In this document: positions 1-64,000 of the stretch, in pieces
How the letters are laid out: the number at the start of each line of letters is the position of its first letter
Position numbering within the stretch: the first letter of the stretch is position 1
The notes under the pieces: generated by a model
Database searches by the model: none
The model's input: only the letters and a program-made list of their open reading frames with translations
What the model was told of the DNA's origin: nothing
Source of the DNA: Gammaproteobacteria bacterium
GTDB lineage: Bacteria; Pseudomonadota; Gammaproteobacteria; UBA4575
NCBI GenBank assembly: GCA_965222615.1
Contig: CBDCUI010000007.1
Coordinates: forward strand, 96,001 to 160,000
Length of the DNA: 64,000 nt
Reading direction: 5' to 3'
Program-made: the position numbers and the translations under genes

Positions 1-1
1 A

Positions 2-889
2 ATGATGCTTGAACAATTACGCAGACGTACCATCGACGAAGGCATTCAGGTAACGGAAGCTGAAATTGAAGAACTAGTCACTGAATCAAACGAAGATTTA
101 CTAAAAAAAGAATACGAATATCATATTGCACATATTTTAATAGCAGTTCCAGAAACACCCAAACCCGGACAAATCGAAAAAGCTAAACACCGTTCTGCAT
201 TAGTCTATGACCGAGCAGTTTCAGGTAGTAATTTCGCAAAGCTTGCTATCACGGCTTCTGATGCACAAGATGCGCTACAAGGTGGTGACTTGGGTTGGAG
301 AAGCAAGGCACAGCTTCCACAAGCTTTTCTACCACAACTTGCGCAAATGCAACCTGGAGATGTAAGCAAAATTGCACAAAGTCCTGCAGGTTTTCATATC
401 TTTAAAGTACTAGACCACCGTGAGATTAAAAATACTATGGTAAATCAAGTTTTATGTCGTCATATTCTGATTCGCACGAATACTTTACTTAACGACACTG
501 CCGCAGAAATTAAGTTAAAAGACATCAAATCTAAAATTGAACAAGGTGAAGACTTTGCTAAATTTGCACGAGAACATTCTGATGATGCTGGCAGCGCAGT
601 GAATGGAGGAAATTTAAATTGGACCACTTCTAACAACTTTGTTCCAAAGTTTCAGGAAGTTGTAGATAGTCTAGAGGTAGAAGAGATCAGTGAACCATTT
701 CAAAGCCGCTATGGATGGCATATCGTGCAACTCCTAGATGCCAGAAAACATGACAATACACAAGAAGCAATGCGTGCAGAAGCTCGCGAACAAATTAGAC
801 AAAGAAAGATTGAAGAAGAAACTGAGCTATGGCTAAGACAACTACGTGATGAAAGCTACATAGAAAATCGACTACATAGCTCTAATTAA
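2..889 (+). CDS. surA: Periplasmic chaperone/PPIase SurA (5' truncated by window edge)
   Basis: Two parvulin domains (HILI...GGDLGW; HILI...GGNLNW...GWHIVQ); directly upstream of pdxA. Confidence 0.93.
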   Translation: MMLEQLRRRTIDEGIQVTEAEIEELVTESNEDLLKKEYEYHIAHILIAVPETPKPGQIEKAKHRSALVYDRAVSGSNFAKLAITASDAQDALQGGDLGWRSKAQLPQAFLPQLAQMQPGDVSKIAQSPAGFHIFKVLDHREIKNTMVNQVLCRHILIRTNTLLNDTAAEIKLKDIKSKIEQGEDFAKFAREHSDDAGSAVNGGNLNWTTSNNFVPKFQEVVDSLEVEEISEPFQSRYGWHIVQLLDARKHDNTQEAMRAEAREQIRQRKIEEETELWLRQLRDESYIENRLHSSN

Positions 890-960
890 CTACAGCCTAG
901 CCTCTCTCCTAATATTGCTTTAAAACTAGCTTAGGAAACAAATAAAAATTATTTCTCTAA

Positions 961-1971
961 ATGCATACCCCAATACGTATAGCCATAACGCCGGGTGAAC
1001 CAGCTGGTATTGGGCCTGAACTAGTACTTAAACTTGCCCAACAAACTTTAAGATGTGAAATTATTGCCATAGCAAGTTTTGACTTATTAAAAAATCTTGC
1101 ACAGCAATTGAAGATAAAAACTGAAATTGGCTATTTTGACCTCAACACTGAAATAACAGCACATGCCGCAGGAAAGCTTTCTGTAGTAGACATACCACTC
1201 AAGCAGGCTGTAATCCCCGGTAAGCTATGTACTGAAAATTCTTTTTACGTGATCCAATCCTTGAATAAGGCAATCGAGTTAGTCAAAAACAATGTTTGCC
1301 AAGCCTTAACTACCGGTCCGGTGCAAAAAAGCATTCTCAACGATGCTGGAATTCCTTTTTCAGGCCACACAGAATTTATTGCCGAAAAAACGGGCGGATA
1401 CCCTGTCATGTTATTAACTAATGAGACACTTGAAAATCAGCAACAAAACGGCTTTAGAGTTGCTCTGGCAACTACACACTTGGCTGTTTCAGAGGTTCCC
1501 TCTCAGATTACTTCCCAACGAATTGAAACGATATTGAAAATACTACATCGAGAACTGATAGAGCGTTTCGCCATTGCCAGTCCATGTATTAGTGTTTGCG
1601 GCTTAAATCCCCATGCTGGAGAAGGTGGCCATTTAGGTAAAGAAGAAATTAATGTAATCATTCCAACACTGGAAAAATTACGTCAACAGGGAATGAATAT
1701 TGAAGGACCAATCCCCGCAGACACTGCATTCACACAACAACAATTAGTTGGCAAAGATGCTGTGCTCGCAATGTATCATGACCAAGGATTACCGGTTATC
1801 AAACACAGTGGTTTTGGTAATACCGTTAACGTAACTCTTGGCTTGCCAATCATTCGAACTTCCGTAGATCACGGTACAGCATTAGATATTGCTGGACAAG
1901 GCATAGCGGATGTAAGTAGTTTGCATACTGCGGTATCCTTGACAGCTAAACTTGTTAGTAACAGTAGTTGA
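961..1971 (+). CDS. pdxA: 4-hydroxythreonine-4-phosphate dehydrogenase
   Basis: ITPGEPAGIGPE, GLNPHAGE, AMYHDQGL, RTSVDHGTA motifs. Confidence 0.97.
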   Translation: MHTPIRIAITPGEPAGIGPELVLKLAQQTLRCEIIAIASFDLLKNLAQQLKIKTEIGYFDLNTEITAHAAGKLSVVDIPLKQAVIPGKLCTENSFYVIQSLNKAIELVKNNVCQALTTGPVQKSILNDAGIPFSGHTEFIAEKTGGYPVMLLTNETLENQQQNGFRVALATTHLAVSEVPSQITSQRIETILKILHRELIERFAIASPCISVCGLNPHAGEGGHLGKEEINVIIPTLEKLRQQGMNIEGPIPADTAFTQQQLVGKDAVLAMYHDQGLPVIKHSGFGNTVNVTLGLPIIRTSVDHGTALDIAGQGIADVSSLHTAVSLTAKLVSNSS

Positions 1972-2042
1972 CTTACATGTAAAACTAAACTAGAACCTAT
2001 TCACAATTTTTCGATGGGTTCAAGAAACTTTGGAAAATACAT

Positions 2043-2420
2043 ATGGCTAAACTCACTTCAGAAGCACTGCAAGCTTGGGAGCAACATGATGAACGTATGG
2101 TGCTCACTACCTGCAACACAAATAACATCCCAAACTCAATATGGGTAATTTGCGTAAAGCTCATTAACGACGAGCAATTTGTAATCGCAAATAACGCATT
2201 TCACAAAACCTTAAAGAATATAAATTCGGGAAGTAAAGGATCATTACTTTACATCGCCCCCGAACGTGAAGCCTATCAAGTAAAAGGTTCACTTGAGTAC
2301 TATACCAGCGGACCTGTTTACGATGACATGAAACAATGGCTCGATCCAAAGTTTCCTGGCAAAGGTGCATTAGTCTTAAATATTGAAGAAGTGTTCTATG
2401 GAGCCAATCAAGTAGTCTAA
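2043..2420 (+). CDS. Pyridoxamine 5'-phosphate oxidase-like FMN-binding split-barrel protein
   Basis: N-terminal L-T...PN, KTLKNI and YQVKG pattern; 125 aa. Confidence 0.7.
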   Translation: MAKLTSEALQAWEQHDERMVLTTCNTNNIPNSIWVICVKLINDEQFVIANNAFHKTLKNINSGSKGSLLYIAPEREAYQVKGSLEYYTSGPVYDDMKQWLDPKFPGKGALVLNIEEVFYGANQVV

Positions 2421-2432
2421 AACCTGTACACT

Positions 2433-3014
2433 ATGAAAAACCGAGTCTTTTTATTCTTTGCTTTCCTATTAGTGATATGCGGCCAAGTAAATACTTATGC
2501 TGCAGGCTTAGAAAATCGTAGCATTAATATTTCTAGTAATGAGAGATTTAATTTTATCAATGGCAGCAGTATTCAGTTCAAATTTAAACCACTATCTGAT
2601 AAGGCTCGAGAACTAGAAATAACAAGGAATGCTTCATCCTTAGGAGTTGCCTACCTGGGACAAATTCAACTAAAAGAAAACATCACAGCTTTGTCAGCTT
2701 TACGATCTATCGCCGATCAAATCGGAGAAAGTTTAAACCTGAGTTTTGGTGTAATCGCAGATTCTAATACTTCTGAAGCACTTAAATTAAATGAATTATT
2801 ATTATTATATCATCCTGCTATCACGGTAACACTTGTATTGGCAAGGCCTAATGAAGAAAGCAATTATGAAATCATATGTACCTATGCATTAAGAGATTTA
2901 AAAGAAGAAAACGCAAGAGACAAACAAACTATATCTCAAGCACAGGGAACAAACCAGGCATCTGAAAATCCAAAACCTCAAGTGAACAAGCAGGAAGAGG
3001 CTGTAAACCAATAG
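2433..3014 (+). CDS. Hypothetical exported protein
   Basis: 193-aa ORF with signal-peptide-like N-terminus; no recognised motif. Confidence 0.55.
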   Translation: MKNRVFLFFAFLLVICGQVNTYAAGLENRSINISSNERFNFINGSSIQFKFKPLSDKARELEITRNASSLGVAYLGQIQLKENITALSALRSIADQIGESLNLSFGVIADSNTSEALKLNELLLLYHPAITVTLVLARPNEESNYEIICTYALRDLKEENARDKQTISQAQGTNQASENPKPQVNKQEEAVNQ

Positions 3015-3126
3015 GTCACTACCACAAGTATTGGACGTAATTTATATAAGTTTTATCAAAAATAATTGATCAGCCATTTATCAACTGTGTAATAGTAAAA
3101 CGCTGTACCCCATTCACCACAATAAG

Positions 3127-3915
3127 GTGCTATTGGTGACCAAAAAACTTCGTAAACGTTTTGGACAACATCTACTCACAGATCCAAATACGATTACCGA
3201 TATCATTCAAGCTATTAACCCTTCTCCACAAGAAAATATTTGTGAAATAGGGCCCGGGCTAGGTGCAATTACGATCCCTGTACTTAAGCAAGTAGGTATA
3301 ATGCACGCGATTGAAATTGACCGAGATCTATCTAAAGAGTTACTAATAAAATGTAAAGAAATTGGTAAACTAGAATTACATCAGTCCGATGTCTTGAAAT
3401 TTAACTTTAATGATATAGCTAAACCAGATCAGCGCTGTCGACTGATAGGCAACCTCCCCTATAACATTTCTACTCCACTTCTATTTCATTTGCTTCAATT
3501 TTCTACTGTTATAGAAGATATGTATTTCATGTTGCAAAAAGAAGTTGTCAATCGTGTTGTTGCTAAACCCGACGATAGTGCATACAGTCGATTAAGTATA
3601 ATGACACAAAGTCACTATCAAGTAGAAAATTTATTTGATATTGCACCAAATATGTTTTCTCCGCCTCCGAAAGTAACCTCTAGTTTTATACGACTACTAC
3701 CAAGTGATATTGTGCTTAAAAAAATTTTAGACCGTGAGTTATTCAGTAAAATCGTTAAATATGCTTTTCAGCATAGGCGTAAAACAATAAAAAATAACCT
3801 AGCATCAATTGCTTCTGAGAAACATCTGGAAAAGGCATCTATAATTCCTAGTCAACGCCCGCAAGAAATTTCTATAGACCAATACATTACACTTACAAAT
3901 CAACTCACGAATTAA
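3127..3915 (+). CDS. rsmA: 16S rRNA m6,2A dimethyltransferase
   Basis: RKRFGQH, EIGPGLG, GNLPYNIS, FSPPPKV motifs; operon context. Confidence 0.97.
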   Translation: MLLVTKKLRKRFGQHLLTDPNTITDIIQAINPSPQENICEIGPGLGAITIPVLKQVGIMHAIEIDRDLSKELLIKCKEIGKLELHQSDVLKFNFNDIAKPDQRCRLIGNLPYNISTPLLFHLLQFSTVIEDMYFMLQKEVVNRVVAKPDDSAYSRLSIMTQSHYQVENLFDIAPNMFSPPPKVTSSFIRLLPSDIVLKKILDRELFSKIVKYAFQHRRKTIKNNLASIASEKHLEKASIIPSQRPQEISIDQYITLTNQLTN

Positions 3916-4060
3916 GTACTTTTTTGACAACTCATTGAATTTTTTACAACTTAAGTTGCTTAAGTATTAACGCTAAGAAACAAAATGGTTAATTTTTACA
4001 CCATAATACAAATGTTAGCTGCATCTGAGTTTTTTATAATTTTGTAGGTATAATACGCAT

Positions 4061-4444
4061 ATGGATGAGTCACAAGCCCACAATATAGATGTAAGCGTAG
4101 ATAGTACCTTTATCGAAGGTCAATCTGACGAAGAACAAAACCGTTTTGTGTTCGCATATACTGTAACCATACATAATACCGGTTTGGTACCTGCTAAACT
4201 GATTACTCGCCACTGGATCATTACAGATTCTAATGGCAAGACCCAAGAGGTAAAAGGTGAAGGTGTAGTCGGTGAACAACCTTATTTACGCCCTGGTGAA
4301 GCCTTTCAATATACTAGTGGCACAATGCTAGAAACACCAGTAGGTACAATGAAAGGCAGCTATCAAATGGTTGCAGATGACGGTACTGAGTTTGATGCTG
4401 AGATTAATGTATTTACATTAGCAGCTCCTCGCGTCCTGCATTAA
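4061..4444 (+). CDS. apaG: ApaG protein
   Basis: FAYTVTI, RHWIITD, GEGVVGEQP motifs. Confidence 0.97.
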   Translation: MDESQAHNIDVSVDSTFIEGQSDEEQNRFVFAYTVTIHNTGLVPAKLITRHWIITDSNGKTQEVKGEGVVGEQPYLRPGEAFQYTSGTMLETPVGTMKGSYQMVADDGTEFDAEINVFTLAAPRVLH

Positions 4445-4554
4445 ATTATTTAATCAACTATCGTATTAGAATTAGCTTTAATTAAAGCTAACATGCGATT
4501 TTGAAAATAATTTTTTGTAAAATGCGCATACTATCTATGTATACAAACTAAAGC

Positions 4555-5391
4555 ATGGCAATTTATGCAGTTGGAGATGTACAAGGCTGTTTTGACGAAT
4601 TACAAGAACTTGTAGAGTACATTTCCTTTAAACCAAAAAAGGATCAGTTGTGGTTCGTAGGTGATATTGTCAATCGCGGACCAAAGTCTTTGGAAACATT
4701 ACGCTGGGTTAAATCTCTTGGCAATGCTGCCGTAATGGTACTGGGCAACCATGACCTACATTTACTCGCAGCTCATGCTGGCGTTAGAGAAACTAGCACG
4801 AGCAGTAGTTTATTCCCAATATTAAAAGCCGATGACGCGAATGAATTAGTTGACTGGCTTAGACATCAACCATTAATACGCTTCAACAAAAAATTTGAAT
4901 TTGCCATAGTACATGCCGGCCTACCACCCCAGTGGAACATACAAGATGCATTTCGTTATGCAAAAGAAGTAGAAACCGTTTTAAAGTCAAAAAAATATAA
5001 AAACTTTCTTTATAACATGTATGGAGATACACCCAATCAATGGAATAGCAAATTAAAAGGCTGGGATCGCATGCGTATAATCACCAATCTCTTCACGCGT
5101 CTACGCTATTGTACTCCCAAAGGAGTGATGAGCTTTGAAGACAAGGGCCCTCCTGGTACACAAAGCGCAGGAATGAAACCTTGGTATGAAATTAAATCAC
5201 GTAACAGTCAAGACACGACTATTGTTTTTGGACACTGGTCTACACTTGGACATATAAATAATCATAACGTGATTGCAACGGATACCGGCTGTCTGTGGGG
5301 AGGACGTTTAACTGCGATCAGAATAGGTAAAGACGAGCTCACAGTTTATCAAGTCAAATGTGAAGCTAAACAAGCTATTCCAACTATTTAA
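4555..5391 (+). CDS. apaH: Symmetrical Ap4A hydrolase
   Basis: GDVQGC, GDIVNRGP, LGNHDLH, FGHWS, DTGCLWGG metallophosphoesterase motifs. Confidence 0.97.
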   Translation: MAIYAVGDVQGCFDELQELVEYISFKPKKDQLWFVGDIVNRGPKSLETLRWVKSLGNAAVMVLGNHDLHLLAAHAGVRETSTSSSLFPILKADDANELVDWLRHQPLIRFNKKFEFAIVHAGLPPQWNIQDAFRYAKEVETVLKSKKYKNFLYNMYGDTPNQWNSKLKGWDRMRIITNLFTRLRYCTPKGVMSFEDKGPPGTQSAGMKPWYEIKSRNSQDTTIVFGHWSTLGHINNHNVIATDTGCLWGGRLTAIRIGKDELTVYQVKCEAKQAIPTI

Positions 5392-5551
5392 ACTAACAAT
5401 CCAAACAAAAACTGGTCATTTCATTTAGATGTGTTAAAAAAATTTAGCATGGATTTTCAATAATTAGCTACTCAAAATAATATTGAAATTTAACCTCTGC
5501 ATGTAACCACTCATCGGGAAATTTGGCACGCATGGATTTACTTATTCCAAA

Positions 5552-6016
5552 ATGAGCCATTATTCACATGAGTTTTATATAAGTATTGTTATGGGCAAGT
5601 TGGACACAATAATAAAAAAAATCATCGATGGTACAAATATATCTAAACAAAATAGAGCTAACAAAAAACCTGGCACTTCAAACAAGGTCGTACAAACACG
5701 ACATCCCTTGTCAGTCCCTGAGCTCAAACAAGACATTCACGAGCTGGTAAGACAATGTAGAGAAGAGATTCAGAAATCAGAAGATTCAGGAATCATGCCA
5801 GCACCAACTTATTTTGAGCAGGTTGCAATTTTATCTAGAAAAGAGAAGAAATATGAAAATGAAATTGCGATATGTGAAATGTATATCGACCTTATTAATC
5901 AATATGCTGAGAGAGAGAAACTAACGAAAGACGAAATATCAACCAATCTTTTACCTAATTGCACTCCATTTATGAAACGTCTGCATAATGCAAAAATAAT
6001 GATCAGTCATGAATAA
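5552..6016 (+). CDS. Hypothetical protein (TPR-like helical repeat); start may be ATG 5591
   Basis: APTYFEQVAILSRKEKKYENEIAICE helix-pair pattern. Confidence 0.5.
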   Translation: MSHYSHEFYISIVMGKLDTIIKKIIDGTNISKQNRANKKPGTSNKVVQTRHPLSVPELKQDIHELVRQCREEIQKSEDSGIMPAPTYFEQVAILSRKEKKYENEIAICEMYIDLINQYAEREKLTKDEISTNLLPNCTPFMKRLHNAKIMISHE

Positions 6017-6110
6017 TATCATCTTTTGTGATTAAAAATCGTAAACGATAAACACATTACATAAACAGTTTGATAATTTCTAGTTTGCGCATTGAAGAGC
6101 AAATTAATGT

Positions 6111-7064
6111 TTAGTCAACAGTTGATGATGATCGATGGTAACGCATAATGATATTAGGATCGGGCAATAAATTAATAGTAGTATCCTTACCCTCGTAATC
6201 ATAACTTGAAAGGACATAACGAATGCTTTCCAGGCGTGCACTCTTTTTATCGTTAGCTTGCACAATGATCCACGGGCTGAAGGTTGTATGAGTATTACTA
6301 AACATCATCTCTTTGTATTTAGTATATTCATCCCATAACTTCTGCGCGCGCCCATCAATAGGACTCAGTTTCCATTGTTTTAGTGGATTCGTTTGACGTG
6401 ACTCAAAACGCTTGAGTTGCTCTTTCTTGGAGATAGAAAACCAAAACTTAGTTAGGTCTATACCATCTTCATACAGCATATGTTCAAACTCCGGCACTTG
6501 ACGCATGAATTGCTTATACTGCTTCTTCGTACAAAATTTATTGACTGGCTCAACTACTGCACGGTTGTACCAACTACGATCAAAAAAAACAATCTCACCC
6601 TTGTTTGGTAATTGTTTGACATAGCGCTGAAAGTACCATTGGCCCACTTCATCATCACTTGGCTTAGGCAATGCGACAATACGCATTGCGCGTGGATTCA
6701 TATGTTCCACGAAACGTCGAATTGTCCCACCTTTTCCAGCAGCATCACGTCCTTCATAGACAATTGCTATGCGACGTTGCTGTTCTTGCGCCCAACGCTG
6801 TAACTTTACCAATTCACCTTGCAACAAACGTAGATCTTCTTCATATGCTAATGCTTTCTTGAATTTTTTGAGGTTAAAGTCCTTTTTTCTTAGCAGTCCA
6901 AAAAAATCGCGCGACGATTGAAGCTCGATAAGTTCTTCTTTTGTCAGTATATCTTCGGCAGAATTCATCATCATTTCCGCCGAATCGTTTATATCTGGTG
7001 CAACTTTAAGCGCGTTAATAGCAATGCCATCCTTACTTGCTAGCTTTACTTTTTTATTAGTCAT
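6111..7064 (-). CDS. ppk2: Polyphosphate kinase 2
   Basis: EGRDAAGKGG Walker A, FDRSWYNRA, WKLSPID. Confidence 0.96.
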   Translation of the reverse strand: MTNKKVKLASKDGIAINALKVAPDINDSAEMMMNSAEDILTKEELIELQSSRDFFGLLRKKDFNLKKFKKALAYEEDLRLLQGELVKLQRWAQEQQRRIAIVYEGRDAAGKGGTIRRFVEHMNPRAMRIVALPKPSDDEVGQWYFQRYVKQLPNKGEIVFFDRSWYNRAVVEPVNKFCTKKQYKQFMRQVPEFEHMLYEDGIDLTKFWFSISKKEQLKRFESRQTNPLKQWKLSPIDGRAQKLWDEYTKYKEMMFSNTHTTFSPWIIVQANDKKSARLESIRYVLSSYDYEGKDTTINLLPDPNIIMRYHRSSSTVD

Positions 7065-7335
7065 CTTAAACCCTTAATCACAGGTTAGTTTTGAAAATGC
7101 TATATCTAAAAATAATATCTTTATCAAGCTGCCTAGGACTCAACTAAATCATAACTACGATGAAAGCAAGGGTTATGAGCAATTTTCCTGACCTAGCACA
7201 AGAAAATAATGGTTTCTCGTTAGAACCTTGAAAATTGAGCATAAACATATGACCTCGATTTTTGAGAAGCCACTTGGGGCCGTAACCTGCTATTCGATAG
7301 AATATTGATCCAAATTTAGTGCCAATAGAATACTT

Positions 7336-7809
7336 ATGAAATCAATCGCTATTTTTGCAGATGTACAAAATATTTATTACACCACTCGTCAAGCTTATGA
7401 CCGCCAATTTAATTATAGGAAAGTGTGGCAACAAATCAGTAACCAAGGAGAGATTATTTCTGCAACTGCTTATGCAACAGATCGTGGTGATGATAAACAA
7501 CTTAAATTCCAAAATGCTCTAGAACATATCGGATTTACAGTAAAACTCAAACCTTATATTCAGCGTAGTGATGGATCGGCGAAAGGTGATTGGGACGTTG
7601 GTATTACAATTGATATTATGGAAGCAGCAAAAAACGTTGATACTATTATTTTATTATCTGGTGATGGTGACTTCGATTTATTACTGCAGAAAATCAAAAA
7701 GGATTACGCAGTCTGTACCGAAGTTTATGGTGTGCCAACACTCACAGCCAACTCACTTATTGATTCTGCTAGTATCTACCATCCTATTGAAGAAAAATTA
7801 TTATTATAA
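7336..7809 (+). CDS. NYN/LabA (DUF88) PIN-like domain protein
   Basis: FADVQN, KGDWDVGITID, LLSGDGDF acidic motifs. Confidence 0.9.
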   Translation: MKSIAIFADVQNIYYTTRQAYDRQFNYRKVWQQISNQGEIISATAYATDRGDDKQLKFQNALEHIGFTVKLKPYIQRSDGSAKGDWDVGITIDIMEAAKNVDTIILLSGDGDFDLLLQKIKKDYAVCTEVYGVPTLTANSLIDSASIYHPIEEKLLL

Positions 7810-7873
7810 GAATAAATGAAATTTAGTTAAAATTTAAATGGATACGATAAGTTATATTAGCCATTTAAAATAT

Positions 7874-8356
7874 TTATTTAATTCGTATATATTGAATAAA
7901 CTCCATATCAAATTTATTTTTCTCATCTTTGTCTCGATATTCTCTCTCTAATTCTTTCCATTCATGTTTATTCCATTTTGGAAAATAGGTATCACCTTGC
8001 AAATCTGCATGCACAATCGTTATATATAAATGTGTTGCGAGCGGTAAAGCCAATTTGTAAATATCTGCGCCGCCAATCACAAAGGCCTTACCTAGTACTA
8101 ACCTGGCAACGTGACCCCAATTATTGGCGATTTCACAACCCTCAGCTGTGAATTTTTTATTGTGGGTAAGTACAATATGTTGTCTCCCTGGCAATAATCC
8201 AGGAAGAGACTCAAAAGTCTTACGCCCCATTATTATGGGATGCCCCATAGTAATTTTTTTAAAGCGTTGTAAGTCGGCCGGCAGATGCCATGGAATTTGA
8301 TTATCTTTACCAATTAATCCCTGTGGGGTCATCGCAACGATGATTGCAATTTGCAT
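7874..8356 (-). CDS. folA: Dihydrofolate reductase
   Basis: IPWHLPADL, IMGRKTFES, IGGA, GDTYFP. Confidence 0.96.
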   Translation of the reverse strand: MQIAIIVAMTPQGLIGKDNQIPWHLPADLQRFKKITMGHPIIMGRKTFESLPGLLPGRQHIVLTHNKKFTAEGCEIANNWGHVARLVLGKAFVIGGADIYKLALPLATHLYITIVHADLQGDTYFPKWNKHEWKELEREYRDKDEKNKFDMEFIQYIRIK

Positions 8357-8381
8357 ACCTAATTCGATTAGACTTGTTTAT

Positions 8382-9176
8382 TTAGACTGCTACAGGAGCC
8401 GAAATGTGCTCATGGCATTGATAATTTTGTAATTCAAAATCCTCGTATTTAAATTCAAATATCGATTTAACATTTGGATTGATCCACATATTCGGCAATG
8501 CATAAGGTGCACGACTTAACTGTTGTTGTGCTTGTTCGATATGGTTTTTATACAAATGCACATCACCAAAGGTATGCACAAACTCTCCGGGTTCATAGCC
8601 CGTAACATGCGCTACCATTTGCAGCAACAAAGCATACGAAGCAATATTAAAAGGCACGCCTAAAAATACATCGGCACTACGTTGATACAACTGACAAGAA
8701 AGCCTGTTTTGCGCTACATAAAATTGAAAAAAGGCATGGCAGGGCGGCAAAGCCATGTTGTCAATTTCACCAACATTCCATGCACTTACGATATGTCTTC
8801 GAGATAAAGGATTTTCTTTGAGCTCAGTAATTAATTGGCTGATTTGGTCAATACATTTACCATCTGCAGTTTGCCAACTACGCCATTGTGCCCCATATAC
8901 CGGACCAAGTTCTCCGTTTTCATCAGCCCATTCGTCCCAAATGGATATACCATTTTTGTGCAAGTAAGAAACATTAGTTTCACCGCGCAAAAACCATAAC
9001 AGCTCATGGATAATTGATTTGAGATGCAGCTTCTTCGTGGTTAACAATGGAAAGCCATTTTGTAGATCAAAACGCATTTGATAACCAAACACCGATACTG
9101 TACCAGTGCCGGTTCGATCACCTTTTTCTACGCCATGTGTCATGACATGATGGAGTAACTCTAAATATTGTTGCAT
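8382..9176 (-). CDS. thyA: Thymidylate synthase
   Basis: [28 protein letters not shown]. Confidence 0.98.
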
Positions 9177-9179
9177 GTC

Positions 9180-9977
9180 TTATGTTTTATCAGGTATTCC
9201 AAATTTATTATAAGCCAGCCATATGGTTACTAAACCAATGATTACCATCGGTATGGTCAACAACTGTCCCATGGTAAGCCAATCAAATGCAATAAAATTT
9301 AAGTGTGCGTCTGGTTCGCGTACAAATTCAATAACAAAACGGAAAATACCATAAAGCAAAACAAATAAACCGCAAACAGCACCAACAGGCCGTGGTTTTT
9401 GCGCAAATGCCCATAACACAACAAATAACACCAAACCTTCAAGAAAGGCTTGATACAACTGTGATGGATGCCTAGTCAAATCGCCAGCTTGAGGAAATAC
9501 CATACTCCATGGCACATCAGTTACACGGCCCCAAAGTTCTCCATTGATAAAATTACCGATTCTGCCTGCGCCTAGACCAATGGGTACCATAGGCGCAACA
9601 AAATCACACAAACGCAAGAACCCATATCCTTTAGCGCGTTGATAGATCCAAAGGGCAAAAACCACACCGAGCAACCCGCCATGGAAACTCATACCCCCTT
9701 CCCAAATCTTAAACAGATAAAGCGGGTTTTCTAAAAACTGGGAGAAATTATAAAATAACACTGAACCAACTCTACCCCCTATAATCACACCTAACATTCC
9801 ATAGAATAAAATATCACCCACATCTTCGGGCTTAGCTACGGTATGCTGTTTCTTTGCATGGATACGGCCCAGCCACCAAAATGCAAGAAAGCCGATGGCA
9901 TACATTAAACCATACCAACGTAACTTTAGTGGACCGATAGAAAAAATTACCGGATCAATTTCAGGAAAAGTCAGCAT
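9180..9977 (-). CDS. lgt: Prolipoprotein diacylglyceryl transferase (start reassigned to ATG 9977)
   Basis: RWYGLMY, GGMSFHGG, GRIGNFINGELWGR, HPSQLY; MLTFPEIDP is the typical N-terminus. Confidence 0.96.
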   Translation of the reverse strand: MLTFPEIDPVIFSIGPLKLRWYGLMYAIGFLAFWWLGRIHAKKQHTVAKPEDVGDILFYGMLGVIIGGRVGSVLFYNFSQFLENPLYLFKIWEGGMSFHGGLLGVVFALWIYQRAKGYGFLRLCDFVAPMVPIGLGAGRIGNFINGELWGRVTDVPWSMVFPQAGDLTRHPSQLYQAFLEGLVLFVVLWAFAQKPRPVGAVCGLFVLLYGIFRFVIEFVREPDAHLNFIAFDWLTMGQLLTIPMVIIGLVTIWLAYNKFGIPDKT

Positions 9978-10048
9978 ATTTACACTATAGCAACAGTTAG
10001 GCTCAGTTAATAACAAACCAACATGTGTATAAAATTTAAACACCTAGT

Positions 10049-12145
10049 ATGAACCAAGCTAAAAATCACCTCGCCAATCAAACCAGCCCTTATTTGCTCC
10101 AGCATGCAGACAATCCTGTGGAATGGTATCCATGGGGAGAGACCGCGCTGCTACGTGCAAAAAATGAAAACAAACCTATTTTGCTTTCAATTGGGTACTC
10201 TGCATGCCATTGGTGTCATGTAATGGCGCACGAGTCATTTGAAGATGAAGCCACAGCTAAGTTAATGAATGAATTGTTTATCAACATTAAAATTGACCGC
10301 GAAGAACGCCCCGATATCGATAAGATATATCAAACCGCGCAGTTTTTGCTTACTCAACGTAGCGGTGGTTGGCCACTCACTATGTTTTTAACACCTGAAA
10401 ATCAAATGCCTTTTTTTGGTGGTACTTATTTCCCTAATGAAGCTCGGCATGGCCTACCACCCTTTAAAGATTTATTGCAGCATATCTCAGACTTTTACCA
10501 AACACGGCGAGAAGAGATCGATAACCAAAATCAATCCATGCATAATGCGTTACAACAAATTTATGCGCCTACTTACACGGAAGTAAATTTACCTACAAAC
10601 ATATTAAAACGTTGCACTCAACATTTGGAACAAGCTTTCGATGCTGAACATGGGGGTTTTGGAAATGCACCAAAGTTCCCGCATCCTCAAAATCTCGAAC
10701 GCCTATTGCGCTATTACGCACAAACGAGGCTTATTGATGAAGATAACCCTCGTGCACTACACGTTGCAATTTTCACCTTAGAAAAAATGGCGGCAGGAGG
10801 AATTTACGATCATCTAGGCGGTGGTTTCAGTCGTTACTCAATAGATAACTATTGGATGATTCCGCATTTTGAAAAAATGCTGTATGACAATGGCCCGTTA
10901 CTTGCCTTATATGCTCAAGCTTTTGCCTTAAACTATGCAGAACAATTTAAACAAGTATGCGAAGGCACTGCTGATTGGGTAGTACGCGAAATGCAATCAC
11001 CTCAAGGCGGATATTATTCCTCTCTAGATGCAGATTCTGAAGGAACCGAGGGTAAGTTTTATGTGTGGACGCAATCTGAAATTCAAAATGCGCTCACTGT
11101 TGAAGAATATGCAGTTTTTGCCCAATATTTTGGTATCGATCGCACTGCTAATTTTGAAGGGAGTTATCACCTTCATACCTTTGTAAGTGAGGAAGAGTTA
11201 TGTCTTGCACAATCACTTAACTCGAAGGAGTTTAATGAACTACTAGCTAGCGCTAAACAAAAATTATTTGCCTTACGCGAACGACGTATTCGACCGGGGC
11301 GTGATGACAAAGTCCTTACCAGTTGGAATGCCTTAATGATTCGTGGCATGGCAATAACTGGACGGATTCTACACCAACAAGAATATATAGATTCTGCCGA
11401 ACAAGCGTTGAATTTTTTACACCAAACTATGTGGGTAAACCAGCGTTTGTTTGCAACATATAAAGATGGTAAAGCTCATCTGGATGCATACCTCGATGAT
11501 TATGCATTTTTGTTAGATGCAATATTGGAAATACTGCAAGCTCGATGGCATACAGAGTATCTCAATTGGGCGTGTGAATTAGCCGATGTAATACTGGAAC
11601 AATTCGAAGATCAAGTCTTGGGAGGCTTTTATTTTACCGCAAGCGACCACGAGCAACTCATTCAACGACCTAAAACGTTTAGTGATGAAGCCACACCCTC
11701 TGGTAACGGTATCGCTGCTATGGCATTAGCACGATTAGGTTATTTATTAGGGGAAACAAAATATATAGACGCTCGTGATCGAGTTATAAAATTTGCCAGC
11801 CAAGTAATCAGTCAATCGCCTATGGGACATGCTAGTTTACTGCACGCTTATGAAGAACAAATAAACCTCCCACAAATTATTATTCTGCGCGGCCAACAAA
11901 ATGATTTAATTAAATGGCAACAAGCATGTACACATAGCTACGCACCTCATCGTTTAGCCTTTGCAATAACAAATGATACAGAAAATTTACCGCCTTCACT
12001 TGCAGAAAAAAAACACAAAAAATCGAGTCAGCAAAGAGTAACGGCATATGTCTGTCAAGGCATGCAATGTGATGCACCGATCGAAGAGTTTGAACTACTA
12101 CAAGAAGTATTAACTAAAACAAGTATTCATCCATCTAGCCATTAA
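10049..12145 (+). CDS. YyaL/SPATA20-like thioredoxin-domain plus alpha/alpha-barrel protein
   Basis: [38 protein letters not shown]. Confidence 0.93.
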
Positions 12146-12150
12146 ATTCT

Positions 12151-12912
12151 ATGAATAGTGCCCCAATGAACACTGGCCGAGGCATATTGCGATTATTGCA
12201 TTTAATCGCGCATATCTTTAAAGGTTTATTTGTATCGTATACTCGATTACATGGTACACAGAGTCATGACCTCACTGATGCGCAGCATGAAATTATTCAA
12301 ACTTGGTTACACCGTTGTGCAGAAATTATCGGTATCGATATTCAAGTTCACGGTGAACCTGCTACCCCACCTGCATTTATTGTTGCCAACCACATTTCTT
12401 GGTTAGATATTTTAATTATCTCTTCGGTGTTACCGGTTTCATTTTTATCTAAGGCCGAGGTACGTAACTGGCCTGTAATAGGTACACTTGCCGCCAAGGC
12501 CGGTACTTTATTTATCCATCGTGGCTCTAAAAACGGGGCTGCTGAAGCAATTGAATTAATGCAGATTAAATTAAAAGCCGGACATAGCGTAGCTTCCTTT
12601 CCGGAAGCTAAAACCACTCACGGCACTGAAGTGCATACATTTCACCCACGTCTGTTCGCTGCTGCAATCGAAACAGACACACTTGTACAGCCTGTTGCCT
12701 TACGGTATCCACATGACAATGACGGCGCACACCCACATGTACCTTACATCGACGAATCAAATTTAATCAGACATGCGTTTCAGATTATGTGTGCAGACAC
12801 AACTGCGGCAGAAGTAACCTTGTGCACACCCATTAGTAGTGTTGGAAAAATGAGGAAACAATTATCGCAGTCCGCAAGAGCTACAATTGCTGACGTTGTA
12901 GTAAAAAGCTAA
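12151..12912 (+). CDS. Lysophospholipid acyltransferase (PlsC/OlsA-like)
   Basis: NHISWLD (HX4D) and FPE motifs. Confidence 0.88.
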   Translation: MNSAPMNTGRGILRLLHLIAHIFKGLFVSYTRLHGTQSHDLTDAQHEIIQTWLHRCAEIIGIDIQVHGEPATPPAFIVANHISWLDILIISSVLPVSFLSKAEVRNWPVIGTLAAKAGTLFIHRGSKNGAAEAIELMQIKLKAGHSVASFPEAKTTHGTEVHTFHPRLFAAAIETDTLVQPVALRYPHDNDGAHPHVPYIDESNLIRHAFQIMCADTTAAEVTLCTPISSVGKMRKQLSQSARATIADVVVKS

Positions 12913-13409
12913 CCTAAGGCTTGTAGTGCTGCCTCATAATCTGGCTCATGGGCAATCTCATCTACAAGCTCGGTATACACAACGGAATTGTCTTGGTCTA
13001 ACACAACGATTGCACGTGCAGTAATGCCTGCAAGTGGACCATCCTCAATAAGCACACCGTAATCAGTAGCAAAATCTTTACTACGCATTACAGATAACGG
13101 AATTACATTTTCTATCTCTTCTGCACCACAAAAACGTGACATGGCAAAAGGCAAATCTGCTGCAATAACTAAGATAACAGCATCCTCATGTTCATTTGCA
13201 TAATCCTCAAATTTTTTAGTAGAAGTTGCACAAACAGGTGTATCCAAACTTGGAACAATACTTAATATTTTTTTCTTGCCAGGGAAAGATGAAAGCGAAA
13301 CATTTTCAAGATCTTTATTTACTAACACAAAGTCAGGAGCAGCCGCACCAATTTCAGGAAGGTTCCCATTAGTGTTAATATCATTTCCCTGTAATGTAAT
13401 TGTCGCCAT
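12909..13409 (-). CDS. tpx: Thiol peroxidase
   Basis: PSLDTPVC, DLPFAMSRFC. Confidence 0.95.
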   Translation of the reverse strand: MATITLQGNDINTNGNLPEIGAAAPDFVLVNKDLENVSLSSFPGKKKILSIVPSLDTPVCATSTKKFEDYANEHEDAVILVIAADLPFAMSRFCGAEEIENVIPLSVMRSKDFATDYGVLIEDGPLAGITARAIVVLDQDNSVVYTELVDEIAHEPDYEAALQALG

Positions 13410-13534
13410 TTGTTATTCTCTGAAGATAAAGTTTATTTTCTGATCATTTAAATTTTAAAAAACTATTTGTATGCACAAAGTATGTTACTAACATCTTTGC
13501 TTAATCGAGTTGTTAGTGTTGTGTATCACATAAG

Positions 13535-13915
13535 CTAAATATAAGAGTCATATTGGCTTGCATTCATCAGGCTGTCAATTGCCGATTTATCATGTATAGC
13601 AACTTTACATATCCATCCGCCCTCATATGGTACACCGTTAATTAGTTCTGGAGAATCGGGTAAATCTTCATTAATTTCAATGACTTTTCCACTTACAGGC
13701 ATGTGGATATCCGATGCGGTCTTGACTGATTCCACCACCGCACACGCTTGTCCAGCTTCATATTCATTATTTAATTCAGGTAATTCTACATAAACAATAT
13801 CGCCTAATTCAGATTGGGCATAATCTGTCATTCCTATCTTGGCTATATTGTCTGATTCCAACAATAACCAGATATGTTGCTCTGAATAAATACGATCGTT
13901 TGGAGTTTCGTTCAT
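13535..13915 (-). CDS. gcvH: Glycine cleavage system H protein
   Basis: GMTDYAQSELGDIVYVELP; lipoyl-lysine motif VESVKTASD. Confidence 0.94.
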   Translation of the reverse strand: MNETPNDRIYSEQHIWLLLESDNIAKIGMTDYAQSELGDIVYVELPELNNEYEAGQACAVVESVKTASDIHMPVSGKVIEINEDLPDSPELINGVPYEGGWICKVAIHDKSAIDSLMNASQYDSYI

Positions 13916-13982
13916 GTTGTTATCCCTTTTTTAGAATTTTATTTATGTAAAGAATAATCAAACGAATTACATTATAATTTAG

Positions 13983-14444
13983 ATGATAATTTTTTATAAA
14001 TACAAAATAATGCATAAAAAAATATTTATATTAGTAATTGTATTGCTCACATCATGTACACAAGAACAACCTAGTGAAATTATTATACAAGATGCTTGGA
14101 TTCGTGAAGCCCCCCCTAACGCATCAGCAATGGCTGGTTATTTAACAATCACTAACTCAACTGAACAAGATCGTATTCTAACTTTTGCTAAAAGCAACCA
14201 TTTTAATGCAGTTGAAATCCATCGCACTATTGTCAAAGATGGTGTGGCAAAAATGCGTCGCTTTGACGAGCTCACTATTCCTGCAGGAAAATCGCTTGAG
14301 TTTAAACCTGGTGATTTTCACTTAATGCTGATGAGTCCCAAGGTTAAGCTCAAGATCAACGATGAAGCCACCGTAACACTTTGTATTTTAATGGATGACA
14401 AAATTGAAGAATTTGATGTTGTCATGCCGGTAAAAAAACCATAA
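13983..14444 (+). CDS. Copper chaperone PCu(A)C; start may be ATG 14010
   Basis: DAWIR, EIH...M, PGDFHLML copper-ligand pattern; lipoprotein-like N-terminus. Confidence 0.88.
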   Translation: MIIFYKYKIMHKKIFILVIVLLTSCTQEQPSEIIIQDAWIREAPPNASAMAGYLTITNSTEQDRILTFAKSNHFNAVEIHRTIVKDGVAKMRRFDELTIPAGKSLEFKPGDFHLMLMSPKVKLKINDEATVTLCILMDDKIEEFDVVMPVKKP

Positions 14445-14559
14445 ACCGAGCCTTAACCTTAATTATTATCTGGGTATATTCATCTCTAAGACCTTCTAAA
14501 TCCTGTATCATTCGCCTAAAGAATAATTCACATCTGAATCATGCAGTAATTGCAACTGC

Positions 14560-15291
14560 TTGATTAAAAATCGATTGGTGCATGCCTTGAATGATTTTTC
14601 ACAAGCTTTTCTAAAAGCGTTTCAACTTATTGTGCAATTGGACCCAAACCTTTTAGAGATCATTGGGCTATCACTGCGGGTCAGTTTAACTGCGGTTGGT
14701 ATTGCTAGTTTAATTGGTTTGCCATTAGGGGCAGCACTTGCTTTGTATAAGTTTCCAGGCCGAGGATTGATTGTGGCATTGCTAAATGCCTTTATGGGCT
14801 TACCGCCAGTAGTAGTAGGGCTAGTAGTATATTTAATCTTGTCGCGTTCTGGACCACTTGGAGTGCTTGGGTTGTTGTTTACCCCAACAGCCATGATCAT
14901 TGCGCAGGTGTGCCTAATTACTCCCATTATCGCGGCCTTAACCCGTCAAACCATTCAAGATGCCAATCAAGAATACCATGAGCAACTCCGTGCTTTAGGC
15001 GCTAAAGCTTCTCGCATGATGAAAACGCTGTTGTGGGAAACGAGGTACAGTTTAATGACCGGAGTATTTGCAGGTTTTGGCCGCGCTATTGCAGAAGTCG
15101 GCGCAGTATTAATCGTTGGCGGCAATATCAATCATGCAACACGTGTAATGACGACCGCCATTGCTTTAGAAACACGCAAAGGTGATATTGAATTAGCCTT
15201 AGCACTTGGCATTATTCTAATAACAATTTCATTAATCGTAACTTCACTTGTAATGAGTGCTAGACATGCTGCATACCAGTTTCACAGTTAG
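14560..15291 (+). CDS. tupB: Tungstate ABC transporter permease
   Basis: MGLPPVVVGL, GFGRAIAEVGA, TRVMTTAIALET; adjacent to tupA-like gene. Confidence 0.88.
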   Translation: MIKNRLVHALNDFSQAFLKAFQLIVQLDPNLLEIIGLSLRVSLTAVGIASLIGLPLGAALALYKFPGRGLIVALLNAFMGLPPVVVGLVVYLILSRSGPLGVLGLLFTPTAMIIAQVCLITPIIAALTRQTIQDANQEYHEQLRALGAKASRMMKTLLWETRYSLMTGVFAGFGRAIAEVGAVLIVGGNINHATRVMTTAIALETRKGDIELALALGIILITISLIVTSLVMSARHAAYQFHS

Positions 15292-16021
15292 TACTAACGA
15301 TATAACTGCACTACCCTTGCATGTGAGTCAGCTATATGTTTCCAAACAAGGAAACATATTGTTAAATGATATCAATATCTCTATTGAATCAAATGATATA
15401 ACGGTAATACTGGGGCCAAATGGTGCAGGTAAAAGTCTACTGTTACGTGCCGCCCACGGTTTAGAGTCACCCAGTAAAGGTTCTTTACTATGGAACACAC
15501 ACATCCCTCAGCCACAACAACCTTGGCGTGCCTATATTTTTCAAAAACCGATATTATTACGCCGCAGCGTGCGCGCCAATCTTGAATATGTGTTGTCCTT
15601 ACATGGCAAAAATAAATCTAGCTACTCTTCCCTAATTAGTGATGCATTAGAACACACAGGTTTATCACAATTGGCTGAACGTAATGCACGCGTTTTATCT
15701 GGAGGTGAACAGCAACGCCTCAACATCGCTCGCGCCTGGGTACTGCAACCCAAAGTGATACTGTTTGATGAACCCACGGCCGAACTCGACCCAAATGGCA
15801 CGGCGGCAATAGAATGCTTGATCGAGACAATCGCTCAACAAGGCACTAAAATAATCATGACCACGCATGATTTAGGCCAGGCACATAGACTTGCCAATGA
15901 CATATTATTTTTACATCAAGGAAAAGTAGTAGAGTACACATCTGCTAAAGTATTCTTTGAACAACCACAAACTAAAACTGCAGAAAATTTTATAGCAGGA
16001 AAATTATTAAACGGAGAATAA
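15257..16021 (+). CDS. tupC: Tungstate ABC transporter ATPase (start uncertain)
   Basis: GPNGAGKS, LSGGEQQR, DEPT. Confidence 0.85.
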   Translation: MLDMLHTSFTVSTNDITALPLHVSQLYVSKQGNILLNDINISIESNDITVILGPNGAGKSLLLRAAHGLESPSKGSLLWNTHIPQPQQPWRAYIFQKPILLRRSVRANLEYVLSLHGKNKSSYSSLISDALEHTGLSQLAERNARVLSGGEQQRLNIARAWVLQPKVILFDEPTAELDPNGTAAIECLIETIAQQGTKIIMTTHDLGQAHRLANDILFLHQGKVVEYTSAKVFFEQPQTKTAENFIAGKLLNGE

Positions 16022-16027
16022 AAAAAA

Positions 16028-16870
16028 ATGAACAGGATTTCGTTAATAGTTATTACTCTATTGCTTTGCTTAAGTATGAGCACTGGATTTGCAGAAGAAC
16101 AACCTTTTATCACTCTTTCTTCTACTACTTCTACTGACAACTCAGGCCTGTTGGAGTATTTAATTCCTAAGTTTCGCAATAAAACAAGTATAAATGTGCG
16201 CGTAATTGCTGTCGGTACCGGACGCGCATTGAAACTTGGTGAACGTGGAGATACAGACTTGGTCCTGGTGCATCACAAAGCTTCAGAAGAAAAATTCGTA
16301 GAGAAAGGCTTTGGTATCGACCGCCGCGACGTGATGTATAACGATTTTGTAATCATCGGCCCAAAGAATGACCCGGCTAATATCAAACCTCTTATTAAAG
16401 CGGTTGAGGCTTTTAAAAGAATACATGCCCATCAAGTACCTTTTATTTCACGTGGTGATGACAGCGGTACTCACAAAAAAGAGCTTGAATTGTGGTCGTT
16501 AGCCAAAATAAACATACAACAATATAGCGGCACGTGGTACCGCGAAGCCGGTGCCAGTATGGGAGCTACTCTGAATATCGCCAACGCTATGAATGCTTAC
16601 GTACTTACCGATCGAGGCACTTGGTTATCCTTTAAGAATCGCGATGATCTCAGCTTACTTTTTGAGAATGATCCACCTCTATTTAACCAATACGGTGTCA
16701 TTTTAGTAAACCCTGAACGCCACCCACACATAAAGCACAAAGAAGCTAAACTATTTTCCGATTGGTTAGTTTCTAGTGAAGGCCAACAAGCCATTGCTGA
16801 CTTTACCTTAGAAGGCCAACAACTGTTCTTTCCAAATGCAAATCAAAATATCGCCGTCACACACAAATAA
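16028..16870 (+). CDS. tupA: Tungstate-binding periplasmic protein
   Basis: STTSTDNSGLL, SRGDDSGTH, DRGTW motifs; signal peptide. Confidence 0.9.
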   Translation: MNRISLIVITLLLCLSMSTGFAEEQPFITLSSTTSTDNSGLLEYLIPKFRNKTSINVRVIAVGTGRALKLGERGDTDLVLVHHKASEEKFVEKGFGIDRRDVMYNDFVIIGPKNDPANIKPLIKAVEAFKRIHAHQVPFISRGDDSGTHKKELELWSLAKINIQQYSGTWYREAGASMGATLNIANAMNAYVLTDRGTWLSFKNRDDLSLLFENDPPLFNQYGVILVNPERHPHIKHKEAKLFSDWLVSSEGQQAIADFTLEGQQLFFPNANQNIAVTHK

Positions 16871-16875
16871 CTTTT

Positions 16876-17469
16876 ATGTGGGAACCGAGATTAGAATTCT
16901 CTGAAACCAAGCATCTATGTAAAGTAACCATCAATCAAAACAACCAGCCCATGACCTTCAGCGAAGTTTTAGAGAGTTGGAAGTCCAATGCTGAGTTTAG
17001 AGAATTTTACATTTTGTTACTCAGCGACATGCCTTATGCAGCAGTGTTTTGGGAAATCCCGCCAATCACAAAAGCGACGATCTCAAAGCCTTACGAATTT
17101 GTTGCAGCGGATAGTCCAAGCCTTGTAGGTGTCCCACCCAATTCAACCGCGTTTGAACAATATTTTAAAACTGCAACAAACCATGAAACCGTTGTTAGCT
17201 TTGCAAACTTAGGTAACGATGCTTGGCTAATCGCGCCATGCCCCATAGACTCGCATAACATATACACACACTTAGTTAAGTTCCTACGCGAAGCCCCAAA
17301 CGAACAATGCCATGAATTTTTTTGTAAACTAGGAATGGAAATTGAGAATAAATTAAGCGATGAACCATTATGGATCAGCACCTCCGGCCTAGGCATCTAC
17401 TGGCTCCACGCAAGACTCGATTCCTATCCGAAGTACTATACCTATTCACCTTACAAAACATTTAAATAG
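16876..17469 (+). CDS. Conserved hypothetical protein
   Basis: 197-aa ORF with FANLGNDA and WISTSGLGIYWLHARLDSYPKYY blocks that look conserved. Confidence 0.7.
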   Translation: MWEPRLEFSETKHLCKVTINQNNQPMTFSEVLESWKSNAEFREFYILLLSDMPYAAVFWEIPPITKATISKPYEFVAADSPSLVGVPPNSTAFEQYFKTATNHETVVSFANLGNDAWLIAPCPIDSHNIYTHLVKFLREAPNEQCHEFFCKLGMEIENKLSDEPLWISTSGLGIYWLHARLDSYPKYYTYSPYKTFK

Positions 17470-17481
17470 CTTGTCCCAAAT

Positions 17482-17562
17482 CGCAAGAAGTGGCAGATAT
17501 GCTCCTGCAATTTCTGCATTCCCACCTTCCGTAGTGGTCGAACGTTCAGTTCATTAAATAAC
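17482..17562 (+). repeat. Isolated copy of the outer terminus of the structured element, interrupted by a 48-bp mini-insert (17492-17539)
   Basis: CGCAAGAAGT|insert|GAACGTTCAGTTCATTAAATAAC matches 19108-19139 except for one extra T. Confidence 0.85.
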
Positions 17563-17719
17563 CGCGAAAAGAAGTTTTTTCGCTTTTTTAGAAGCTGTCA
17601 TTGAATTGATCATTAGACATATGTCCAAAATTAAGGATATTGACCCTATGTAGGCTATAAATTTCGAGCATTTGCCCTAACTTCTGTAATAGAAATTTAA
17701 TTTTTATAGGAGAAGGCAA

Positions 17720-18283
17720 ATGAACGAAAACGGATCAAATTTTCCAATTTGGGTCAAATGGACTCATCTTGGGTTAGCTTTTTTTGGCATCATCGCATAC
17801 CTTACAGGCGAATTAGCAGAATACTCAAATAGCTATGGTTATTTGTTACATGCCTATTTAGGCATGACTCTATTACTGTTTCTAATAAGTAGATTCCTAT
17901 ATGGCTTCTTGGGTCAAAACATATACCGATTTTCTAATTGGTTCCCTTATAAGTTGTCATATTTAGTTTCGATTAAGGAGGATTTACAGGAACTCGCAAG
18001 GTTTAAGTTACCAAAGCGGCAAGACCATCGTGGCCTGGCTGGTTTAGTCCAAGCATTTGGATTGGTAATATTCAGCTGGATGGCCATTACTGGAACCATT
18101 ATGTTTGTTACTAATGCAAATGATGATTCCGCCCTGTCTGAGCTACACGAGGTAGGAGAAGGACTTATTCCTTTGTTTTTAGGACTTCATTTGGGAGCAG
18201 TTGCTCTACATGTGATTTCTGGCCACAATCTTTTATCCAAAATATTACCCACGCGTAACAAAAAGAAAGAAAGCACCACTTGA
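17720..18283 (+). CDS. Cytochrome b/b6-domain membrane protein
   Basis: Four hydrophobic helices with His ligands (WTHL, LLHAY, ELHE, GLHL); AGGAG RBS. Confidence 0.85.
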   Translation: MNENGSNFPIWVKWTHLGLAFFGIIAYLTGELAEYSNSYGYLLHAYLGMTLLLFLISRFLYGFLGQNIYRFSNWFPYKLSYLVSIKEDLQELARFKLPKRQDHRGLAGLVQAFGLVIFSWMAITGTIMFVTNANDDSALSELHEVGEGLIPLFLGLHLGAVALHVISGHNLLSKILPTRNKKKESTT

Positions 18284-18753
18284 GTAATTGGCAGTCCTCT
18301 ATAAATTACATACCGGCTGTAGTGCTGGGGATTGCTAGTGCATTTTTCTTATATGACATTATTACTGATGTGATGAAAGGTAATGAGAGCACCACTCATT
18401 TAGTTATTGAAGGTTTTATATTTTTAGCAACCTCAGCTGTTCTCACTCATGAGGTGTTAAGAGTAATACAACTAAAAAAAAATTTAAGACAGGAACAAAA
18501 TAAAGTTGCACGACTCTCAGGTGAATTAAGTAGTGTTATTCAAAAAGATTTTAGAGACTGGAAGCTTACTGAGAGTGAAAAGGAAGTGGCCATCTTGCTA
18601 ATTAAAGGGTTATCGATGAATGAAATTGGGCAATTACGAGGTGTAAAAGAAAAGACCGTGCGTCAGCAAGCAACAAGTATCTATACAAAATCAAAGTGCC
18701 CAAATCGGCACGAATTAGCAGCTAAATTCATTGAGGATTTGCTAAATATATAA
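18280..18753 (+). CDS. Membrane-anchored LuxR-type HTH regulator
   Basis: Two N-terminal TM segments, then LTESEKEVAILLIKGLS..EIG..R.VKEKTVRQQ LuxR HTH. Confidence 0.85.
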   Translation: MSNWQSSINYIPAVVLGIASAFFLYDIITDVMKGNESTTHLVIEGFIFLATSAVLTHEVLRVIQLKKNLRQEQNKVARLSGELSSVIQKDFRDWKLTESEKEVAILLIKGLSMNEIGQLRGVKEKTVRQQATSIYTKSKCPNRHELAAKFIEDLLNI

Positions 18754-18838
18754 ATCTCAATAAGCCCGCTATTGGCCGAATAGCAGACATTAACTATCAG
18801 CTTTGTAAATTACTACCAGTCTCAAACAGAATATATTA

Positions 18839-18940
18839 CTACTGATTCTTTTCTTTTTTCTTCTTAGCAACAAACATCCAAACCGTAATAACAAATCCTA
18901 CGAGTATGAGATAAATAGTCCACTCAATTATTTCAGCCAT
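18839..18940 (-). CDS. 33-aa single-pass membrane peptide MAEIIEWTIYLILVGFVITVWMFVAKKKKEKNQ (not in ORF track)
   Basis: AGGAGG RBS just upstream of ATG, hydrophobic helix plus basic tail, tandem TAG-TAA stops. Confidence 0.6.
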   Translation of the reverse strand: MAEIIEWTIYLILVGFVITVWMFVAKKKKEKNQ

Positions 18941-19108
18941 AACCCCTCCTCTTAGCTAAGGCATTACTTTAACATATTGCAAATTCTTCGATTAATACTA
19001 TTTCTCAATGATCAAATTAAAGAAAATGCTAGATGCTTGTTTTTGCAACGAAAAGGGATCAGGTCCTTTTTCCACTTTATAAAAAATTTGAGTAGTTTAC
19101 TCCAGACC

Positions 19109-19380
19109 GCAAGAAGTGAACGTTCAGTTCATAAATAACATTCATCGGGTTTATTTGTTCATTTTCTTTGCTTGTCCAAAGCCTTAATTAAATGAACTAG
19201 GGGAACCAAAAGAAAAGACACCCTACCAACTTGTCCTTCGGATTCGTTCACGACATCGAGTAACGTTGGCCGGCATAATGACGCCATCCAGGCGCAACAT
19301 GCCTAAAACGACCATCCCTGGTCGTTTTACCTATTGTTCCTTTCGATGTCACTCACCAAGTTGGATGGGAGGATCTAAGA
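19109..19380 (+). repeat. Structured element, left copy (possible ncRNA or ssDNA mobile-element end)
   Basis: Inverted matches to 21262-21519 (18/19, 27/27 and 20/21 nt blocks); nested stems CCAACTTG/CAAGTTGG and GACATCGA/TCGATGTC; two ATCC-loop hairpins. Confidence 0.85.
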
Positions 19381-19554
19381 GCTGCTATATTTAGATTTCT
19401 ATGATCACTAATGACCCAAAAGCATACATAAACTAAATACAGTTTATTGTGAGTAATGAAGAAATATTTCTGAAAGGAAACCGGCTCAACGAGGCTGGAT
19501 AGTTTGATAAAGATTTATCAATGTTTTTAGAAGAACTAAATCTTCTTTTGTAGT

Positions 19555-21069
19555 ATGAACGATAAAGTTACAGAGCCTAAGTCAGTATTGAGTCTTTCGC
19601 ATGAAGAGGCGAAAGACTTTTTCCTAAAGCACGAAAGCTACTTCAATGCTGATTTGCCACCTTACTTCCGTTTTGACCAAATATTAAGCGAAGTCGCAAG
19701 TGAACTTGCCGAAAAACCTTTGAATGGGCTCATGGCAGATACCAAAGCTAAGGATTGCGATGGAGTAAACCATGTAATTATTTCCAATAAAGACGGAATG
19801 CTTTCATGGCGGCCTTTGGAGCTTATTCATCCAGTTCTATATGTAAACCTTGTGCGAGAAATGACGAGAGAGGATAAGTGGCAACAACTTAAAGATAGAT
19901 TTGCGCTGTTAAATGATAATGTTTTTATCAAGTGTCTTAGTATTCCTATTGTTGCCTCAAGTGATACTAAAGATCGTGCTGAGCAAGTTTCGCAATGGTG
20001 GCAGGAAGTAGAGCTTCAGTCTGTTGAATATTCCTTAGATTATGAGTATATGTTTGAGACGGATATTACAGATTGCTATGGCTCTATTTATACGCATTCG
20101 ATTGCGTGGGCAGTTGAAGGTAAAGAAAAGTTTAAGAAAAAAGAAAATCGTAACAACACTAGTTTATTAGGCGTGTTTATTGATAAGTCAATACAAGAAA
20201 TGCAGCATAGCCAGACCAATGGCATTCCTCAGGGCTCTGTTTTGATGGATTTTATTGCGGAGATATTGTTGGGCTATATTGATAATGAACTTTCCCAGAA
20301 GATAAACGAGCATGAGATCAGTAGCTATCGGATACTACGTTATAGAGATGATTATCGAATATTCGTTAATAATCCTGAAATGGGTGAGCGTATTCTAAAA
20401 TTATTATCTGAGGTTCTAACAGAATTAGGTCTGCGTTTAAACCCAAATAAAACAATATTCAGCGATGATGTTGTAAATGCGTCCGTCAAAGATGACAAAA
20501 AATCATGGTTAGCTAGTAAATCCTACCATAAAAACCTATTTAAGCATTGCTTGATTATTAAGAAGCACTCAGATCAATTTCCTAATTCAGGAAGCTTGGC
20601 AACAGCTTTGAGTAAATTCTATAAAAGGATTTTAAAACTTAAAGAACTAGATTTATCAGCTAAAGCAATTATCAGCACAGTGATTGATATTGCCTATAAA
20701 AATCCAAGAACATACCCAGTTAGTTTTGCGATTATAAGTAAATATATTTCACTAATGGATGATAAGGAAAAACTTCCATTAATTATGAAAATAAAAAAGA
20801 AGTTTACTAAGCTTCCTAATGTGGGTTATATGGAAGTTTGGTTTCAACGTTCAATTAAGGAAAAAATTAGTGAAGTTGAATTGAATGAGCCACTTTGCCG
20901 AGTTGTAAAAGGAGAGAAAGTAGTAATCTGGAATTCGGAATGGATTGGATCAAAAACACTTAAGAAAATTGTAGAATCAGTATCTGTAGTGGACAGTAAC
21001 AAATTGGCAGAGGCTGAGCCTGTGATTGATTCACTTGAGTTTGATTTATTTCCACAAGGTTCTGGGTAA
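19555..21069 (+). CDS. Abi-P2-like reverse transcriptase (putative anti-phage DNA polymerase)
   Basis: NKDG..SWR, WWQEVE, TDITDCYGSIYTHS, QTNGIPQGS, YRDD (20341-20352), LNPNKT, helical C-terminus with KNPRTYP and EVWFQR; no maturase/endonuclease domain and no retron VTG motif seen. Confidence 0.8.
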   Translation: MNDKVTEPKSVLSLSHEEAKDFFLKHESYFNADLPPYFRFDQILSEVASELAEKPLNGLMADTKAKDCDGVNHVIISNKDGMLSWRPLELIHPVLYVNLVREMTREDKWQQLKDRFALLNDNVFIKCLSIPIVASSDTKDRAEQVSQWWQEVELQSVEYSLDYEYMFETDITDCYGSIYTHSIAWAVEGKEKFKKKENRNNTSLLGVFIDKSIQEMQHSQTNGIPQGSVLMDFIAEILLGYIDNELSQKINEHEISSYRILRYRDDYRIFVNNPEMGERILKLLSEVLTELGLRLNPNKTIFSDDVVNASVKDDKKSWLASKSYHKNLFKHCLIIKKHSDQFPNSGSLATALSKFYKRILKLKELDLSAKAIISTVIDIAYKNPRTYPVSFAIISKYISLMDDKEKLPLIMKIKKKFTKLPNVGYMEVWFQRSIKEKISEVELNEPLCRVVKGEKVVIWNSEWIGSKTLKKIVESVSVVDSNKLAEAEPVIDSLEFDLFPQGSG

Positions 21070-21261
21070 ATTTCAATATTGTAACGGATAAGTTATTTCG
21101 TGATTACGGAAGACCTGCTCGAACTAGCTCACGATTAATTCATAAGCTCTAGTTGAATGACTGCACTCCTCCTTATTCCATATTTTAAGTTGAAGTGTTG
21201 CTTCCACCAATTGGGGTCGCCGCCGTAAGCAGACATCCTGTACGTGCAAGTTCAGAGTCTT

Positions 21262-21519
21262 TCTTAGACTTCCCATTATTTACTTGACGAGCAAGCAGAT
21301 AAGACTGCTGACAAATGAATATGGATATTCATTTGAGGCACGCAACGCATGGATGCGTTTCGGGCCGACAGCAAAGTCGTTCTGTGCAGCGAGTGAACCC
21401 TGTAAGGGCAAGTAAATTTGGGTGTCCTTTCTTTTGGTTCGTTTTCTTTGGACAAGCAAAGAAAATGAACAACCTAATTTGATGACTTTAAATTAATGCT
21501 CTGAACGTTCCCTTCTTGC
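21262..21519 (-). repeat. Structured element, right copy, inverted relative to 19109-19380
   Basis: Same terminal blocks in reverse complement; stems ATTTACTTG/CAAGTAAAT, CAAATGAATAT-GG-ATATTCATTTG, AACGCAT-GG-ATGCGTT. Confidence 0.85.
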
Positions 21520-21568
21520 CGAAGTAAAAAATGATTCGTTTACTGGATTGCTTCGCTATGCTCGCAAT

Positions 21569-22649
21569 TGTATAGGTTACGTAAATCGTTGATGAAAATC
21601 ACTCATCCGATAATCTTAGATAAGTGTCTAAGCAACTCGGAACAGGAGGAGAAGCCATCATGCGAATCAACAGTCGAGATAGCACGTTAAAGAAGAACTA
21701 CATTCAGAAATATCAATATCTAATAGCTGAATACGAACAAGTTAAAGCCAAGCAGCACCCGCAGTATCGCCGGGTCAAAGACTTCTATGCGGCCCACGGT
21801 ACTTGTCCTCAAACGTTTTTAAAATACTACGCACGCTATCGTCAAAGTGGTAATGTGGTTTCTTTATTACCCGCCAAACGTGGGCCGAAATGGCGTACTC
21901 GACGCACTTGTCCGCAGATCGAAGCGCAAGTCCTCAAAGCGCGTGCGCAAGGCAATAATCGCTATGAGATTCATCTTATCTTACAAGCGAAATTAGGTCA
22001 GAATACGCCCTCGCCATCATGTATCTATCAGATCTTCAAACGTCATGGAGTGAACCGATTAAGGCCTGCTATGCAAGAAGAAAAACGCCGCATTATTCGA
22101 GAAAAGGCAGGCGAGCTCGCCCATATAGACTGTCATCACTTGAGTAAGGATATGATTGCCAATGAATCCAAGCGTCGCTATTTAGTGTGTGTGGTGGATG
22201 CCTACAGTCGTATTGCCTGGGCGCAAGTGGTCGAGGATATTCAAAGTCTAACGGTGATGTTTGCTACGCTGCGTTGTTTCAACTATTTATCGAGTCAATA
22301 TGGGATTCAGTTTGCAGAAGTCCTGACAGATAATGGACCGGAGTTCGGAGTCAAAGAGTCGAAACAAAAACCCAAACATGCCTTTGAGCGCATGTTACTA
22401 GAGATGGGCATCAAACATCGCTATACAAGACCTTATCGTCCACAAACCAATGGCAAAGTGGAACGCTTTTGGAGAACCTTGAACGAAGATTTGATTGATG
22501 GTACTTACTTTACCTCAGAAAAACACTTTGCAGATGAACTGAGTGCCTACTTAATTTATTACAATGAAGCGAGAGCCCATCAAGGTATTGATGGCAAAAC
22601 TCCCGCTTCCATGCTACAAAATCTATCAACGAATTAGATAACACATACA
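21569..22649 (+). mobile_element. IS481-family insertion sequence, 1081 bp
   Basis: TGT...ACA ends, imperfect TIRs (TGTATAGGTTACGTAAATCGTTGAT vs reverse-complement TGTATGTGTTATCTAATTCGTTGAT), GCAAT duplicated at 21564-21568 and 22650-22654. Confidence 0.92.
21660..22637 (+). CDS. IS481-family DDE transposase (ATG 21660; GTG 21624 alternative)
   Basis: HID, VDAYSR, TDNGPEF, PQTNGKVERF, YNEARAH integrase core; GGAG RBS before ATG. Confidence 0.92.
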   Translation: MRINSRDSTLKKNYIQKYQYLIAEYEQVKAKQHPQYRRVKDFYAAHGTCPQTFLKYYARYRQSGNVVSLLPAKRGPKWRTRRTCPQIEAQVLKARAQGNNRYEIHLILQAKLGQNTPSPSCIYQIFKRHGVNRLRPAMQEEKRRIIREKAGELAHIDCHHLSKDMIANESKRRYLVCVVDAYSRIAWAQVVEDIQSLTVMFATLRCFNYLSSQYGIQFAEVLTDNGPEFGVKESKQKPKHAFERMLLEMGIKHRYTRPYRPQTNGKVERFWRTLNEDLIDGTYFTSEKHFADELSAYLIYYNEARAHQGIDGKTPASMLQNLSTN

Positions 22650-22707
22650 GCAATGACAAGTACGGTGGGTTACCAAGTATTGTATATAACGACAAGATAA
22701 ACGAAGT

Positions 22708-23949
22708 TTATCTTGCAAAAGCCGGTCTATCCTTATTCAACCCCATCGCATGCGTCATAAAAAACTTTTTAACCGGTTGAATTTTATCTGCTGCATTTAA
22801 TGCAACATTACGTGCAGTGACAACTGGTTTTGCGGTAGATCCAAATGCTGCCACAAATGCATCCATGGCTTTTTGCATAATTTGTGTCTCCCCTACCCGG
22901 GCACGTTCATATTTGCGCAACACTTTATAACTACCGATATCACGCTCCCTATTAATAGATGAGCGTGCCAATACATCTGCCAGCACTGCGGCATCGGTAA
23001 ACCCAAGATTGGCCCCTTGGCCGGCTAGTGGGTGTATGGCATGTGCAGCATCACCTACTAATGCGATACGTGGTTGCACCATGCAATCGGCATGACCCGA
23101 CACCAACGGAAAACCTGCACACTTGGAACGTAAAGTAATTTCACCCAGTTTGGATTCACTGGCTTGGGCTAAGGCATCTGCAAATTTATGCTCATTCAAC
23201 TTCATGAGTTCATCGGCATAATCATCACTTACCGACCACACAATGGAACACTCCCCATTGTTTAACGGTAATAACGCCAATGGACCGGTATTTAAAAATC
23301 GTTGCCATGCAGTATCTTCATGTGCACGTTCGGTTTGTACACGTGCGACTAGACCTAGCTGTTGATAACTTTTTTCGGTGTAGGAAATATCTGCAAGACT
23401 ACGAACCGTGGAACGATGCCCGTCTGCTCCTACGAGTAATTTAGCAATTATGACTTGATCGTTATCAAGTATGACTTCTACATTGTCCGCATGCGTTATC
23501 ACTTTGTTGATGGTTTTATTTAAGTACCATTTAATATTGGGTTGTTGTTGCAAAACCTCATGTAAACTAGACTGAATCACGATGTTCTCAACGATGTACC
23601 CAAGATTGGCTTGGTTTACGTCGATGGCATTGAAACTAATGTTTGCATTACCGGCTTCATCCCAAACATGCATATTTGTATAAGGCGTAATACGCTTTGA
23701 CGCCATAGCAGACCATGCATCGATATATTCAAAAATGGCTTTAGATCCAGGACTTACTGCAGTGACCCTTGCTTCCCACTCTTGTTGTGAATCAAATGTA
23801 TGTGGTTCTGCGCGATCGATAATAGCAAGTGTTTTGCCTTGTTTAGCTAACAGGTTCGCAAGCGTAAGACCTACCATGCCGGCTCCTACGATAACTACAT
23901 CAACAGTTAGGTGCTCAGAAGCCAAAAGAAGCACCTCTATATAAACCAA
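22708..23949 (-). CDS. ubiI: UbiI/VisC FAD-dependent ubiquinone hydroxylase
   Basis: GAGMVG, GADG, GDAAHAIHPLAGQGANLG; follows ubiH. Confidence 0.82.
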   Translation of the reverse strand: MVYIEVLLLASEHLTVDVVIVGAGMVGLTLANLLAKQGKTLAIIDRAEPHTFDSQQEWEARVTAVSPGSKAIFEYIDAWSAMASKRITPYTNMHVWDEAGNANISFNAIDVNQANLGYIVENIVIQSSLHEVLQQQPNIKWYLNKTINKVITHADNVEVILDNDQVIIAKLLVGADGHRSTVRSLADISYTEKSYQQLGLVARVQTERAHEDTAWQRFLNTGPLALLPLNNGECSIVWSVSDDYADELMKLNEHKFADALAQASESKLGEITLRSKCAGFPLVSGHADCMVQPRIALVGDAAHAIHPLAGQGANLGFTDAAVLADVLARSSINRERDIGSYKVLRKYERARVGETQIMQKAMDAFVAAFGSTAKPVVTARNVALNAADKIQPVKKFFMTHAMGLNKDRPAFAR

Positions 23950-23964
23950 TATATAAACATGTAC

Positions 23965-25179
23965 TCATGAATTGACTGCCTGGCCCCGCAACAAGCTTGC
24001 GCTTGAACCCAAAGTACCTAAATTTTGTTTAACGACACGTTCTTCCAATATCGGGATTGCACCAAGTAATGCCAAACCTAAACCGCGGGAACGCGACAAC
24101 AAGGGATAATCTGCATTGAAAATAAAATTAAGCCGGTCGGTGAACCGAACGGTCTTTTCAATATCCGGTTGGCGCTTGGTTTCATAGGCTTGTAATTTTT
24201 TCTCGATCGATTCAACGTCATTTTCATTTTTTATTAAAATTTCGCTCAGTTCTGCAATATCGCGCAAAGCCAAATTTAATCCCTGTCCGGCCACAGGATG
24301 TAAGGTTTGCGCGGCATTGCCAACTAATACAGCGCGACCCTGTACACGTTGCTCACTCACGGTGAGTGTAAGGGGATAGGCAAATCGTTTGGTTACATTT
24401 GAAAAATGTCCAAGGCGAAAACCAAATGCTTGCTGCAATTTATCCAAGAAAACCTGATCAGAGAGGTTTAAATATTTTTCGGCAGTAGCGTCTGGATTCA
24501 TCCAGATAAACCCGCAACGATTTCCTCTGCGAGGTAAAAGTGCTAATGGCCCATTTTCTGTAAAACGTTCATAAGCCGTATATTGATGATGATTTTCTGT
24601 GTCAACGCAACCAACAATGGCAGTTTGTTGATAAGATTTTTCCTTGAAAGGGATATTTAACTTATCGCGTATAAAAGAACGCGCCCCGTCTGCAGCAACT
24701 AATAATTTCGCAGTGATTGACTCGCCGTCACCATGAAATATGACTTGATCGCCCTGCGCTTTAACATCAGATACCTTATACGGCTGTAGGCGTTGAATAT
24801 TCTTTTGTTGTTGTAAGTGTTGTTGTAAGGCATTGCTTAGTTGTTCTGCAGGTACCAGATAACCAAAACACTCTACCTCATAGCGCGCGCTGTTCAGACG
24901 CGTAGCACCAAAGCGACCTTGATCAGAGATATGAATCTTTTTAATGGGAACAGCTTCTGCATCGAGTTGCTGCCACAAACCTAAGACGGAATACATTTTT
25001 TTCGAGGCTAAGGCTAAAGCAATGCTTCTACCGTCTTGATTAGTTGTTGCATGATTAATTTGCGGGAGTGGTTGGCTATCAACCAATGCAATTCGATACT
25101 TTGTTGCAGACAATGCACAGGCTAAGCTGCTGCCTACTAGACCGGCACCTACAATCGCAATATCAAACTGACCTTGCAT
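23965..25179 (-). CDS. ubiH: 2-octaprenyl-6-methoxyphenol hydroxylase
   Basis: IHISDQGRFG, AYERFT, GNAAQTLHPVAGQGLNL; follows pepP. Confidence 0.92.
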   Translation of the reverse strand: MQGQFDIAIVGAGLVGSSLACALSATKYRIALVDSQPLPQINHATTNQDGRSIALALASKKMYSVLGLWQQLDAEAVPIKKIHISDQGRFGATRLNSARYEVECFGYLVPAEQLSNALQQHLQQQKNIQRLQPYKVSDVKAQGDQVIFHGDGESITAKLLVAADGARSFIRDKLNIPFKEKSYQQTAIVGCVDTENHHQYTAYERFTENGPLALLPRRGNRCGFIWMNPDATAEKYLNLSDQVFLDKLQQAFGFRLGHFSNVTKRFAYPLTLTVSEQRVQGRAVLVGNAAQTLHPVAGQGLNLALRDIAELSEILIKNENDVESIEKKLQAYETKRQPDIEKTVRFTDRLNFIFNADYPLLSRSRGLGLALLGAIPILEERVVKQNLGTLGSSASLLRGQAVNS

Positions 25180-25193
25180 ATCACGAGAAAATG

Positions 25194-26504
25194 TTAATGC
25201 ACAGAAGCTGACATCCAGGCCTCAATGTCATCGGGTTCTCGAATAAGCTTTTCAGTCAGGACCTTGTTGCCATCTTTGGTGACCAGCACATCATCTTCGA
25301 TACGAATACCAATATTCCAAAATCGCTTTGGTACACCACGTGCTTTGGAGATGTATAAGCCTGGCTCTACCGTCAAGGTCATGCCTGGCTCAAGTAAGCG
25401 CCATTCCTCATCAAAACGATAATCTCCCACATCGTGTACATCCAGTCCTAACCAATGGCCGGTGCGATGCATATAAAACTGACGATATTCTTCATCTTTA
25501 ATAAGTTTGGCAGGCCTACCTTTTAATAGGCCCAGGCTCACTAAACCCTTGGTAAGTACCCTTACTGCTTCATTATGTGGATCATTCCAATGGTTGCCAG
25601 GTATTACTTTTTTAATCGCTGCAGTCTGGGCTTCAAGCACGAGTTCGTAGACTTCACGTTGCACTTTGCTATATCTACCATTCACCGGAAAGGTGCGCGT
25701 GATATCACTGGCGTAGCCTTGGTATTCTGCACCCGCATCAATCAATAACAAATCTCCGTCATTGAGCACTTGATTGTTTTCGATATAGTGCAAAATACAA
25801 CCGTTTTCACCGCCTCCCACAATACAAGGATAAGCCGTTACACAACCCACCTTTCTAAATTCGTAAATAAGCTCTGCTTCGATTTCATATTCATACATGC
25901 CTGGTTTACAGGTTTGCATGGCACGTAGATGACCTGCAATCGCAGCCTTTGAAGCCTTACGCATGAGCGCGAGTTCACTGCGTGATTTATACAAACGCAT
26001 ATCGTGCAAAAAGTAATCCAACGATAGCAATTCATGCGGGACATGTTTTGAAGTTCTAGATGAGCCCCTCGATTTGTTGACCCAATTGATTACTTTGCGA
26101 TCAAAATTTACATCGCGTCCCATTGGATAAAAAATGCGCTCGCGATCAGATAAAAACTTAGGTAATAATTCATCCAACTTACTAATCGAATATGCCTTAT
26201 CGACTAAAAAGTTTTCTTCCGCCCCTTTTTGTCCCGCTCTGCGACCGTCCCATACTTCCTGTTCAGGATTGCGGTCCCGACAAAACAATATGTATTGACC
26301 TTCTGCATGTCCTGGTAGCAATAGAGCTAAAGAATCTGGCTCATTAAATCCCGTAAGATATAAAAAATCACTGTCCTGACGAAAGATGTAATCGACATCC
26401 CGATTGCGAGAAATGGAACTCGCCGAAGGTATGATCGCAGCACCATCGCTACCTACCATGCGCATCAACGTCTTACGTCGCTTAAGCAGCTCTTTTTGGT
26501 TCAT
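25194..26504 (-). CDS. pepP: Xaa-Pro aminopeptidase
   Basis: FRQDSDFLYLTG, YASDITRT, GHWLGLDVHD, GIRIEDD. Confidence 0.96.
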   Translation of the reverse strand: MNQKELLKRRKTLMRMVGSDGAAIIPSASSISRNRDVDYIFRQDSDFLYLTGFNEPDSLALLLPGHAEGQYILFCRDRNPEQEVWDGRRAGQKGAEENFLVDKAYSISKLDELLPKFLSDRERIFYPMGRDVNFDRKVINWVNKSRGSSRTSKHVPHELLSLDYFLHDMRLYKSRSELALMRKASKAAIAGHLRAMQTCKPGMYEYEIEAELIYEFRKVGCVTAYPCIVGGGENGCILHYIENNQVLNDGDLLLIDAGAEYQGYASDITRTFPVNGRYSKVQREVYELVLEAQTAAIKKVIPGNHWNDPHNEAVRVLTKGLVSLGLLKGRPAKLIKDEEYRQFYMHRTGHWLGLDVHDVGDYRFDEEWRLLEPGMTLTVEPGLYISKARGVPKRFWNIGIRIEDDVLVTKDGNKVLTEKLIREPDDIEAWMSASVH

Positions 26505-26524
26505 TATTTGTTCAGGATAGCGGC

Positions 26525-27073
26525 CTATTGAATAGTGATTGGACTATTCATAGGTTGTAATTCTTCATTGATGAGTAGAATACCCATCCTTACATATTCC
26601 AGGATATCGTTGTAAGCGACTTCATTCATTTCATCCTCCTCATCCTCTTCGGATGCCTGTGAAATTGTCACAATATCTTGTAGGACTTCAAATGAATCTT
26701 CTGGAAGTTGAGACAGATCATTGACACCAGCAAGCGCTAATCCAAACAAAAAGCCTTCGCACCATTTCTTTAAAGCCACCACACGTCCACTTAAGCTATC
26801 GATGTCTTCAGGTATTAGCAATGAAAAGTCAAGTAAAGCGTCGTTAAGTTCTTGCTTAGTGTGTTCATACAATGCCTGTAATGTGTCACGTTCTTCCATG
26901 ACATTTGATTGGTTATGCGGTGTATGTGTACAAATTTCATCCAACCAGCGATTACACCGCAATGAATTATTCACAATTAACATTGCACACAACATGCCGT
27001 GACAATCTTCCGGAGAGTAAGGGGACTCTACCCTAGATAAAGCATCTTCGATTTGCTCGTATTTTGGTGTCAT
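26525..27073 (-). CDS. ygfB: UPF0149 (YgfB) family protein
   Basis: HGMLCA, WCEGFLFG, EYVRMG; conserved position upstream of pepP. Confidence 0.88.
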   Translation of the reverse strand: MTPKYEQIEDALSRVESPYSPEDCHGMLCAMLIVNNSLRCNRWLDEICTHTPHNQSNVMEERDTLQALYEHTKQELNDALLDFSLLIPEDIDSLSGRVVALKKWCEGFLFGLALAGVNDLSQLPEDSFEVLQDIVTISQASEEDEEDEMNEVAYNDILEYVRMGILLINEELQPMNSPITIQ

Positions 27074-27220
27074 TTGAATTCGATTTTAACATTTACTGAA
27101 ACAATCACCCTATCTAGTTAGTGCAGTCATATGCATAGTACCCATAATTCTATTAGTGGTTTTAAACTTATTTTGTAGATTAGTATTGACGATACAGCTT
27201 CTACAGCCTACCATTTTGAA

Positions 27221-27454
27221 ATGGACAAGCCAGAATCAGGAAAACTCGATGAGCAGGTTTTAAAAGGATTAGAAATCCGTGTGGGGGAACTTATTAGAAC
27301 TTGCGAAGAGCTCAAAAAAGAAAACCGCCTTTTAAGATTACAACAAGACACATATACGACTGAGCGTGCAACTTTGATAGATAAAAATGAGCAAGCACGT
27401 AAACGAGTGGAAGCTATGATTACTCGACTTAAGTCTATGGAAGTTACTGTATGA
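27221..27454 (+). CDS. TIGR02449-type coiled-coil protein (ZapB-like)
   Basis: KNEQARKRVEAMITRLKSME; overlaps zapA start. Confidence 0.85.
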   Translation: MDKPESGKLDEQVLKGLEIRVGELIRTCEELKKENRLLRLQQDTYTTERATLIDKNEQARKRVEAMITRLKSMEVTV

Positions 27455-27765
27455 CTTCGAATGAGCCTCCTGTAACCCTTAATATTTTAGACAAAGAATA
27501 CCGTGTGGCCTGCCCAGTAGGCGAAGAAGAATCATTGCAGGCTTCTGCACACTTATTGAATACTCGCATTCAAGAGATTCGAGATCGTGGTAAGGCCATC
27601 GGGGCCGATCGCATTGCTGTGATGGCTGCATTGAATTTAGCCAATGATTTTATTCATCAACAAAATGAGCACAATCGTACTAACAAATCTTTCTCTTCTC
27701 GCATTCGTACCCTGCAAAACCGTATAGACGACGCCTTAAAAGATTCCCAACAGCTAGAACTGTAG
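27451..27765 (+). CDS. zapA: Cell division protein ZapA
   Basis: ILDKEYRVACP, RIAVMAALN. Confidence 0.93.
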   Translation: MTSNEPPVTLNILDKEYRVACPVGEEESLQASAHLLNTRIQEIRDRGKAIGADRIAVMAALNLANDFIHQQNEHNRTNKSFSSRIRTLQNRIDDALKDSQQLEL

Positions 27766-27872
27766 GAAACTTCTAGTTTATACATACCTTGAATCTGAAA
27801 ATTTTTGCTCGTCGTCCACTTCCTCCAGAATAAATTATAGACCCCTTAAAAATCTGCTACAGTTTGGTAAGT

Positions 27873-28064
27873 CGGACACCTCTATGATACAGGTGAGCTA
27901 CCCGGTATATCCCTTGAGCCTATTTTTTTATACCGGGGGCAATACTATAGAAGTGTTGATGCGCATGTCCGAAAAATCGGAAAGCCTAATGCACTTCTTG
28001 GTGCTCCCACTTGAACCTTTGGTTCAAGGACAACGGTTGCCACGGTAATTATGGAGTGTGTCCG
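27873..28064 (+). ncRNA. ssrS: 6S RNA
   Basis: Directly downstream of zapA; ends pair (CGGACAC/GTGTCCG); CCCTTGAGCC and CTTGAACC..GGTTCAAGG blocks typical of 6S; TACAGT -10 at 27858. Confidence 0.88.
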
Positions 28065-28125
28065 CATTCCATAATTCAAAATCATAAAAATTTTAATCAA
28101 TTCAAACTATGGCGGGAGGATAATC

Positions 28126-28578
28126 ATGCAGTACTGGTTAATGAAATCAGAACCCAGTGAATACAGCATTGATGACTTAAAGCGTGACAAGATTGAACAC
28201 TGGGATGGTGTACGAAACTATCAAGCACGCAATATGATGCGTGATGATATGAAAAAAGGTGACTTAGCCTTTATGTACCATTCCAACTGTGACGAAATTG
28301 GAATCGTTGGCATTATGACTGTCGAGCGTGAGAGCTATGTCGATCACACTGCTTTTGATAAAAAAGACAAGCACTATGATCCAAAAAGCAACCCAGATAA
28401 TCCTCGCTGGTTTATGGTAGATGTACGCTATAAACGAAAACTTAAACGAACAATTACTCTCAAAGAGCTCAAACAATACAAAAAATTATTTGATTTGCAG
28501 CTGTTAAAGCGTGGAAATCGACTTTCTATAATGCCTGTTAGTAAAAAACATTGGGATTTCATTCTCAGTTTAGAATAA
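28126..28578 (+). CDS. EVE domain protein
   Basis: YWLMKSEP, WDGVRNYQARN, YHSNC, RLSIMPV. Confidence 0.94.
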   Translation: MQYWLMKSEPSEYSIDDLKRDKIEHWDGVRNYQARNMMRDDMKKGDLAFMYHSNCDEIGIVGIMTVERESYVDHTAFDKKDKHYDPKSNPDNPRWFMVDVRYKRKLKRTITLKELKQYKKLFDLQLLKRGNRLSIMPVSKKHWDFILSLE

Positions 28579-28926
28579 AAAAAATAAAATTTTTCAAATT
28601 TTTTTTTTCATTTAAAAACATAAAATGTATTTTAAACATTGCTGCTGTTTTACTTTTTTGCGCAATATTTTTATAAAATTAGGCTAAATTCACTAAAAAA
28701 ACAGCGAATTCTTGTTGTTATGTTAAATATTTAACTATAAAACAGGTTTTATACATCATCACTTTCCAATTTTTTTTATTTTATAAACGCAAATTTTTAA
28801 AAAAAATTTAAAAACATTCTCGATAGAAAGTTTAAAAAACATTACAAAAAAACTAGTATTTATTTAGTAAATGTATATACTCTGGCGCGTCTATAACTCA
28901 ACGTTTAATGTTTGGAGGGAGTATTG

Positions 28927-29400
28927 ATGGCCATCAAACGTAAAGCTACCACCAAAAGGAAAGCTAAACGTCGCACTACTAAGCGTAAGGCGACAAGACG
29001 TAAATCTACGGCTAAACGCAGAACGGCTAAGCGTAAAACAGCGAAGCGTAAGACCAAACGCAAAACCAAGCGTAAAGTTAAGCGTAAGACCAAGCGTAAA
29101 GCTAAGCGCAAAACCAAGCGTAAGACCAAACGCAAGACGAAGCGTAAAGCGAAGCGTAAGACCAAGCGCAAAACTAAGCGTAAAGCGAAGCGTAAGACCA
29201 AGCGTAAAGCGAAGCGTAAGACCAAGCGCAAAACTAAGCGTAAAGCGAAGCGTAAGACCAAACGCAAAACCAAGCGTAAAGCGAAGCGCAAGACCAAACG
29301 CAAAACCAAGCGTAAAGCGAAGCGCAAGACAACCAAGCGCAAAGCGAAGCGTAAGACGAAGCGTCGTACAACGAAGCGTAAAGCTAAACGTCGTAGATAG
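28927..29400 (+). CDS. Protamine/histone H1-like very basic protein built of (T/A)KRK repeats, 157 aa
   Basis: GGAGG RBS before ATG 28927; synonymous variation among repeats preserves this frame; terminator follows. Confidence 0.85.
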   Translation: MAIKRKATTKRKAKRRTTKRKATRRKSTAKRRTAKRKTAKRKTKRKTKRKVKRKTKRKAKRKTKRKTKRKTKRKAKRKTKRKTKRKAKRKTKRKAKRKTKRKTKRKAKRKTKRKTKRKAKRKTKRKTKRKAKRKTTKRKAKRKTKRRTTKRKAKRRR

Positions 29401-29422
29401 CGTTAGGATTAAACATCCGCTC

Positions 29423-29453
29423 AAAAAAGGGCTCTTTTTAGAGCCCTTTTTTT
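29423..29453. terminator. Bidirectional intrinsic terminator
   Basis: AAAAAA-GGGCTCT-TTTT-AGAGCCC-TTTTTTT between convergent genes. Confidence 0.9.
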
Positions 29454-29477
29454 ATGCTATTTGAGGCATAAAATCAC

Positions 29478-31016
29478 TCAACCAAGGAAAAGTTTGTAGG
29501 CAGGATTCAAGGATTCTTCCCAATATCGATAACCTAGTTCTGCAAGAAATTGATCAAAGCGTTTGCGATCTACATCCGGTACTTGTATACCCACTAACAC
29601 TCGCCCATACGCTGCACCATGATTGCGATAGTGAAATAAGCTGATATTCCATTCATGCCCGATTGTTCTTAGAAATTTGAGCAATGCCCCCGGACGTTCA
29701 GGAAATTCAAATCTGAATAAAATTTCATCTTGTAATTGTGGACAACGACCACCTACCATATGGCGCAAATGCAAAATTGCCATCTCATTTTCTGAGATAT
29801 CTAGTGTCTGGTAACCTGATTTTTCTAAGCTTTCGAACAACTCATCTTTTTCAGCGTCCGCATCGCCCACGTTTACACCTACAAATATATGTGCAGTTCT
29901 AGCATCTGCATATCGATAGTTAAATTCAGTAATCCCTCTTGGTCCCAGCAAACTGCAAAACTCTAAAAAACTCCCAGGCCTTTCAGGTATCGTAACTGCA
30001 AATAGACACTCTCGTCGCTCACCTAGTTCAGCCCGTTCAGCTACATGACGCAAGCGATCAAAATTAATATTGGCTCCACTATTAATCGCCACCAAAGTTT
30101 TATCTTCGAGCTGATTGTTTTCAATATATTGTTTAATTCCGGCATAAGCGAGTGCTCCAGCAGGCTCGGACAAAGTACGTGTTTCGTCAAAGATATCTTT
30201 GATCGCAGCACATATTTCATCGGTGGAAACCAATAACACCTCATCGATAAGATCCTTAGCAATTGCAAAAGTCTTTTCACCAACTTGTCGCACGGCTACA
30301 CCATCCGCAAAAATGCCCACTTCATCCAACTGCACTCTTTGATTGGCCTGCAACGCTGCATGCATCGTTGGGGCATCTTGTGGTTCAACCCCAATTACCT
30401 TAATCTCGGGACGATAGTGCTTGAGGTAAACTGCCATACCGGCAACCAGTCCACCACCGCCAATTGGAATGAATATTGCGTCAATTTTGCCTGGATGCTG
30501 ACGTAGAATCTCCAATGCAATAGTGCCTTGTCCTACGATAGTATCTTCATCATCATAAGGATGCACATAGGTGTATCCTTGCTGTTGCGCTAGTTCTTGT
30601 GAATGTGTAAAGGCCTCATCGTAAGTATCCCCAAATAATACAGCTGTCGCACCTAAAGCCTTCACAGATTCTATTTTGATACTTGGCGTCGTACGTGGCA
30701 TCACAATGGTAGCCTTGATACCAAGTTTACTCCCGGCAAGGGCTACACCTTGTGCATGATTACCAGCAGAAGCGGCAACTACTCCCCGCTTACGCTCTGT
30801 CTCGGACAAGTGTGCAATTTTGTTATAAGCCCCTCTCAACTTGAAGGAGAATACACATTGTTGGTCCTCTCGTTTCAAAAATATTCGATTAGATAAACGT
30901 TTGGACAAAGTTTGCGCAAAATCAAGCGGTGATTCTTCAGCAACTTCATATACTTTGCTATTTTCTATTCTTTTTATTAGTTCTTGATTCACAATATTTA
31001 AGCTCGCATATTCCAC
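29478..31016 (-). CDS. ilvA: Biosynthetic threonine ammonia-lyase
   Basis: SFKLRGA PLP lysine, SAGNHAQG, two C-terminal ACT-like domains. Confidence 0.97.
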   Translation of the reverse strand: MEYASLNIVNQELIKRIENSKVYEVAEESPLDFAQTLSKRLSNRIFLKREDQQCVFSFKLRGAYNKIAHLSETERKRGVVAASAGNHAQGVALAGSKLGIKATIVMPRTTPSIKIESVKALGATAVLFGDTYDEAFTHSQELAQQQGYTYVHPYDDEDTIVGQGTIALEILRQHPGKIDAIFIPIGGGGLVAGMAVYLKHYRPEIKVIGVEPQDAPTMHAALQANQRVQLDEVGIFADGVAVRQVGEKTFAIAKDLIDEVLLVSTDEICAAIKDIFDETRTLSEPAGALAYAGIKQYIENNQLEDKTLVAINSGANINFDRLRHVAERAELGERRECLFAVTIPERPGSFLEFCSLLGPRGITEFNYRYADARTAHIFVGVNVGDADAEKDELFESLEKSGYQTLDISENEMAILHLRHMVGGRCPQLQDEILFRFEFPERPGALLKFLRTIGHEWNISLFHYRNHGAAYGRVLVGIQVPDVDRKRFDQFLAELGYRYWEESLNPAYKLFLG

Positions 31017-31080
31017 AATACCATCTCTATATATTGGTACACTGTGGGCATAATTTAAGTAATACGGGTCTATTCATACA

Positions 31081-31734
31081 ATGTCTACAGAAAAAAAGAA
31101 ACAAATAGCTGCCGATGCGGCCTTGGATTATATAGAAATTGGCGATGTTGTCGGGGTTGGAACTGGATCTACTGCAAATTATTTCATCGATGCCCTAGCC
31201 ACTATTAAGGGAAAAATTGATGGCGCTGTCGCCAGCTCAGAAGCAACAGCACAAAATTTGAAACAACAAGGCATTCAAGTCTTAGACTTAAATGCGGTAT
31301 CCATTCTACCCGTCTATGTGGATGGCGCCGATGAAGCCACACAGCATAAACATTTAATCAAAGGCGGAGGTGGTGCATTAACACGTGAGAAGATCGTCGC
31401 TGCAGTAAGTGAGAAATTTGTCTGCATTGCAGACGATTCTAAGCTAGTGGATGTATTAGGTACATTTCCCTTACCTATAGAAGTCATTCCTGTGGCAAGA
31501 AGCTATGTGGCAAGACAGTTGGTCAAATTGGGAGGCGTTCCTGAGTTACGCGAAAATTTCACTACCGATAACGGTAATCTCATTTTAGATGTGCATAACT
31601 TTGAAATCCTCAACGCAGTAGCAATGGAACGCGATTTAAATAATATTGCAGGTGTTGTGACTGTGGGAATATTTGCCCTACGACCTGCTGACGTGCTCAT
31701 TCTTGGAAAAGAAGATGGTGCCAAAATAAGTTAA
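31081..31734 (+). CDS. rpiA: Ribose-5-phosphate isomerase A
   Basis: [24 protein letters not shown]. Confidence 0.97.
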
Positions 31735-31746
31735 ACAATTCTGTAT

Positions 31747-32514
31747 ATGCCTCAAAATCAAGAATCGACAAAAAACTTTCGCAATCGCCTTATTGATGGC
31801 GAGCTGCTGTTAAGTACACTTGTTTCTTTGCCAAGTGCAGAGGTAGTCGAACTTTTATCCAAACTTGGATTTGATTGGTTATTCATCGATGGTGAACATG
31901 GCCCATTTGAAACACTACAGATGCAAGCTATGTTACAAGCCGCGTCTACACAATGTGCATGCATTATTCGCGTGCCTAGTCATGATGCGGTTTCTATCAA
32001 AAAGGCACTAGATATCGGGGCAGTTGGTATCATTGTTCCACAAATCAAAACTGCAGCTGAAGCAAGACTAGCTGTTCAATCCGCTAAGTATCCCCCTATT
32101 GGTGCTCGTGGAGTTGGCTTAGCGCGTGCACATGAGTATGGAATTTCATTTAGTGAGTATTTAACTACTGCAGATCAACAAATCTGTGTGATCATTCAAG
32201 CAGAAACCCAAGAAGCTATAGATAATATTGAAGAAATTGCCGCTATCGAGGGTGTAGATGCAATTTTAATTGGCCCCTATGACCTGTCTGCAAATCTCGG
32301 TCACAGTGGCGAAGTAGAGCACCCAGAAGTAATCAATGCAATCGAAAAAGTAGTTCAAGCTTGTCAGAAAGAGAATGTGAAGCTTGGATATTTTGGTGTA
32401 AATGTTGAAGCGGTACGCCCGTATATTGATAAAGGCTTCACACTTATTACCGTGGGAGTAGATAGTTTACTAATACTAAACAGTGCTCAACAGATGCTCA
32501 CAGAGTTACGCTGA
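31747..32514 (+). CDS. HpcH/HpaI family aldolase
   Basis: DGEHGP, KYPPIGARG, IGPYDLS. Confidence 0.9.
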   Translation: MPQNQESTKNFRNRLIDGELLLSTLVSLPSAEVVELLSKLGFDWLFIDGEHGPFETLQMQAMLQAASTQCACIIRVPSHDAVSIKKALDIGAVGIIVPQIKTAAEARLAVQSAKYPPIGARGVGLARAHEYGISFSEYLTTADQQICVIIQAETQEAIDNIEEIAAIEGVDAILIGPYDLSANLGHSGEVEHPEVINAIEKVVQACQKENVKLGYFGVNVEAVRPYIDKGFTLITVGVDSLLILNSAQQMLTELR

Positions 32515-32534
32515 GACTGCTTTATTTACCCTAA

Positions 32535-32915
32535 ATGCGCAAAATCGTTATTCAAGTTGGTGAATGTATAATACACGCGAAATTACGCAATACAGCAACT
32601 GCTGATGCAATTTATGCACAATTACCATTTCAATCTTCTGCACAAACATGGGGGGACGAAGTTTATTTTGCTACACCAGTGAATTCAATTCGACTAGAGG
32701 ATGACGCAAAAAATGTCGTTGAACTTGGTGAACTTGCCTTTTGGGTTGAAGGAAACTGTATCGCAATTGGCTTTGGGCCTACCCCGATTTCACACAATGA
32801 TGAAATCCGCTTAGCTGCTAAAACCAATATTTGGGCCGATACAAAAGATGACTTAAGCATATTGAAAAAAGTGATACCAGGTGATCCGATTAACCTCTCA
32901 GCAGTGGAAGATTAA
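32535..32915 (+). CDS. Cyclophilin-like fold protein
   Basis: TWGDEVYF, GELAFW, IGFGPTP. Confidence 0.8.
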   Translation: MRKIVIQVGECIIHAKLRNTATADAIYAQLPFQSSAQTWGDEVYFATPVNSIRLEDDAKNVVELGELAFWVEGNCIAIGFGPTPISHNDEIRLAAKTNIWADTKDDLSILKKVIPGDPINLSAVED

Positions 32916-32929
32916 AATAAGATCTAATT

Positions 32930-33289
32930 TTACGAAGCAACAGCTTGTCTCAAGCCAAGTAACTTAAACAACACTACACCAACAATTATTCCAACCAGAT
33001 CAGCAGTAAAATCAATCAAACTGAAAATACGATAAGGTAAAAAGTACTGCACTACTTCAATTACCAATCCAAACGTCGCTAGCATCAACATTGTCATAAA
33101 ATACGGTTTTTTTAATTTGTAAGCTGACAGCAATAAAAAAGTAATTACAGAAAAAGCAACAACGTGGGCGAACTTATCAAAATCAGATAATTGTGCAGAG
33201 GCGCCTGGTATTAGAGATACGAACAATATAACTATTACACACAGCCAAAATAATATTTTAGCAACAGAGGATTTAATCACTTTAAGCAA
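32930..33289 (-). CDS. VanZ family membrane protein
   Basis: DKFAH, IEVVQYFLPYR..S..D motif. Confidence 0.85.
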   Translation of the reverse strand: MLKVIKSSVAKILFWLCVIVILFVSLIPGASAQLSDFDKFAHVVAFSVITFLLLSAYKLKKPYFMTMLMLATFGLVIEVVQYFLPYRIFSLIDFTADLVGIIVGVVLFKLLGLRQAVAS

Positions 33290-33520
33290 TCAATAATTAC
33301 TAGCCTATTTAGCATGCGTGATGTTGTTTCGATAAACAAGTAGTATTTATCAAAAGGCTCTCATAAAGATTAATCATGCGCAATGCCACCTTCTTAGACT
33401 ACCTCGATTTAGCGTATTTTCAGGCAACTAGTATATTGACTAATATCTAAACATAATCTATATGAATATAAATTTATGTCACAAAATACACTGCGTGTTT
33501 TATTGGTAAAATTTTAAACA

Positions 33521-34702
33521 TTGATGCCAAAGACAAATAAGAATTTTATATTTAGTTGCTTATTCATCCTATTAGTTTCAATAACTTTTTTCTTTACACT
33601 TGCTCCAAGCTATGTCGAAAAATCTCGAAACAAAATTGTGCATACAAATCATCCACATATTCCAGCAAACACAAAAACTTTTCATAACACACTAACAATT
33701 TCAGACCTGCATGCAGATTCACTGCTTTGGAATCGCGATTTAACAAAAAAATCGGACTATGCCCATGTGGATATACCACGTCTAATAAATGGGAACATTG
33801 CGTTACAAGTATTTTCTGTTGTCACCAAGACACCTAAAGGACTAAATCTCATCTCTAATTCAGATAAAACAGATAACATTACGTTGCTAGCAATGACACA
33901 ATTGTGGCCATCAAAAACTTGGAATAGTCTATTTGAACGAGCTAAGTATCAGGCAGAAAAACTACACCACGCCTCGAAGCGCAAACCTGATGAATTTTTC
34001 TTGATTCGCTCAAAACAAGATTTACAGAAGTATTTAAAACACCGCCAAACAAATAAAAAAATAACTGCTGGTATTTTGAGCTTAGAAGGCGCACATGCTT
34101 TAGAAGGAGACATAGACAATGTAGATCGTTTATTTGCATTGGGTTACCGCATTATTGGATTTACACACTTTTTTGATAATCAAGTGGGTGGTTCAGCCCA
34201 TGGTATAGACAAATATGGAATAACTTCTTTTGGAGAAGAAGTTCTATGGCGCATGGACAAACTTGGCATGTTTATCGACTTGTCGCATGCTTCTCCGACG
34301 TTAATAGACGACATCCTCGCACGTAGCTCGCGTCCTCTATTAGCAACCCATACTGGAATACAAGCAGTTTGCCAAACATCGCATCGAAATCTATCCGATA
34401 AACATATAAAACAAGTAGCAAAATCTGGTGGCTTAATCGGAATTGGTTTTTGGCCTGCCGCAACTTGCACAAATGATATCAGTGGTATTGTTAAATCTAT
34501 TCAATATGTGGTGAATTTAGTTGGTGAAGATTACGTTGCACTAGGCTCAGACTTTGACGGTAATGTACAGGTACCGTTTGCTTCTGACGAAATGTCCATA
34601 CTCACCCATGCACTCACAGAAGCAAAATTCACAAAAACTCAGATAGGGAAAATAATGGGCGGGAATATCGTGCGCGTCTTTTTACAAAACTTACCTAACT
34701 AA
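33521..34702 (+). CDS. Membrane dipeptidase (peptidase M19)
   Basis: DLHAD, LEGAH, DLSHAS, LGSDFDG. Confidence 0.9.
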   Translation: MMPKTNKNFIFSCLFILLVSITFFFTLAPSYVEKSRNKIVHTNHPHIPANTKTFHNTLTISDLHADSLLWNRDLTKKSDYAHVDIPRLINGNIALQVFSVVTKTPKGLNLISNSDKTDNITLLAMTQLWPSKTWNSLFERAKYQAEKLHHASKRKPDEFFLIRSKQDLQKYLKHRQTNKKITAGILSLEGAHALEGDIDNVDRLFALGYRIIGFTHFFDNQVGGSAHGIDKYGITSFGEEVLWRMDKLGMFIDLSHASPTLIDDILARSSRPLLATHTGIQAVCQTSHRNLSDKHIKQVAKSGGLIGIGFWPAATCTNDISGIVKSIQYVVNLVGEDYVALGSDFDGNVQVPFASDEMSILTHALTEAKFTKTQIGKIMGGNIVRVFLQNLPN

Positions 34703-34705
34703 TTT

Positions 34706-35464
34706 TTACAATTGACGCAATGGCTTTAAAGTTCTATGGCGAATACTAAATGCTATTTTTTTCGTCCAAATACTCAAATACATTCTTTTGAATAAACGAA
34801 CTCTCTCCCAGAGCGTTTGTGGTGGCCGTTTCGCATTCCTTGGAACATACCAACAATTTTGACGTGTACGTTTAACCAAATGATAACCGTTTTTCTTTAA
34901 AAATCGATGCTTGGTTAAATAAAGATGCTTATCTTCCAATAAAATTAAATTTGGCTTATATTTTTTCAAATCTGTTCCTAATAACACTTCTAATTCTGCT
35001 CCCTCGACGTCTATAGATAGTAGATCAATCGTTTTTGTTTGTGCTTCTTCTAAGATTGAATTAAGCGTGCATGCTTGCACAACGATCTCTTTATGCCGTT
35101 GAAAATCCCCATCATCAATATTCCTGCCAATGGCTGAACGAGCAAATAATTCTTGTTCATTATTTTGAGCATAGGGTATATACAAAGTCATAGACTGCGG
35201 CGCATCTGGATTTACGCACACGCATTCAAATACCTCAGCGTTAGCCCTTGTCTCTCTACATTTTTTTGCTAATTCAGGAATAGGTTCTACCAAAATACCA
35301 TGCCAATTTAGCGTATTTTCTAAATGCCAAGTTTGCGAACCGTGATCGGTAGGGTCATTAGCACCTACTTCGACAAAGTACCCGTTTTTTTTATTATTGA
35401 AATATTCTTGAATTAATTTATTTTCAGCATAGGAACGAGCTTGTTTATCACGAAACTTTGCCAT
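34706..35464 (-). CDS. FkbM family methyltransferase
   Basis: FVEVGAND, GILVEP, SIDVEGAELEVL. Confidence 0.9.
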   Translation of the reverse strand: MAKFRDKQARSYAENKLIQEYFNNKKNGYFVEVGANDPTDHGSQTWHLENTLNWHGILVEPIPELAKKCRETRANAEVFECVCVNPDAPQSMTLYIPYAQNNEQELFARSAIGRNIDDGDFQRHKEIVVQACTLNSILEEAQTKTIDLLSIDVEGAELEVLLGTDLKKYKPNLILLEDKHLYLTKHRFLKKNGYHLVKRTRQNCWYVPRNAKRPPQTLWERVRLFKRMYLSIWTKKIAFSIRHRTLKPLRQL

Positions 35465-35542
35465 GAATATATTTATCTGAATTATTGATACACTAGTAGT
35501 TGCTCAACACTAAACATTATGAGCCAAGGAAGATCTGATTTA

Positions 35543-35944
35543 TCAATTCTTGATAGCTGAAGTTGGAGTATAATTCTTTTCCCTATAGCGCCTGTATACC
35601 ATCTCAGTGGCAATATCAGAAATCAGTTTTTTTGGTTGCTGCCTGCAGCGTTTAATTATTAAATCCGTAAGAATATAAACGTCTTCACCCCAAGTAATAT
35701 CATACACATCATCAGAGGTGAAATTGACACCAGACACAAAACCTGAAAGCCATACAGCACCTAATTCTTTATAGGCAGCATCATTATCGATCTTAACTAC
35801 GAATTCACTACAAGGCATATTCCCCAAACCAACTGCTTCCCAAAAACCTCCACCATATACCTCAGCAAAAGCATAAGACGATTTAAAAACACATAGTAAA
35901 AATATAAATACCAATGTAATTTTTTTTAGTTTAGTCATATTCAC
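35543..35944 (-). CDS. Hypothetical exported two-cysteine protein
   Basis: Signal peptide; C...WLSGFVSG...C pattern. Confidence 0.6.
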   Translation of the reverse strand: MNMTKLKKITLVFIFLLCVFKSSYAFAEVYGGGFWEAVGLGNMPCSEFVVKIDNDAAYKELGAVWLSGFVSGVNFTSDDVYDITWGEDVYILTDLIIKRCRQQPKKLISDIATEMVYRRYREKNYTPTSAIKN

Positions 35945-35947
35945 ATT

Positions 35948-36220
35948 TTAAAAATTACACCAAAATGGTGCATCTTCTTTTTTACATTCCTCTTCGGATT
36001 GATTTAATACCCCATCACGATATGCAAGTATTTTATTAAATACAGGCTCGCCAAATAAAGATAGTAGAATAATGATTGCCTCTATACTTAAAATCGAATA
36101 CAAAATATTTTTGTATTTCTTGTCTCGCAGGATCCCAAGCTTAATATAGTGAAATATTATTAATATAACTGTCAAAACAGTTAGTATTACGATTATCCAA
36201 AGAAATAAATTTGCTGCCAT
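35948..36220 (-). CDS. Hypothetical small membrane protein
   Basis: Two hydrophobic segments; tightly packed in the operon. Confidence 0.55.
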   Translation of the reverse strand: MAANLFLWIIVILTVLTVILIIFHYIKLGILRDKKYKNILYSILSIEAIIILLSLFGEPVFNKILAYRDGVLNQSEEECKKEDAPFWCNF

Positions 36221-36235
36221 ATTACGTATTTATCT

Positions 36236-36826
36236 TTAGAGATTACATTTCATTAAAAAATTCGCACAAAGATTTCTAGTTGTAAAAAATGGGTGGCCTG
36301 CCAAATCCATTCTTTTCTCTTTAATAAAGCCGCAAGACTCATACAAATTAATTGCAGTTACATTGTTTTCATATACATGCAAGCTTAAACGCTGAATGCC
36401 ATTTTTCAATGCCCTTTGTGAGGCACAGTTGAGTAATTTTGTTGCGATACCATGACGCCGATACTCTTTAGCTACTCCTAGTGTATTGATATACCAACTA
36501 TTTTTAACTTGATTGTCAGAAAAATAACGCATCCACTCGATACGATCTTTACTAAAATAACTCTGCATTTCTGGAGTAAGAGCATTCGCATCTGCAGTAT
36601 AAGAAAATACTAAGCCCACAACGCGTTTGCCATCTAGAGCGAAATCAACATTTTTATAAGAATAATACTCATCCTCCTGCAACACTTTGGTTAATTGTTG
36701 TAATGCAGTCCGGCTTGCTACTAAACCATCAAATAAGTACTCAATATGACCATGGCCAATATCATTAATCCAGTCAGCAATTTGGCTACAATCTTTTTGC
36801 TGCGCTGGCAAGTACTTAATGTTCAC
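36236..36826 (-). CDS. GNAT family acetyltransferase
   Basis: LGVAKEYRRHGIATKLL, N..AINLYESCGF. Confidence 0.88.
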   Translation of the reverse strand: MNIKYLPAQQKDCSQIADWINDIGHGHIEYLFDGLVASRTALQQLTKVLQEDEYYSYKNVDFALDGKRVVGLVFSYTADANALTPEMQSYFSKDRIEWMRYFSDNQVKNSWYINTLGVAKEYRRHGIATKLLNCASQRALKNGIQRLSLHVYENNVTAINLYESCGFIKEKRMDLAGHPFFTTRNLCANFLMKCNL

Positions 36827-36915
36827 AGCAAAGGAACTTTTACAATACTAACAATGAAATGCTCCAAGCATCGCTGCTTGATGAAGATAAATTCGACCTG
36901 TAACAGATTAATAAA

Positions 36916-37302
36916 TTAGCCTGCCTGGACTTTAGAATTGGTTAGTGAGTAGTTAAGCTTTAATACATGAAACCCTGCTTCATTTTTTGGCCAACTACCA
37001 ACAAATACATGCCCATTTAAACTCACGATTTTGCCATTTTCTGATTGCAGTAGAAATTCTGCGCCGGCAGGTACATGGGGGTGATCAGCGTAAACATTTG
37101 CTTGGTTGTAATCAAAATCATCGCTTAAGGCTGGCACGTAGTCTGGTAGTGAGAAGGTAGTCTTAAAACCTACCTCGGTGTATTTGCGGGATAAAACTTC
37201 CAACATCGCAATTTGCACGCGTAGGCGTTTTGAATCTACATCATCGATAGAGGCAAATTGACCTAAGACCTTTTTTTCTAATTTTGTTAGTGGGTCTGGC
37301 AT
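36916..37302 (-). CDS. Hypothetical protein
   Basis: 128-aa ORF; no function recognised. Confidence 0.55.
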   Translation of the reverse strand: MPDPLTKLEKKVLGQFASIDDVDSKRLRVQIAMLEVLSRKYTEVGFKTTFSLPDYVPALSDDFDYNQANVYADHPHVPAGAEFLLQSENGKIVSLNGHVFVGSWPKNEAGFHVLKLNYSLTNSKVQAG

Positions 37303-37447
37303 AGTCCATAACTATGAAACAACATCACACGATTTTAAACATAGCAAGTTTGACACTAAAATCATAACCATAAGTTATGTTTTGTAGACCACAACACAAA
37401 TTATTAGCTTGCGCCTATGGTTTACACAACCACAAAAAAGAAAAGGT

Positions 37448-37840
37448 TTAGCGTTTAGAGTATTGCTCTTTCTTACGTGCTTTTCGTAGACCCACTTTTT
37501 TGCGTTCTACTTCGCGCGCATCTCGTGTAAGAAAGCCATTTTGACGTAGTGGTAAACGTAGTTCATCGTTGTATTGCAACAATGCCCTAGCGATACCAAG
37601 CTGAATAGCCCCAGCCTGACCATTTGAGCCCCCACCCTTGACCTTTATATCAATGTCAAATGAATTCTCTAATTCAGATACTTCCAGAGGTTGGCGAATA
37701 ATCATGCGCGAAGTTACGCGACCAAAATAGTGGTCTAGTGTGCGCATATTAATCGTAATATTGCCTGAACCGGGGCGTAAGTAGACACGTGCCGTAGAGC
37801 TTTTTCTACGTCCCGTCCCATAAAATTGTTCTTGTGCCAT
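37448..37840 (-). CDS. rpsI: 30S ribosomal protein S9
   Basis: [23 protein letters not shown]-terminus. Confidence 0.98.
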
Positions 37841-37845
37841 ATTCT

Positions 37846-38274
37846 TTAAAGTTCCAATACTTGAGGTTGTTGAGCAGCATGCTTGTGTTCTGGTCCCCTA
37901 TATACCTTCAATTTGCGAAACATCGCTCTACCTAAGGGGTTTTTAGGTAACATACCACGTACCGCGGTTTCTAATACACGTTCAGGATGTTTACTCAGCA
38001 TCTCGCGCAAGCTAGTGGATTTCAAATTGCCAATATAGCCGGTATGGTGATGATAGATTTTACCATCTAACTTATTACCTGTGACTCGCACCTTTTCTGC
38101 ATTAATTACCACAATACAGTCGCCAGTATCGACATGGGGGGTATAGATTGGTTTATGCTTGCCTTTTAAACGAATAGCGATTTCACTAGCTAGACGACCC
38201 AAAGTTTTGTCTGTAGCATCAATAAGATACCAATCTCTTTGCACTTCTTTAGGTTTAGCACTTACGGTCGTCAT
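37846..38274 (-). CDS. rplM: 50S ribosomal protein L13 (start reassigned to ATG 38274)
   Basis: [26 protein letters not shown]. Confidence 0.98.
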
Positions 38275-38320
38275 AGTGATTAATTCAGCGTTTGTTTTTG
38301 CACACATCGAAAGGCGCGAA

Positions 38321-38349
38321 ATAGTATCGAACTAATCACATGCTTACAA
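38321..38349 (-). promoter_or_regulatory. Sigma70 promoter of rplM-rpsI
   Basis: TTGTAA-17 nt-TACTAT followed by GC-rich discriminator TTCGCGCC. Confidence 0.7.
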
Positions 38350-38369
38350 GGAATTCACGGCCTCAAGAT

Positions 38370-38460
38370 AAAAAAAAGCGCGAATTTTGCAATCCGCGCT
38401 CAATAAATTATCTACCAGAAGTAGATGGAGGAGTTCTGAAAGTAAAGAACTATCAGAATA
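38370..38460 (-). ncRNA. Candidate Hfq-type small RNA (~90 nt)
   Basis: TTGACA-17-GAGAAT promoter (38494-38466), two hairpins, CUCCUCC segment, AU-rich linker, GCAA-loop terminator with U8. Confidence 0.55.
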
Positions 38461-38570
38461 TTCTTATTCTCTAATATAATTGTATTATTGTCAACTAACA
38501 TTCTAGCTATCTTGCAAAAAAAAGTTGTTAAGTTGTGGATAAATGCCCTTAAATGGATAGACCCAAAGGC

Positions 38571-38882
38571 TCAGATCTTTAATCGTTCGACAATTTTACC
38601 GTTAATCAAGTGCTTGTCGATGATTTCATCTAAATCACTCTCATCTTTATAGGTGTACCAAACTCCATCTGGGTAGACCACTGCAATCGGCCCTTCATCA
38701 CAACGGTCTAAGCAACCAGAGCGATTGATGCGTACTTGACCTTGTCCCGCGATCCCCAATTCCTTGGTCTTATTTTTGGCATAGTCTCGCAGCTCGCTTG
38801 CCCCGTGGTCTTGGCAACAACTCTTATCTTCGCGTTCATTCACGCATATAAAAAGATGGCGTTTGTAATAAGACATAAACAC
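38571..38882 (-). CDS. Thioredoxin-like [2Fe-2S] ferredoxin
   Basis: FICVN..CC, GCLDRC, VVYPDGVWY. Confidence 0.9.
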   Translation of the reverse strand: MFMSYYKRHLFICVNEREDKSCCQDHGASELRDYAKNKTKELGIAGQGQVRINRSGCLDRCDEGPIAVVYPDGVWYTYKDESDLDEIIDKHLINGKIVERLKI

Positions 38883-38995
38883 TCACCTAGGGCAAACTAT
38901 CAAGTTCTGTTATTAAAATTTATTGTATCAAGGCTTTACAGCTGACCTATTTCCTAATTGGGCCATAGCCATTATATCGTGATATCTAAGAAGAG

Positions 38996-40222
38996 ATGCC
39001 CATACCTAATATTACAAAACAAGATGTAATCAATGCTAGTGATCAATGCGTGATGTGCGGATTGTGTCTACCATACTGTCCAACATACCGCATTCAAAAA
39101 AATGAAGCAGAATCACCGCGCGGACGTATTGCACTAGTACGAGCTATATATGAGAACAACTTACAAGCTACACCAGTTTTAACAAATCATCTCGACTCTT
39201 GTTTAACTTGTATGACATGTGAGACTGTCTGCCCTGCCAATGTAGATTATGCAAAAATTATTGATGCAGGTCGAGAATTCACCTATAAACAACATAGTGT
39301 TTCAGATCGTTTTTATAAAGCATTTTTGTTGACGGTTCTAACTAATCCTAATGTTCGTAAATTTACTAAATTTATCCTCAGAATTTATCACGCACTTGGC
39401 TTCAATCACCTGCTAACAAAGATAAGTAACAACTCTTCACATGCATTGCTTCTGTTTAGATTAATTCCTAAACCTCAAAATCTAAACTTTGTTGAATCAT
39501 CAAAAAATGGGCTTGAAACACAGAGTCAAATTGTCCTGGTTAACACATGTGCCAGCGATTTGCTTTCTGATCAAACAAAAAATGCAGCAAGACATGTGCT
39601 AAATGCATTAAATTGCAAAGTAGTAGAGAAAACCCCCACACAATGTTGTGGTGCGCTGCACCAACACAATGGTGACTTAAAAAAAGCCCATCATTTAATA
39701 CAACAATTCGCAAGTTCCATTACTCATCAGGACTATGATGCATTAATTTCTCTGGCTACTGGGTGTGGAGTTCAATTAAACCGGCATCCAGATTTGATTA
39801 ACAAGCATATAGACATCAACGCCTTTGTATTAGACAAGCTTAAAAATAAGCAGCTAAACTTTAAACCTTTAGCAGAAGTTGTATTCATCCATAAGCCTTG
39901 CACTCAAGGTATTAAAAGTGACAATCAAATTGTAGAGAAATTGCTCAGCAATATTCCCGAACTAGAATTGAAATTTTTCCAAGACAATACGACCTGCTGT
40001 GGCGCCGGTGGCATTAACACGCTAACTCAAGCCAAACTTGCAAATAAAATAATCGGTGGGAAAATCAATGAAATAAAAGCCTCCGATGCTACATATTTAG
40101 TATCAAGCAATATCGGTTGTGTCCAACACTTTCAAGCAAACTTGTACCAAGAAGGCCGAAATAGTCGAAAAAACATTATTGTTTGCCACCCAATAACTCT
40201 ATTAGCACAGCAACTGCTATAA
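38996..40222 (+). CDS. GlcF-like Fe-S oxidoreductase subunit (2x[4Fe-4S] plus CCG domains)
   Basis: CVMCGLCLPYCPTY, CLTCMTCETVCP, CCGA twice. Confidence 0.85.
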   Translation: MPIPNITKQDVINASDQCVMCGLCLPYCPTYRIQKNEAESPRGRIALVRAIYENNLQATPVLTNHLDSCLTCMTCETVCPANVDYAKIIDAGREFTYKQHSVSDRFYKAFLLTVLTNPNVRKFTKFILRIYHALGFNHLLTKISNNSSHALLLFRLIPKPQNLNFVESSKNGLETQSQIVLVNTCASDLLSDQTKNAARHVLNALNCKVVEKTPTQCCGALHQHNGDLKKAHHLIQQFASSITHQDYDALISLATGCGVQLNRHPDLINKHIDINAFVLDKLKNKQLNFKPLAEVVFIHKPCTQGIKSDNQIVEKLLSNIPELELKFFQDNTTCCGAGGINTLTQAKLANKIIGGKINEIKASDATYLVSSNIGCVQHFQANLYQEGRNSRKNIIVCHPITLLAQQLL

Positions 40223-40229
40223 TCAGCAC

Positions 40230-40871
40230 ATGCGTAATTATAATACTATCGATAATCTTCTAACCCATATAGATCGTGGTATTCGTACCATGTTTGTTAA
40301 ACCTGATTTTAAATCAAATCCATCGCCTGCAGATACGATCGATACAAAAGACTCACTAACTAAATCTGATCAACAACTTTCGGCACGCCTGATGCGTGTG
40401 AATCATGCCGGAGAAATTGCTGCTCAAGGGCTTTATCATGGTCAAGCACTTACTGCAAAAGATGAAAAAGTCAAACAACAAATGCAAAAATCTGCACAAG
40501 AAGAACAAGCCCATTTGGCTTGGTGTGAAAAACGTTTAATAGAATTGGATGATCATCCTAGTGCATTAACACCAGTCTGGTATTTAGGCTCTTATGCCAT
40601 TGGTGCTACAACTGGAATGTTAGGAGACAAATGGAGTTTAGGCTTTATTTCTGAAACTGAAAAACAAGTAGTGAAACATCTTGATAAACATCTATCACGA
40701 CTGCCCAAACAGGATAATAAAAGCAAAGAAATCTTATTAAAGATGCGTGAAGAAGAAATGATGCACGATAAAACTGCTCAGGCTGCCGGCGCATATGAAC
40801 TCCCCAAACCTGCCAAGCTATTAATGAAGGCTGTCTCAAAAGTAATGACTAAAACTGCTTATTGGGTTTGA
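40230..40871 (+). CDS. coq7: Di-iron ubiquinone hydroxylase Coq7
   Basis: MRVNHAGE, EEQAHL, ETEKQV..HL, EE..H; ends AYWV. Confidence 0.94.
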   Translation: MRNYNTIDNLLTHIDRGIRTMFVKPDFKSNPSPADTIDTKDSLTKSDQQLSARLMRVNHAGEIAAQGLYHGQALTAKDEKVKQQMQKSAQEEQAHLAWCEKRLIELDDHPSALTPVWYLGSYAIGATTGMLGDKWSLGFISETEKQVVKHLDKHLSRLPKQDNKSKEILLKMREEEMMHDKTAQAAGAYELPKPAKLLMKAVSKVMTKTAYWV

Positions 40872-40883
40872 TAGGGCTCTGAG

Positions 40884-41714
40884 TTAGAGCACAGAATTGA
40901 TTCCGTAGAATATATCACTCATTTCTTTTCTAAGCTGTTGTTCAATCGTTTCTAGCTCTTCTCGGCCAAACTCATTCCCGCCTCTTCCAAATAAATAATT
41001 ATCAATATCAAATTCATTCAGAAGCATTTTTGTATGAAAAATATTTTCCTGATTTACATTCATATCAGTCATTCGATACTGTTTTTTAGTTTTATCTGAC
41101 AAAAAATCTTGAATAGAAGTAATTTCGTGATCGATATAATATTTTTGTCCTATCATATCGCGAGTAAACCCACGCACTCGATAATCCAGGATAACAATGT
41201 CTTCATCAAAACTATCAATAAGGTAATTAAGTGCCTTGAGTGGCGAAACGCGGCCACATGTAGAAACATCGATATCGACACGAAAAGTACTGATACCATT
41301 ATCTGGGTGATATTCAGGATAAGTATGTGCAGTTACATGACTCTTATCTAAATGTACCACTGTAGATCTTTTTAGCTCACTTCGCTGCTCTTTAAAACAC
41401 TTATTGTCATCAGAAATTATAGCTTCTGCTAGTGTTGGTTCTTCTGATATCAAGCAAGCAACACTTGCGCCACGTGGTTCATAATCATGACTAGCCATGT
41501 TTAAAATATTAGCGCCAATTATTTCAGTGACTTCAGACAACACATGCTGTAAACGCTGAGCGTTGTACTCATCATCTACATACTGCAGATACTCCTGCTG
41601 TTGTGCTGGGGTGTCTGTATAACAAATATCGTAAAAATTAAAACTTAAAGTTTTAGTAAGATTATTGAATCCATGTAGTTTTATTTTCGAATTTCCAATG
41701 CTCATGTTATCCAT
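40884..41714 (-). CDS. speD: S-adenosylmethionine decarboxylase proenzyme
   Basis: [15 protein letters not shown] cleavage site, HTYPE, STCG. Confidence 0.94.
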
Positions 41715-41726
41715 TAATATAAAGTG

Positions 41727-42164
41727 TTATGAATTTTCACTTGTGGATTCAGCTACGAGTAGTTCATGATCATATGAAATGTTCACATTTGGACGTAGCA
41801 TTTTTATCACGGAACAGTATTTTTCCACAGATAAGTCTATTGCCCGTTGTACTTGCTTCGTATTCAAATCTCGTCCACCTATGAGGTAATGTAAGTGGAT
41901 CTTGGTAAACACTGCAGGAATTTCATCTGCACGTTCCGCCTCTATGGCAACTTGACAGTCTTCGATCAGTTGACGGCTTTTTTTCAGGATTTTTACCACA
42001 TCGAAAGCACTGCAACCGCCTAGTCCAACCAATATCATCTCCATAGGCCGCGCGGCAAGATTTTGACCGCCATGTTCTGGTGGCCCATCCATGATGACAA
42101 TATGCCCACTACCCGTCTCAGCCATGAAGGTCATCGGCTCAATCCATTTGATTCGTACTTGCAT
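41727..42164 (-). CDS. OsmC family protein (YhfA-like)
   Basis: RPMEM..GLGGC, KYCSV; divergent from crp. Confidence 0.9.
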   Translation of the reverse strand: MQVRIKWIEPMTFMAETGSGHIVIMDGPPEHGGQNLAARPMEMILVGLGGCSAFDVVKILKKSRQLIEDCQVAIEAERADEIPAVFTKIHLHYLIGGRDLNTKQVQRAIDLSVEKYCSVIKMLRPNVNISYDHELLVAESTSENS

Positions 42165-42234
42165 TACTACCGTTTGGCTATTTTTTCGGTCGACATCAGT
42201 AAGTTACTTGCATAGACTAGCTTAATATCTTGTT

Positions 42235-42885
42235 ATGAGGTCTAGTTTGAACACATTAAGCCCTACCGTACCAGCACATGCTGCTGTTGTGGAGCGTTTT
42301 TTAGAACACTGCCACACCAAGCGCTATAGCTCTGGAAATAGAATCATTCATGCGGGTGACCCATCGAATACCCTATATTTCATTATCCGCGGCTCAGTTC
42401 GCGTTATGATCGAAGATGAAACCGGACATGAAATGGTACTGGCTTACCTCAATAAAGGGGACTTCTTTGGTGAAATGGGGCTGTTCGAAGAAAACACACG
42501 TAGTGCATTAGTAATCGCTCGCGAAGAATGTGATGTCGCTGAAATCCAATACTCTAAATTCCGTGATTTAGTTAGTACTGACTCTGAAATTTTAATGCAC
42601 TTAACTGGACAACTTGCCAAACGTCTGCGAGATACTAGCCGCAAAGTCATTGATCTGGCCTACTTGGATGTTACCGGTAGAGTCGCTCATACCCTGCTTG
42701 ATTTGGCCAAACAACCTGATGCCATGACTCACCCTGAAGGCATGCAGATTCGCATTACTCGCCAAGAAATTGCCAAAATTGTAGGCTGTTCGCGCGAGAT
42801 GGCTGGCCGAGTATTAAAAGAGTTACAACAACAAGGTTTGATTTCTGCTCACGGCAAAACGATTGTTGTATTTGGGGCCCGCTAA
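42235..42885 (+). CDS. crp: cAMP receptor protein (Crp/Vfr)
   Basis: [26 protein letters not shown]. Confidence 0.95.
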
Positions 42886-42997
42886 GCCACCACTATATAT
42901 TTCTACCTGTGTAGCCACACGCATTGTTGGGCGTTTGTGGCCTGACTTCCATGTAAGTTATATGCATAAACCAACATAACTCGCACTTAGATTTATT

Positions 42998-43014
42998 ATG
43001 TTATAATATAGCAT
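42998..43014. promoter_or_regulatory. Zur box
   Basis: ATGTTATA-A-TATAGCAT, one mismatch from the palindrome ATGTTATAnTATAACAT; upstream of a zur-like gene. Confidence 0.75.
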
Positions 43015-43035
43015 TTTTAACGAGTACTACATTTC

Positions 43036-43500
43036 ATGTGGAAAAAACATAGCCACAAAAAATGCATTAAGGAAGCACTTCATCGAGCAAAATTGATATG
43101 TAAGGAGCGTAATTCACGACTTACCCCAATACGTAAAAAAGTACTTGAACTTATATGGAATAGCCATAAGCCAATAAAGGCCTATGACTTATTAGCACAA
43201 CTGAGCTCGGCAGACTTTGTTGAAAAGCCACCTACAGTATATCGCGCACTAGAGTTTTTATTAGAAAACAACTTAATTCACCGTATTGAAAGTCAAAATG
43301 CTTACATCGGTTGTAATGCTAATCATCAAAACATGGATAGTAAGTTTTTTATTTGCGATCAATGTAATGAAGTTGAAGAGCTCACAGAAACGATAATTAA
43401 TAAGACTCTAATTGATGTTGGTAAAAAAAGAGGCTTTATTCCAAGTCTTGTAAATGTAGAGATACATGGAACATGCGCTCAATGCGCACAACAACAGTAA
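43036..43500 (+). CDS. zur: Zinc uptake regulator (Fur family)
   Basis: RLTPIR, AYDLL, PPTVYRALEFL, HRIES, two CxxC motifs; H..HxxC N-terminus. Confidence 0.88.
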   Translation: MWKKHSHKKCIKEALHRAKLICKERNSRLTPIRKKVLELIWNSHKPIKAYDLLAQLSSADFVEKPPTVYRALEFLLENNLIHRIESQNAYIGCNANHQNMDSKFFICDQCNEVEELTETIINKTLIDVGKKRGFIPSLVNVEIHGTCAQCAQQQ

Positions 43501-43506
43501 AGAAAT

Positions 43507-43932
43507 ATGATACAAACCAATTTTGACCGTTTTGCAATTCTTTTATCAGGCATATGCGCTATCCATTGTATAGTGTTGCCTGTTGTTGCTAGTCTAGCCC
43601 CTCTATTAGCTGCAACAATCCACCATGGTAATATTTTACATGAATTTTGGTTTCACCAATTTATTATTGTATTTATTTTACCTGTAAGTATTTTTGCATT
43701 AGTTACAGGTTTTCGTAATCACGGGCAAATCACACCTATTGTGCTTGGCAGTATAGGATTAACAATCCTGGTTTTCACTGCTTTATTCGCTGAATATCTG
43801 ATTTCTCGACAATTCCTTCCACTTAAAGGAGAAACAGTACTCACTATACTAGGCGGAATTATTCATGCAGCTGGACATATCGCGAATATATTTGCGACTA
43901 AAGCATTTCGAACCAGCTGTGTCACAGAATAA
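43507..43932 (+). CDS. MerC-domain membrane protein
   Basis: DR.AI..S..CAIHC motif, four TM segments, His-rich. Confidence 0.8.
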   Translation: MIQTNFDRFAILLSGICAIHCIVLPVVASLAPLLAATIHHGNILHEFWFHQFIIVFILPVSIFALVTGFRNHGQITPIVLGSIGLTILVFTALFAEYLISRQFLPLKGETVLTILGGIIHAAGHIANIFATKAFRTSCVTE

Positions 43933-44018
43933 ATTATTTTCTCATCTTTGTAATCGTTATAAATTAGCTTACTGATAGTAAACATATGACCAAGTATAAC
44001 TGAGCTTATACGACAAGC

Positions 44019-44723
44019 TCAGACTACACCTTGCAAATATTTTTTTCTCTCTGATTCAGGAAATTTCTCTATTGCATAACGCAACATCGTTCTAGGCATT
44101 TTTTTATAACGTGTCTTTAAAAACGCCTTTTCAACTGCTAGCTCACGGTTTCCAATTTCTCTAAGCATCCAACCAACTGCTTTATGGATTAAATCTTCTT
44201 CGTCGTTTATCAATTGCTTGGCCAAATCTAATGTTGTAGTAAATTTATTCTTTTTAATAAAATGGAAGGTCGACATAATTGCAATGCGTCGCTCCCAGAG
44301 ATCATCTGACTTAGAGAGCTTATAAAGCACTTTTTTATCTTTATTTTCTAAATACGCTCCTACGATTTGATGGGCCGAACTATCGACTAAATCCCAGTTA
44401 TTGATGTATTTGGTGTTATCTAAATATAGCTTATAGATAGATGCTTGCTCTTTTTGATTACCTTTAGAAAACTTCAGTACTAACATCAGAAGTGCACACA
44501 GGCGCTCCTCATGAAAAACAGACTTTAGCAAACGTTGGATTTCTTTTAGTGGCATGGCCACATATTTTTTTGCTTGCTGCCTGAGAACTGGCACGCGGAT
44601 GCCAAGAAATTTGTCACCTTCGCCATACTCACCTTTTCCGGTTTTGAAAAAACGTTGCGAATGCTCTGCAATTGAAGGATCAGCTAAATCTCTTAGAATT
44701 TTACTAATTTCTTTTGATTTCAT
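44019..44723 (-). CDS. AlkD-like DNA alkylation repair protein
   Basis: FFKTGKGEYGEGD, NNWDLVD, LWERR, KAVGWMLRE. Confidence 0.88.
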   Translation of the reverse strand: MKSKEISKILRDLADPSIAEHSQRFFKTGKGEYGEGDKFLGIRVPVLRQQAKKYVAMPLKEIQRLLKSVFHEERLCALLMLVLKFSKGNQKEQASIYKLYLDNTKYINNWDLVDSSAHQIVGAYLENKDKKVLYKLSKSDDLWERRIAIMSTFHFIKKNKFTTTLDLAKQLINDEEDLIHKAVGWMLREIGNRELAVEKAFLKTRYKKMPRTMLRYAIEKFPESERKKYLQGVV

Positions 44724-44767
44724 TTTTTATCGCTATTATCAATAACATTACGAAATAGGCCGAGTTC

Positions 44768-45201
44768 TTAAATGCCTAGCATGGGAAGGTACTTTATTTT
44801 GTGATATTGAAGTGATAATACAATACAATGTTTTAGCTCTTTTTTCGGCACTTTGTCATTGATATGGAATATGATTGCTCTGTTACCCGAAAAATTAAAC
44901 TTATCTGAATATACCTCTTCAAAAGTATCGACTAGTTTCGTTTTACAATGAAAATACATCGCATAGTTCTCAGGACTATTTTTTTCCAACCTATTCTCAC
45001 TGCACTGCCCCCATCAGTTAGATAACTAGGCTCACCCCACTTCAAAGTTTCTTCGACATTAGCTAATTCCTTGTTTTCAGAGGCTGCCTCAAAAATAAGT
45101 TGGCGAAGATATAATAATTTCTTACGTACATTGTTTGGATACGATTGAAACTTTTTTAGTACATCTTTGTTTTCAATATCTTTAACTTTTTTTCCAGCCA
45201 T
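44768..45201 (-). pseudogene. DUF1801 (YdhG-like) gene split by a frameshift in an A7 run
   Basis: 5' frame ends EETLKWGEPSY..GSAVRIGWKK, 3' frame continues NSPENYAMYFHCKTKLV..GNRAI; junction at T7 44979-44985. Confidence 0.8.
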
Positions 45202-45925
45202 AGTGTGGATGTCTTTTTACTAATTCAGAATCTTTGAAAAGTTGTATTAATAAAGCCCCTGCCATAAAACCACCAATATGCGCCCAAAACGCCACACCAC
45301 CTCCAGTTTTCCCAATTGAAGTAAATCCACCTAGTAACTGTATTAGAAACCAATAACCAAGCATCCAAATTGCTGGTATTGCAAAGGTTGTAATATAAAA
45401 GCCCAATATGACTAACATATGCACTTTAACGCGTGGATAAAGCACTACATAGGCACCCATTACCCCTCCAATCGCACCCGATGCCCCTACCATTGGAACT
45501 ACAGAATCAGGATTTGAGAAAATTTGCAAGCCAGCTGCAGCCAATCCGCATAGCAAATAAAAAATCATAAATCGCAGATGTCCCATAGAATCTTCAACGT
45601 TATCGCCAAAAATCCACAAAAACCACATATTGCCAATGATATGCATCCAGCCACCATGTAAAAACATGTGATTTATTACAGACATCCAATTTGGTGATGA
45701 TGTAATCTGACAATAAGTATCGGGCCCAATTTGTGTTGCCGCTCCTGGTGCAGCAAGTTGTAGAAGCTCACCAGGGAGCAACCCTAATTGACATACAGAT
45801 TGCGAGAGTGAGGGCTCCATCCCTAGTCCTTGGATAAATACCCAAGCTAATACATTTAGCCCTAGAATGATGTACGTCGCGTATGGCTTGAGGTATTGAG
45901 GATTGTCATCACGAACGGGAAACAT
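45182..45925 (-). CDS. Rhomboid intramembrane serine protease
   Basis: HGGWMHIIGNM, GASGA, AHIGG. Confidence 0.93.
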   Translation of the reverse strand: MFPVRDDNPQYLKPYATYIILGLNVLAWVFIQGLGMEPSLSQSVCQLGLLPGELLQLAAPGAATQIGPDTYCQITSSPNWMSVINHMFLHGGWMHIIGNMWFLWIFGDNVEDSMGHLRFMIFYLLCGLAAAGLQIFSNPDSVVPMVGASGAIGGVMGAYVVLYPRVKVHMLVILGFYITTFAIPAIWMLGYWFLIQLLGGFTSIGKTGGGVAFWAHIGGFMAGALLIQLFKDSELVKRHPHYGWKKS

Positions 45926-45931
45926 ATCTAA

Positions 45932-46060
45932 GGAAACTCCGATTTATTTTGATATATCGTTAAAAAATGTCTCGAAATGCTCATGTATTTGCATATACAC
46001 TCCGCTTTCTCAACATTTTTTGCCTCATCTCAATCATTTCATTAATAAATCAGAGCTCCC
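45932..46060. mobile_element. MITE (IS5-like TIR), 129 bp
   Basis: GGAAACTCCGATTTATT...AATAAATCAGAGCTCCC, flanked by CTAA/TTAA; homologous to 54882-55039 and 50400-50484. Confidence 0.8.
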
Positions 46061-46101
46061 TTAAGCTATGGGGTTAGCTGATAATTGTTTTTGAGTTGTT
46101 A

Positions 46102-46434
46102 TTATTTATCTAGCTCTATTGCTTGCTTTAAATATTTTTTTATTTCAGTTATTTTTACTTCATTTACATGTTTGTATTTAATGTGCCTCATTCCTTTACC
46201 TGAACCTTCTAGCTTATTGGCATCTTTTATTTTTGCCCCTTGAAAAATTTGCAAATTTACATGGTTCTTATGCGCCATTATGGAACATATATTTTTATTT
46301 ATTGAATAGGTTGGCACATTCCATTTGATTTCTTCTTTCAGTTTTTTAGATGTTCCCTTTACGGCTCGCCGTAATTTTTCAACAATTTCCTTCATAGGGT
46401 CATCGATGCTATTTACGTATTCACCAACATTCAT
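46102..46434 (-). CDS. DUF1801 (YdhG-like) protein
   Basis: EEIKWNVPTY, HVNL, LEGSGKGMRHIK. Confidence 0.85.
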   Translation of the reverse strand: MNVGEYVNSIDDPMKEIVEKLRRAVKGTSKKLKEEIKWNVPTYSINKNICSIMAHKNHVNLQIFQGAKIKDANKLEGSGKGMRHIKYKHVNEVKITEIKKYLKQAIELDK

Positions 46435-46661
46435 ATTTTATCTAATCCAATTTTATTTAGATTCAAATTATTACCATTCATTATGCAATGCTTCAACAAC
46501 ATTTTCTTTATTAATATTTTTGTACTAATTTTTAAACTTTGTTCGATACGATTGCCACGGCTCTGCAAGCTCAGGTCTAGAGTTTTTACTCAACTCACAG
46601 GCCATTCCTTATTCTTAACCACTCTGGAACTCCTAACATACGAATTTATAGGAGGTCGCTG

Positions 46662-47840
46662 TTAATTTAATGCTTGTTCAAGATCAGCCCAAAGATCCTC
46701 AACATCTTCTAATCCAACCGAAATACGAACCATGCCATCAACTATGCCACGCTTAGCGCGTTCTTCAGCTGTTAAATTATAATGTGTAGTTGTTATAGGC
46801 TGGGTAACAAGACTTTCTACACCACCAAGACTAGGCGCAATCGAGAATAGTTTTAGTCGGTCAACCACATCTGCAGTTTCCTGCGCATCTCCATCAATCA
46901 CAAAACTAATCATTCCGCCAAAGTCTTTCATTTGAAGCCTAGCTGCGCTGTGTCCAATAAAATCAGGCAAGCCTGGGTAATTTACTTTGTTAATTCGAGG
47001 ATGCTCAACCAATCGTTCAGCCAGTATTTGTGCCGTCGCATTGTGTGCATTCACCCTTACAACTAGTGTGCGCAAGCTTCGTGCTAATAAATATGCAACC
47101 TCAGGTGCCATCATTTGACCAAGATTCTTACGCCAAGTCCAAATAGGGCTAAGTAATTCTGTTGACCCAATTACTGTTCCCCCAGTTAGATCGCTGTGGC
47201 CACCTAAATATTTTGTAGTGCTGTGAACGACGAGATCTGCACCTAATTCAAATGGCCTCTGGTTAACTGGAGTTGCGAAGGTATTGTCTACAACTGTGAG
47301 TACACTATGTTCTTTCGCAAATGCAGCAATTTCTGCAATATTCAATACTTCCATATTTGGATTCGTAGGTGTTTCAAAAAAGATGATGCGTGTATTACTT
47401 TTTATAAACTCATTAAGCTTGTTAACTTCATTACCTAGTATAAAAGTAGTGGTAATACCTAAATCGGGTAAATTAGTATCGAGTAATTCATACGTTCCGC
47501 CATATACATCACCAATACATACGATATGATCGCCAGACTTACAGTGGGCTAAAAAAGTAGCTGATTCAGCAGCCATCCCGGAACTAAACACCCAGGCAAC
47601 TTCACCGCCTTCAATCGCTGCAAGTTTTTTCTCCAGAGCTTGGATTGTTGGGTTTAGACCATAACGAGTGTATAGGCTGCCTTCCACTCGTCCCTCCACC
47701 ACATCAAGCACACTTTGCGTGTCAGGAAAACCAAACGTGGAATGATTATATAGAGGGGTAAATATACCCCCGCGTTCGTCAAGATTGTCTCCTGCATGTA
47801 TACAGTTAGTAGCTAGACCCAAGCCGGTTGTTTTTTTCAT
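46662..47840 (-). CDS. Cys/Met metabolism PLP enzyme (cystathionine gamma-synthase/lyase family)
   Basis: YTRYGLNPT, FSSGMAA, ETPTNP, DNTFATP, STTKYLGGHSD, SLGGVESL. Confidence 0.9.
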   Translation of the reverse strand: MKKTTGLGLATNCIHAGDNLDERGGIFTPLYNHSTFGFPDTQSVLDVVEGRVEGSLYTRYGLNPTIQALEKKLAAIEGGEVAWVFSSGMAAESATFLAHCKSGDHIVCIGDVYGGTYELLDTNLPDLGITTTFILGNEVNKLNEFIKSNTRIIFFETPTNPNMEVLNIAEIAAFAKEHSVLTVVDNTFATPVNQRPFELGADLVVHSTTKYLGGHSDLTGGTVIGSTELLSPIWTWRKNLGQMMAPEVAYLLARSLRTLVVRVNAHNATAQILAERLVEHPRINKVNYPGLPDFIGHSAARLQMKDFGGMISFVIDGDAQETADVVDRLKLFSIAPSLGGVESLVTQPITTTHYNLTAEERAKRGIVDGMVRISVGLEDVEDLWADLEQALN

Positions 47841-48059
47841 GGCGTTACCCTTAAACGAAGTTGTCTTCGTATTAATAAAAATAGAAAGTACTTGATGTTA
47901 GGATAGCGTAAATAGTGGCAGCTATTAAATAAACCATCCACTCTCATTTGAGGAGTAGAAGTAATCAAATTGTTCTAGCGTTTAGCGTAGTAGGGAAATG
48001 AAAGTACATTCTGGATAACAACCAATAGCGGCCATTAAACTATTTCTTTAGAAGTACTC

Positions 48060-48353
48060 TTAGTTAAGTTGGATCCATCCACGAATTAAATCAAAATAAA
48101 TAAACTCCACACCGATCGATTCTACCCTGCGAATGTCGCCATTATTCGGCATGTCATATTCTTCCAGACCTTCTAAAGCAAGCGCGTTTGCCATAGCGGA
48201 CTTTTGCTGCCGCTGACGAGGAAGTTGTTCGAGATGTAATTCTTTGGCAGTCCAGATCATTCCATCTCGTTCTACAGGTGACGCCTTTGCAAAATCAGCA
48301 AAAAGAAATACTGCAGATGTACCTGCCATTTTTTTGTAGACGGGTTCAGTCAC
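48060..48353 (-). CDS. Hypothetical protein
   Basis: 97-aa ORF filling an intergenic gap; no motif recognised. Confidence 0.5.
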   Translation of the reverse strand: MTEPVYKKMAGTSAVFLFADFAKASPVERDGMIWTAKELHLEQLPRQRQQKSAMANALALEGLEEYDMPNNGDIRRVESIGVEFIYFDLIRGWIQLN

Positions 48354-48574
48354 AAGAAGCTTATCTGACCTTACAGTATGATAAATGACTCAATGTAGAT
48401 TAGGCTTTCTTAAACTAAAATTCCCTGTTTTACCTCAGCTATTTGTCGATTTCAGGTATAGGAAGAATAAAAAAACTCAACATATATGAAGTATGTTCGG
48501 ATTTTTCACCAAGCTTTATCGGATTTTTTGGATGTCTGATTTAGGGTTATTAGCGGTCGTTCAATTTTTATAAT

Positions 48575-49372
48575 TTAGAAAAACAGCTCCTTCAATTTTG
48601 CACCCGGTTCTTCTGCAACCATAAAGGCTTCTCCTACTAGAAATGAATTGACTCCTTTTTCCGTCATTTTGGCAACATCATCTTTAGTATGAATACCGCT
48701 CTCGGTAACGATATGACATTCATCAGGAATTTTTGGCAACAAATTTAGTGTTGTGTCTAAGCTTGTCTCAAAAGTGTGTAGATTTCGATTATTAATCCCA
48801 AGCAATGTAGGCTCAAGTTTGAGTGCACGATCTACTTCTTCTTCATTATGCACTTCTACTAATACATCTAAACGTAATTCCTTTGCCAGCTGATTGAGTT
48901 CAACCATTTGATCATCTTCCAAGGCTGCTACGATTAATAGCATACAATCTGCATCGACCGCGCGTGTTTCATACACTTGATAAGGATCAATAATAAAATC
49001 TTTACGTAACATGGGTAAAAAACAGGTCTTACGTGATAGCTCTAAAATTGCACATGAGCCTTTAAAAAACTCACTATCGGTAAGTACGGAAACACACGTC
49101 GCACCATTCATTTGATAGCTTGCCGCAATCTGCATAGGATTAAAGTTTTCACGCAAAATACCTTTACTTGGCGAGGCACGTTTAATTTCAGCAATCACAC
49201 CCGGACGCTGTGCTGCTTGAGCCCCTCGTAATGCAGACTCAAACCCCCTGGGACTCGGTGCTTCTTTGGCCCATTCCTGCATTTTTTCCAGTGGTACGCG
49301 TTGTTTACGCTCCACCAATTCATTTTTTTTATGCTCAATTATTTTTGTGAGAATCTCAGGTTGATCGGTCAT
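48575..49372 (-). CDS. trpC: Indole-3-glycerol phosphate synthase
   Basis: [33 protein letters not shown]. Confidence 0.97.
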
Positions 49373-49374
49373 GA

Positions 49375-50394
49375 TTATGTCAAGCTGTTGGTGTATTCAA
49401 TATATTGTTGAAATTTTTTCTTGGCCTCGCCACTTGTAATTGCCGTTGTTGCCATTTCTATCCCCTGCGCTAACGAATTAGCTACATCACTTGCATATAA
49501 GGCTGCTCCCGCATTGAGTTTTACAATATCTAGCGCAGCTCCTGGCTCATTATTAAATACATCATTCACCATCTGTAGACTCTGCTTAACATCTTGCACA
49601 ACAATGTTCTCAAGCTTGTTTTGCTCAATGCCAAATTGTTGCGGAGAAATTTGATAACAAGAAATATCTCCATCTTTTAACTCTGCAATTTCAGTTTCAC
49701 TACCTATGCTAATTTCATCTAAACCATCTTGCGCGTGTACCACTAAGACATGTTTGCTACCCAATGATTGCAACACCTTTGCCAACGGTTCTATCCAATC
49801 TACACTGAACACACCTAGTACTTGATGCGGCGCATTCGCAGGATTGGTTAAAGGACCTAGTAGATTAAACATAGTGCGCACTCCTAGTTCTTTTCGAGGT
49901 CCAATAGCATGTTTCATAGCACTGTGATGTGCAGGTGCAAATAAAAACCCAATACTTAGTTCTTCAATACAACTAGCTACTTGTTCAGACGAGAGTTGTA
50001 AATTAACTCCGGCAGCTTCTAGCAAATCAGCACTACCGCTGTTACTGGAAACGGAACGATTACCATGTTTGGCTACTCTGCCGCCAGCAGCAGCTACCAC
50101 AAAGGCTGCAGTAGTTGAAACATTAAACGTGCCTTTTGCATCACCACCAGTGCCACAAGTGTCAACAAGATTTTTTGTTGCAACATTTACCTTAGAGGAA
50201 AGCTCGCACATCACTGAAGCTGCGGCAGTAAGTTCTTCCACCACTTCACCTTTCATGCGCAAAGCAACTAAAAAACCTGCAACCTGAGCAGCTGTGGCAT
50301 CACCAGTCATAATCGCGCGCATTACCGAAGTCATTTGCCCGGTATTCAGGTCATTGCCCTCAATAACAACCTGTATCGCTTGCTGTATATTCAT
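49375..50394 (-). CDS. trpD: Anthranilate phosphoribosyltransferase
   Basis: [28 protein letters not shown]. Confidence 0.97.
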
Positions 50395-50399
50395 TTTTC

Positions 50400-50484
50400 G
50401 TAAACTCTGATTTACTCAGCCTTAATTAATTTTATTGGTCGTTAAAAAATGTTTCAGCCATTGTATTAATAAATCAGAGCTTCC
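50400..50484. mobile_element. Internally deleted MITE copy between trpG and trpD
   Basis: GTAAACTCTGATTTACT...AATAAATCAGAGCTTCC ends; internal TCGTTAAAAAATGT shared with the 45932 copy. Confidence 0.75.
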
Positions 50485-50496
50485 TAAGTATCTTGA

Positions 50497-51078
50497 TTAA
50501 TTCTGTTTTATGAAGTTTGTTAACAGATGGTGACCAAAATCTGTAAGAATAGATTCAGGATGAAATTGCACGCCTTCAACTGCATATTGTTTATGTCGCA
50601 CACCCATTATTTCATCTAATTCACCTGAATTATTTTGTGTCCACGCAGTAATTTCTAAACAATCTGGCACACTGTCTTTTTCTATTACTAGTGAGTGATA
50701 ACGTGTGGCCGTAAATGGATTATCACATTTTTCAAATACATGTTTGTTGTGATGATGCACCATCGAAGTCTTACCGTGCATGACTTGTTGCGCTTTAACG
50801 ATCTTGCCGCCATAGGCCTGACCTATGCTTTGATGGCCAAGGCAAACACCTAATATCGGGATTTCACCACCCAATTTACTAATAATATCTAAAGAGATTC
50901 CTGCTTCATTTGGTGTACAAGGCCCTGGTGAAATAACAATGTAGTCTGGTTGCAACGCCTTGATTTCGCTGATACCGATTTGATCATTGCGCACTACTTT
51001 TACTTCCTCACCAATTTCACCCAAGTACTGCACTAGGTTGTAAGTGAAAGAATCATAATTGTCGATCATTAAAATCAT
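50497..51078 (-). CDS. trpG: Anthranilate synthase component II
   Basis: IDNYDSFTYNL, GVCLGHQ, QFHPES. Confidence 0.95.
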   Translation of the reverse strand: MILMIDNYDSFTYNLVQYLGEIGEEVKVVRNDQIGISEIKALQPDYIVISPGPCTPNEAGISLDIISKLGGEIPILGVCLGHQSIGQAYGGKIVKAQQVMHGKTSMVHHHNKHVFEKCDNPFTATRYHSLVIEKDSVPDCLEITAWTQNNSGELDEIMGVRHKQYAVEGVQFHPESILTDFGHHLLTNFIKQN

Positions 51079-51099
51079 GATTTTATTTTTACCGAGTAT

Positions 51100-52566
51100 T
51101 TATACAATGAATTGCGCAAGTACTGCAGCCTTCATCATGGCGCCTGCTTTGTTATTAGTTTCTATCCATTCATTTTCGGGCACAGAGTCATACACAATAC
51201 CTGCACCAGCTTGAATATAAAGTCTTTCATTTTTAATGACAGCCGTACGAATAGCAATGGCGGTATCCATATTTCCATCCCATGAAATATACCCTACCGC
51301 ACCAGAATAGATGCCTCTTTTTACAGGTTCAAATTCATTAATGATTTCCATCGCGCGAATCTTAGGTGCACCACTTACCGTCCCAGCTGGAAAGGTGGCT
51401 TTAATCACATCAATCGCATCAAATGGCTCGTTAATTTTGCCTATTACATTTGAGACAATGTGCATCACATGTGAATAACGCTCAATGATCATTTGATCAG
51501 TCAATACAACCGTGCCTGTCTTGGCAACACGACCCACATCATTGCGCCCCAAATCTATCAACATTAGATGTTCAGCAAGCTCTTTAGGATCTGCTAACAA
51601 TTCTCTCTCTAATTCTAAATCATGGGTATAATCTTTTCCTCGTGGACGTGTACCCGCAATGGGCCTTACGGTAATTTCACCTTCTTCAAGTCGCACTAAT
51701 ATTTCTGGAGAAGATCCAACAATATAAAAATCATCCATATTCATATAATACATATAAGGTGATGGATTAAGACTGCGTAGACTTCGATATAAATTTATCG
51801 GTGGGCTTGTAAACTCGGTATTTTGTCGTTGCGATAACACTACCTGCATGATATCACCTGCACGTATGTAATCACGCGCATCATCAACCGCTTGTTTAAA
51901 TACCTCTTCAGAAAACTCTGAAACAAAGTTTATCGTTGATGCTTTTATTTCATTTGATGCTAAATCTGGTTTGGGTTTTCGTAAAAGTTGCACAAGTTCA
52001 TCTAAACGCTGCTCACCTTTTCGATAGGCTTGTGCATCTTTAGGATCAACATGCACAATTAAAAATATTTTGCCGCTTAGATTATCGAACACCACTAACT
52101 CTCTAGATACCATAAGAAAGATATCTGGAGTTTGCAAAACATCAGGCTTTTCATTACCAACAAGCTTTGGCTCAATATAGTGCACCGTTTCATAACCAAA
52201 GTACCCCACCACCCCACCAGTAAAACGTGGCAACTCAGGGATATCTGGTACATTAAATTGTTGCAGAAATTCTTGTATCCATGTCAATGGATCTTGGGTT
52301 TCAGTTATATTGAGTTTTTTTTCACGCAATTCATGCTCAACTCGATTGCCAAACACTTTAATACGTTCTGCGCAAGACAAACCGATAAATGAGTAACGTC
52401 CCCAGCGTTCGCCACCTTGTACTGATTCGAACAAATAAGTGTAAGGTTGATGCGCGAGTTTTAGATAAGCACTTAATGGTGTATCGAGATCGGCGAGCAC
52501 TTCTCGAACCAGTGGAATACAACTGTATCCTTGGGTTTTTAGTGCATCAAAAGTTGTGAGGTCCAT
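51100..52566 (-). CDS. trpE: Anthranilate synthase component I
   Basis: ADLDTP, LNPSPYM, PIAGTRPRG, EHLMLIDLGRND, GTVSGAPK. Confidence 0.97.
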   Translation of the reverse strand: MDLTTFDALKTQGYSCIPLVREVLADLDTPLSAYLKLAHQPYTYLFESVQGGERWGRYSFIGLSCAERIKVFGNRVEHELREKKLNITETQDPLTWIQEFLQQFNVPDIPELPRFTGGVVGYFGYETVHYIEPKLVGNEKPDVLQTPDIFLMVSRELVVFDNLSGKIFLIVHVDPKDAQAYRKGEQRLDELVQLLRKPKPDLASNEIKASTINFVSEFSEEVFKQAVDDARDYIRAGDIMQVVLSQRQNTEFTSPPINLYRSLRSLNPSPYMYYMNMDDFYIVGSSPEILVRLEEGEITVRPIAGTRPRGKDYTHDLELERELLADPKELAEHLMLIDLGRNDVGRVAKTGTVVLTDQMIIERYSHVMHIVSNVIGKINEPFDAIDVIKATFPAGTVSGAPKIRAMEIINEFEPVKRGIYSGAVGYISWDGNMDTAIAIRTAVIKNERLYIQAGAGIVYDSVPENEWIETNNKAGAMMKAAVLAQFIV

Positions 52567-52614
52567 ATCATCTCCATCATTGTTAAAAAGGAAAAATGAG
52601 CAAGTAAGTCGACG

Positions 52615-52671
52615 TTATCGGCAACGCCAACTAAAAAACTCTGCAAATCCTTTCTGTATAGAGATGGACAT
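52615..52671 (-). CDS. Putative trpE leader peptide MSISIQKGFAEFFSWRCR (18 aa)
   Basis: TAAGGA RBS, C-terminal Trp codon within a hairpin, pyrimidine tract before trpE. Confidence 0.6.
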   Translation of the reverse strand: MSISIQKGFAEFFSWRCR

Positions 52672-52684
52672 TGAATACTGATCC

Positions 52685-53374
52685 TTATTTTGTCGGTTGA
52701 ATAAACTCTGCAACTTCTACAATGGAGCTGATTATATAGTCTGCGCCCAAAGCATCAACTCCTTTGCCCTGATGATATCCATAATTCACACAAAAAGACT
52801 TCATTTTGGCGGCCTTAGCAGCATGTATATCACTCGCAGAGTCGCCCACCATCAAGGCCTGAGAAGGATTTAGCTTTGCTTCATTTAATATATGAGTTAG
52901 TGCTAAAGGGTTTGGCTTTTTTGCTGGCAAGTCATCACCGCAGACTACATATTTAAAATACTTATCTAATTTAAATGCTTGCAACAAAGCTGGAGTGAAA
53001 CGCCGTGGTTTATTAGTGATGATAGCCATTTTAATTGAGCATGCCTGCAAAGCCTCCAAACCTTCATATACACCTGGATATACCACGCTTTCATTACTGA
53101 TATGTTGTTCATAAATATCAAAAAATAATTGTTGTGCTTGTTTAAACAAATTCGTTTCTGGTTCTCCATCCATTGTCCCGGTTAATGCACGTTTAATTAA
53201 AAATGCTGCACCGTTACCTATCCAACCACGAACTTGTGCTACATCTCGCGTTGGGTAATTAAGTTTTTGTAACATCTTATTTAAGCTGATCGTAATGTCT
53301 GGAACACTATCGACTAAGGTGCCATCTAGATCAAACATTACGCAACGCGTATGCACAAAAGAAAAATCGTCCAT
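52685..53374 (-). CDS. gph: Phosphoglycolate phosphatase
   Basis: FDLDGTLVDS, TNKP, KKP, MVGDS HAD motifs; rpe-gph-trpE context. Confidence 0.93.
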   Translation of the reverse strand: MDDFSFVHTRCVMFDLDGTLVDSVPDITISLNKMLQKLNYPTRDVAQVRGWIGNGAAFLIKRALTGTMDGEPETNLFKQAQQLFFDIYEQHISNESVVYPGVYEGLEALQACSIKMAIITNKPRRFTPALLQAFKLDKYFKYVVCGDDLPAKKPNPLALTHILNEAKLNPSQALMVGDSASDIHAAKAAKMKSFCVNYGYHQGKGVDALGADYIISSIVEVAEFIQPTK

Positions 53375-53390
53375 GCAAAAAATATCTGAA

Positions 53391-53539
53391 CGTGCTTCTA
53401 GAAATAGTGAATTTTATTGGGATAGTGAGGAAGAACTGCGCGCAAAAACAAAGTGTATAAAGTGTATAGGTAAATACATGAGTATTTGATTACGAGACTG
53501 ACGACGCTATCGCGAAAAAGACGCATTTATAGAAGTGCC
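53391..53539. mobile_element. Palindromic MITE-like element overlapping the rpe 3' end
   Basis: Imperfect TIR CGTGCTTCTAGAAAT / ATTTATAGAAGTGCC; core GTGTATA..TACATGAGTATT shared with the other MITEs. Confidence 0.7.
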
Positions 53540-54199
53540 TTCCAGTTGTTCGCGCATTTTAGCGATAGTACCTTGATAGTCTTTTGTGTTGAAGATTGCA
53601 GAACCGGCTACGAAAGTATCTGCCCCAGCAGCCTTTATTTTTGCAATATTATCAACTTTCACGCCGCCATCAATTTCTAAGCGAATAGGCAAACCAGATT
53701 GATCAATTAACTTTCTTGCTACTTTCAGCTTATCTAAAACTGCTGGAATAAACTTTTGCCCGCCAAAACCTGGATTAACAGACATTAACAACACCATGTC
53801 TATCTTATCCATAACATATTCCAACTGATCAAGAGGAGTGGCAGGATTAAATACTAAACCTGCCTTACAGCCTTGATCATGAATTAGTTGAAGACTGCGA
53901 TCGATATGCTCTGAGGCTTCTGGATGAAAGGTAATAAAACTGGCTCCTGCAGCGGCAAAATCAGAGATGAGCCGATCTACAGGTTTTACCATTAAATGCA
54001 CGTCGATAGGTGCTTGCACCCCATAATCTCGTAGCGCCTTACAAACAACAGGCCCAAAGGTTAAATTGGGCACATAGTGGTTATCCATCACATCAAAGTG
54101 AATAATATCAGCACCCGCTTCTAACACAGCATTCACTTCTTCACCGAGACGCGCAAAGTCGGCTGATAATATTGAAGGGGCAATCCAATCTGCTAACAT
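53507..54199 (-). CDS. rpe: Ribulose-phosphate 3-epimerase
   Basis: [37 protein letters not shown]. Confidence 0.97.
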
Positions 54200-54370
54200 G
54201 ATTTAATAACCGCTATTATTTAAGATCTGCACTTTAACGTATAACCATGTAATTTGCAGCTAAGTTCCAGTAGACTTTATGCATAGAATTTCACCTACTA
54301 TCAAAATGCCATAAAGAACTTCTGAAAAATTAGAACTTACATAACTTTAGAATAAAGAGAGTACAAAATA

Positions 54371-54853
54371 ATGGACTTACAACCCTACTATATGCCTGCT
54401 GCAATTGCCGGGCATTTACTCGCTGCAGTAATCTGGGTGGGTGGTATGTTTTTTGCGTACACAGCACTCCGTCCTGCTGCCGCAAAACTTCTTGAAGCCC
54501 CACAAAGATTAAAGCTGTGGCGTAAATCTTTGAGCAGTTTCTTTTTTTGGGTTTGGATTTGCATCATCGCTTTGCCAGCAACAGGCTATTGGATTATCTT
54601 TGCTCATTATGGCGGCATGGCCCGTGTGGGCTGGCATGTACATATCATGCAAGTACTTGGAATAATAATGATACTAATTTTCTTGCATGTTTTCTTTGCT
54701 CCATTCATGCGTTTACGTAAAGCCGTTAAGCAAGAAGACTTTCAAACTGCAAGCCAACACCTGGCACAAATTCGAAAGCTTGTTGGTATTAACTTAACTT
54801 TAGGAATTATTGTTTTAATTGTGGCAGGCGGGCTGCGTTATATAGCAATTTAG
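54371..54853 (+). CDS. CopD-like four-helix membrane protein
   Basis: HLLAAVIWVGGMFFA...LRP pattern. Confidence 0.75.
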   Translation: MDLQPYYMPAAIAGHLLAAVIWVGGMFFAYTALRPAAAKLLEAPQRLKLWRKSLSSFFFWVWICIIALPATGYWIIFAHYGGMARVGWHVHIMQVLGIIMILIFLHVFFAPFMRLRKAVKQEDFQTASQHLAQIRKLVGINLTLGIIVLIVAGGLRYIAI

Positions 54854-54881
54854 TCAAAGATCCACCCCTATTAAATTCTGC

Positions 54882-55039
54882 GGAAGCTCTGATTTATTAA
54901 TGGAATGACTGAGATTAGGCAAAATGATTTTGAAAAAACGGAGTGTATACTTCCTCTATTTTCTCGGCATACATGAGTATTTTGAAAAATCATTACTAAT
55001 TTACCTTTTTGGGACATATCAGAATAAATCAGAGCTTCC
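54882..55039. mobile_element. MITE (IS5-like TIR), 158 bp
   Basis: Perfect 17-bp TIR GGAAGCTCTGATTTATT / AATAAATCAGAGCTTCC, TTAA on the right. Confidence 0.85.
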
Positions 55040-55068
55040 TTAACACCTCATGTCAAAAGATGCTCTTT

Positions 55069-55380
55069 TCACTGACAACTTAGCGAAGCATAATATGCAG
55101 CAAGATTGGCAATATCTTCATCTGAAAGAGCTGAAACCATTGGCTGCATCTGTGCACTTTCTCTATCACCATCTCTAAATGCAGTAATTTGTGCAATTAG
55201 ATACTCCTCTTTCTGACCCGCAAGATTTGGGAAGGCGCCCACCGGACTAATCCCTGCACCTCCATGACATGCCGCGCAAGTTACTGACTTGGCCTTACCC
55301 GCTTCAGCATCGCCAGCATAACTTACTGTTACAAACAGAAACAAAGCTAACACACAAAAAGCTCCGCTTATGGTTTTCAT
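55069..55380 (-). CDS. Monoheme c-type cytochrome (start reassigned to ATG 55380)
   Basis: Signal peptide, CAACH, PNLAGQ, distal Met; AGGAG RBS. Confidence 0.92.
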
Positions 55381-55541
55381 TACATTCTCCTGTGAATTTA
55401 AAAGATAAAAATTGAATAAGTTAGAAAGTGATATAACTTTAAAAGTTCGAACTTTTCCTGAAATTAAAAAGTACACAGTTTGTAAATTGTACTACTAGTA
55501 GCTATCAATACATTTGACAAAAATCAGTTTCTACACACTGA

Positions 55542-57014
55542 TCACGAAGTATCAACACGCAAATTTCGGGTTACATACATGAGTACCATCAACACTAATA
55601 ACAACAGCATCGTGCCCATTAATAAGGCATAATCTTCAAGTCGTAACAACGAATATAGAACAATGTATAAAGCTGTCAATAAGATGAATATGATCCCTGC
55701 TTTCGACCAACTCTTGAGTGCTGCAGCGGTATAAATGGTTATTAGTCCAATGTTAATCAATGCCGCAAGTATGTACGCCGTCAAAAATGATACGTGTTCG
55801 GCGATTGACAACAAAACCAAATAAAACAAGGCAAGCGCGATACCAATCAATCCATACTGCACAAAATGTAAACGCGATTGTGTGGTAAGTTCAAAAATTA
55901 AAAATGTAAGAAAAGTTAAACCGACAAATAATATTCCATATTTTACGGCACGCGTTACTTTAGAATACAAGAACACAGGCTCAAACAAATCCACACCTGC
56001 TACGAATTCATTTAAGTTATATGCTTGCGTTGGTGCTACCCATGTTTGTGGGAAATTGCGTGCCAAATGAGGGATAGACCATGTTGCAACAAAACCATCA
56101 TCTCTAATTTCTCTTGTTGCTGGTAACACCATGCCCTTGAAACTCGGATGCGGCCAACTGGATTGCATCGTTACCTTGGTAACTTCACCAAAAGGAGCAA
56201 AACGAAATCCTTCACTGCCATTAACTGACATCTTGGTACTGAATTCATACCGATCTGCATGTTGATCGAATGCAGCAATGTCTGCATGAAATCCGTGACT
56301 TAATAGTTCTGTTAATTTTGTACCAGGAGAAAAACCTAATTCCATCCCATTCCAATTCAAAGAATTAACTTGATTAATGGCTCTTGTATCAGACAAACCC
56401 AAAATTAAAAACGCCTTATCCCAATTAACCTGGTGTATATGTTCTGATAGGCTTTCGATATTAACTTTTTCGAAATTGCCATTAACTGAAATCTCAGAGT
56501 TATAGACTAAAGACTTATAAATACCACGTTTGCGGTGCTGTTCTGAAAGTGAGACATCTAAATTCAATTCTTTTGGCAAATTTACTGCATATTTAGTTAC
56601 ATAAGTAGTTTTTGATTTAACTTTTTCTCTACCCTGCTCATCTGTTGTAGTCTCTTCACTTACATGTTTTTCAATAAATGGTATTACGAGAACAGGGCCC
56701 TGTAATAACTGCTGACCACCCCAAGAATTTGCGATGTCATATAAAACATCTCTATACAAATTGTTTCGTTCATGTACGACTTCATGCATTAAAGCTAATG
56801 GAATCAGCATAACTAATGCAATAACACCAACAATAATACTGCGCAGAGTTAAACTTTCATTCATATTGTTTGTAATATCCTGGTAAGTGTTTCTATCACT
56901 TTGAGCGGGATTATTCACTGGCCTCACAAATTTTCGCACTAATAAAAAAATTAGTGTTCCTACCCCCGCCAATATGGCAAGCACTATTAATAAAGCAAGT
57001 ATCCCGTAAAGCAT
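55542..57014 (-). CDS. creD: Inner membrane protein CreD
   Basis: SWPHPSF, RAVKYGILF, HFVQY, EDYALLMG. Confidence 0.92.
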   Translation of the reverse strand: MLYGILALLIVLAILAGVGTLIFLLVRKFVRPVNNPAQSDRNTYQDITNNMNESLTLRSIIVGVIALVMLIPLALMHEVVHERNNLYRDVLYDIANSWGGQQLLQGPVLVIPFIEKHVSEETTTDEQGREKVKSKTTYVTKYAVNLPKELNLDVSLSEQHRKRGIYKSLVYNSEISVNGNFEKVNIESLSEHIHQVNWDKAFLILGLSDTRAINQVNSLNWNGMELGFSPGTKLTELLSHGFHADIAAFDQHADRYEFSTKMSVNGSEGFRFAPFGEVTKVTMQSSWPHPSFKGMVLPATREIRDDGFVATWSIPHLARNFPQTWVAPTQAYNLNEFVAGVDLFEPVFLYSKVTRAVKYGILFVGLTFLTFLIFELTTQSRLHFVQYGLIGIALALFYLVLLSIAEHVSFLTAYILAALINIGLITIYTAAALKSWSKAGIIFILLTALYIVLYSLLRLEDYALLMGTMLLLLVLMVLMYVTRNLRVDTS

Positions 57015-57301
57015 CTCGAAATTCGTACTGTTTAATCGAAATAAGCAAAAATCATAGTTTTAAAAATATTAGAGAAAATGTTTTTTATTTAGTTTTTTTG
57101 AACTGTTAATAATAAGCTAAAGTATTAGGAAAGATACCCCAAAGTCCTCTAAGAGCATACATTATAAAGCTGTGTCAAAGATCTTCCGGCCAGTAGCTAA
57201 ATATGGTCGTTTGGCCATTTTTTATTGGAAATTCAGTCAATTAGCCTCTCTAATCACGCGTATATAAATAATGAGTACAATACAAGTGAGGACTCATCCC
57301 C

Positions 57302-58036
57302 ATGCAATTTGAAAAGATTCTACCCTTCATAAATCAACCTCAAATGTACGTTATATGCGTATTGATGGTACTTTTATTTGTTTCGATATCACCGGCCTCA
57401 GCAAATATGGTGTTGAGTGAAGCCATTGTACATTTCGAGCCTGGAAAGCCTTTACGTAAAGATATTGAAGTTGAAAATCCCAGCTCAGAAAACCTATATG
57501 TTGAAGTCACTCCTGCGGTCGTACTGGAACCTGGCACAGAAAATGAACAACGCCAATCTATTAGCGATCCACGTGAGTCCGGTTTACTTGTCACTCCAAA
57601 CAAACTTGTAGTCCCCCCAGGCGGGCGTAAATTAGTACGTTTAGTTTCTTTAGAACCACTTGGTGAAAAAGAGCGCGTGTATCGCGTTACTTTTAAACCT
57701 GTTGTTGGGGATTTAGAAACCGAACATATCGGTATCAAAGTTTTGATTGGTTACGAAGTGCTGATATTAATGCAACCTTCAACACCAAAACCGAATCTCG
57801 TTGCAATACGTAATGGCAAAAAACTTTCGTTTGCAAATAAAGGCAACACTAATGTGTTACTACGTGAAGGCACACAATGCCCCAAAGGTTCATCAAAGAA
57901 TCCTGATGATTGCGAGAGCCTGCGCGGTAAACGTTTATACCCCGGAAATAGCTGGTCTGTAGATCTACCCTACAATATGCCAGTTGAATATCAGATAAGC
58001 ATAGGCACCAAAAACTCAGTTAAAACCTTTAACTGA
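57302..58036 (+). CDS. Fimbrial chaperone (CS1/ECP-like)
   Basis: Signal peptide, LLVTPNKLVVPPG, ERVYRVTFKPV, NKGNTN; precedes usher. Confidence 0.8.
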   Translation: MQFEKILPFINQPQMYVICVLMVLLFVSISPASANMVLSEAIVHFEPGKPLRKDIEVENPSSENLYVEVTPAVVLEPGTENEQRQSISDPRESGLLVTPNKLVVPPGGRKLVRLVSLEPLGEKERVYRVTFKPVVGDLETEHIGIKVLIGYEVLILMQPSTPKPNLVAIRNGKKLSFANKGNTNVLLREGTQCPKGSSKNPDDCESLRGKRLYPGNSWSVDLPYNMPVEYQISIGTKNSVKTFN

Positions 58037-58074
58037 GCTTTCTTACTCTTCCTAAGACACGCTTAGGTGTCATC

Positions 58075-60534
58075 ATGCAGAGCGAGATACTAAGTACTAT
58101 AAAAAGTATACCGTCTTTTAGCTGGGGCATTTGCGTGTTGTATATTTTATTTTTTTCACAGAACATACTTGCTCAAGGCCCCCAAAAAATTCGTGTAAAA
58201 GATGCTCCACCACCAGGCTTTGAGGATTTGGTACGCCCTCAAACCACTGAAGTTGATGTGTATTATGGTAACGAAAAGGTCGGTAGTACTCTAGCCACTT
58301 ACACTCCTGATAGTATTGAGTTAATTTCACCAGAAGAGGTCACAGCAATAATTCCACATTTAATTGATCCAGACATAATTACTAAATCGCTATCAGGACC
58401 AATTAACACGCATGCAAGCGAAGTATGTTTATCAGAATTACAACGAGAATGCGGCATTATCGAACCAAATATTGCAGGCGTAATCTTTGATGAAAGTCGT
58501 TTTCGCTTATATGTATTTGTTAATAGCTTACAGTTACAGCCACAGGGAATTGTCTCTAATAAATTTTTACCTAAAATAACTTCACCTAAATTCTCGAGTG
58601 TCAATGCCTTCTCAAACAGCTTTAGTGGAGAAGATGGCGATTCCTCCTACACATCAGGTGCCAATCATATAATTTCTTACGGGCAATCACGGCTTCAAAC
58701 TCTATGGGACTATTCAGACACACTCGGTTTTAGCGTAGAAACATTGTCACTACAAAATGATAATGAGGGAATAGCTAAAGAATTGGGGTTTTTTAATTCC
58801 AATACACGCTTTACTTCTTTTACTAACAATTTAGATATAGCGGGCACACGTATTTATAGCTCTACTAACACACGCACAGATTTAGATTACTCGCAAGCTA
58901 CAGAAATATTTTTGTTTTTAAATTCACGCAGTCAAATTGAAGTTTTCAAAGACAATAAACTTATTGATGGTGGTTTCTATGATGCCGGCAACCAGCAGTT
59001 GGATACTTTGCGACTGCCCTCTGGATCGTATCCGATTACACTACGCATTACTGATTCTGCTGGAAATACAAGAGGGGAGCAATTCTTTTTTGTAAAAACT
59101 GCAATCTTGCCACCTCAGGATCAACCCTTACACTTCTTAGAAATGGGCCTGTTGGAAAAAGATAATTCTGAAGATAGTTTGCCAGAAATATCTGATAGTG
59201 AACTCATACGAGTTGGCACCGCCTACCGTTTGCAAAATAATCTCGGAGGTTCGATCGAATACTTACATTCTGCAGATATAGATTTAATGCAAGGCAGTTT
59301 AAGTTATTTTGGACCGGGTTATCTTTTACAAAACTCTATTATGTATGGAACCGACAGCGAATGGGGCTTGCAATTTTTAGGGCACTATCGCCGCGAGAAT
59401 TTTGCGATCAACTTTGATTACCGCCAAGTTGACTCTGCTCAAGATGATTTTGAAGAAGATATAGAGGCACGTATTTTGCCTGATGACTTTAGCCAAGGAA
59501 GTATCTCAGCAAGTATCCCTTTTCGCAAAGGACAATTAACATTACGTACACAATATAACGATAAGCGAGATGAAGATTCTAGAACTTCATATGGATTAGA
59601 TTACCGCTATCCACTCTTACAACGGAACCGTTATTCTATAGAAGCTAACTTTAGTTCCGCTTTTGAAGAAGACGACTACAGAATTCAATCCGGCCTACGT
59701 ATAACAAGAACAAAGCCAGGCCAATTTCTAACTATACATCCAAGTTATTTAGCCAGAGAAATTAATGGCGACTCTGAACAAGGACCACTTTTATTCGCAG
59801 GATTAACGAACAGCTATGAAAACACTCGTTATGGAAGATTTACATATGGTGGTTTTCTATCTGAAGAATTAGAACGCTCTACGGCTGGTGTACGCGCCGA
59901 AAATAGCTCTTCATATGGACGTGCTGATGTGCAATTTGAATGGATAGATGATGAAGATCGTGGTGATTTTACACGTTTCCGTGGAGTACAAAACGCTAAT
60001 GTTTTATCGGATGGCAAACAATTGACTTTTGGTGGAGATCGAAATACTAGCAGTGGTATTGTACTAAATCTGCAAGGACCATCCATTGATGAACCTTTTG
60101 AAATATTCGTAAATGGCCAACCACGTGGATTTACTAAAGTTGGTAAACGTACTGTGTTACCTTTAGATGCTTTTAACACATACTCAATACGCATTCGTTC
60201 AAGGAGTAATGAACTATTACACTTTGAAGAAGGCCCTCGTAAAATTACACTATATCCAGGTAATGTGCAGACTATCACTTATGATGTACAACCCGTGATA
60301 GTATTAATTACACGTATATTATTGGCCGATGGCTCACCTGCCGCACATGTGCGCATAGAAAATGCAATTGGCTATGCAGTGACGGATGAAGATGGCTGGC
60401 TGCAGGCAGAATTATCCGGTAATACCTCTTTGCAAATTTCTAAAAACGGTAAAGAAATTTGTAGCATTAAACTACCAAAGCTTGAAATTAATCAAGGTGT
60501 AGCGTTTGTTGATAATCTCAGCTGTAGTGAATAG
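58075..60534 (+). CDS. Fimbrial usher-like outer membrane protein (TcfC/CS1-type)
   Basis: 819 aa, PPGFEDL N-terminus, LPSGSYPITLRI, TLYPGNV, TDEDGW, C-terminal Cys pair. Confidence 0.75.
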   Translation: MQSEILSTIKSIPSFSWGICVLYILFFSQNILAQGPQKIRVKDAPPPGFEDLVRPQTTEVDVYYGNEKVGSTLATYTPDSIELISPEEVTAIIPHLIDPDIITKSLSGPINTHASEVCLSELQRECGIIEPNIAGVIFDESRFRLYVFVNSLQLQPQGIVSNKFLPKITSPKFSSVNAFSNSFSGEDGDSSYTSGANHIISYGQSRLQTLWDYSDTLGFSVETLSLQNDNEGIAKELGFFNSNTRFTSFTNNLDIAGTRIYSSTNTRTDLDYSQATEIFLFLNSRSQIEVFKDNKLIDGGFYDAGNQQLDTLRLPSGSYPITLRITDSAGNTRGEQFFFVKTAILPPQDQPLHFLEMGLLEKDNSEDSLPEISDSELIRVGTAYRLQNNLGGSIEYLHSADIDLMQGSLSYFGPGYLLQNSIMYGTDSEWGLQFLGHYRRENFAINFDYRQVDSAQDDFEEDIEARILPDDFSQGSISASIPFRKGQLTLRTQYNDKRDEDSRTSYGLDYRYPLLQRNRYSIEANFSSAFEEDDYRIQSGLRITRTKPGQFLTIHPSYLAREINGDSEQGPLLFAGLTNSYENTRYGRFTYGGFLSEELERSTAGVRAENSSSYGRADVQFEWIDDEDRGDFTRFRGVQNANVLSDGKQLTFGGDRNTSSGIVLNLQGPSIDEPFEIFVNGQPRGFTKVGKRTVLPLDAFNTYSIRIRSRSNELLHFEEGPRKITLYPGNVQTITYDVQPVIVLITRILLADGSPAAHVRIENAIGYAVTDEDGWLQAELSGNTSLQISKNGKEICSIKLPKLEINQGVAFVDNLSCSE

Positions 60535-60587
60535 CTATTTTTTCCAAGGACTATTTTCTTATTTTAAGTTTTATTTGCACTTCATAG

Positions 60588-61067
60588 TTATTCTGGTCCT
60601 ACAATTAATACTACTGTTCCCGTATAACGCCCTGCAGGCATCTGCGCTAAGTCGCTATCCGAAATAAGAATAGAAATATTTGCATTGGGACGATTGCATT
60701 GAGTCTGATTGCGACCTCTTCTTCTAGCTCTTAAACTAGCTAGCGCTCGTCCAGCTACAAGCTCCGTGGCACCGTTCGGACGTGGACGATCATTAAAAAA
60801 CAAACGATAGGGTAAAGTATTCCCAGCATTAGAAAGAACAAATGTATTTATGCCACCCTGGCCGTAAGCAGTTATTTGATAAAGGGGTGCTCCAGGGGGT
60901 CTAACTGTCACACATAGATTAGCATTAGCTCGTAATGGTCCCGCACCGATGACCCATCTGCCAAGGTTGAAATCTTCTAAACCATAGATGCGAATCTCTG
61001 CGAGTACAGATACAGAGCTAAACAATAATAACAGTATTACTAACAAGCATTTTGAATGCTTGAACAT
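60588..61067 (-). CDS. Pilin-like subunit, Arg-rich, putative tip
   Basis: Signal peptide, Cys pair, AGRYTGTVVLIVGPE terminal strand shared with neighbours. Confidence 0.7.
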   Translation of the reverse strand: MFKHSKCLLVILLLLFSSVSVLAEIRIYGLEDFNLGRWVIGAGPLRANANLCVTVRPPGAPLYQITAYGQGGINTFVLSNAGNTLPYRLFFNDRPRPNGATELVAGRALASLRARRRGRNQTQCNRPNANISILISDSDLAQMPAGRYTGTVVLIVGPE

Positions 61068-61099
61068 ATGACAACTACTTGTTTTGAGAAATGCTAAGA

Positions 61100-61714
61100 T
61101 TAGTCGGGAATGACAAGTAGTGTCAATGTCCCACTGTATACTCCTCCAGCGGCACTAGATAGTTCAGTATCTGGGATTTCTATTTCAACATTGGCATTGG
61201 TAATACACAAACCTATTACATTAAGAAAAAATACAAAGGCACTTCCAGTTTGGCCATGTAGAATCAAACCCGGTGTAAGCTGCTGATTACCTCCGGTTCC
61301 ATTTGCATCATTCCAATACACATTGTAATAAATCTGGTCTACTCCATTGCTAAGCGTGAATGCAGCTGGATCAAATCCATCACCATTGCCTGCAGCACGG
61401 ATTGCATAGGGTCCAAAAAAATCATTTTTACCTATACATACGTTGTCATTATCTGACAAAGTACCGTCACCTAAATTCCAATTACCAAAGTTGAAATCAC
61501 GTAAACTTCGTATCCATATTTGACGCCCAACCACGACTGTATTTTCTATAGTGCCAGTAGAGGTGACACCTTGTGAACCTTGCGTCGCAGCATCAAGAGA
61601 TGAAAATGATAAAATAATAAATACGGTCAGACAGTACAGCAGTACACCGCAAGAATGTCTAAAAAATAACCATATAGGTAATTTATTATTTTGTGAAATC
61701 TTTGAAAGATACAT
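61100..61714 (-). CDS. Minor pilin-like subunit (start uncertain)
   Basis: AATQG..G.TSTGT mature N-terminus, Cys pair, GVYSGTLTLLVIPD. Confidence 0.7.
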   Translation of the reverse strand: MYLSKISQNNKLPIWLFFRHSCGVLLYCLTVFIILSFSSLDAATQGSQGVTSTGTIENTVVVGRQIWIRSLRDFNFGNWNLGDGTLSDNDNVCIGKNDFFGPYAIRAAGNGDGFDPAAFTLSNGVDQIYYNVYWNDANGTGGNQQLTPGLILHGQTGSAFVFFLNVIGLCITNANVEIEIPDTELSSAAGGVYSGTLTLLVIPD

Positions 61715-61728
61715 ATTCGCTTACAAAC

Positions 61729-61767
61729 AAAAAATGCCAGCAGAAAATTATTCTGCTGGCATTTTTG
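61729..61767. terminator. Intrinsic terminator after the major pilin gene
   Basis: AAAAATGCCAGCAGAA-loop-TTCTGCTGGCATTTTT. Confidence 0.85.
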
Positions 61768-61797
61768 CAAAGTAAAAAACTATTGAAGACTTCAGAT

Positions 61798-62346
61798 TTA
61801 TCTAGGTGCAACTACAATAGTTAAGGTATCTGCATAAGTACCAGCACCCACTGCGCCCAAATTTGCATCTGGAACATTGATTGCGATAGTTGACTGAGGC
61901 GAACCACCGCAAATAGGTGATGTGGTATTTGCATTCGTGAAGTTAGTGTTATCCAGGACATTGTTATCCATATCAACAGCACCAGAAACACTGTCACTAA
62001 ACGTAACATCATAAACTACAAATGTGCCCGCATCATTTAACCGAAAATCTGTTCCACTTCCATTAGCGCTGGTGATTGTTACGTTGAAATCACCTGTGCC
62101 GCCGTTACGATATACACAAGCAGTGCTGCTGCCAGTGAAATCGGAGCCAGGCACATATGGACCTGTGATGTCTGCCAGACCTGAAATTTGAATTTGATCA
62201 CCAACACCCACAGAGATATCAACTGTACCTGTAGAATTTGGTCCCAAATTACCCTGCGTAGCTGCGAAAGTGCTACCAGCAACGACTAATGCGCTTGCTA
62301 CAAATAATCCTTTTAGAGCATTTTCGATTTTTTTCATTTGAATCAT
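61798..62346 (-). CDS. Probable major pilin
   Basis: Signal peptide, AATQG..G.NSTGT, Cys pair, GTYADTLTIVVAP; own terminator. Confidence 0.75.
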   Translation of the reverse strand: MIQMKKIENALKGLFVASALVVAGSTFAATQGNLGPNSTGTVDISVGVGDQIQISGLADITGPYVPGSDFTGSSTACVYRNGGTGDFNVTITSANGSGTDFRLNDAGTFVVYDVTFSDSVSGAVDMDNNVLDNTNFTNANTTSPICGGSPQSTIAINVPDANLGAVGAGTYADTLTIVVAPR

Positions 62347-62640
62347 TCCTAATTTGATTGTTAAAAAATCTTCCCAATTTGTCTTGGGCGTTACAAATTT
62401 TTCTGCTGGATTTGTTCCTTACCAAATGGACTAAATCGCAGACCAATGACCTAAAGTATATCGAGGTTTGTGTTTTTGAATCGTTTGAGCCGATGAAATA
62501 AAGCCCTTTAGTTACAATCGGTTAGCGTTGATGCTAAAGTGTTAGAGCTGGTCAATTAGTGACGAAAAAGGTCCAAATTTTTCTCATTGTCAGACAATAT
62601 ATGTCACTGTTATTAAGCTATAAGTCATTGATTCTTAAAA

Positions 62641-62955
62641 TTGTTTGAACACTTCAAAAAATTCGGTGTACTGCGTATCCTATTGTTGATCGCTGCATTA
62701 ATACTGATGTTCATTAGGCCTGAACCAGGCAGTCCTGCTGCACGCAGCGGAGTAGAAATGATCCCAACGCTAATTGCGCCGGCATTGACCCCTCTTGTTT
62801 TTATGCTTCTACTCTTTGATCTCATGATGAGTCGCATACGCATGACTGAAAATCATGTGCGCGAAAAATTTCGACACATTAGTTATATAGAGTTTGCGGT
62901 TGCATTGCTCTTATTCTTAATTTGGCTACCATTTTTTTTAGCCATAGGTCGCTAA
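62641..62955 (+). CDS. Hypothetical membrane protein
   Basis: Three hydrophobic segments; upstream of the spmAB-like gene. Confidence 0.65.
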   Translation: MFEHFKKFGVLRILLLIAALILMFIRPEPGSPAARSGVEMIPTLIAPALTPLVFMLLLFDLMMSRIRMTENHVREKFRHISYIEFAVALLLFLIWLPFFLAIGR

Positions 62956-62971
62956 GTCAAGAGCCTGATTG

Positions 62972-64000
62972 ATGCTCAATTACATTTGGTTTGGATTTTT
63001 TATTGCAGCTTTTCTTAGCTGCGTATTGCAATTTTTATTGTATGACAATAATGCAATTTTTACTCAAGTTATACAGGCTACATTTGACATGGCAGCATTG
63101 AGTGTTGAAATTGCTTTAGGTTTAGCAGGCGTGCTTTGTTTATGGCTTGGATTTTTCAGCATTGCTGAACGCGCCGGATTTGTCGAGTTATTAACCAAGC
63201 TGTTTCGACCTTTATTTAAGCATCTTATGCCAGATGTACCCAGCTCTCATCCAGCAATTGGCTCTGTCACGATGAATATGGCTGCCAATATGCTTGGCCT
63301 TGATAATGCGGCTACACCACTTGGACTTAAAGCCATGCAAGATTTGCAAAGCTTAAACTCGCAAAAAGATACAGCAAGCAACGCACAAATTTTATTTCTA
63401 GTATTAAATACCTCTTCTGTTACGCTGTTACCAGTAACAATCTTTCTTTTTCGTGCACAACAGGGTTCAACGGACCCAACTGCCGTATTTATACCCATCT
63501 TACTCGCAACAAGTGTTTCTACACTTGCTGGGCTGCTGCTTGTTGCATCCATACAAGGCCTTAAATTATTCAACAAAACTGTATTGTTATATGCAATAGG
63601 GTTTACAGCACTTATTGCACTTTTACTTAGCATCTTATTAGTGGGAGATTCCACTTCCTTAGCGGAACGATCTAGTCTATTAGGTAATTTACTTCTATTA
63701 ATGGTGATAATAGTATTTTTAACCCTGGGATTTGTACGCAAAGTTAATGTCTATGACGCTTTTATTGATGGCGCCAAACAGGGTTTTGAGGTAGCCGTCA
63801 AAATTATTCCCTATTTAGTTGCAATGTTAGTTGCAATTGGAGTATTACGCGCCAGCCTAGTTCTAGATGCTGTACTTGGCATTATTGAAAAAACATTCGC
63901 TGCAATTGGACTCAATACCGACTTTGTAGCAGCCTTACCCACTGCGCTGATGCGACCATTCTCAGGTAGTGGCGCACGTGCAATGCTATTAGAAACCATG
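62972..64000 (+). CDS. Fused SpmA/SpmB nucleoside-recognition (Gate) membrane protein, 3' truncated; absent from ORF track
   Basis: Frame from MLNYIWFGFF through ANMLGLDNAATPLGLKAM to RPFSGSGARAM at the window end. Confidence 0.9.
   Translation, partial: MLNYIWFGFFIAAFLSCVLQFLLYDNNAIFTQVIQATFDMAALSVEIALGLAGVLCLWLGFFSIAERAGFVELLTKLFRPLFKHLMPDVPSSHPAIGSVTMNMAANMLGLDNAATPLGLKAMQDLQSLNSQKDTASNAQILFLVLNTSSVTLLPVTIFLFRAQQGSTDPTAVFIPILLATSVSTLAGLLLVASIQGLKLFNKTVLLYAIGFTALIALLLSILLVGDSTSLAERSSLLGNLLLLMVIIVFLTLGFVRKVNVYDAFIDGAKQGFEVAVKIIPYLVAMLVAIGVLRASLVLDAVLGIIEKTFAAIGLNTDFVAALPTALMRPFSGSGARAMLLETM

Follow-up and report, generated by a model that had tools for sequence, protein, structure and literature searches.

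The reverse transcriptase (RT) gene of this gammaproteobacterial window (the whole stretch of DNA analyzed, 64,000 nucleotides) is best explained as encoding a self-sufficient Abi-P2 defence polymerase, and probably forms the cargo of a divergent doublet of TwoAYGGAY-family elements, lying in its spacer. The finding is one of a known RT inside a known repeat family, and the gene-holding doublet is modestly new.

An Abi-P2 reverse transcriptase between two inverted elements

The initial annotation had placed at 19555-21069 an RT carrying YRDD and had described it as Abi-P2-like. We recovered this ORF on the plus strand (504 aa, with the block RYRDDYRIF), and profile classification confirmed the class. 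The PADLOC AbiP2 profile PDLC03744 matched it at E 5.6e-194 (protein 7-501; profile 3-485 of 489 positions), the runner-up PADLOC class, Drt6, at E 1.3e-52 and Pfam RVT_1 at E 4.6e-15. Compared by sequence only, the protein matched the solved Abi-P2 (PDB 7R08) at E 1.3e-88, residues 6-495 against 30-529, with the palm motif and the C-terminal region aligned and the RYRDDYRIF block identical in the two proteins. The ORF is predicted to be a full-length Abi-P2 reverse transcriptase. According to the report on Abi-P2 (PMC9508834), this polymerase acts in phage defence by protein-primed, template-independent DNA synthesis, and the purified enzyme synthesises DNA template-independently. The GC content of the RT gene (35.6%) is below that of the genome (39.2%), which fits horizontal acquisition. 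Abi-P2 is scarce in the class, being present in 2 of 401 sampled genomes, this genome counted, and the nearest homologues found were those of Marinospirillum (66% identity), an Alcaligenaceae MAG (66%) and Alloprevotella (47%).

Three inverted blocks had been reported around the RT, and all were recovered by the repeat finder, as arms at 19109-19136/21492-21519 (28 nt, 86%), 19132-19181/21446-21495 (50 nt, 80%, containing a block identical at 27 of 27 positions) and 19203-19223/21420-21440 (21 nt, 95%). The two copies, aligned end to end, agreed in 77% of 321 columns. The inverted copies described initially are thus real, and their bounds had been set about 10 nt too far inward. The left element, of subtype A, extends over 19109-19370 on the minus strand, supported by Rfam RF01731, the covariance model described below (R1) and the fold. 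It comprises a core (19219-19370), a conserved 3' module (about 19155-19218) and an outer module (19109-19154), and is preceded by a 5' leader at 19371-19421 (minus strand). The right element, of subtype B, extends over 21271-21519 on the plus strand, supported by R1 and its loops, with the core at 21271-21424 followed by the 3' module and then the outer module (21473-21519).

Besides the RT, the only ORFs of at least 50 aa between the copies were short, overlapping ones at 20844-21002 and 21124-21276, both on the minus strand. In agreement with the initial annotation, the interval holds no transposase or integrase; the rve-type ORF at 21624-22637 falls outside it. This ORF belongs to an insertion sequence (21570-22650, plus strand; rve and rve_3 domains) located about 50 bp outside the right element, inside REP-like sequence. 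The insertion sequence has 5 copies of 100% (rounded) identity, inserted at the same 12-bp site in both orientations, and is a secondary insertion that forms no part of the RT unit.

Outer modules also occur alone, at 5 places. One of them, at 17481-17565 (plus strand), repeats the outer end of the left element in direct orientation and is split by a 46-nt GGA-rich insert; together with that outer end, it brackets the genes for a cytochrome b561 and a LuxR-type protein. The outer-module motif is present 4 times in the window against 0.14 expected.

Membership of the elements in the TwoAYGGAY family

The TwoAYGGAY RNA motif is described as Rfam RF01731 (Weinberg 2010, PMC2864571), with a gathering cut-off of 43 bits. 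Rfam was scanned with positions 17000-24000 at E up to 1; the sole match was TwoAYGGAY, which scored 36.2 bits (E 0.0053), under the cut-off, on the left copy (minus strand), and the right copy had no match at this threshold. When 10 other loci were compared with Rfam, 7 matched TwoAYGGAY at 29.4-44.0 bits, a single one of them (44.0) above the 43-bit cut-off. Since the left and right copies are individually below the cut-off, their membership of the family rests on the copies as a set. The elements had not been recognised as members of this family in the initial annotation.

We built R1, a covariance model of the 152-167-nt core, from 10 copies. It found 16 core copies in this genome, 14 of them with E at most 4.1e-21, the 10 building sequences matching by construction. 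The same caveat applies to the left and right copies, which belong to these 10 and scored E 5.8e-42 (153.6 bits) and 2.9e-41 (156.1 bits), respectively. By BLAST, the left copy gave 19 matches in this genome. The copies split into two subtypes, of which the left and right elements represent A and B; the hairpin loops are AGGGAU and CUGGAU in the left copy, and AUGGAU in both hairpins of the right copy. Of 56 genomes from the taxonomic family of this organism, 8 (this one included) carry any copy: 16 copies were counted in this genome, 4 and 3 in two others, and a single one in each further carrier.

A preprint on Pseudomonas (10.64898/2026.09.22.753630), which groups matches with midpoints at most 2 kb apart, reports 3,166 TwoAYGGAY doublets, 68.4% of them divergent, and a median gap of 249 bp, and states that copy number differs widely among genomes and that REP arrays lie downstream. 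As presented there, the elements appear mobile and form divergent pairs by a mechanism left open, a Csr/Rsm sponge role is proposed, and arrays of short repeats are described at the 5' side; the word 'cargo' does not occur in its main text. In our genome, REP-like sequence lies directly downstream of 2 element copies, and GMTBT(T) short-repeat arrays were not enriched on the 5' side (1.29 vs 1.03 per 200 nt). On the 3' side of the core, a 14-bp hairpin stands beside a U-rich tract, forming a putative triple helix, and its closing pair covaries in metagenome copies. Ten metagenome loci with the 3' module had no TwoAYGGAY match in Rfam, and R1, run across 76 metagenome loci (more than 124 stretches had been found), matched in L049 only. 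In the plasmid collection, the 3' module gave only 3 partial matches, none annotated.

Predicted fold and strand of the elements

The fold with two hairpins on a basal stem was supported by covariation in the 10-copy alignment. Of its 380 cells, 95.8% were paired, vs 34-47% with the partners slid, and changes on both sides were seen in 18 of 38 pairs, a value reached by 0 of 500 shuffles. We counted 39 G-U cells against 5 A-C cells, a count biased by the prediction of the structure on the strand it favours, for which the fold energies provide an independent, partial control. The consensus fold had -39.8 kcal/mol on the TwoAYGGAY strand vs -23.0 on the opposite one, and all 10 single-sequence folds were lower on the TwoAYGGAY strand. 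Based on the G-U excess and the lower energy, the predicted folded strand is the minus strand in the left copy and the plus strand in the right copy. Consequently, the 5' ends of both elements face the RT and their 3' ends point outward, as a divergent doublet. Relative to the RT gene, the left copy folds on the antisense strand, and the right copy is on the sense strand, 200 nt beyond the stop codon.

Divergent doublets in this genome and in other genomes of the class

Only two pairs of cores less than 2.5 kb apart were found in this genome, both divergent (P = 4.5e-4 under uniform random placement, a null that leaves out a preference for intergenic sites). Besides the RT doublet, two divergent pairs around other DNA, A and B, were compared with the sites of relatives. 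Pair A (C7:773978-776107) consists of a full element and a 47-nt inverted outer-end fragment, with three small ORFs between them, one of which has DUF4145. Between the elements of pair B (C7:788598-790949) are an IS110 and a 101-aa ORF; without the IS110, the native spacer measures about 400 bp. The IS110 was considered as the cause of pair B and rejected: its 6 copies share a target like ATGTCY, with no tie to the elements.

The initial annotation had suggested looking for empty sites in related genomes, and pairs A and B were indeed absent at the corresponding positions. In 9 relatives (G001, G002, G003, G006, G007, G009, G010, G012 and G014), the sequences flanking pair A are 11-146 bp apart, and in 10 relatives those flanking pair B are 48-185 bp apart. 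For pair A, the segment absent from the relatives (query 2951-5121) agrees with the unit bounded by outer modules (2979-5107), with a difference of no more than 28 bp. At the RT locus, the genes for a binding protein (16028-16870) and a monooxygenase (22708-23949) are only 52-93 bp apart in 7 relatives (G003, G004, G010, G012, G016, G017 and G024), and therefore 16871-22707 constitutes a composite island.

Our census of wide doublets covered an unrelated genome of the class, G175, and a few metagenome loci with two matches. In G175, 30 matches to Rfam were grouped into 12 doublets, every one divergent. Gaps of 78-273 bp separate the arms in eleven of them; the remaining one has a gap of 1,151 bp that holds a 180-aa ORF of no known family, between arms 98% alike over 95 nt. 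At one metagenome locus (L095), a minus/plus element pair stands 3.9 kb apart around four ORFs. Single elements outnumber pairs.

The same locus in a relative carries a doublet with other contents

The metagenome contig L049 has the same gene order as our locus: PCuAC, permease, ABC ATPase, binding protein, island and monooxygenase. The binding protein is 79% identical, and the flanks are 71% identical at the DNA level. A divergent doublet is present at the same locus (R1 matches at 1401-1540, minus, and 3782-3931, plus). Instead of an RT, its spacer holds a VIT1 gene together with one ORF of 123 aa and two small ones. The left element and its leader matched L049 over 211 nt (window 19213-19421) with 82.5% identity, the leader alone, counted from the alignment, with 47 of 51 positions. 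This homology stops at 19421/19422, 51 nt inside the inner end of the left element. There begins AAGCATACAT (19420-19429), which recurs as the direct repeat AAGCAGACAT at 21228-21237 (9/10); this repeat may be due to chance (rough estimate about 0.03).

The doublet is absent at the RT locus from G001 (same genus), from G019 and from four other element-bearing genomes. Because of its absence in G001 and G019, long residence of the doublet would require losses, the alternative being that insertion recurred at a single site. In addition, the two lineages are more similar in the left element (82.5%) than in the coding flanks (64-79%), which could reflect later transfer rather than residence. The idea that island and flanks were recently transferred as one piece was rejected, the flank identity in L049 being only 77-79% next to the island.

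Discussion

We consider it probable that the RT is cargo of the doublet. By the precedent of its family, protein-primed and template-independent, it would be an ordinary Abi-P2 type defence polymerase that needs no RNA partner. It would occupy the spacer of a divergent doublet whose elements are structured and dispersed in many copies. Each element starts with a long basal stem bearing two GGA-loop hairpins, continues with a highly conserved 3' module made of a U-rich tract and a hairpin, and ends in an outer module of about 45 nt that is specific to the lineage. The doublet may be a lasting feature of the locus, with contents that turn over, and the AT-rich RT gene may have arrived by horizontal transfer into earlier spacer content or been swapped for it. 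Within this idea, we give about equal weight to doublets that move as units and to doublets that stay while their contents exchange.

The closest competing explanation is that 19109-21519 is a non-autonomous composite mobile unit with the RT as its cargo. Its long terminal inverted repeats would be the elements, or just their outer modules of about 45 nt, and it would be mobilised by an enzyme from another locus. The initial annotation had likewise suggested that the pair forms the ends of a non-autonomous element that moves a defence gene. Part of that suggestion stands, as divergent pairs around other DNA recur, are missing from the sites of relatives and, in L049, enclose other cargo. The outer ends are inverted and alike (18/19), the segment missing at pair A corresponds to the unit bounded by outer modules within 28 bp and pair B behaves likewise, solo outer modules exist, and the wide doublet of G175, with its ORF between nearly identical arms, has the expected form. 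However, none of the gene-holding units has a second copy, the outer ends showed no target duplication and no transposase with matching ends was found; the rve-type insertion sequence and the IS110 each use ends and targets of their own, and TnpB is absent. The preponderance of singles over pairs also argues against a composite unit, and the doublet with other cargo at the same site in L049 fits turnover in a resident pair better, unless insertion is site-specific. We regard the composite unit as unlikely. Contigs from three DNA runs showed identical pieces broken at repeats and neither an empty nor a joined form, X2 and X3 being uncovered in parts and uninformative there.

A role of the elements in the RT itself appears far less probable. 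The initial annotation had proposed the left copy as a co-transcribed non-coding RNA partner, a proposal that does not agree with its folded strand, which is antisense and directed away from the RT. It had also advised searching the genome and the flanks of RT homologues with a covariance model; of the 16 copies obtained in the genome, 14 lie away from the RT and 2 beside it, and none was found at four other Abi-P2 loci (L033, L034, cut on one side, L035 and L037). These loci had no R1 or TwoAYGGAY match, and neither the 3' module (up to 3 mismatches) nor long flanking inverted repeats were present. Since no element occurs at any of the four, the RNA-partner reading is not supported. In a more general form, one or both elements could be a functional RNA partner or regulator of the RT, for instance the right copy as a CsrA-binding 3' UTR, or the arms pairing across the transcript. 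The position of the right copy on the sense strand, within 200 nt of the stop codon and with no terminator-like site found in between, is consistent with this, as are its two AUGGAU loops in a genome with one csrA gene. These points are outweighed by the dispersal of the family, the empty Abi-P2 loci, the antisense fold of the left copy and the DNA synthesis reported for purified Abi-P2 without a template (PMC9508834), so that such a role is very improbable. Two related candidates were rejected: a retron- or DRT2-like RT with a non-coding RNA (no same-strand non-coding RNA conserved with RT homologues, by the strand tests and the four loci) and a TnpB-type guide RNA (no Cas12f1-like_TNB domain in the genome). 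An independent landing of two elements on either side of a resident RT gene is scarcely credible; single copies too resemble insertions into short intergenic gaps, but the two close divergent pairs are hard to obtain by random placement (P = 4.5e-4), the family pairs divergently elsewhere too (12/12 in G175, and 68.4% as reported in the Pseudomonas preprint), and L049 carries a pair at the same locus without the RT.

Beyond the cargo reading of this locus, a wider and tentative proposal, which we hold to be rather doubtful, is that a divergent TwoAYGGAY doublet acts either as an insertion unit holding genes or as a site of cassette exchange, whose long conserved arms would serve as recognition or homology ends for swapping accessory genes, here the Abi-P2 RT, between lineages. 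The pairs described here do seem to behave as discrete inserted units able to hold genes, and the cargo of one locus differs between two lineages. The function of the widespread TwoAYGGAY family is unsolved. If true, the cassette reading gives this orphan RNA family a role in gene mobility, and if the pattern holds in a wide census, TwoAYGGAY would have a link with gene mobility and with the way defence genes spread. Gene-holding doublets would then be a concrete place to look for the enzyme or the recombination route. For Abi-P2 biology nothing changes, as a private RNA partner for this RT class is not supported.

Retron, DRT2 and DRT9 systems consist of an RT beside structured non-coding DNA. 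Our locus is similar in that the RT adjoins such DNA; unlike in those systems, the structured strand runs antisense to the RT in the left copy and lies downstream of it in the right copy, the element and the RT are not conserved together, and RTs of this class work without a template. MITEs, composite transposons and REPIN-type doublets have inverted ends and no enzyme gene inside. The doublets share these traits with them, as well as the insertion in short intergenic gaps and the empty sites in relatives; they differ from them by the lack of a target duplication, of a matching transposase and of a second copy of a gene-holding unit, and their arms are whole folded elements of 250 nt instead of short repeats. 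With TwoAYGGAY (RF01731 and its extended Pseudomonadota form), the elements have in common the two GGA-loop hairpins on a long basal stem, the many dispersed copies whose number varies among relatives, the divergent pairs and, for the extended form, additional predicted structure 3' of the Rfam core and REP-like sequence downstream (2 copies here). In contrast to the extended form as reported in the preprint, the pairs here are about 1.8-1.9 kb apart and hold genes (vs the median gap of 249 bp), the 5' short-repeat arrays were not found, and most copies fall below the Rfam cut-off. Finally, the RT resembles the Abi-P2/AbiK polymerases (PMC9508834; PDB 7R08) in its full-length match, its catalytic block and its single-gene form; the protein is no different, and only its setting between repeats is unusual here.

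Conserved 3' module of the TwoAYGGAY-like elements

Each of the two inverted elements around the Abi-P2 reverse transcriptase (RT) gene carries a copy of the 3' module, located at 21425-21472 in the right element and at 19155-19218 in the left one. The conservation of this module was extreme. Among the matches listed, we found an exact 24-mer of it in more than 124 metagenome stretches (L040-L163), where varied GGA-hairpin cores were observed upstream of the module and unrelated sequence downstream. The 3' module folds into a 14-bp hairpin with covariation at its closing pair, and the U-rich tract directly 5' of this hairpin could form a triple helix along the A-rich arm.

Solo outer modules, derivatives and neighboring genes

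The outer module (about 45 nt) was also detected without the rest of the element in five places, four on contigs of the source genome (C7:776061-776107, C7:813165-813192, C8:448179-448227 and C9:1004189-1004238) and one in the window at 17481-17565, where it is interrupted by a 46-nt GGA-rich insert. This last copy is a direct repeat of the outer end of the left element, and between the two lie the cytochrome b561 and LuxR-type genes, which are found at another location in two of the compared genomes (G001 and G023). The DUF6940 gene (16876-17469; E 7.2e-64) adjoins the binding-protein gene in the source genome and in G001; it is absent in the relatives in which the binding-protein and monooxygenase genes abut. 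Across the window, a single Rfam match exceeded the cut-off, that of the 6S RNA gene (27876-28061; 71.7 bits).

At C8:449253-449335, we observed a miniature derivative, a perfect palindrome consisting of just the two type-A basal-stem halves, joined, with the GGA hairpins absent. A second conserved repeat, without any Rfam match, lies upstream of one TwoAYGGAY-like element at C8:422827-423008 (L004 1255-1436) and is adjoined by an exact inverted copy of a 20-mer from the leader of the left RT element. Several copies of this repeat were present in G002, and the copy in G001 (91% identity) lies approximately 850 bp from the sole element of that genome.

Insertion sequences

At C7:788837-790267 lies a member of the IS110 family, 1,431 bp in length. 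It was found with five other copies, identity being 98.5-100% in four copies and 79% in two; in all of them the insertion point follows a short ATGTCY-like sequence. The rve-type IS at 21570-22650 in the window has further copies at C7:8441, C8:160247, C9:879217 and C9:1004283, the five being 100% identical (rounded). For all five copies, the flanking sequence reads as insertion at a single 12-bp REP-like site, in one orientation or the other. For two of the five, this site lies a short distance outside a TwoAYGGAY outer end.

Follow-up and report, generated by a model that had tools for sequence, protein, structure and literature searches.

An inverted pair of TwoAYGGAY-related structured repeats around an AbiP2-type reverse transcriptase gene in a gammaproteobacterial genome

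The 64,000-nucleotide stretch of a gammaproteobacterial genome analysed here (the window) contains two inverted repeat copies that differ in sequence, keep a common multi-stem fold and enclose a gene for an antiphage reverse transcriptase (RT). This arrangement raises several connected questions: 1) whether the fold is maintained by selection or is the residue of a decaying duplication; 2) which strand folds, and whether it does so as RNA or as DNA; 3) to which family the repeat belongs; and 4) whether the repeat has anything to do with the presence of the RT gene.

A fold maintained by selection, with the GGAT strand favoured

The motifs that an earlier note had picked out in these repeats are all where it placed them, namely at 19226/19357, 19234, 19252/19343, 19272/19299, 19282 and 19305 in the left copy, and at 21278/21409, 21398, 21303/21369 and in the hairpins 21344-21359 and 21312-21335 in the right copy, where the stem 21303/21369 has a 2-nt bulge in its 3' arm. 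Its element length of about 150 bp (19221..19370) was too short, the actual extent by nhmmer being about 270-285 bp per copy (Table 1). The left core has GGA-loop hairpins at 19305-19328 and 19272-19303 and a small GAA-triloop hairpin at 19234-19242, all on the minus strand; the AYGGAY-type loops read AGGGAT and CTGGAT in this copy and ATGGAT twice in the right one. Read on the GGAT strand, the two elements stand back to back with their 5' ends inward, and a sharply defined 24-bp motif is common to their outer ends. By eye, the loop of the 3' hairpin is complementary to this terminal motif (compare the 3' pseudoknot of bioRxiv 10.64898/2026.09.22.753630).

Table 1. Features of the repeat pair, its cargo and the surrounding junction in the window
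Feature	Position	Strand	Basis and remarks
Left full element, subtype 1	19102..19385	- (GGAT/AYGGAY strand)	nhmmer; 5' end towards RT
Left core (the repeat of the earlier note)	19207..19371	-	basal stems, tandem GA, two GGA-loop hairpins, small hairpin
Left T-rich 3' hairpin	19157..19206	-	alignment and fold; interrupted by a short insertion in this copy
Conserved 3' terminal motif, outer end of left element	19109..19132	-	sequence comparison
Right full element, subtype 2	21255..21526	+	nhmmer; 72.7 bits
Right core	21270-21436	+	alignment/fold
Right 3' hairpin	21437-21470	+	alignment/fold
Right terminal motif	21496-21519	+	alignment/fold
TupA-like tungstate-binding protein gene, left core boundary	16028..16870	+	below curated cut-off
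Remnant of another element's 3' terminus	17484..17565	-	split by a 47-bp insertion
Cytochrome b561 gene and small transcriptional regulator	17720..18753	+	second accessory module, outer side of left element
X-type site closing the cytochrome b561 and regulator module	18762..18790	+	loose scan
Y-type site, proposed left edge of RT module	19401..19429	+	29 bp (clean copies 28 bp); by eye and loose scan, missed by strict scans
AbiP2-type antiphage RT, 504 aa (cargo)	19555..21069	+	PADLOC AbiP2, E 5.6e-194 over 7-501
X-type site, proposed right edge of RT module	21209..21236	+	right arm intact, left part altered
IS481-family element	21569..22649	+	inserted in REP-like palindrome just beyond right element; 5-bp duplication
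UbiH/UbiF/VisC-family hydroxylase gene, right core boundary	22708..23949	-	bounds the variable junction

The folding energy of both window copies, on both strands, is better than that of 200 out of 200 dinucleotide shuffles, with z-scores of -6.1 to -6.6 as DNA and -3.6 to -5.9 as RNA. For comparative analysis a covariance model (R1), whose structure was set by hand on five ungapped local copies, served to align 46 homologues from the host, its family relatives, ten genomes at class level and E. coli; this model-guided route was taken because RNAalifold on a mixed-subtype MAFFT alignment misaligned the basal stem. When the two window copies are compared on the model-fitted alignment, 27 of the 57 model pairs are identical, 17 have changed on both sides with pairing kept, 5 show a one-sided change, 6 are broken and 2 are gapped. 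Across the 46 homologues two-sided compensatory change occurs in 56 of the 57 pairs. Pairing holds in 91.7% of the cells, as opposed to 61.3% after column shuffling and 35.8-39.5% when partners are slid; although the homologues are related and were aligned by fitting to the model, both controls fall short by a wide margin. These figures bear out the claim of the earlier note that selection acts on a folded single strand. Chance pairing within an inverted duplication in decay might be suggested by the many partial copies in the genome, and is rendered extremely improbable by the two-sided changes, the failing shuffle and slide controls and the z-scores of about -6; we accordingly rejected it.

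That note had also asked for the strand bias of G-U pairs and had read the hairpin apices as ATCC. Counted as mismatches at mostly Watson-Crick pairs and read on the GGAT strand, G.T exceeds A.C by 31 to 6 in the 15 copies of the host genome and by 92 to 34 in all 46 homologues; the excess is weak (11 to 6) in the least alignment-biased subset, seven subtype-1 copies, and it could also stem from strand-biased C-to-T change. The GGAT strand forms the more stable fold in 42 of the 46 homologues, with DNA and RNA parameters alike. Given the G.T excess and this greater stability, the ATCC apices are most likely the complement of GGA loops: the stems and hairpins lie where they had been placed, and the strand is the opposite one. 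The fold is thus maintained by selection, and the GGAT strand is favoured.

Family membership and apparent kinship to the E. coli RRS

The earlier note implied a novel repeat and itself named a match to a catalogued family as the finding that would remove the novelty; an Rfam scan returned such a match, to RF01731 (TwoAYGGAY). The left copy matches it at 19239-19359 with 36.2 bits (E 0.0023; gathering cut-off 43), and no Rfam match was obtained for the right copy. A sister copy elsewhere in the host genome (C7:790636) lies above the cut-off at 44.0 bits, as does a metagenome locus (L144) at 43.3 bits. At the gathering threshold, Rfam detects 6S RNA alone across the whole window (27876-28061, 71.7 bits). 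On account of the RF01731 match, the sister copy over the cut-off and an architecture as in a recent preprint, the repeat very probably belongs to the extended TwoAYGGAY family.

The original TwoAYGGAY motif was described in 2010 (Weinberg 2010, PMC2864571), and a proposal that it binds CsrA followed (PMC4333381). The preprint (Li et al., September 2026; bioRxiv 10.64898/2026.09.22.753630) describes an extended fold with strong copy-number variation, divergent doublets and downstream REP arrays, the last in SBW25; it reports more than 16,000 copies in Pseudomonas alone and doublets that are divergent in 68.4% of cases and a median of 249 bp apart, and leaves the function between a Csr/Rsm sponge and a mobile element. 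Our copies share with the original motif the two adjacent GGA-loop hairpins on a common basal stem, and with the extended family the elongated basal stem, the extra hairpins, the many copies per genome, the divergent doublets and the REP-like sequence downstream. They differ in several respects: 1) the window copies score below the Rfam cut-off; 2) the hairpin inside the basal stem, a variant in the preprint, is absent from the local copies; 3) the 5' array of 5-6-nt repeats, frequent and not universal in the preprint, is reduced to 0-2 motifs in the 80 bp upstream of 30 copies; 4) the spacer of the window doublet measures 1.87 kb and holds a defence gene. The covariation in the TwoAYGGAY stems is present in the 46-homologue alignment when set against the shuffle and slide controls. 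Furthermore, the preprint treats the family as RNA.

The extended family also appears, from model scores, to include the TRIP1/RRS of E. coli. The R1 model, made from five local copies only, scores both E. coli RRS at 32.5 bits, a modest similarity that spans all 165 positions and all helices. RRS-lysO is the sole significant R1 match in 89 kb of E. coli, the next best reaching 12.2 bits, and the Rfam TwoAYGGAY model gives the RRS 30.6-30.9 bits. A run of R1 across the whole MG1655 record was uninformative, with 0 candidates, the RRS included, past the prefilter. Searching 5,426 E. coli genomes by blastn with the right copy gave one chance match, so the kinship is invisible at the level of sequence. 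Literature searches for TwoAYGGAY, AYGGAY and RF01731 returned no RRS or TRIP1 paper among their results, and the main text of the preprint (10.64898/2026.09.22.753630) has no mention of 'RRS' or 'replication risk'.

Both in living cells and in vitro, the RRS provokes gaps in the lagging strand (Pham et al. PMC11194060; Kusi-Appauh et al. PMC13308219), and it is described as one of only two known replication-gap-programming sequences. It acts as folded single-stranded DNA (ssDNA), and its strand without the G4 also makes gaps, in about two-thirds of encounters (PMC13308219). TRIP1 varies in copy number, its sites lying 38-96 bp past stop codons (Li et al. PMC10888264), and RRS-dusC stands in sense orientation after dusC. 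The RRS and the local copies agree in core fold and strand, in the GCA triloop hairpin and in a long hairpin immediately 3' of the core, within an element of about 220-270 bp near a stop codon. In contrast, the RRS has 65% GC and, on that strand and directly past the 3' side of the core, a G4, a position at which the local copies are T-rich; on the folded strand of the latter we found no G4, only 2-3 widely spaced GGG runs. The RRS occupies two fixed, lagging-strand-oriented sites, whereas the 15 local copies are scattered in both orientations, with neither a lagging-strand-template bias nor symmetry about dif (5 of 15 copies, p 0.30). Because they have no G4 and no lagging-strand bias, the local copies are relatives of the RRS, not RRS.

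These differences bear on the possibility that the element serves the host as the RRS would, with programmed post-replication gaps easing topological stress and recombination hot spots arising as a side effect. The homology itself, the ability of either RRS strand to trigger gaps and the sharing of some positions with other genera (sites at a symporter, a radA paralogue, bamB and groEL) are in keeping with such a role; we nevertheless consider it unlikely, in view of the missing G4 and strand bias and of the 37 of 40 family genomes without a match, as against the near-universal RRS in E. coli.

Loop signatures and the choice between RNA and DNA

The small hairpin beside the basal stem bears most directly on the nature of the folded molecule. 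Automatic calling assigns it a GNA triloop in no fewer than 22 of the 46 homologues, the remainder comprising 15 other loops, 4 cases with none, 3 GNRA and 2 GNYA loops. The N of the triloop is A, C or T across homologues, and C in the RRS; some of the small loops are the tetraloops GTTA and GATA, which violate the GNRA rule of RNA. GNA mini-hairpins are exceptionally stable as DNA, the RNA counterpart r(GCGAAAGC) being much less so (PMC13037366).

A metagenome scan for the conserved 3' hairpin gave 123 stretches, 80 of them with flanks (L096-L175). These loci form a wider family with a common scaffold and 3' hairpin, different apical parts and mostly no AYGGAY; R1 matches 10 of 78 of them, the family having been picked by the 3' hairpin, and Rfam names 1 of the 20 tested. 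Some of the copies form pairs in direct repeat 2-4 kb apart, that of L097 including a PDC-S01 defence gene; the 3' hairpin motif had 0 matches in viral contigs. In 9.1 kb of 57 non-redundant cores there are 30 C-GNA-G hairpins with stems of at least 4. The flanks yield the same number, 30, from 257 kb, and the shuffles 31 from 456 kb, an enrichment in the cores of about 28-fold and 48-fold, respectively, counted over related, non-independent sequences. The same cores contain 2 GNRA tetraloops and 1 UNCG, and GGA-loop hairpins occur in 2 of the 57.

The published alternative (PMC4333381; discussion of the preprint) is a small RNA that titrates CsrA/RsmA by binding it with its two GGA loops. It would have spread as a repeat, and the DNA-type loops would then be incidental. 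Several observations are consistent with this proposal. The GGA loops match the Csr motif, hairpin 1 fitting the Csr/Rsm binding consensus, A/U-CANGGANG-U/A, the host genome has a csrA gene, and under RNA rules, too, the GGA strand is preferred by the G.U-type asymmetry and the folding energy. However, a weak scan upstream of the two window copies revealed no promoter-like site on the GGAT strand in either, the 5' flanks differ between copies, 55 of the 57 relatives picked by the 3' hairpin are devoid of GGA-loop hairpins, and the small loops are GNA triloops or tetraloops against the GNRA rule. We hold the sponge to be less likely than the DNA reading, yet a serious rival to it. Selection at the DNA level is, in our estimation, marginally probable, mainly because of the GNA-triloop signature; the evidence leans to DNA over RNA without settling the matter, and both readings may hold.

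Copies, cargo and the sites that bound it

Near-full copies, each about 270 bp long, number 15 in the host genome, alongside several fragments or partial copies. They fall into two main subtypes, with 77-92% and 70-95% identity within and 58-71% between them, and one outlier. Copies mostly stand alone; among the doublets are some that have spacers of 81-441 bp and enclose no cargo. In all three testable doublets the partners are of different subtypes (62-64% identity), a pairing not found in the sections consulted of the preprint (bioRxiv 10.64898/2026.09.22.753630), and in two further doublets the partners are 71-75% alike, with nothing to compare them to. In our tally, with IS481 set aside, the 3' end faces the stop codon of a convergent gene in 14 of 15 copies, these genes including recG, purH, dxs, uvrB, pmbA and orn; the bias is not general, being seen in 36 of 66 cases in the wider family. 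Of 40 family genomes searched with R1 under strict filters, 3 have the element, as do 10 of 150 genomes of the class; there is one match in a same-genus genome. Two other sites hold divergent pairs, the right copy being partial in one of them; the corresponding junctions of 5 out of 5 relatives are empty, with gaps of 17-146 bp and 145-178 bp. Copies therefore come and go between relatives.

Among known repeats, REP/REPIN sequences are non-autonomous intergenic repeats with inverted doublets and copy-number variation, and are presumed to be recognized as ssDNA hairpins by RAYT. The present element resembles them in being non-autonomous and intergenic, in its inverted doublets, in its large copy-number variation and in its presumed recognition as an ssDNA hairpin, whereas it is about ten times longer than a REP, branched and sequence-divergent, and no linked transposase was found; the one Y1 transposase, at C8:549505, is some 30 kb away from the closest partial copy. 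Integron attC sites conserve structure over sequence and fold on one strand, into a single hairpin with R/L boxes, in co-oriented arrays. The local element likewise keeps structure over sequence on one folded strand next to defence cassettes, yet it has a branched fold, occurs as inverted pairs or singletons and has no linked IntI; with 0 of 6 tyrosine recombinases near a full copy, we rejected the attC identification.

We also observed a second, shorter family of twin GGA-loop hairpins (C7:9575, 373245, 374499; C8:58216; C9:50722, 591412, 664363), several members of which stand directly past stop codons; the pair at 373-374 kb of C7 frames two small genes and X/Y-type sites. The IS481 element of Table 1 belongs to a set of five that are 99.8-100% identical; all of them interrupt the same REP-like palindrome and have a 5-bp duplication, and 3 of the 5 adjoin an element end or a twin-hairpin repeat. 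Following groEL, the same-genus genome has a full element (G001:C1:2148511-2148782) and an HNH-repeat gene, and the host has at the same site (C7:813089-822884) a 3' remnant and then a long array of X/Y modules and IS110 to the contig end. A likely defence gene for an OLD-like ATPase/TOPRIM protein (L019:3328-5106; C9:952324-954105) lies on the 5' side of a single element, which adjoins a tRNA gene and uvrB. Other features of the host sequence include tandem arrays of 324-bp and 414-bp period (C8:844814-848054 and C9:246283-247525) and, within the window at 28912-29400, a lysine/arginine-rich 162-aa open reading frame of 12-bp repeats with histone-like resemblance.

The RT between the window copies is predicted from its sequence to be of the Abi-P2 type, matching the Abi-P2 structure PDB 7R08 (PMC9508834) over nearly its full length (E 1.3e-88, residues 6-495), with the YxDD motif intact as YRDD. 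The tupA-like and Ubi-hydroxylase genes that bound the junction are adjacent in at least 7 family genomes, and in 6 family genomes the junction holds other inserts devoid of the element; the cytochrome b561 and regulator module is absent from it in relatives. Searches at E 1e-100 recovered no AbiP2 relatives in viral contigs and plasmids.

With the element 170-190 bp from the RT on both sides, it might be thought to supply a template or partner RNA, as in retrons or DRT systems. However, Abi-P2 polymerases are template-independent and protein-primed (PMC9508834), three AbiP2 relatives (47-66% identity) have no element within up to 3 kb on either side, and no RT was seen among the open reading frames neighbouring other copies, by eye and in a closer check of a subset. 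A partnership of this kind is very unlikely, and a template RNA was rejected given the template independence and the element-free RT relatives, which point to the element being neither the RT's RNA nor needed for the RT.

Alternatively, AbiP2 could travel as one piece within a composite mobile unit, with the two inverted copies as its ends. The joint absence of pair and cargo at empty junctions, the 24-bp motif common to the outer ends and the different subtypes of the partners (3 of 3; 62-64% identity against 70-95% within subtypes), reminiscent of distinct left and right ends, are what such a unit would display. It is made improbable by the predominance of single copies and the cargo-free doublets, by the lack of a target-site duplication at the two pair boundaries inspected by eye, by the RT having X/Y boundaries of its own and relatives without the element, and by the neighbours of the wider family, where 1 clear defence match among 117 proteins amounts to no enrichment.

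The X/Y boundaries are palindromic sites of 28 bp and of two kinds, present in the 5' flanks of many copies. A first regular expression was too loose (361 matches against 308 in shuffles), and a second gave 178 against 70-84. A weight matrix, derived for the most part from sites with no element nearby, gave 29 against 1-6 and recovered only 1 of the element-adjacent sites of the host genome. Of the 15 host copies, 5 have a strict site no further than 150 bp from their 5' end, with 0.009 expected for each, by an expression written post hoc, after the flanks had been seen. Among 12 loci of family relatives, 5 have a weight-matrix site no more than about 65 bp away, and no coupling emerged in 12 loci from 6 other families. 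Independent of the element, X/Y sites bracket single genes in the order Y-gene-X (C9:80512-82696 and 833 kb of C9), they occur within C7:813541-822638 and C9:253700-266570, and IS110 copies insert into them. At the proposed left edge of the RT module, one short contig from a sequencing run of another study departs at 19402, a weak indication from three records in all. Contigs aligned to the region gave no join spanning the cassette, and zero depth over the RT in one run, of which about 66% was covered, carries no weight. The 11-6-11 layout of the sites suggests a Xer-type tyrosine recombinase, and a candidate of 216 aa is predicted at C9:262056-262706, among X/Y sites. We found nothing relevant in the literature on these site motifs or on such cassette systems. 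It is likely that the cargo is moved by the X/Y sites rather than by the element and, with separate palindromic sites bounding it, the RT is probably a passenger.

Taken as a whole, we propose a dispersed, non-coding and non-autonomous element selected as folded ssDNA, with the cargo as a passenger of the X/Y sites, a model that falls slightly short of an even chance. Starting from the observed fold, family, variability and adjacency, we infer its substrate, enzyme and order of events as follows: 1) the fold would be read mainly as ssDNA, on a strand exposed at the replication fork or during transfer; 2) a candidate trans-acting enzyme, for example an HUH/Y1 transposase of the RAYT kind, would copy the element into gene junctions; 3) this copying would often yield a back-to-back pair of the two subtypes; 4) in the host family, the inner (5') side would then gather gene modules via the separate 28-bp X/Y sites; and 5) at the window locus the process would have been repeated, giving rise to the remnant at 17484, the cytochrome b561 module, the RT module and IS481.

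The element itself belongs to a known family; what is added here is a tested tie to the RRS, a DNA-type loop signature and the separation of element and cargo; taken together, these open the function of TwoAYGGAY to direct test. More broadly, and only tentatively, TwoAYGGAY may not be primarily an RNA but one branch of a widespread superfamily of folded ssDNA elements that includes the RRS and shares a scaffold and 3' hairpin with AYGGAY-free relatives; the back-to-back pairs of two subtypes would place programmed ssDNA sites at junctions between genes, as landing zones for defence modules delivered by a recombinase. TwoAYGGAY has been an orphan RNA family since 2010, with the CsrA-sponge hypothesis alone to account for it. 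Should it and the RRS be one family, the orphan would gain a ready assay and the RRS thousands of natural variants, while the G4-free local copies would test whether the branched fold alone stalls synthesis. The coupling to a separate cassette system may represent a route by which defence genes gather at fixed junctions between core genes.
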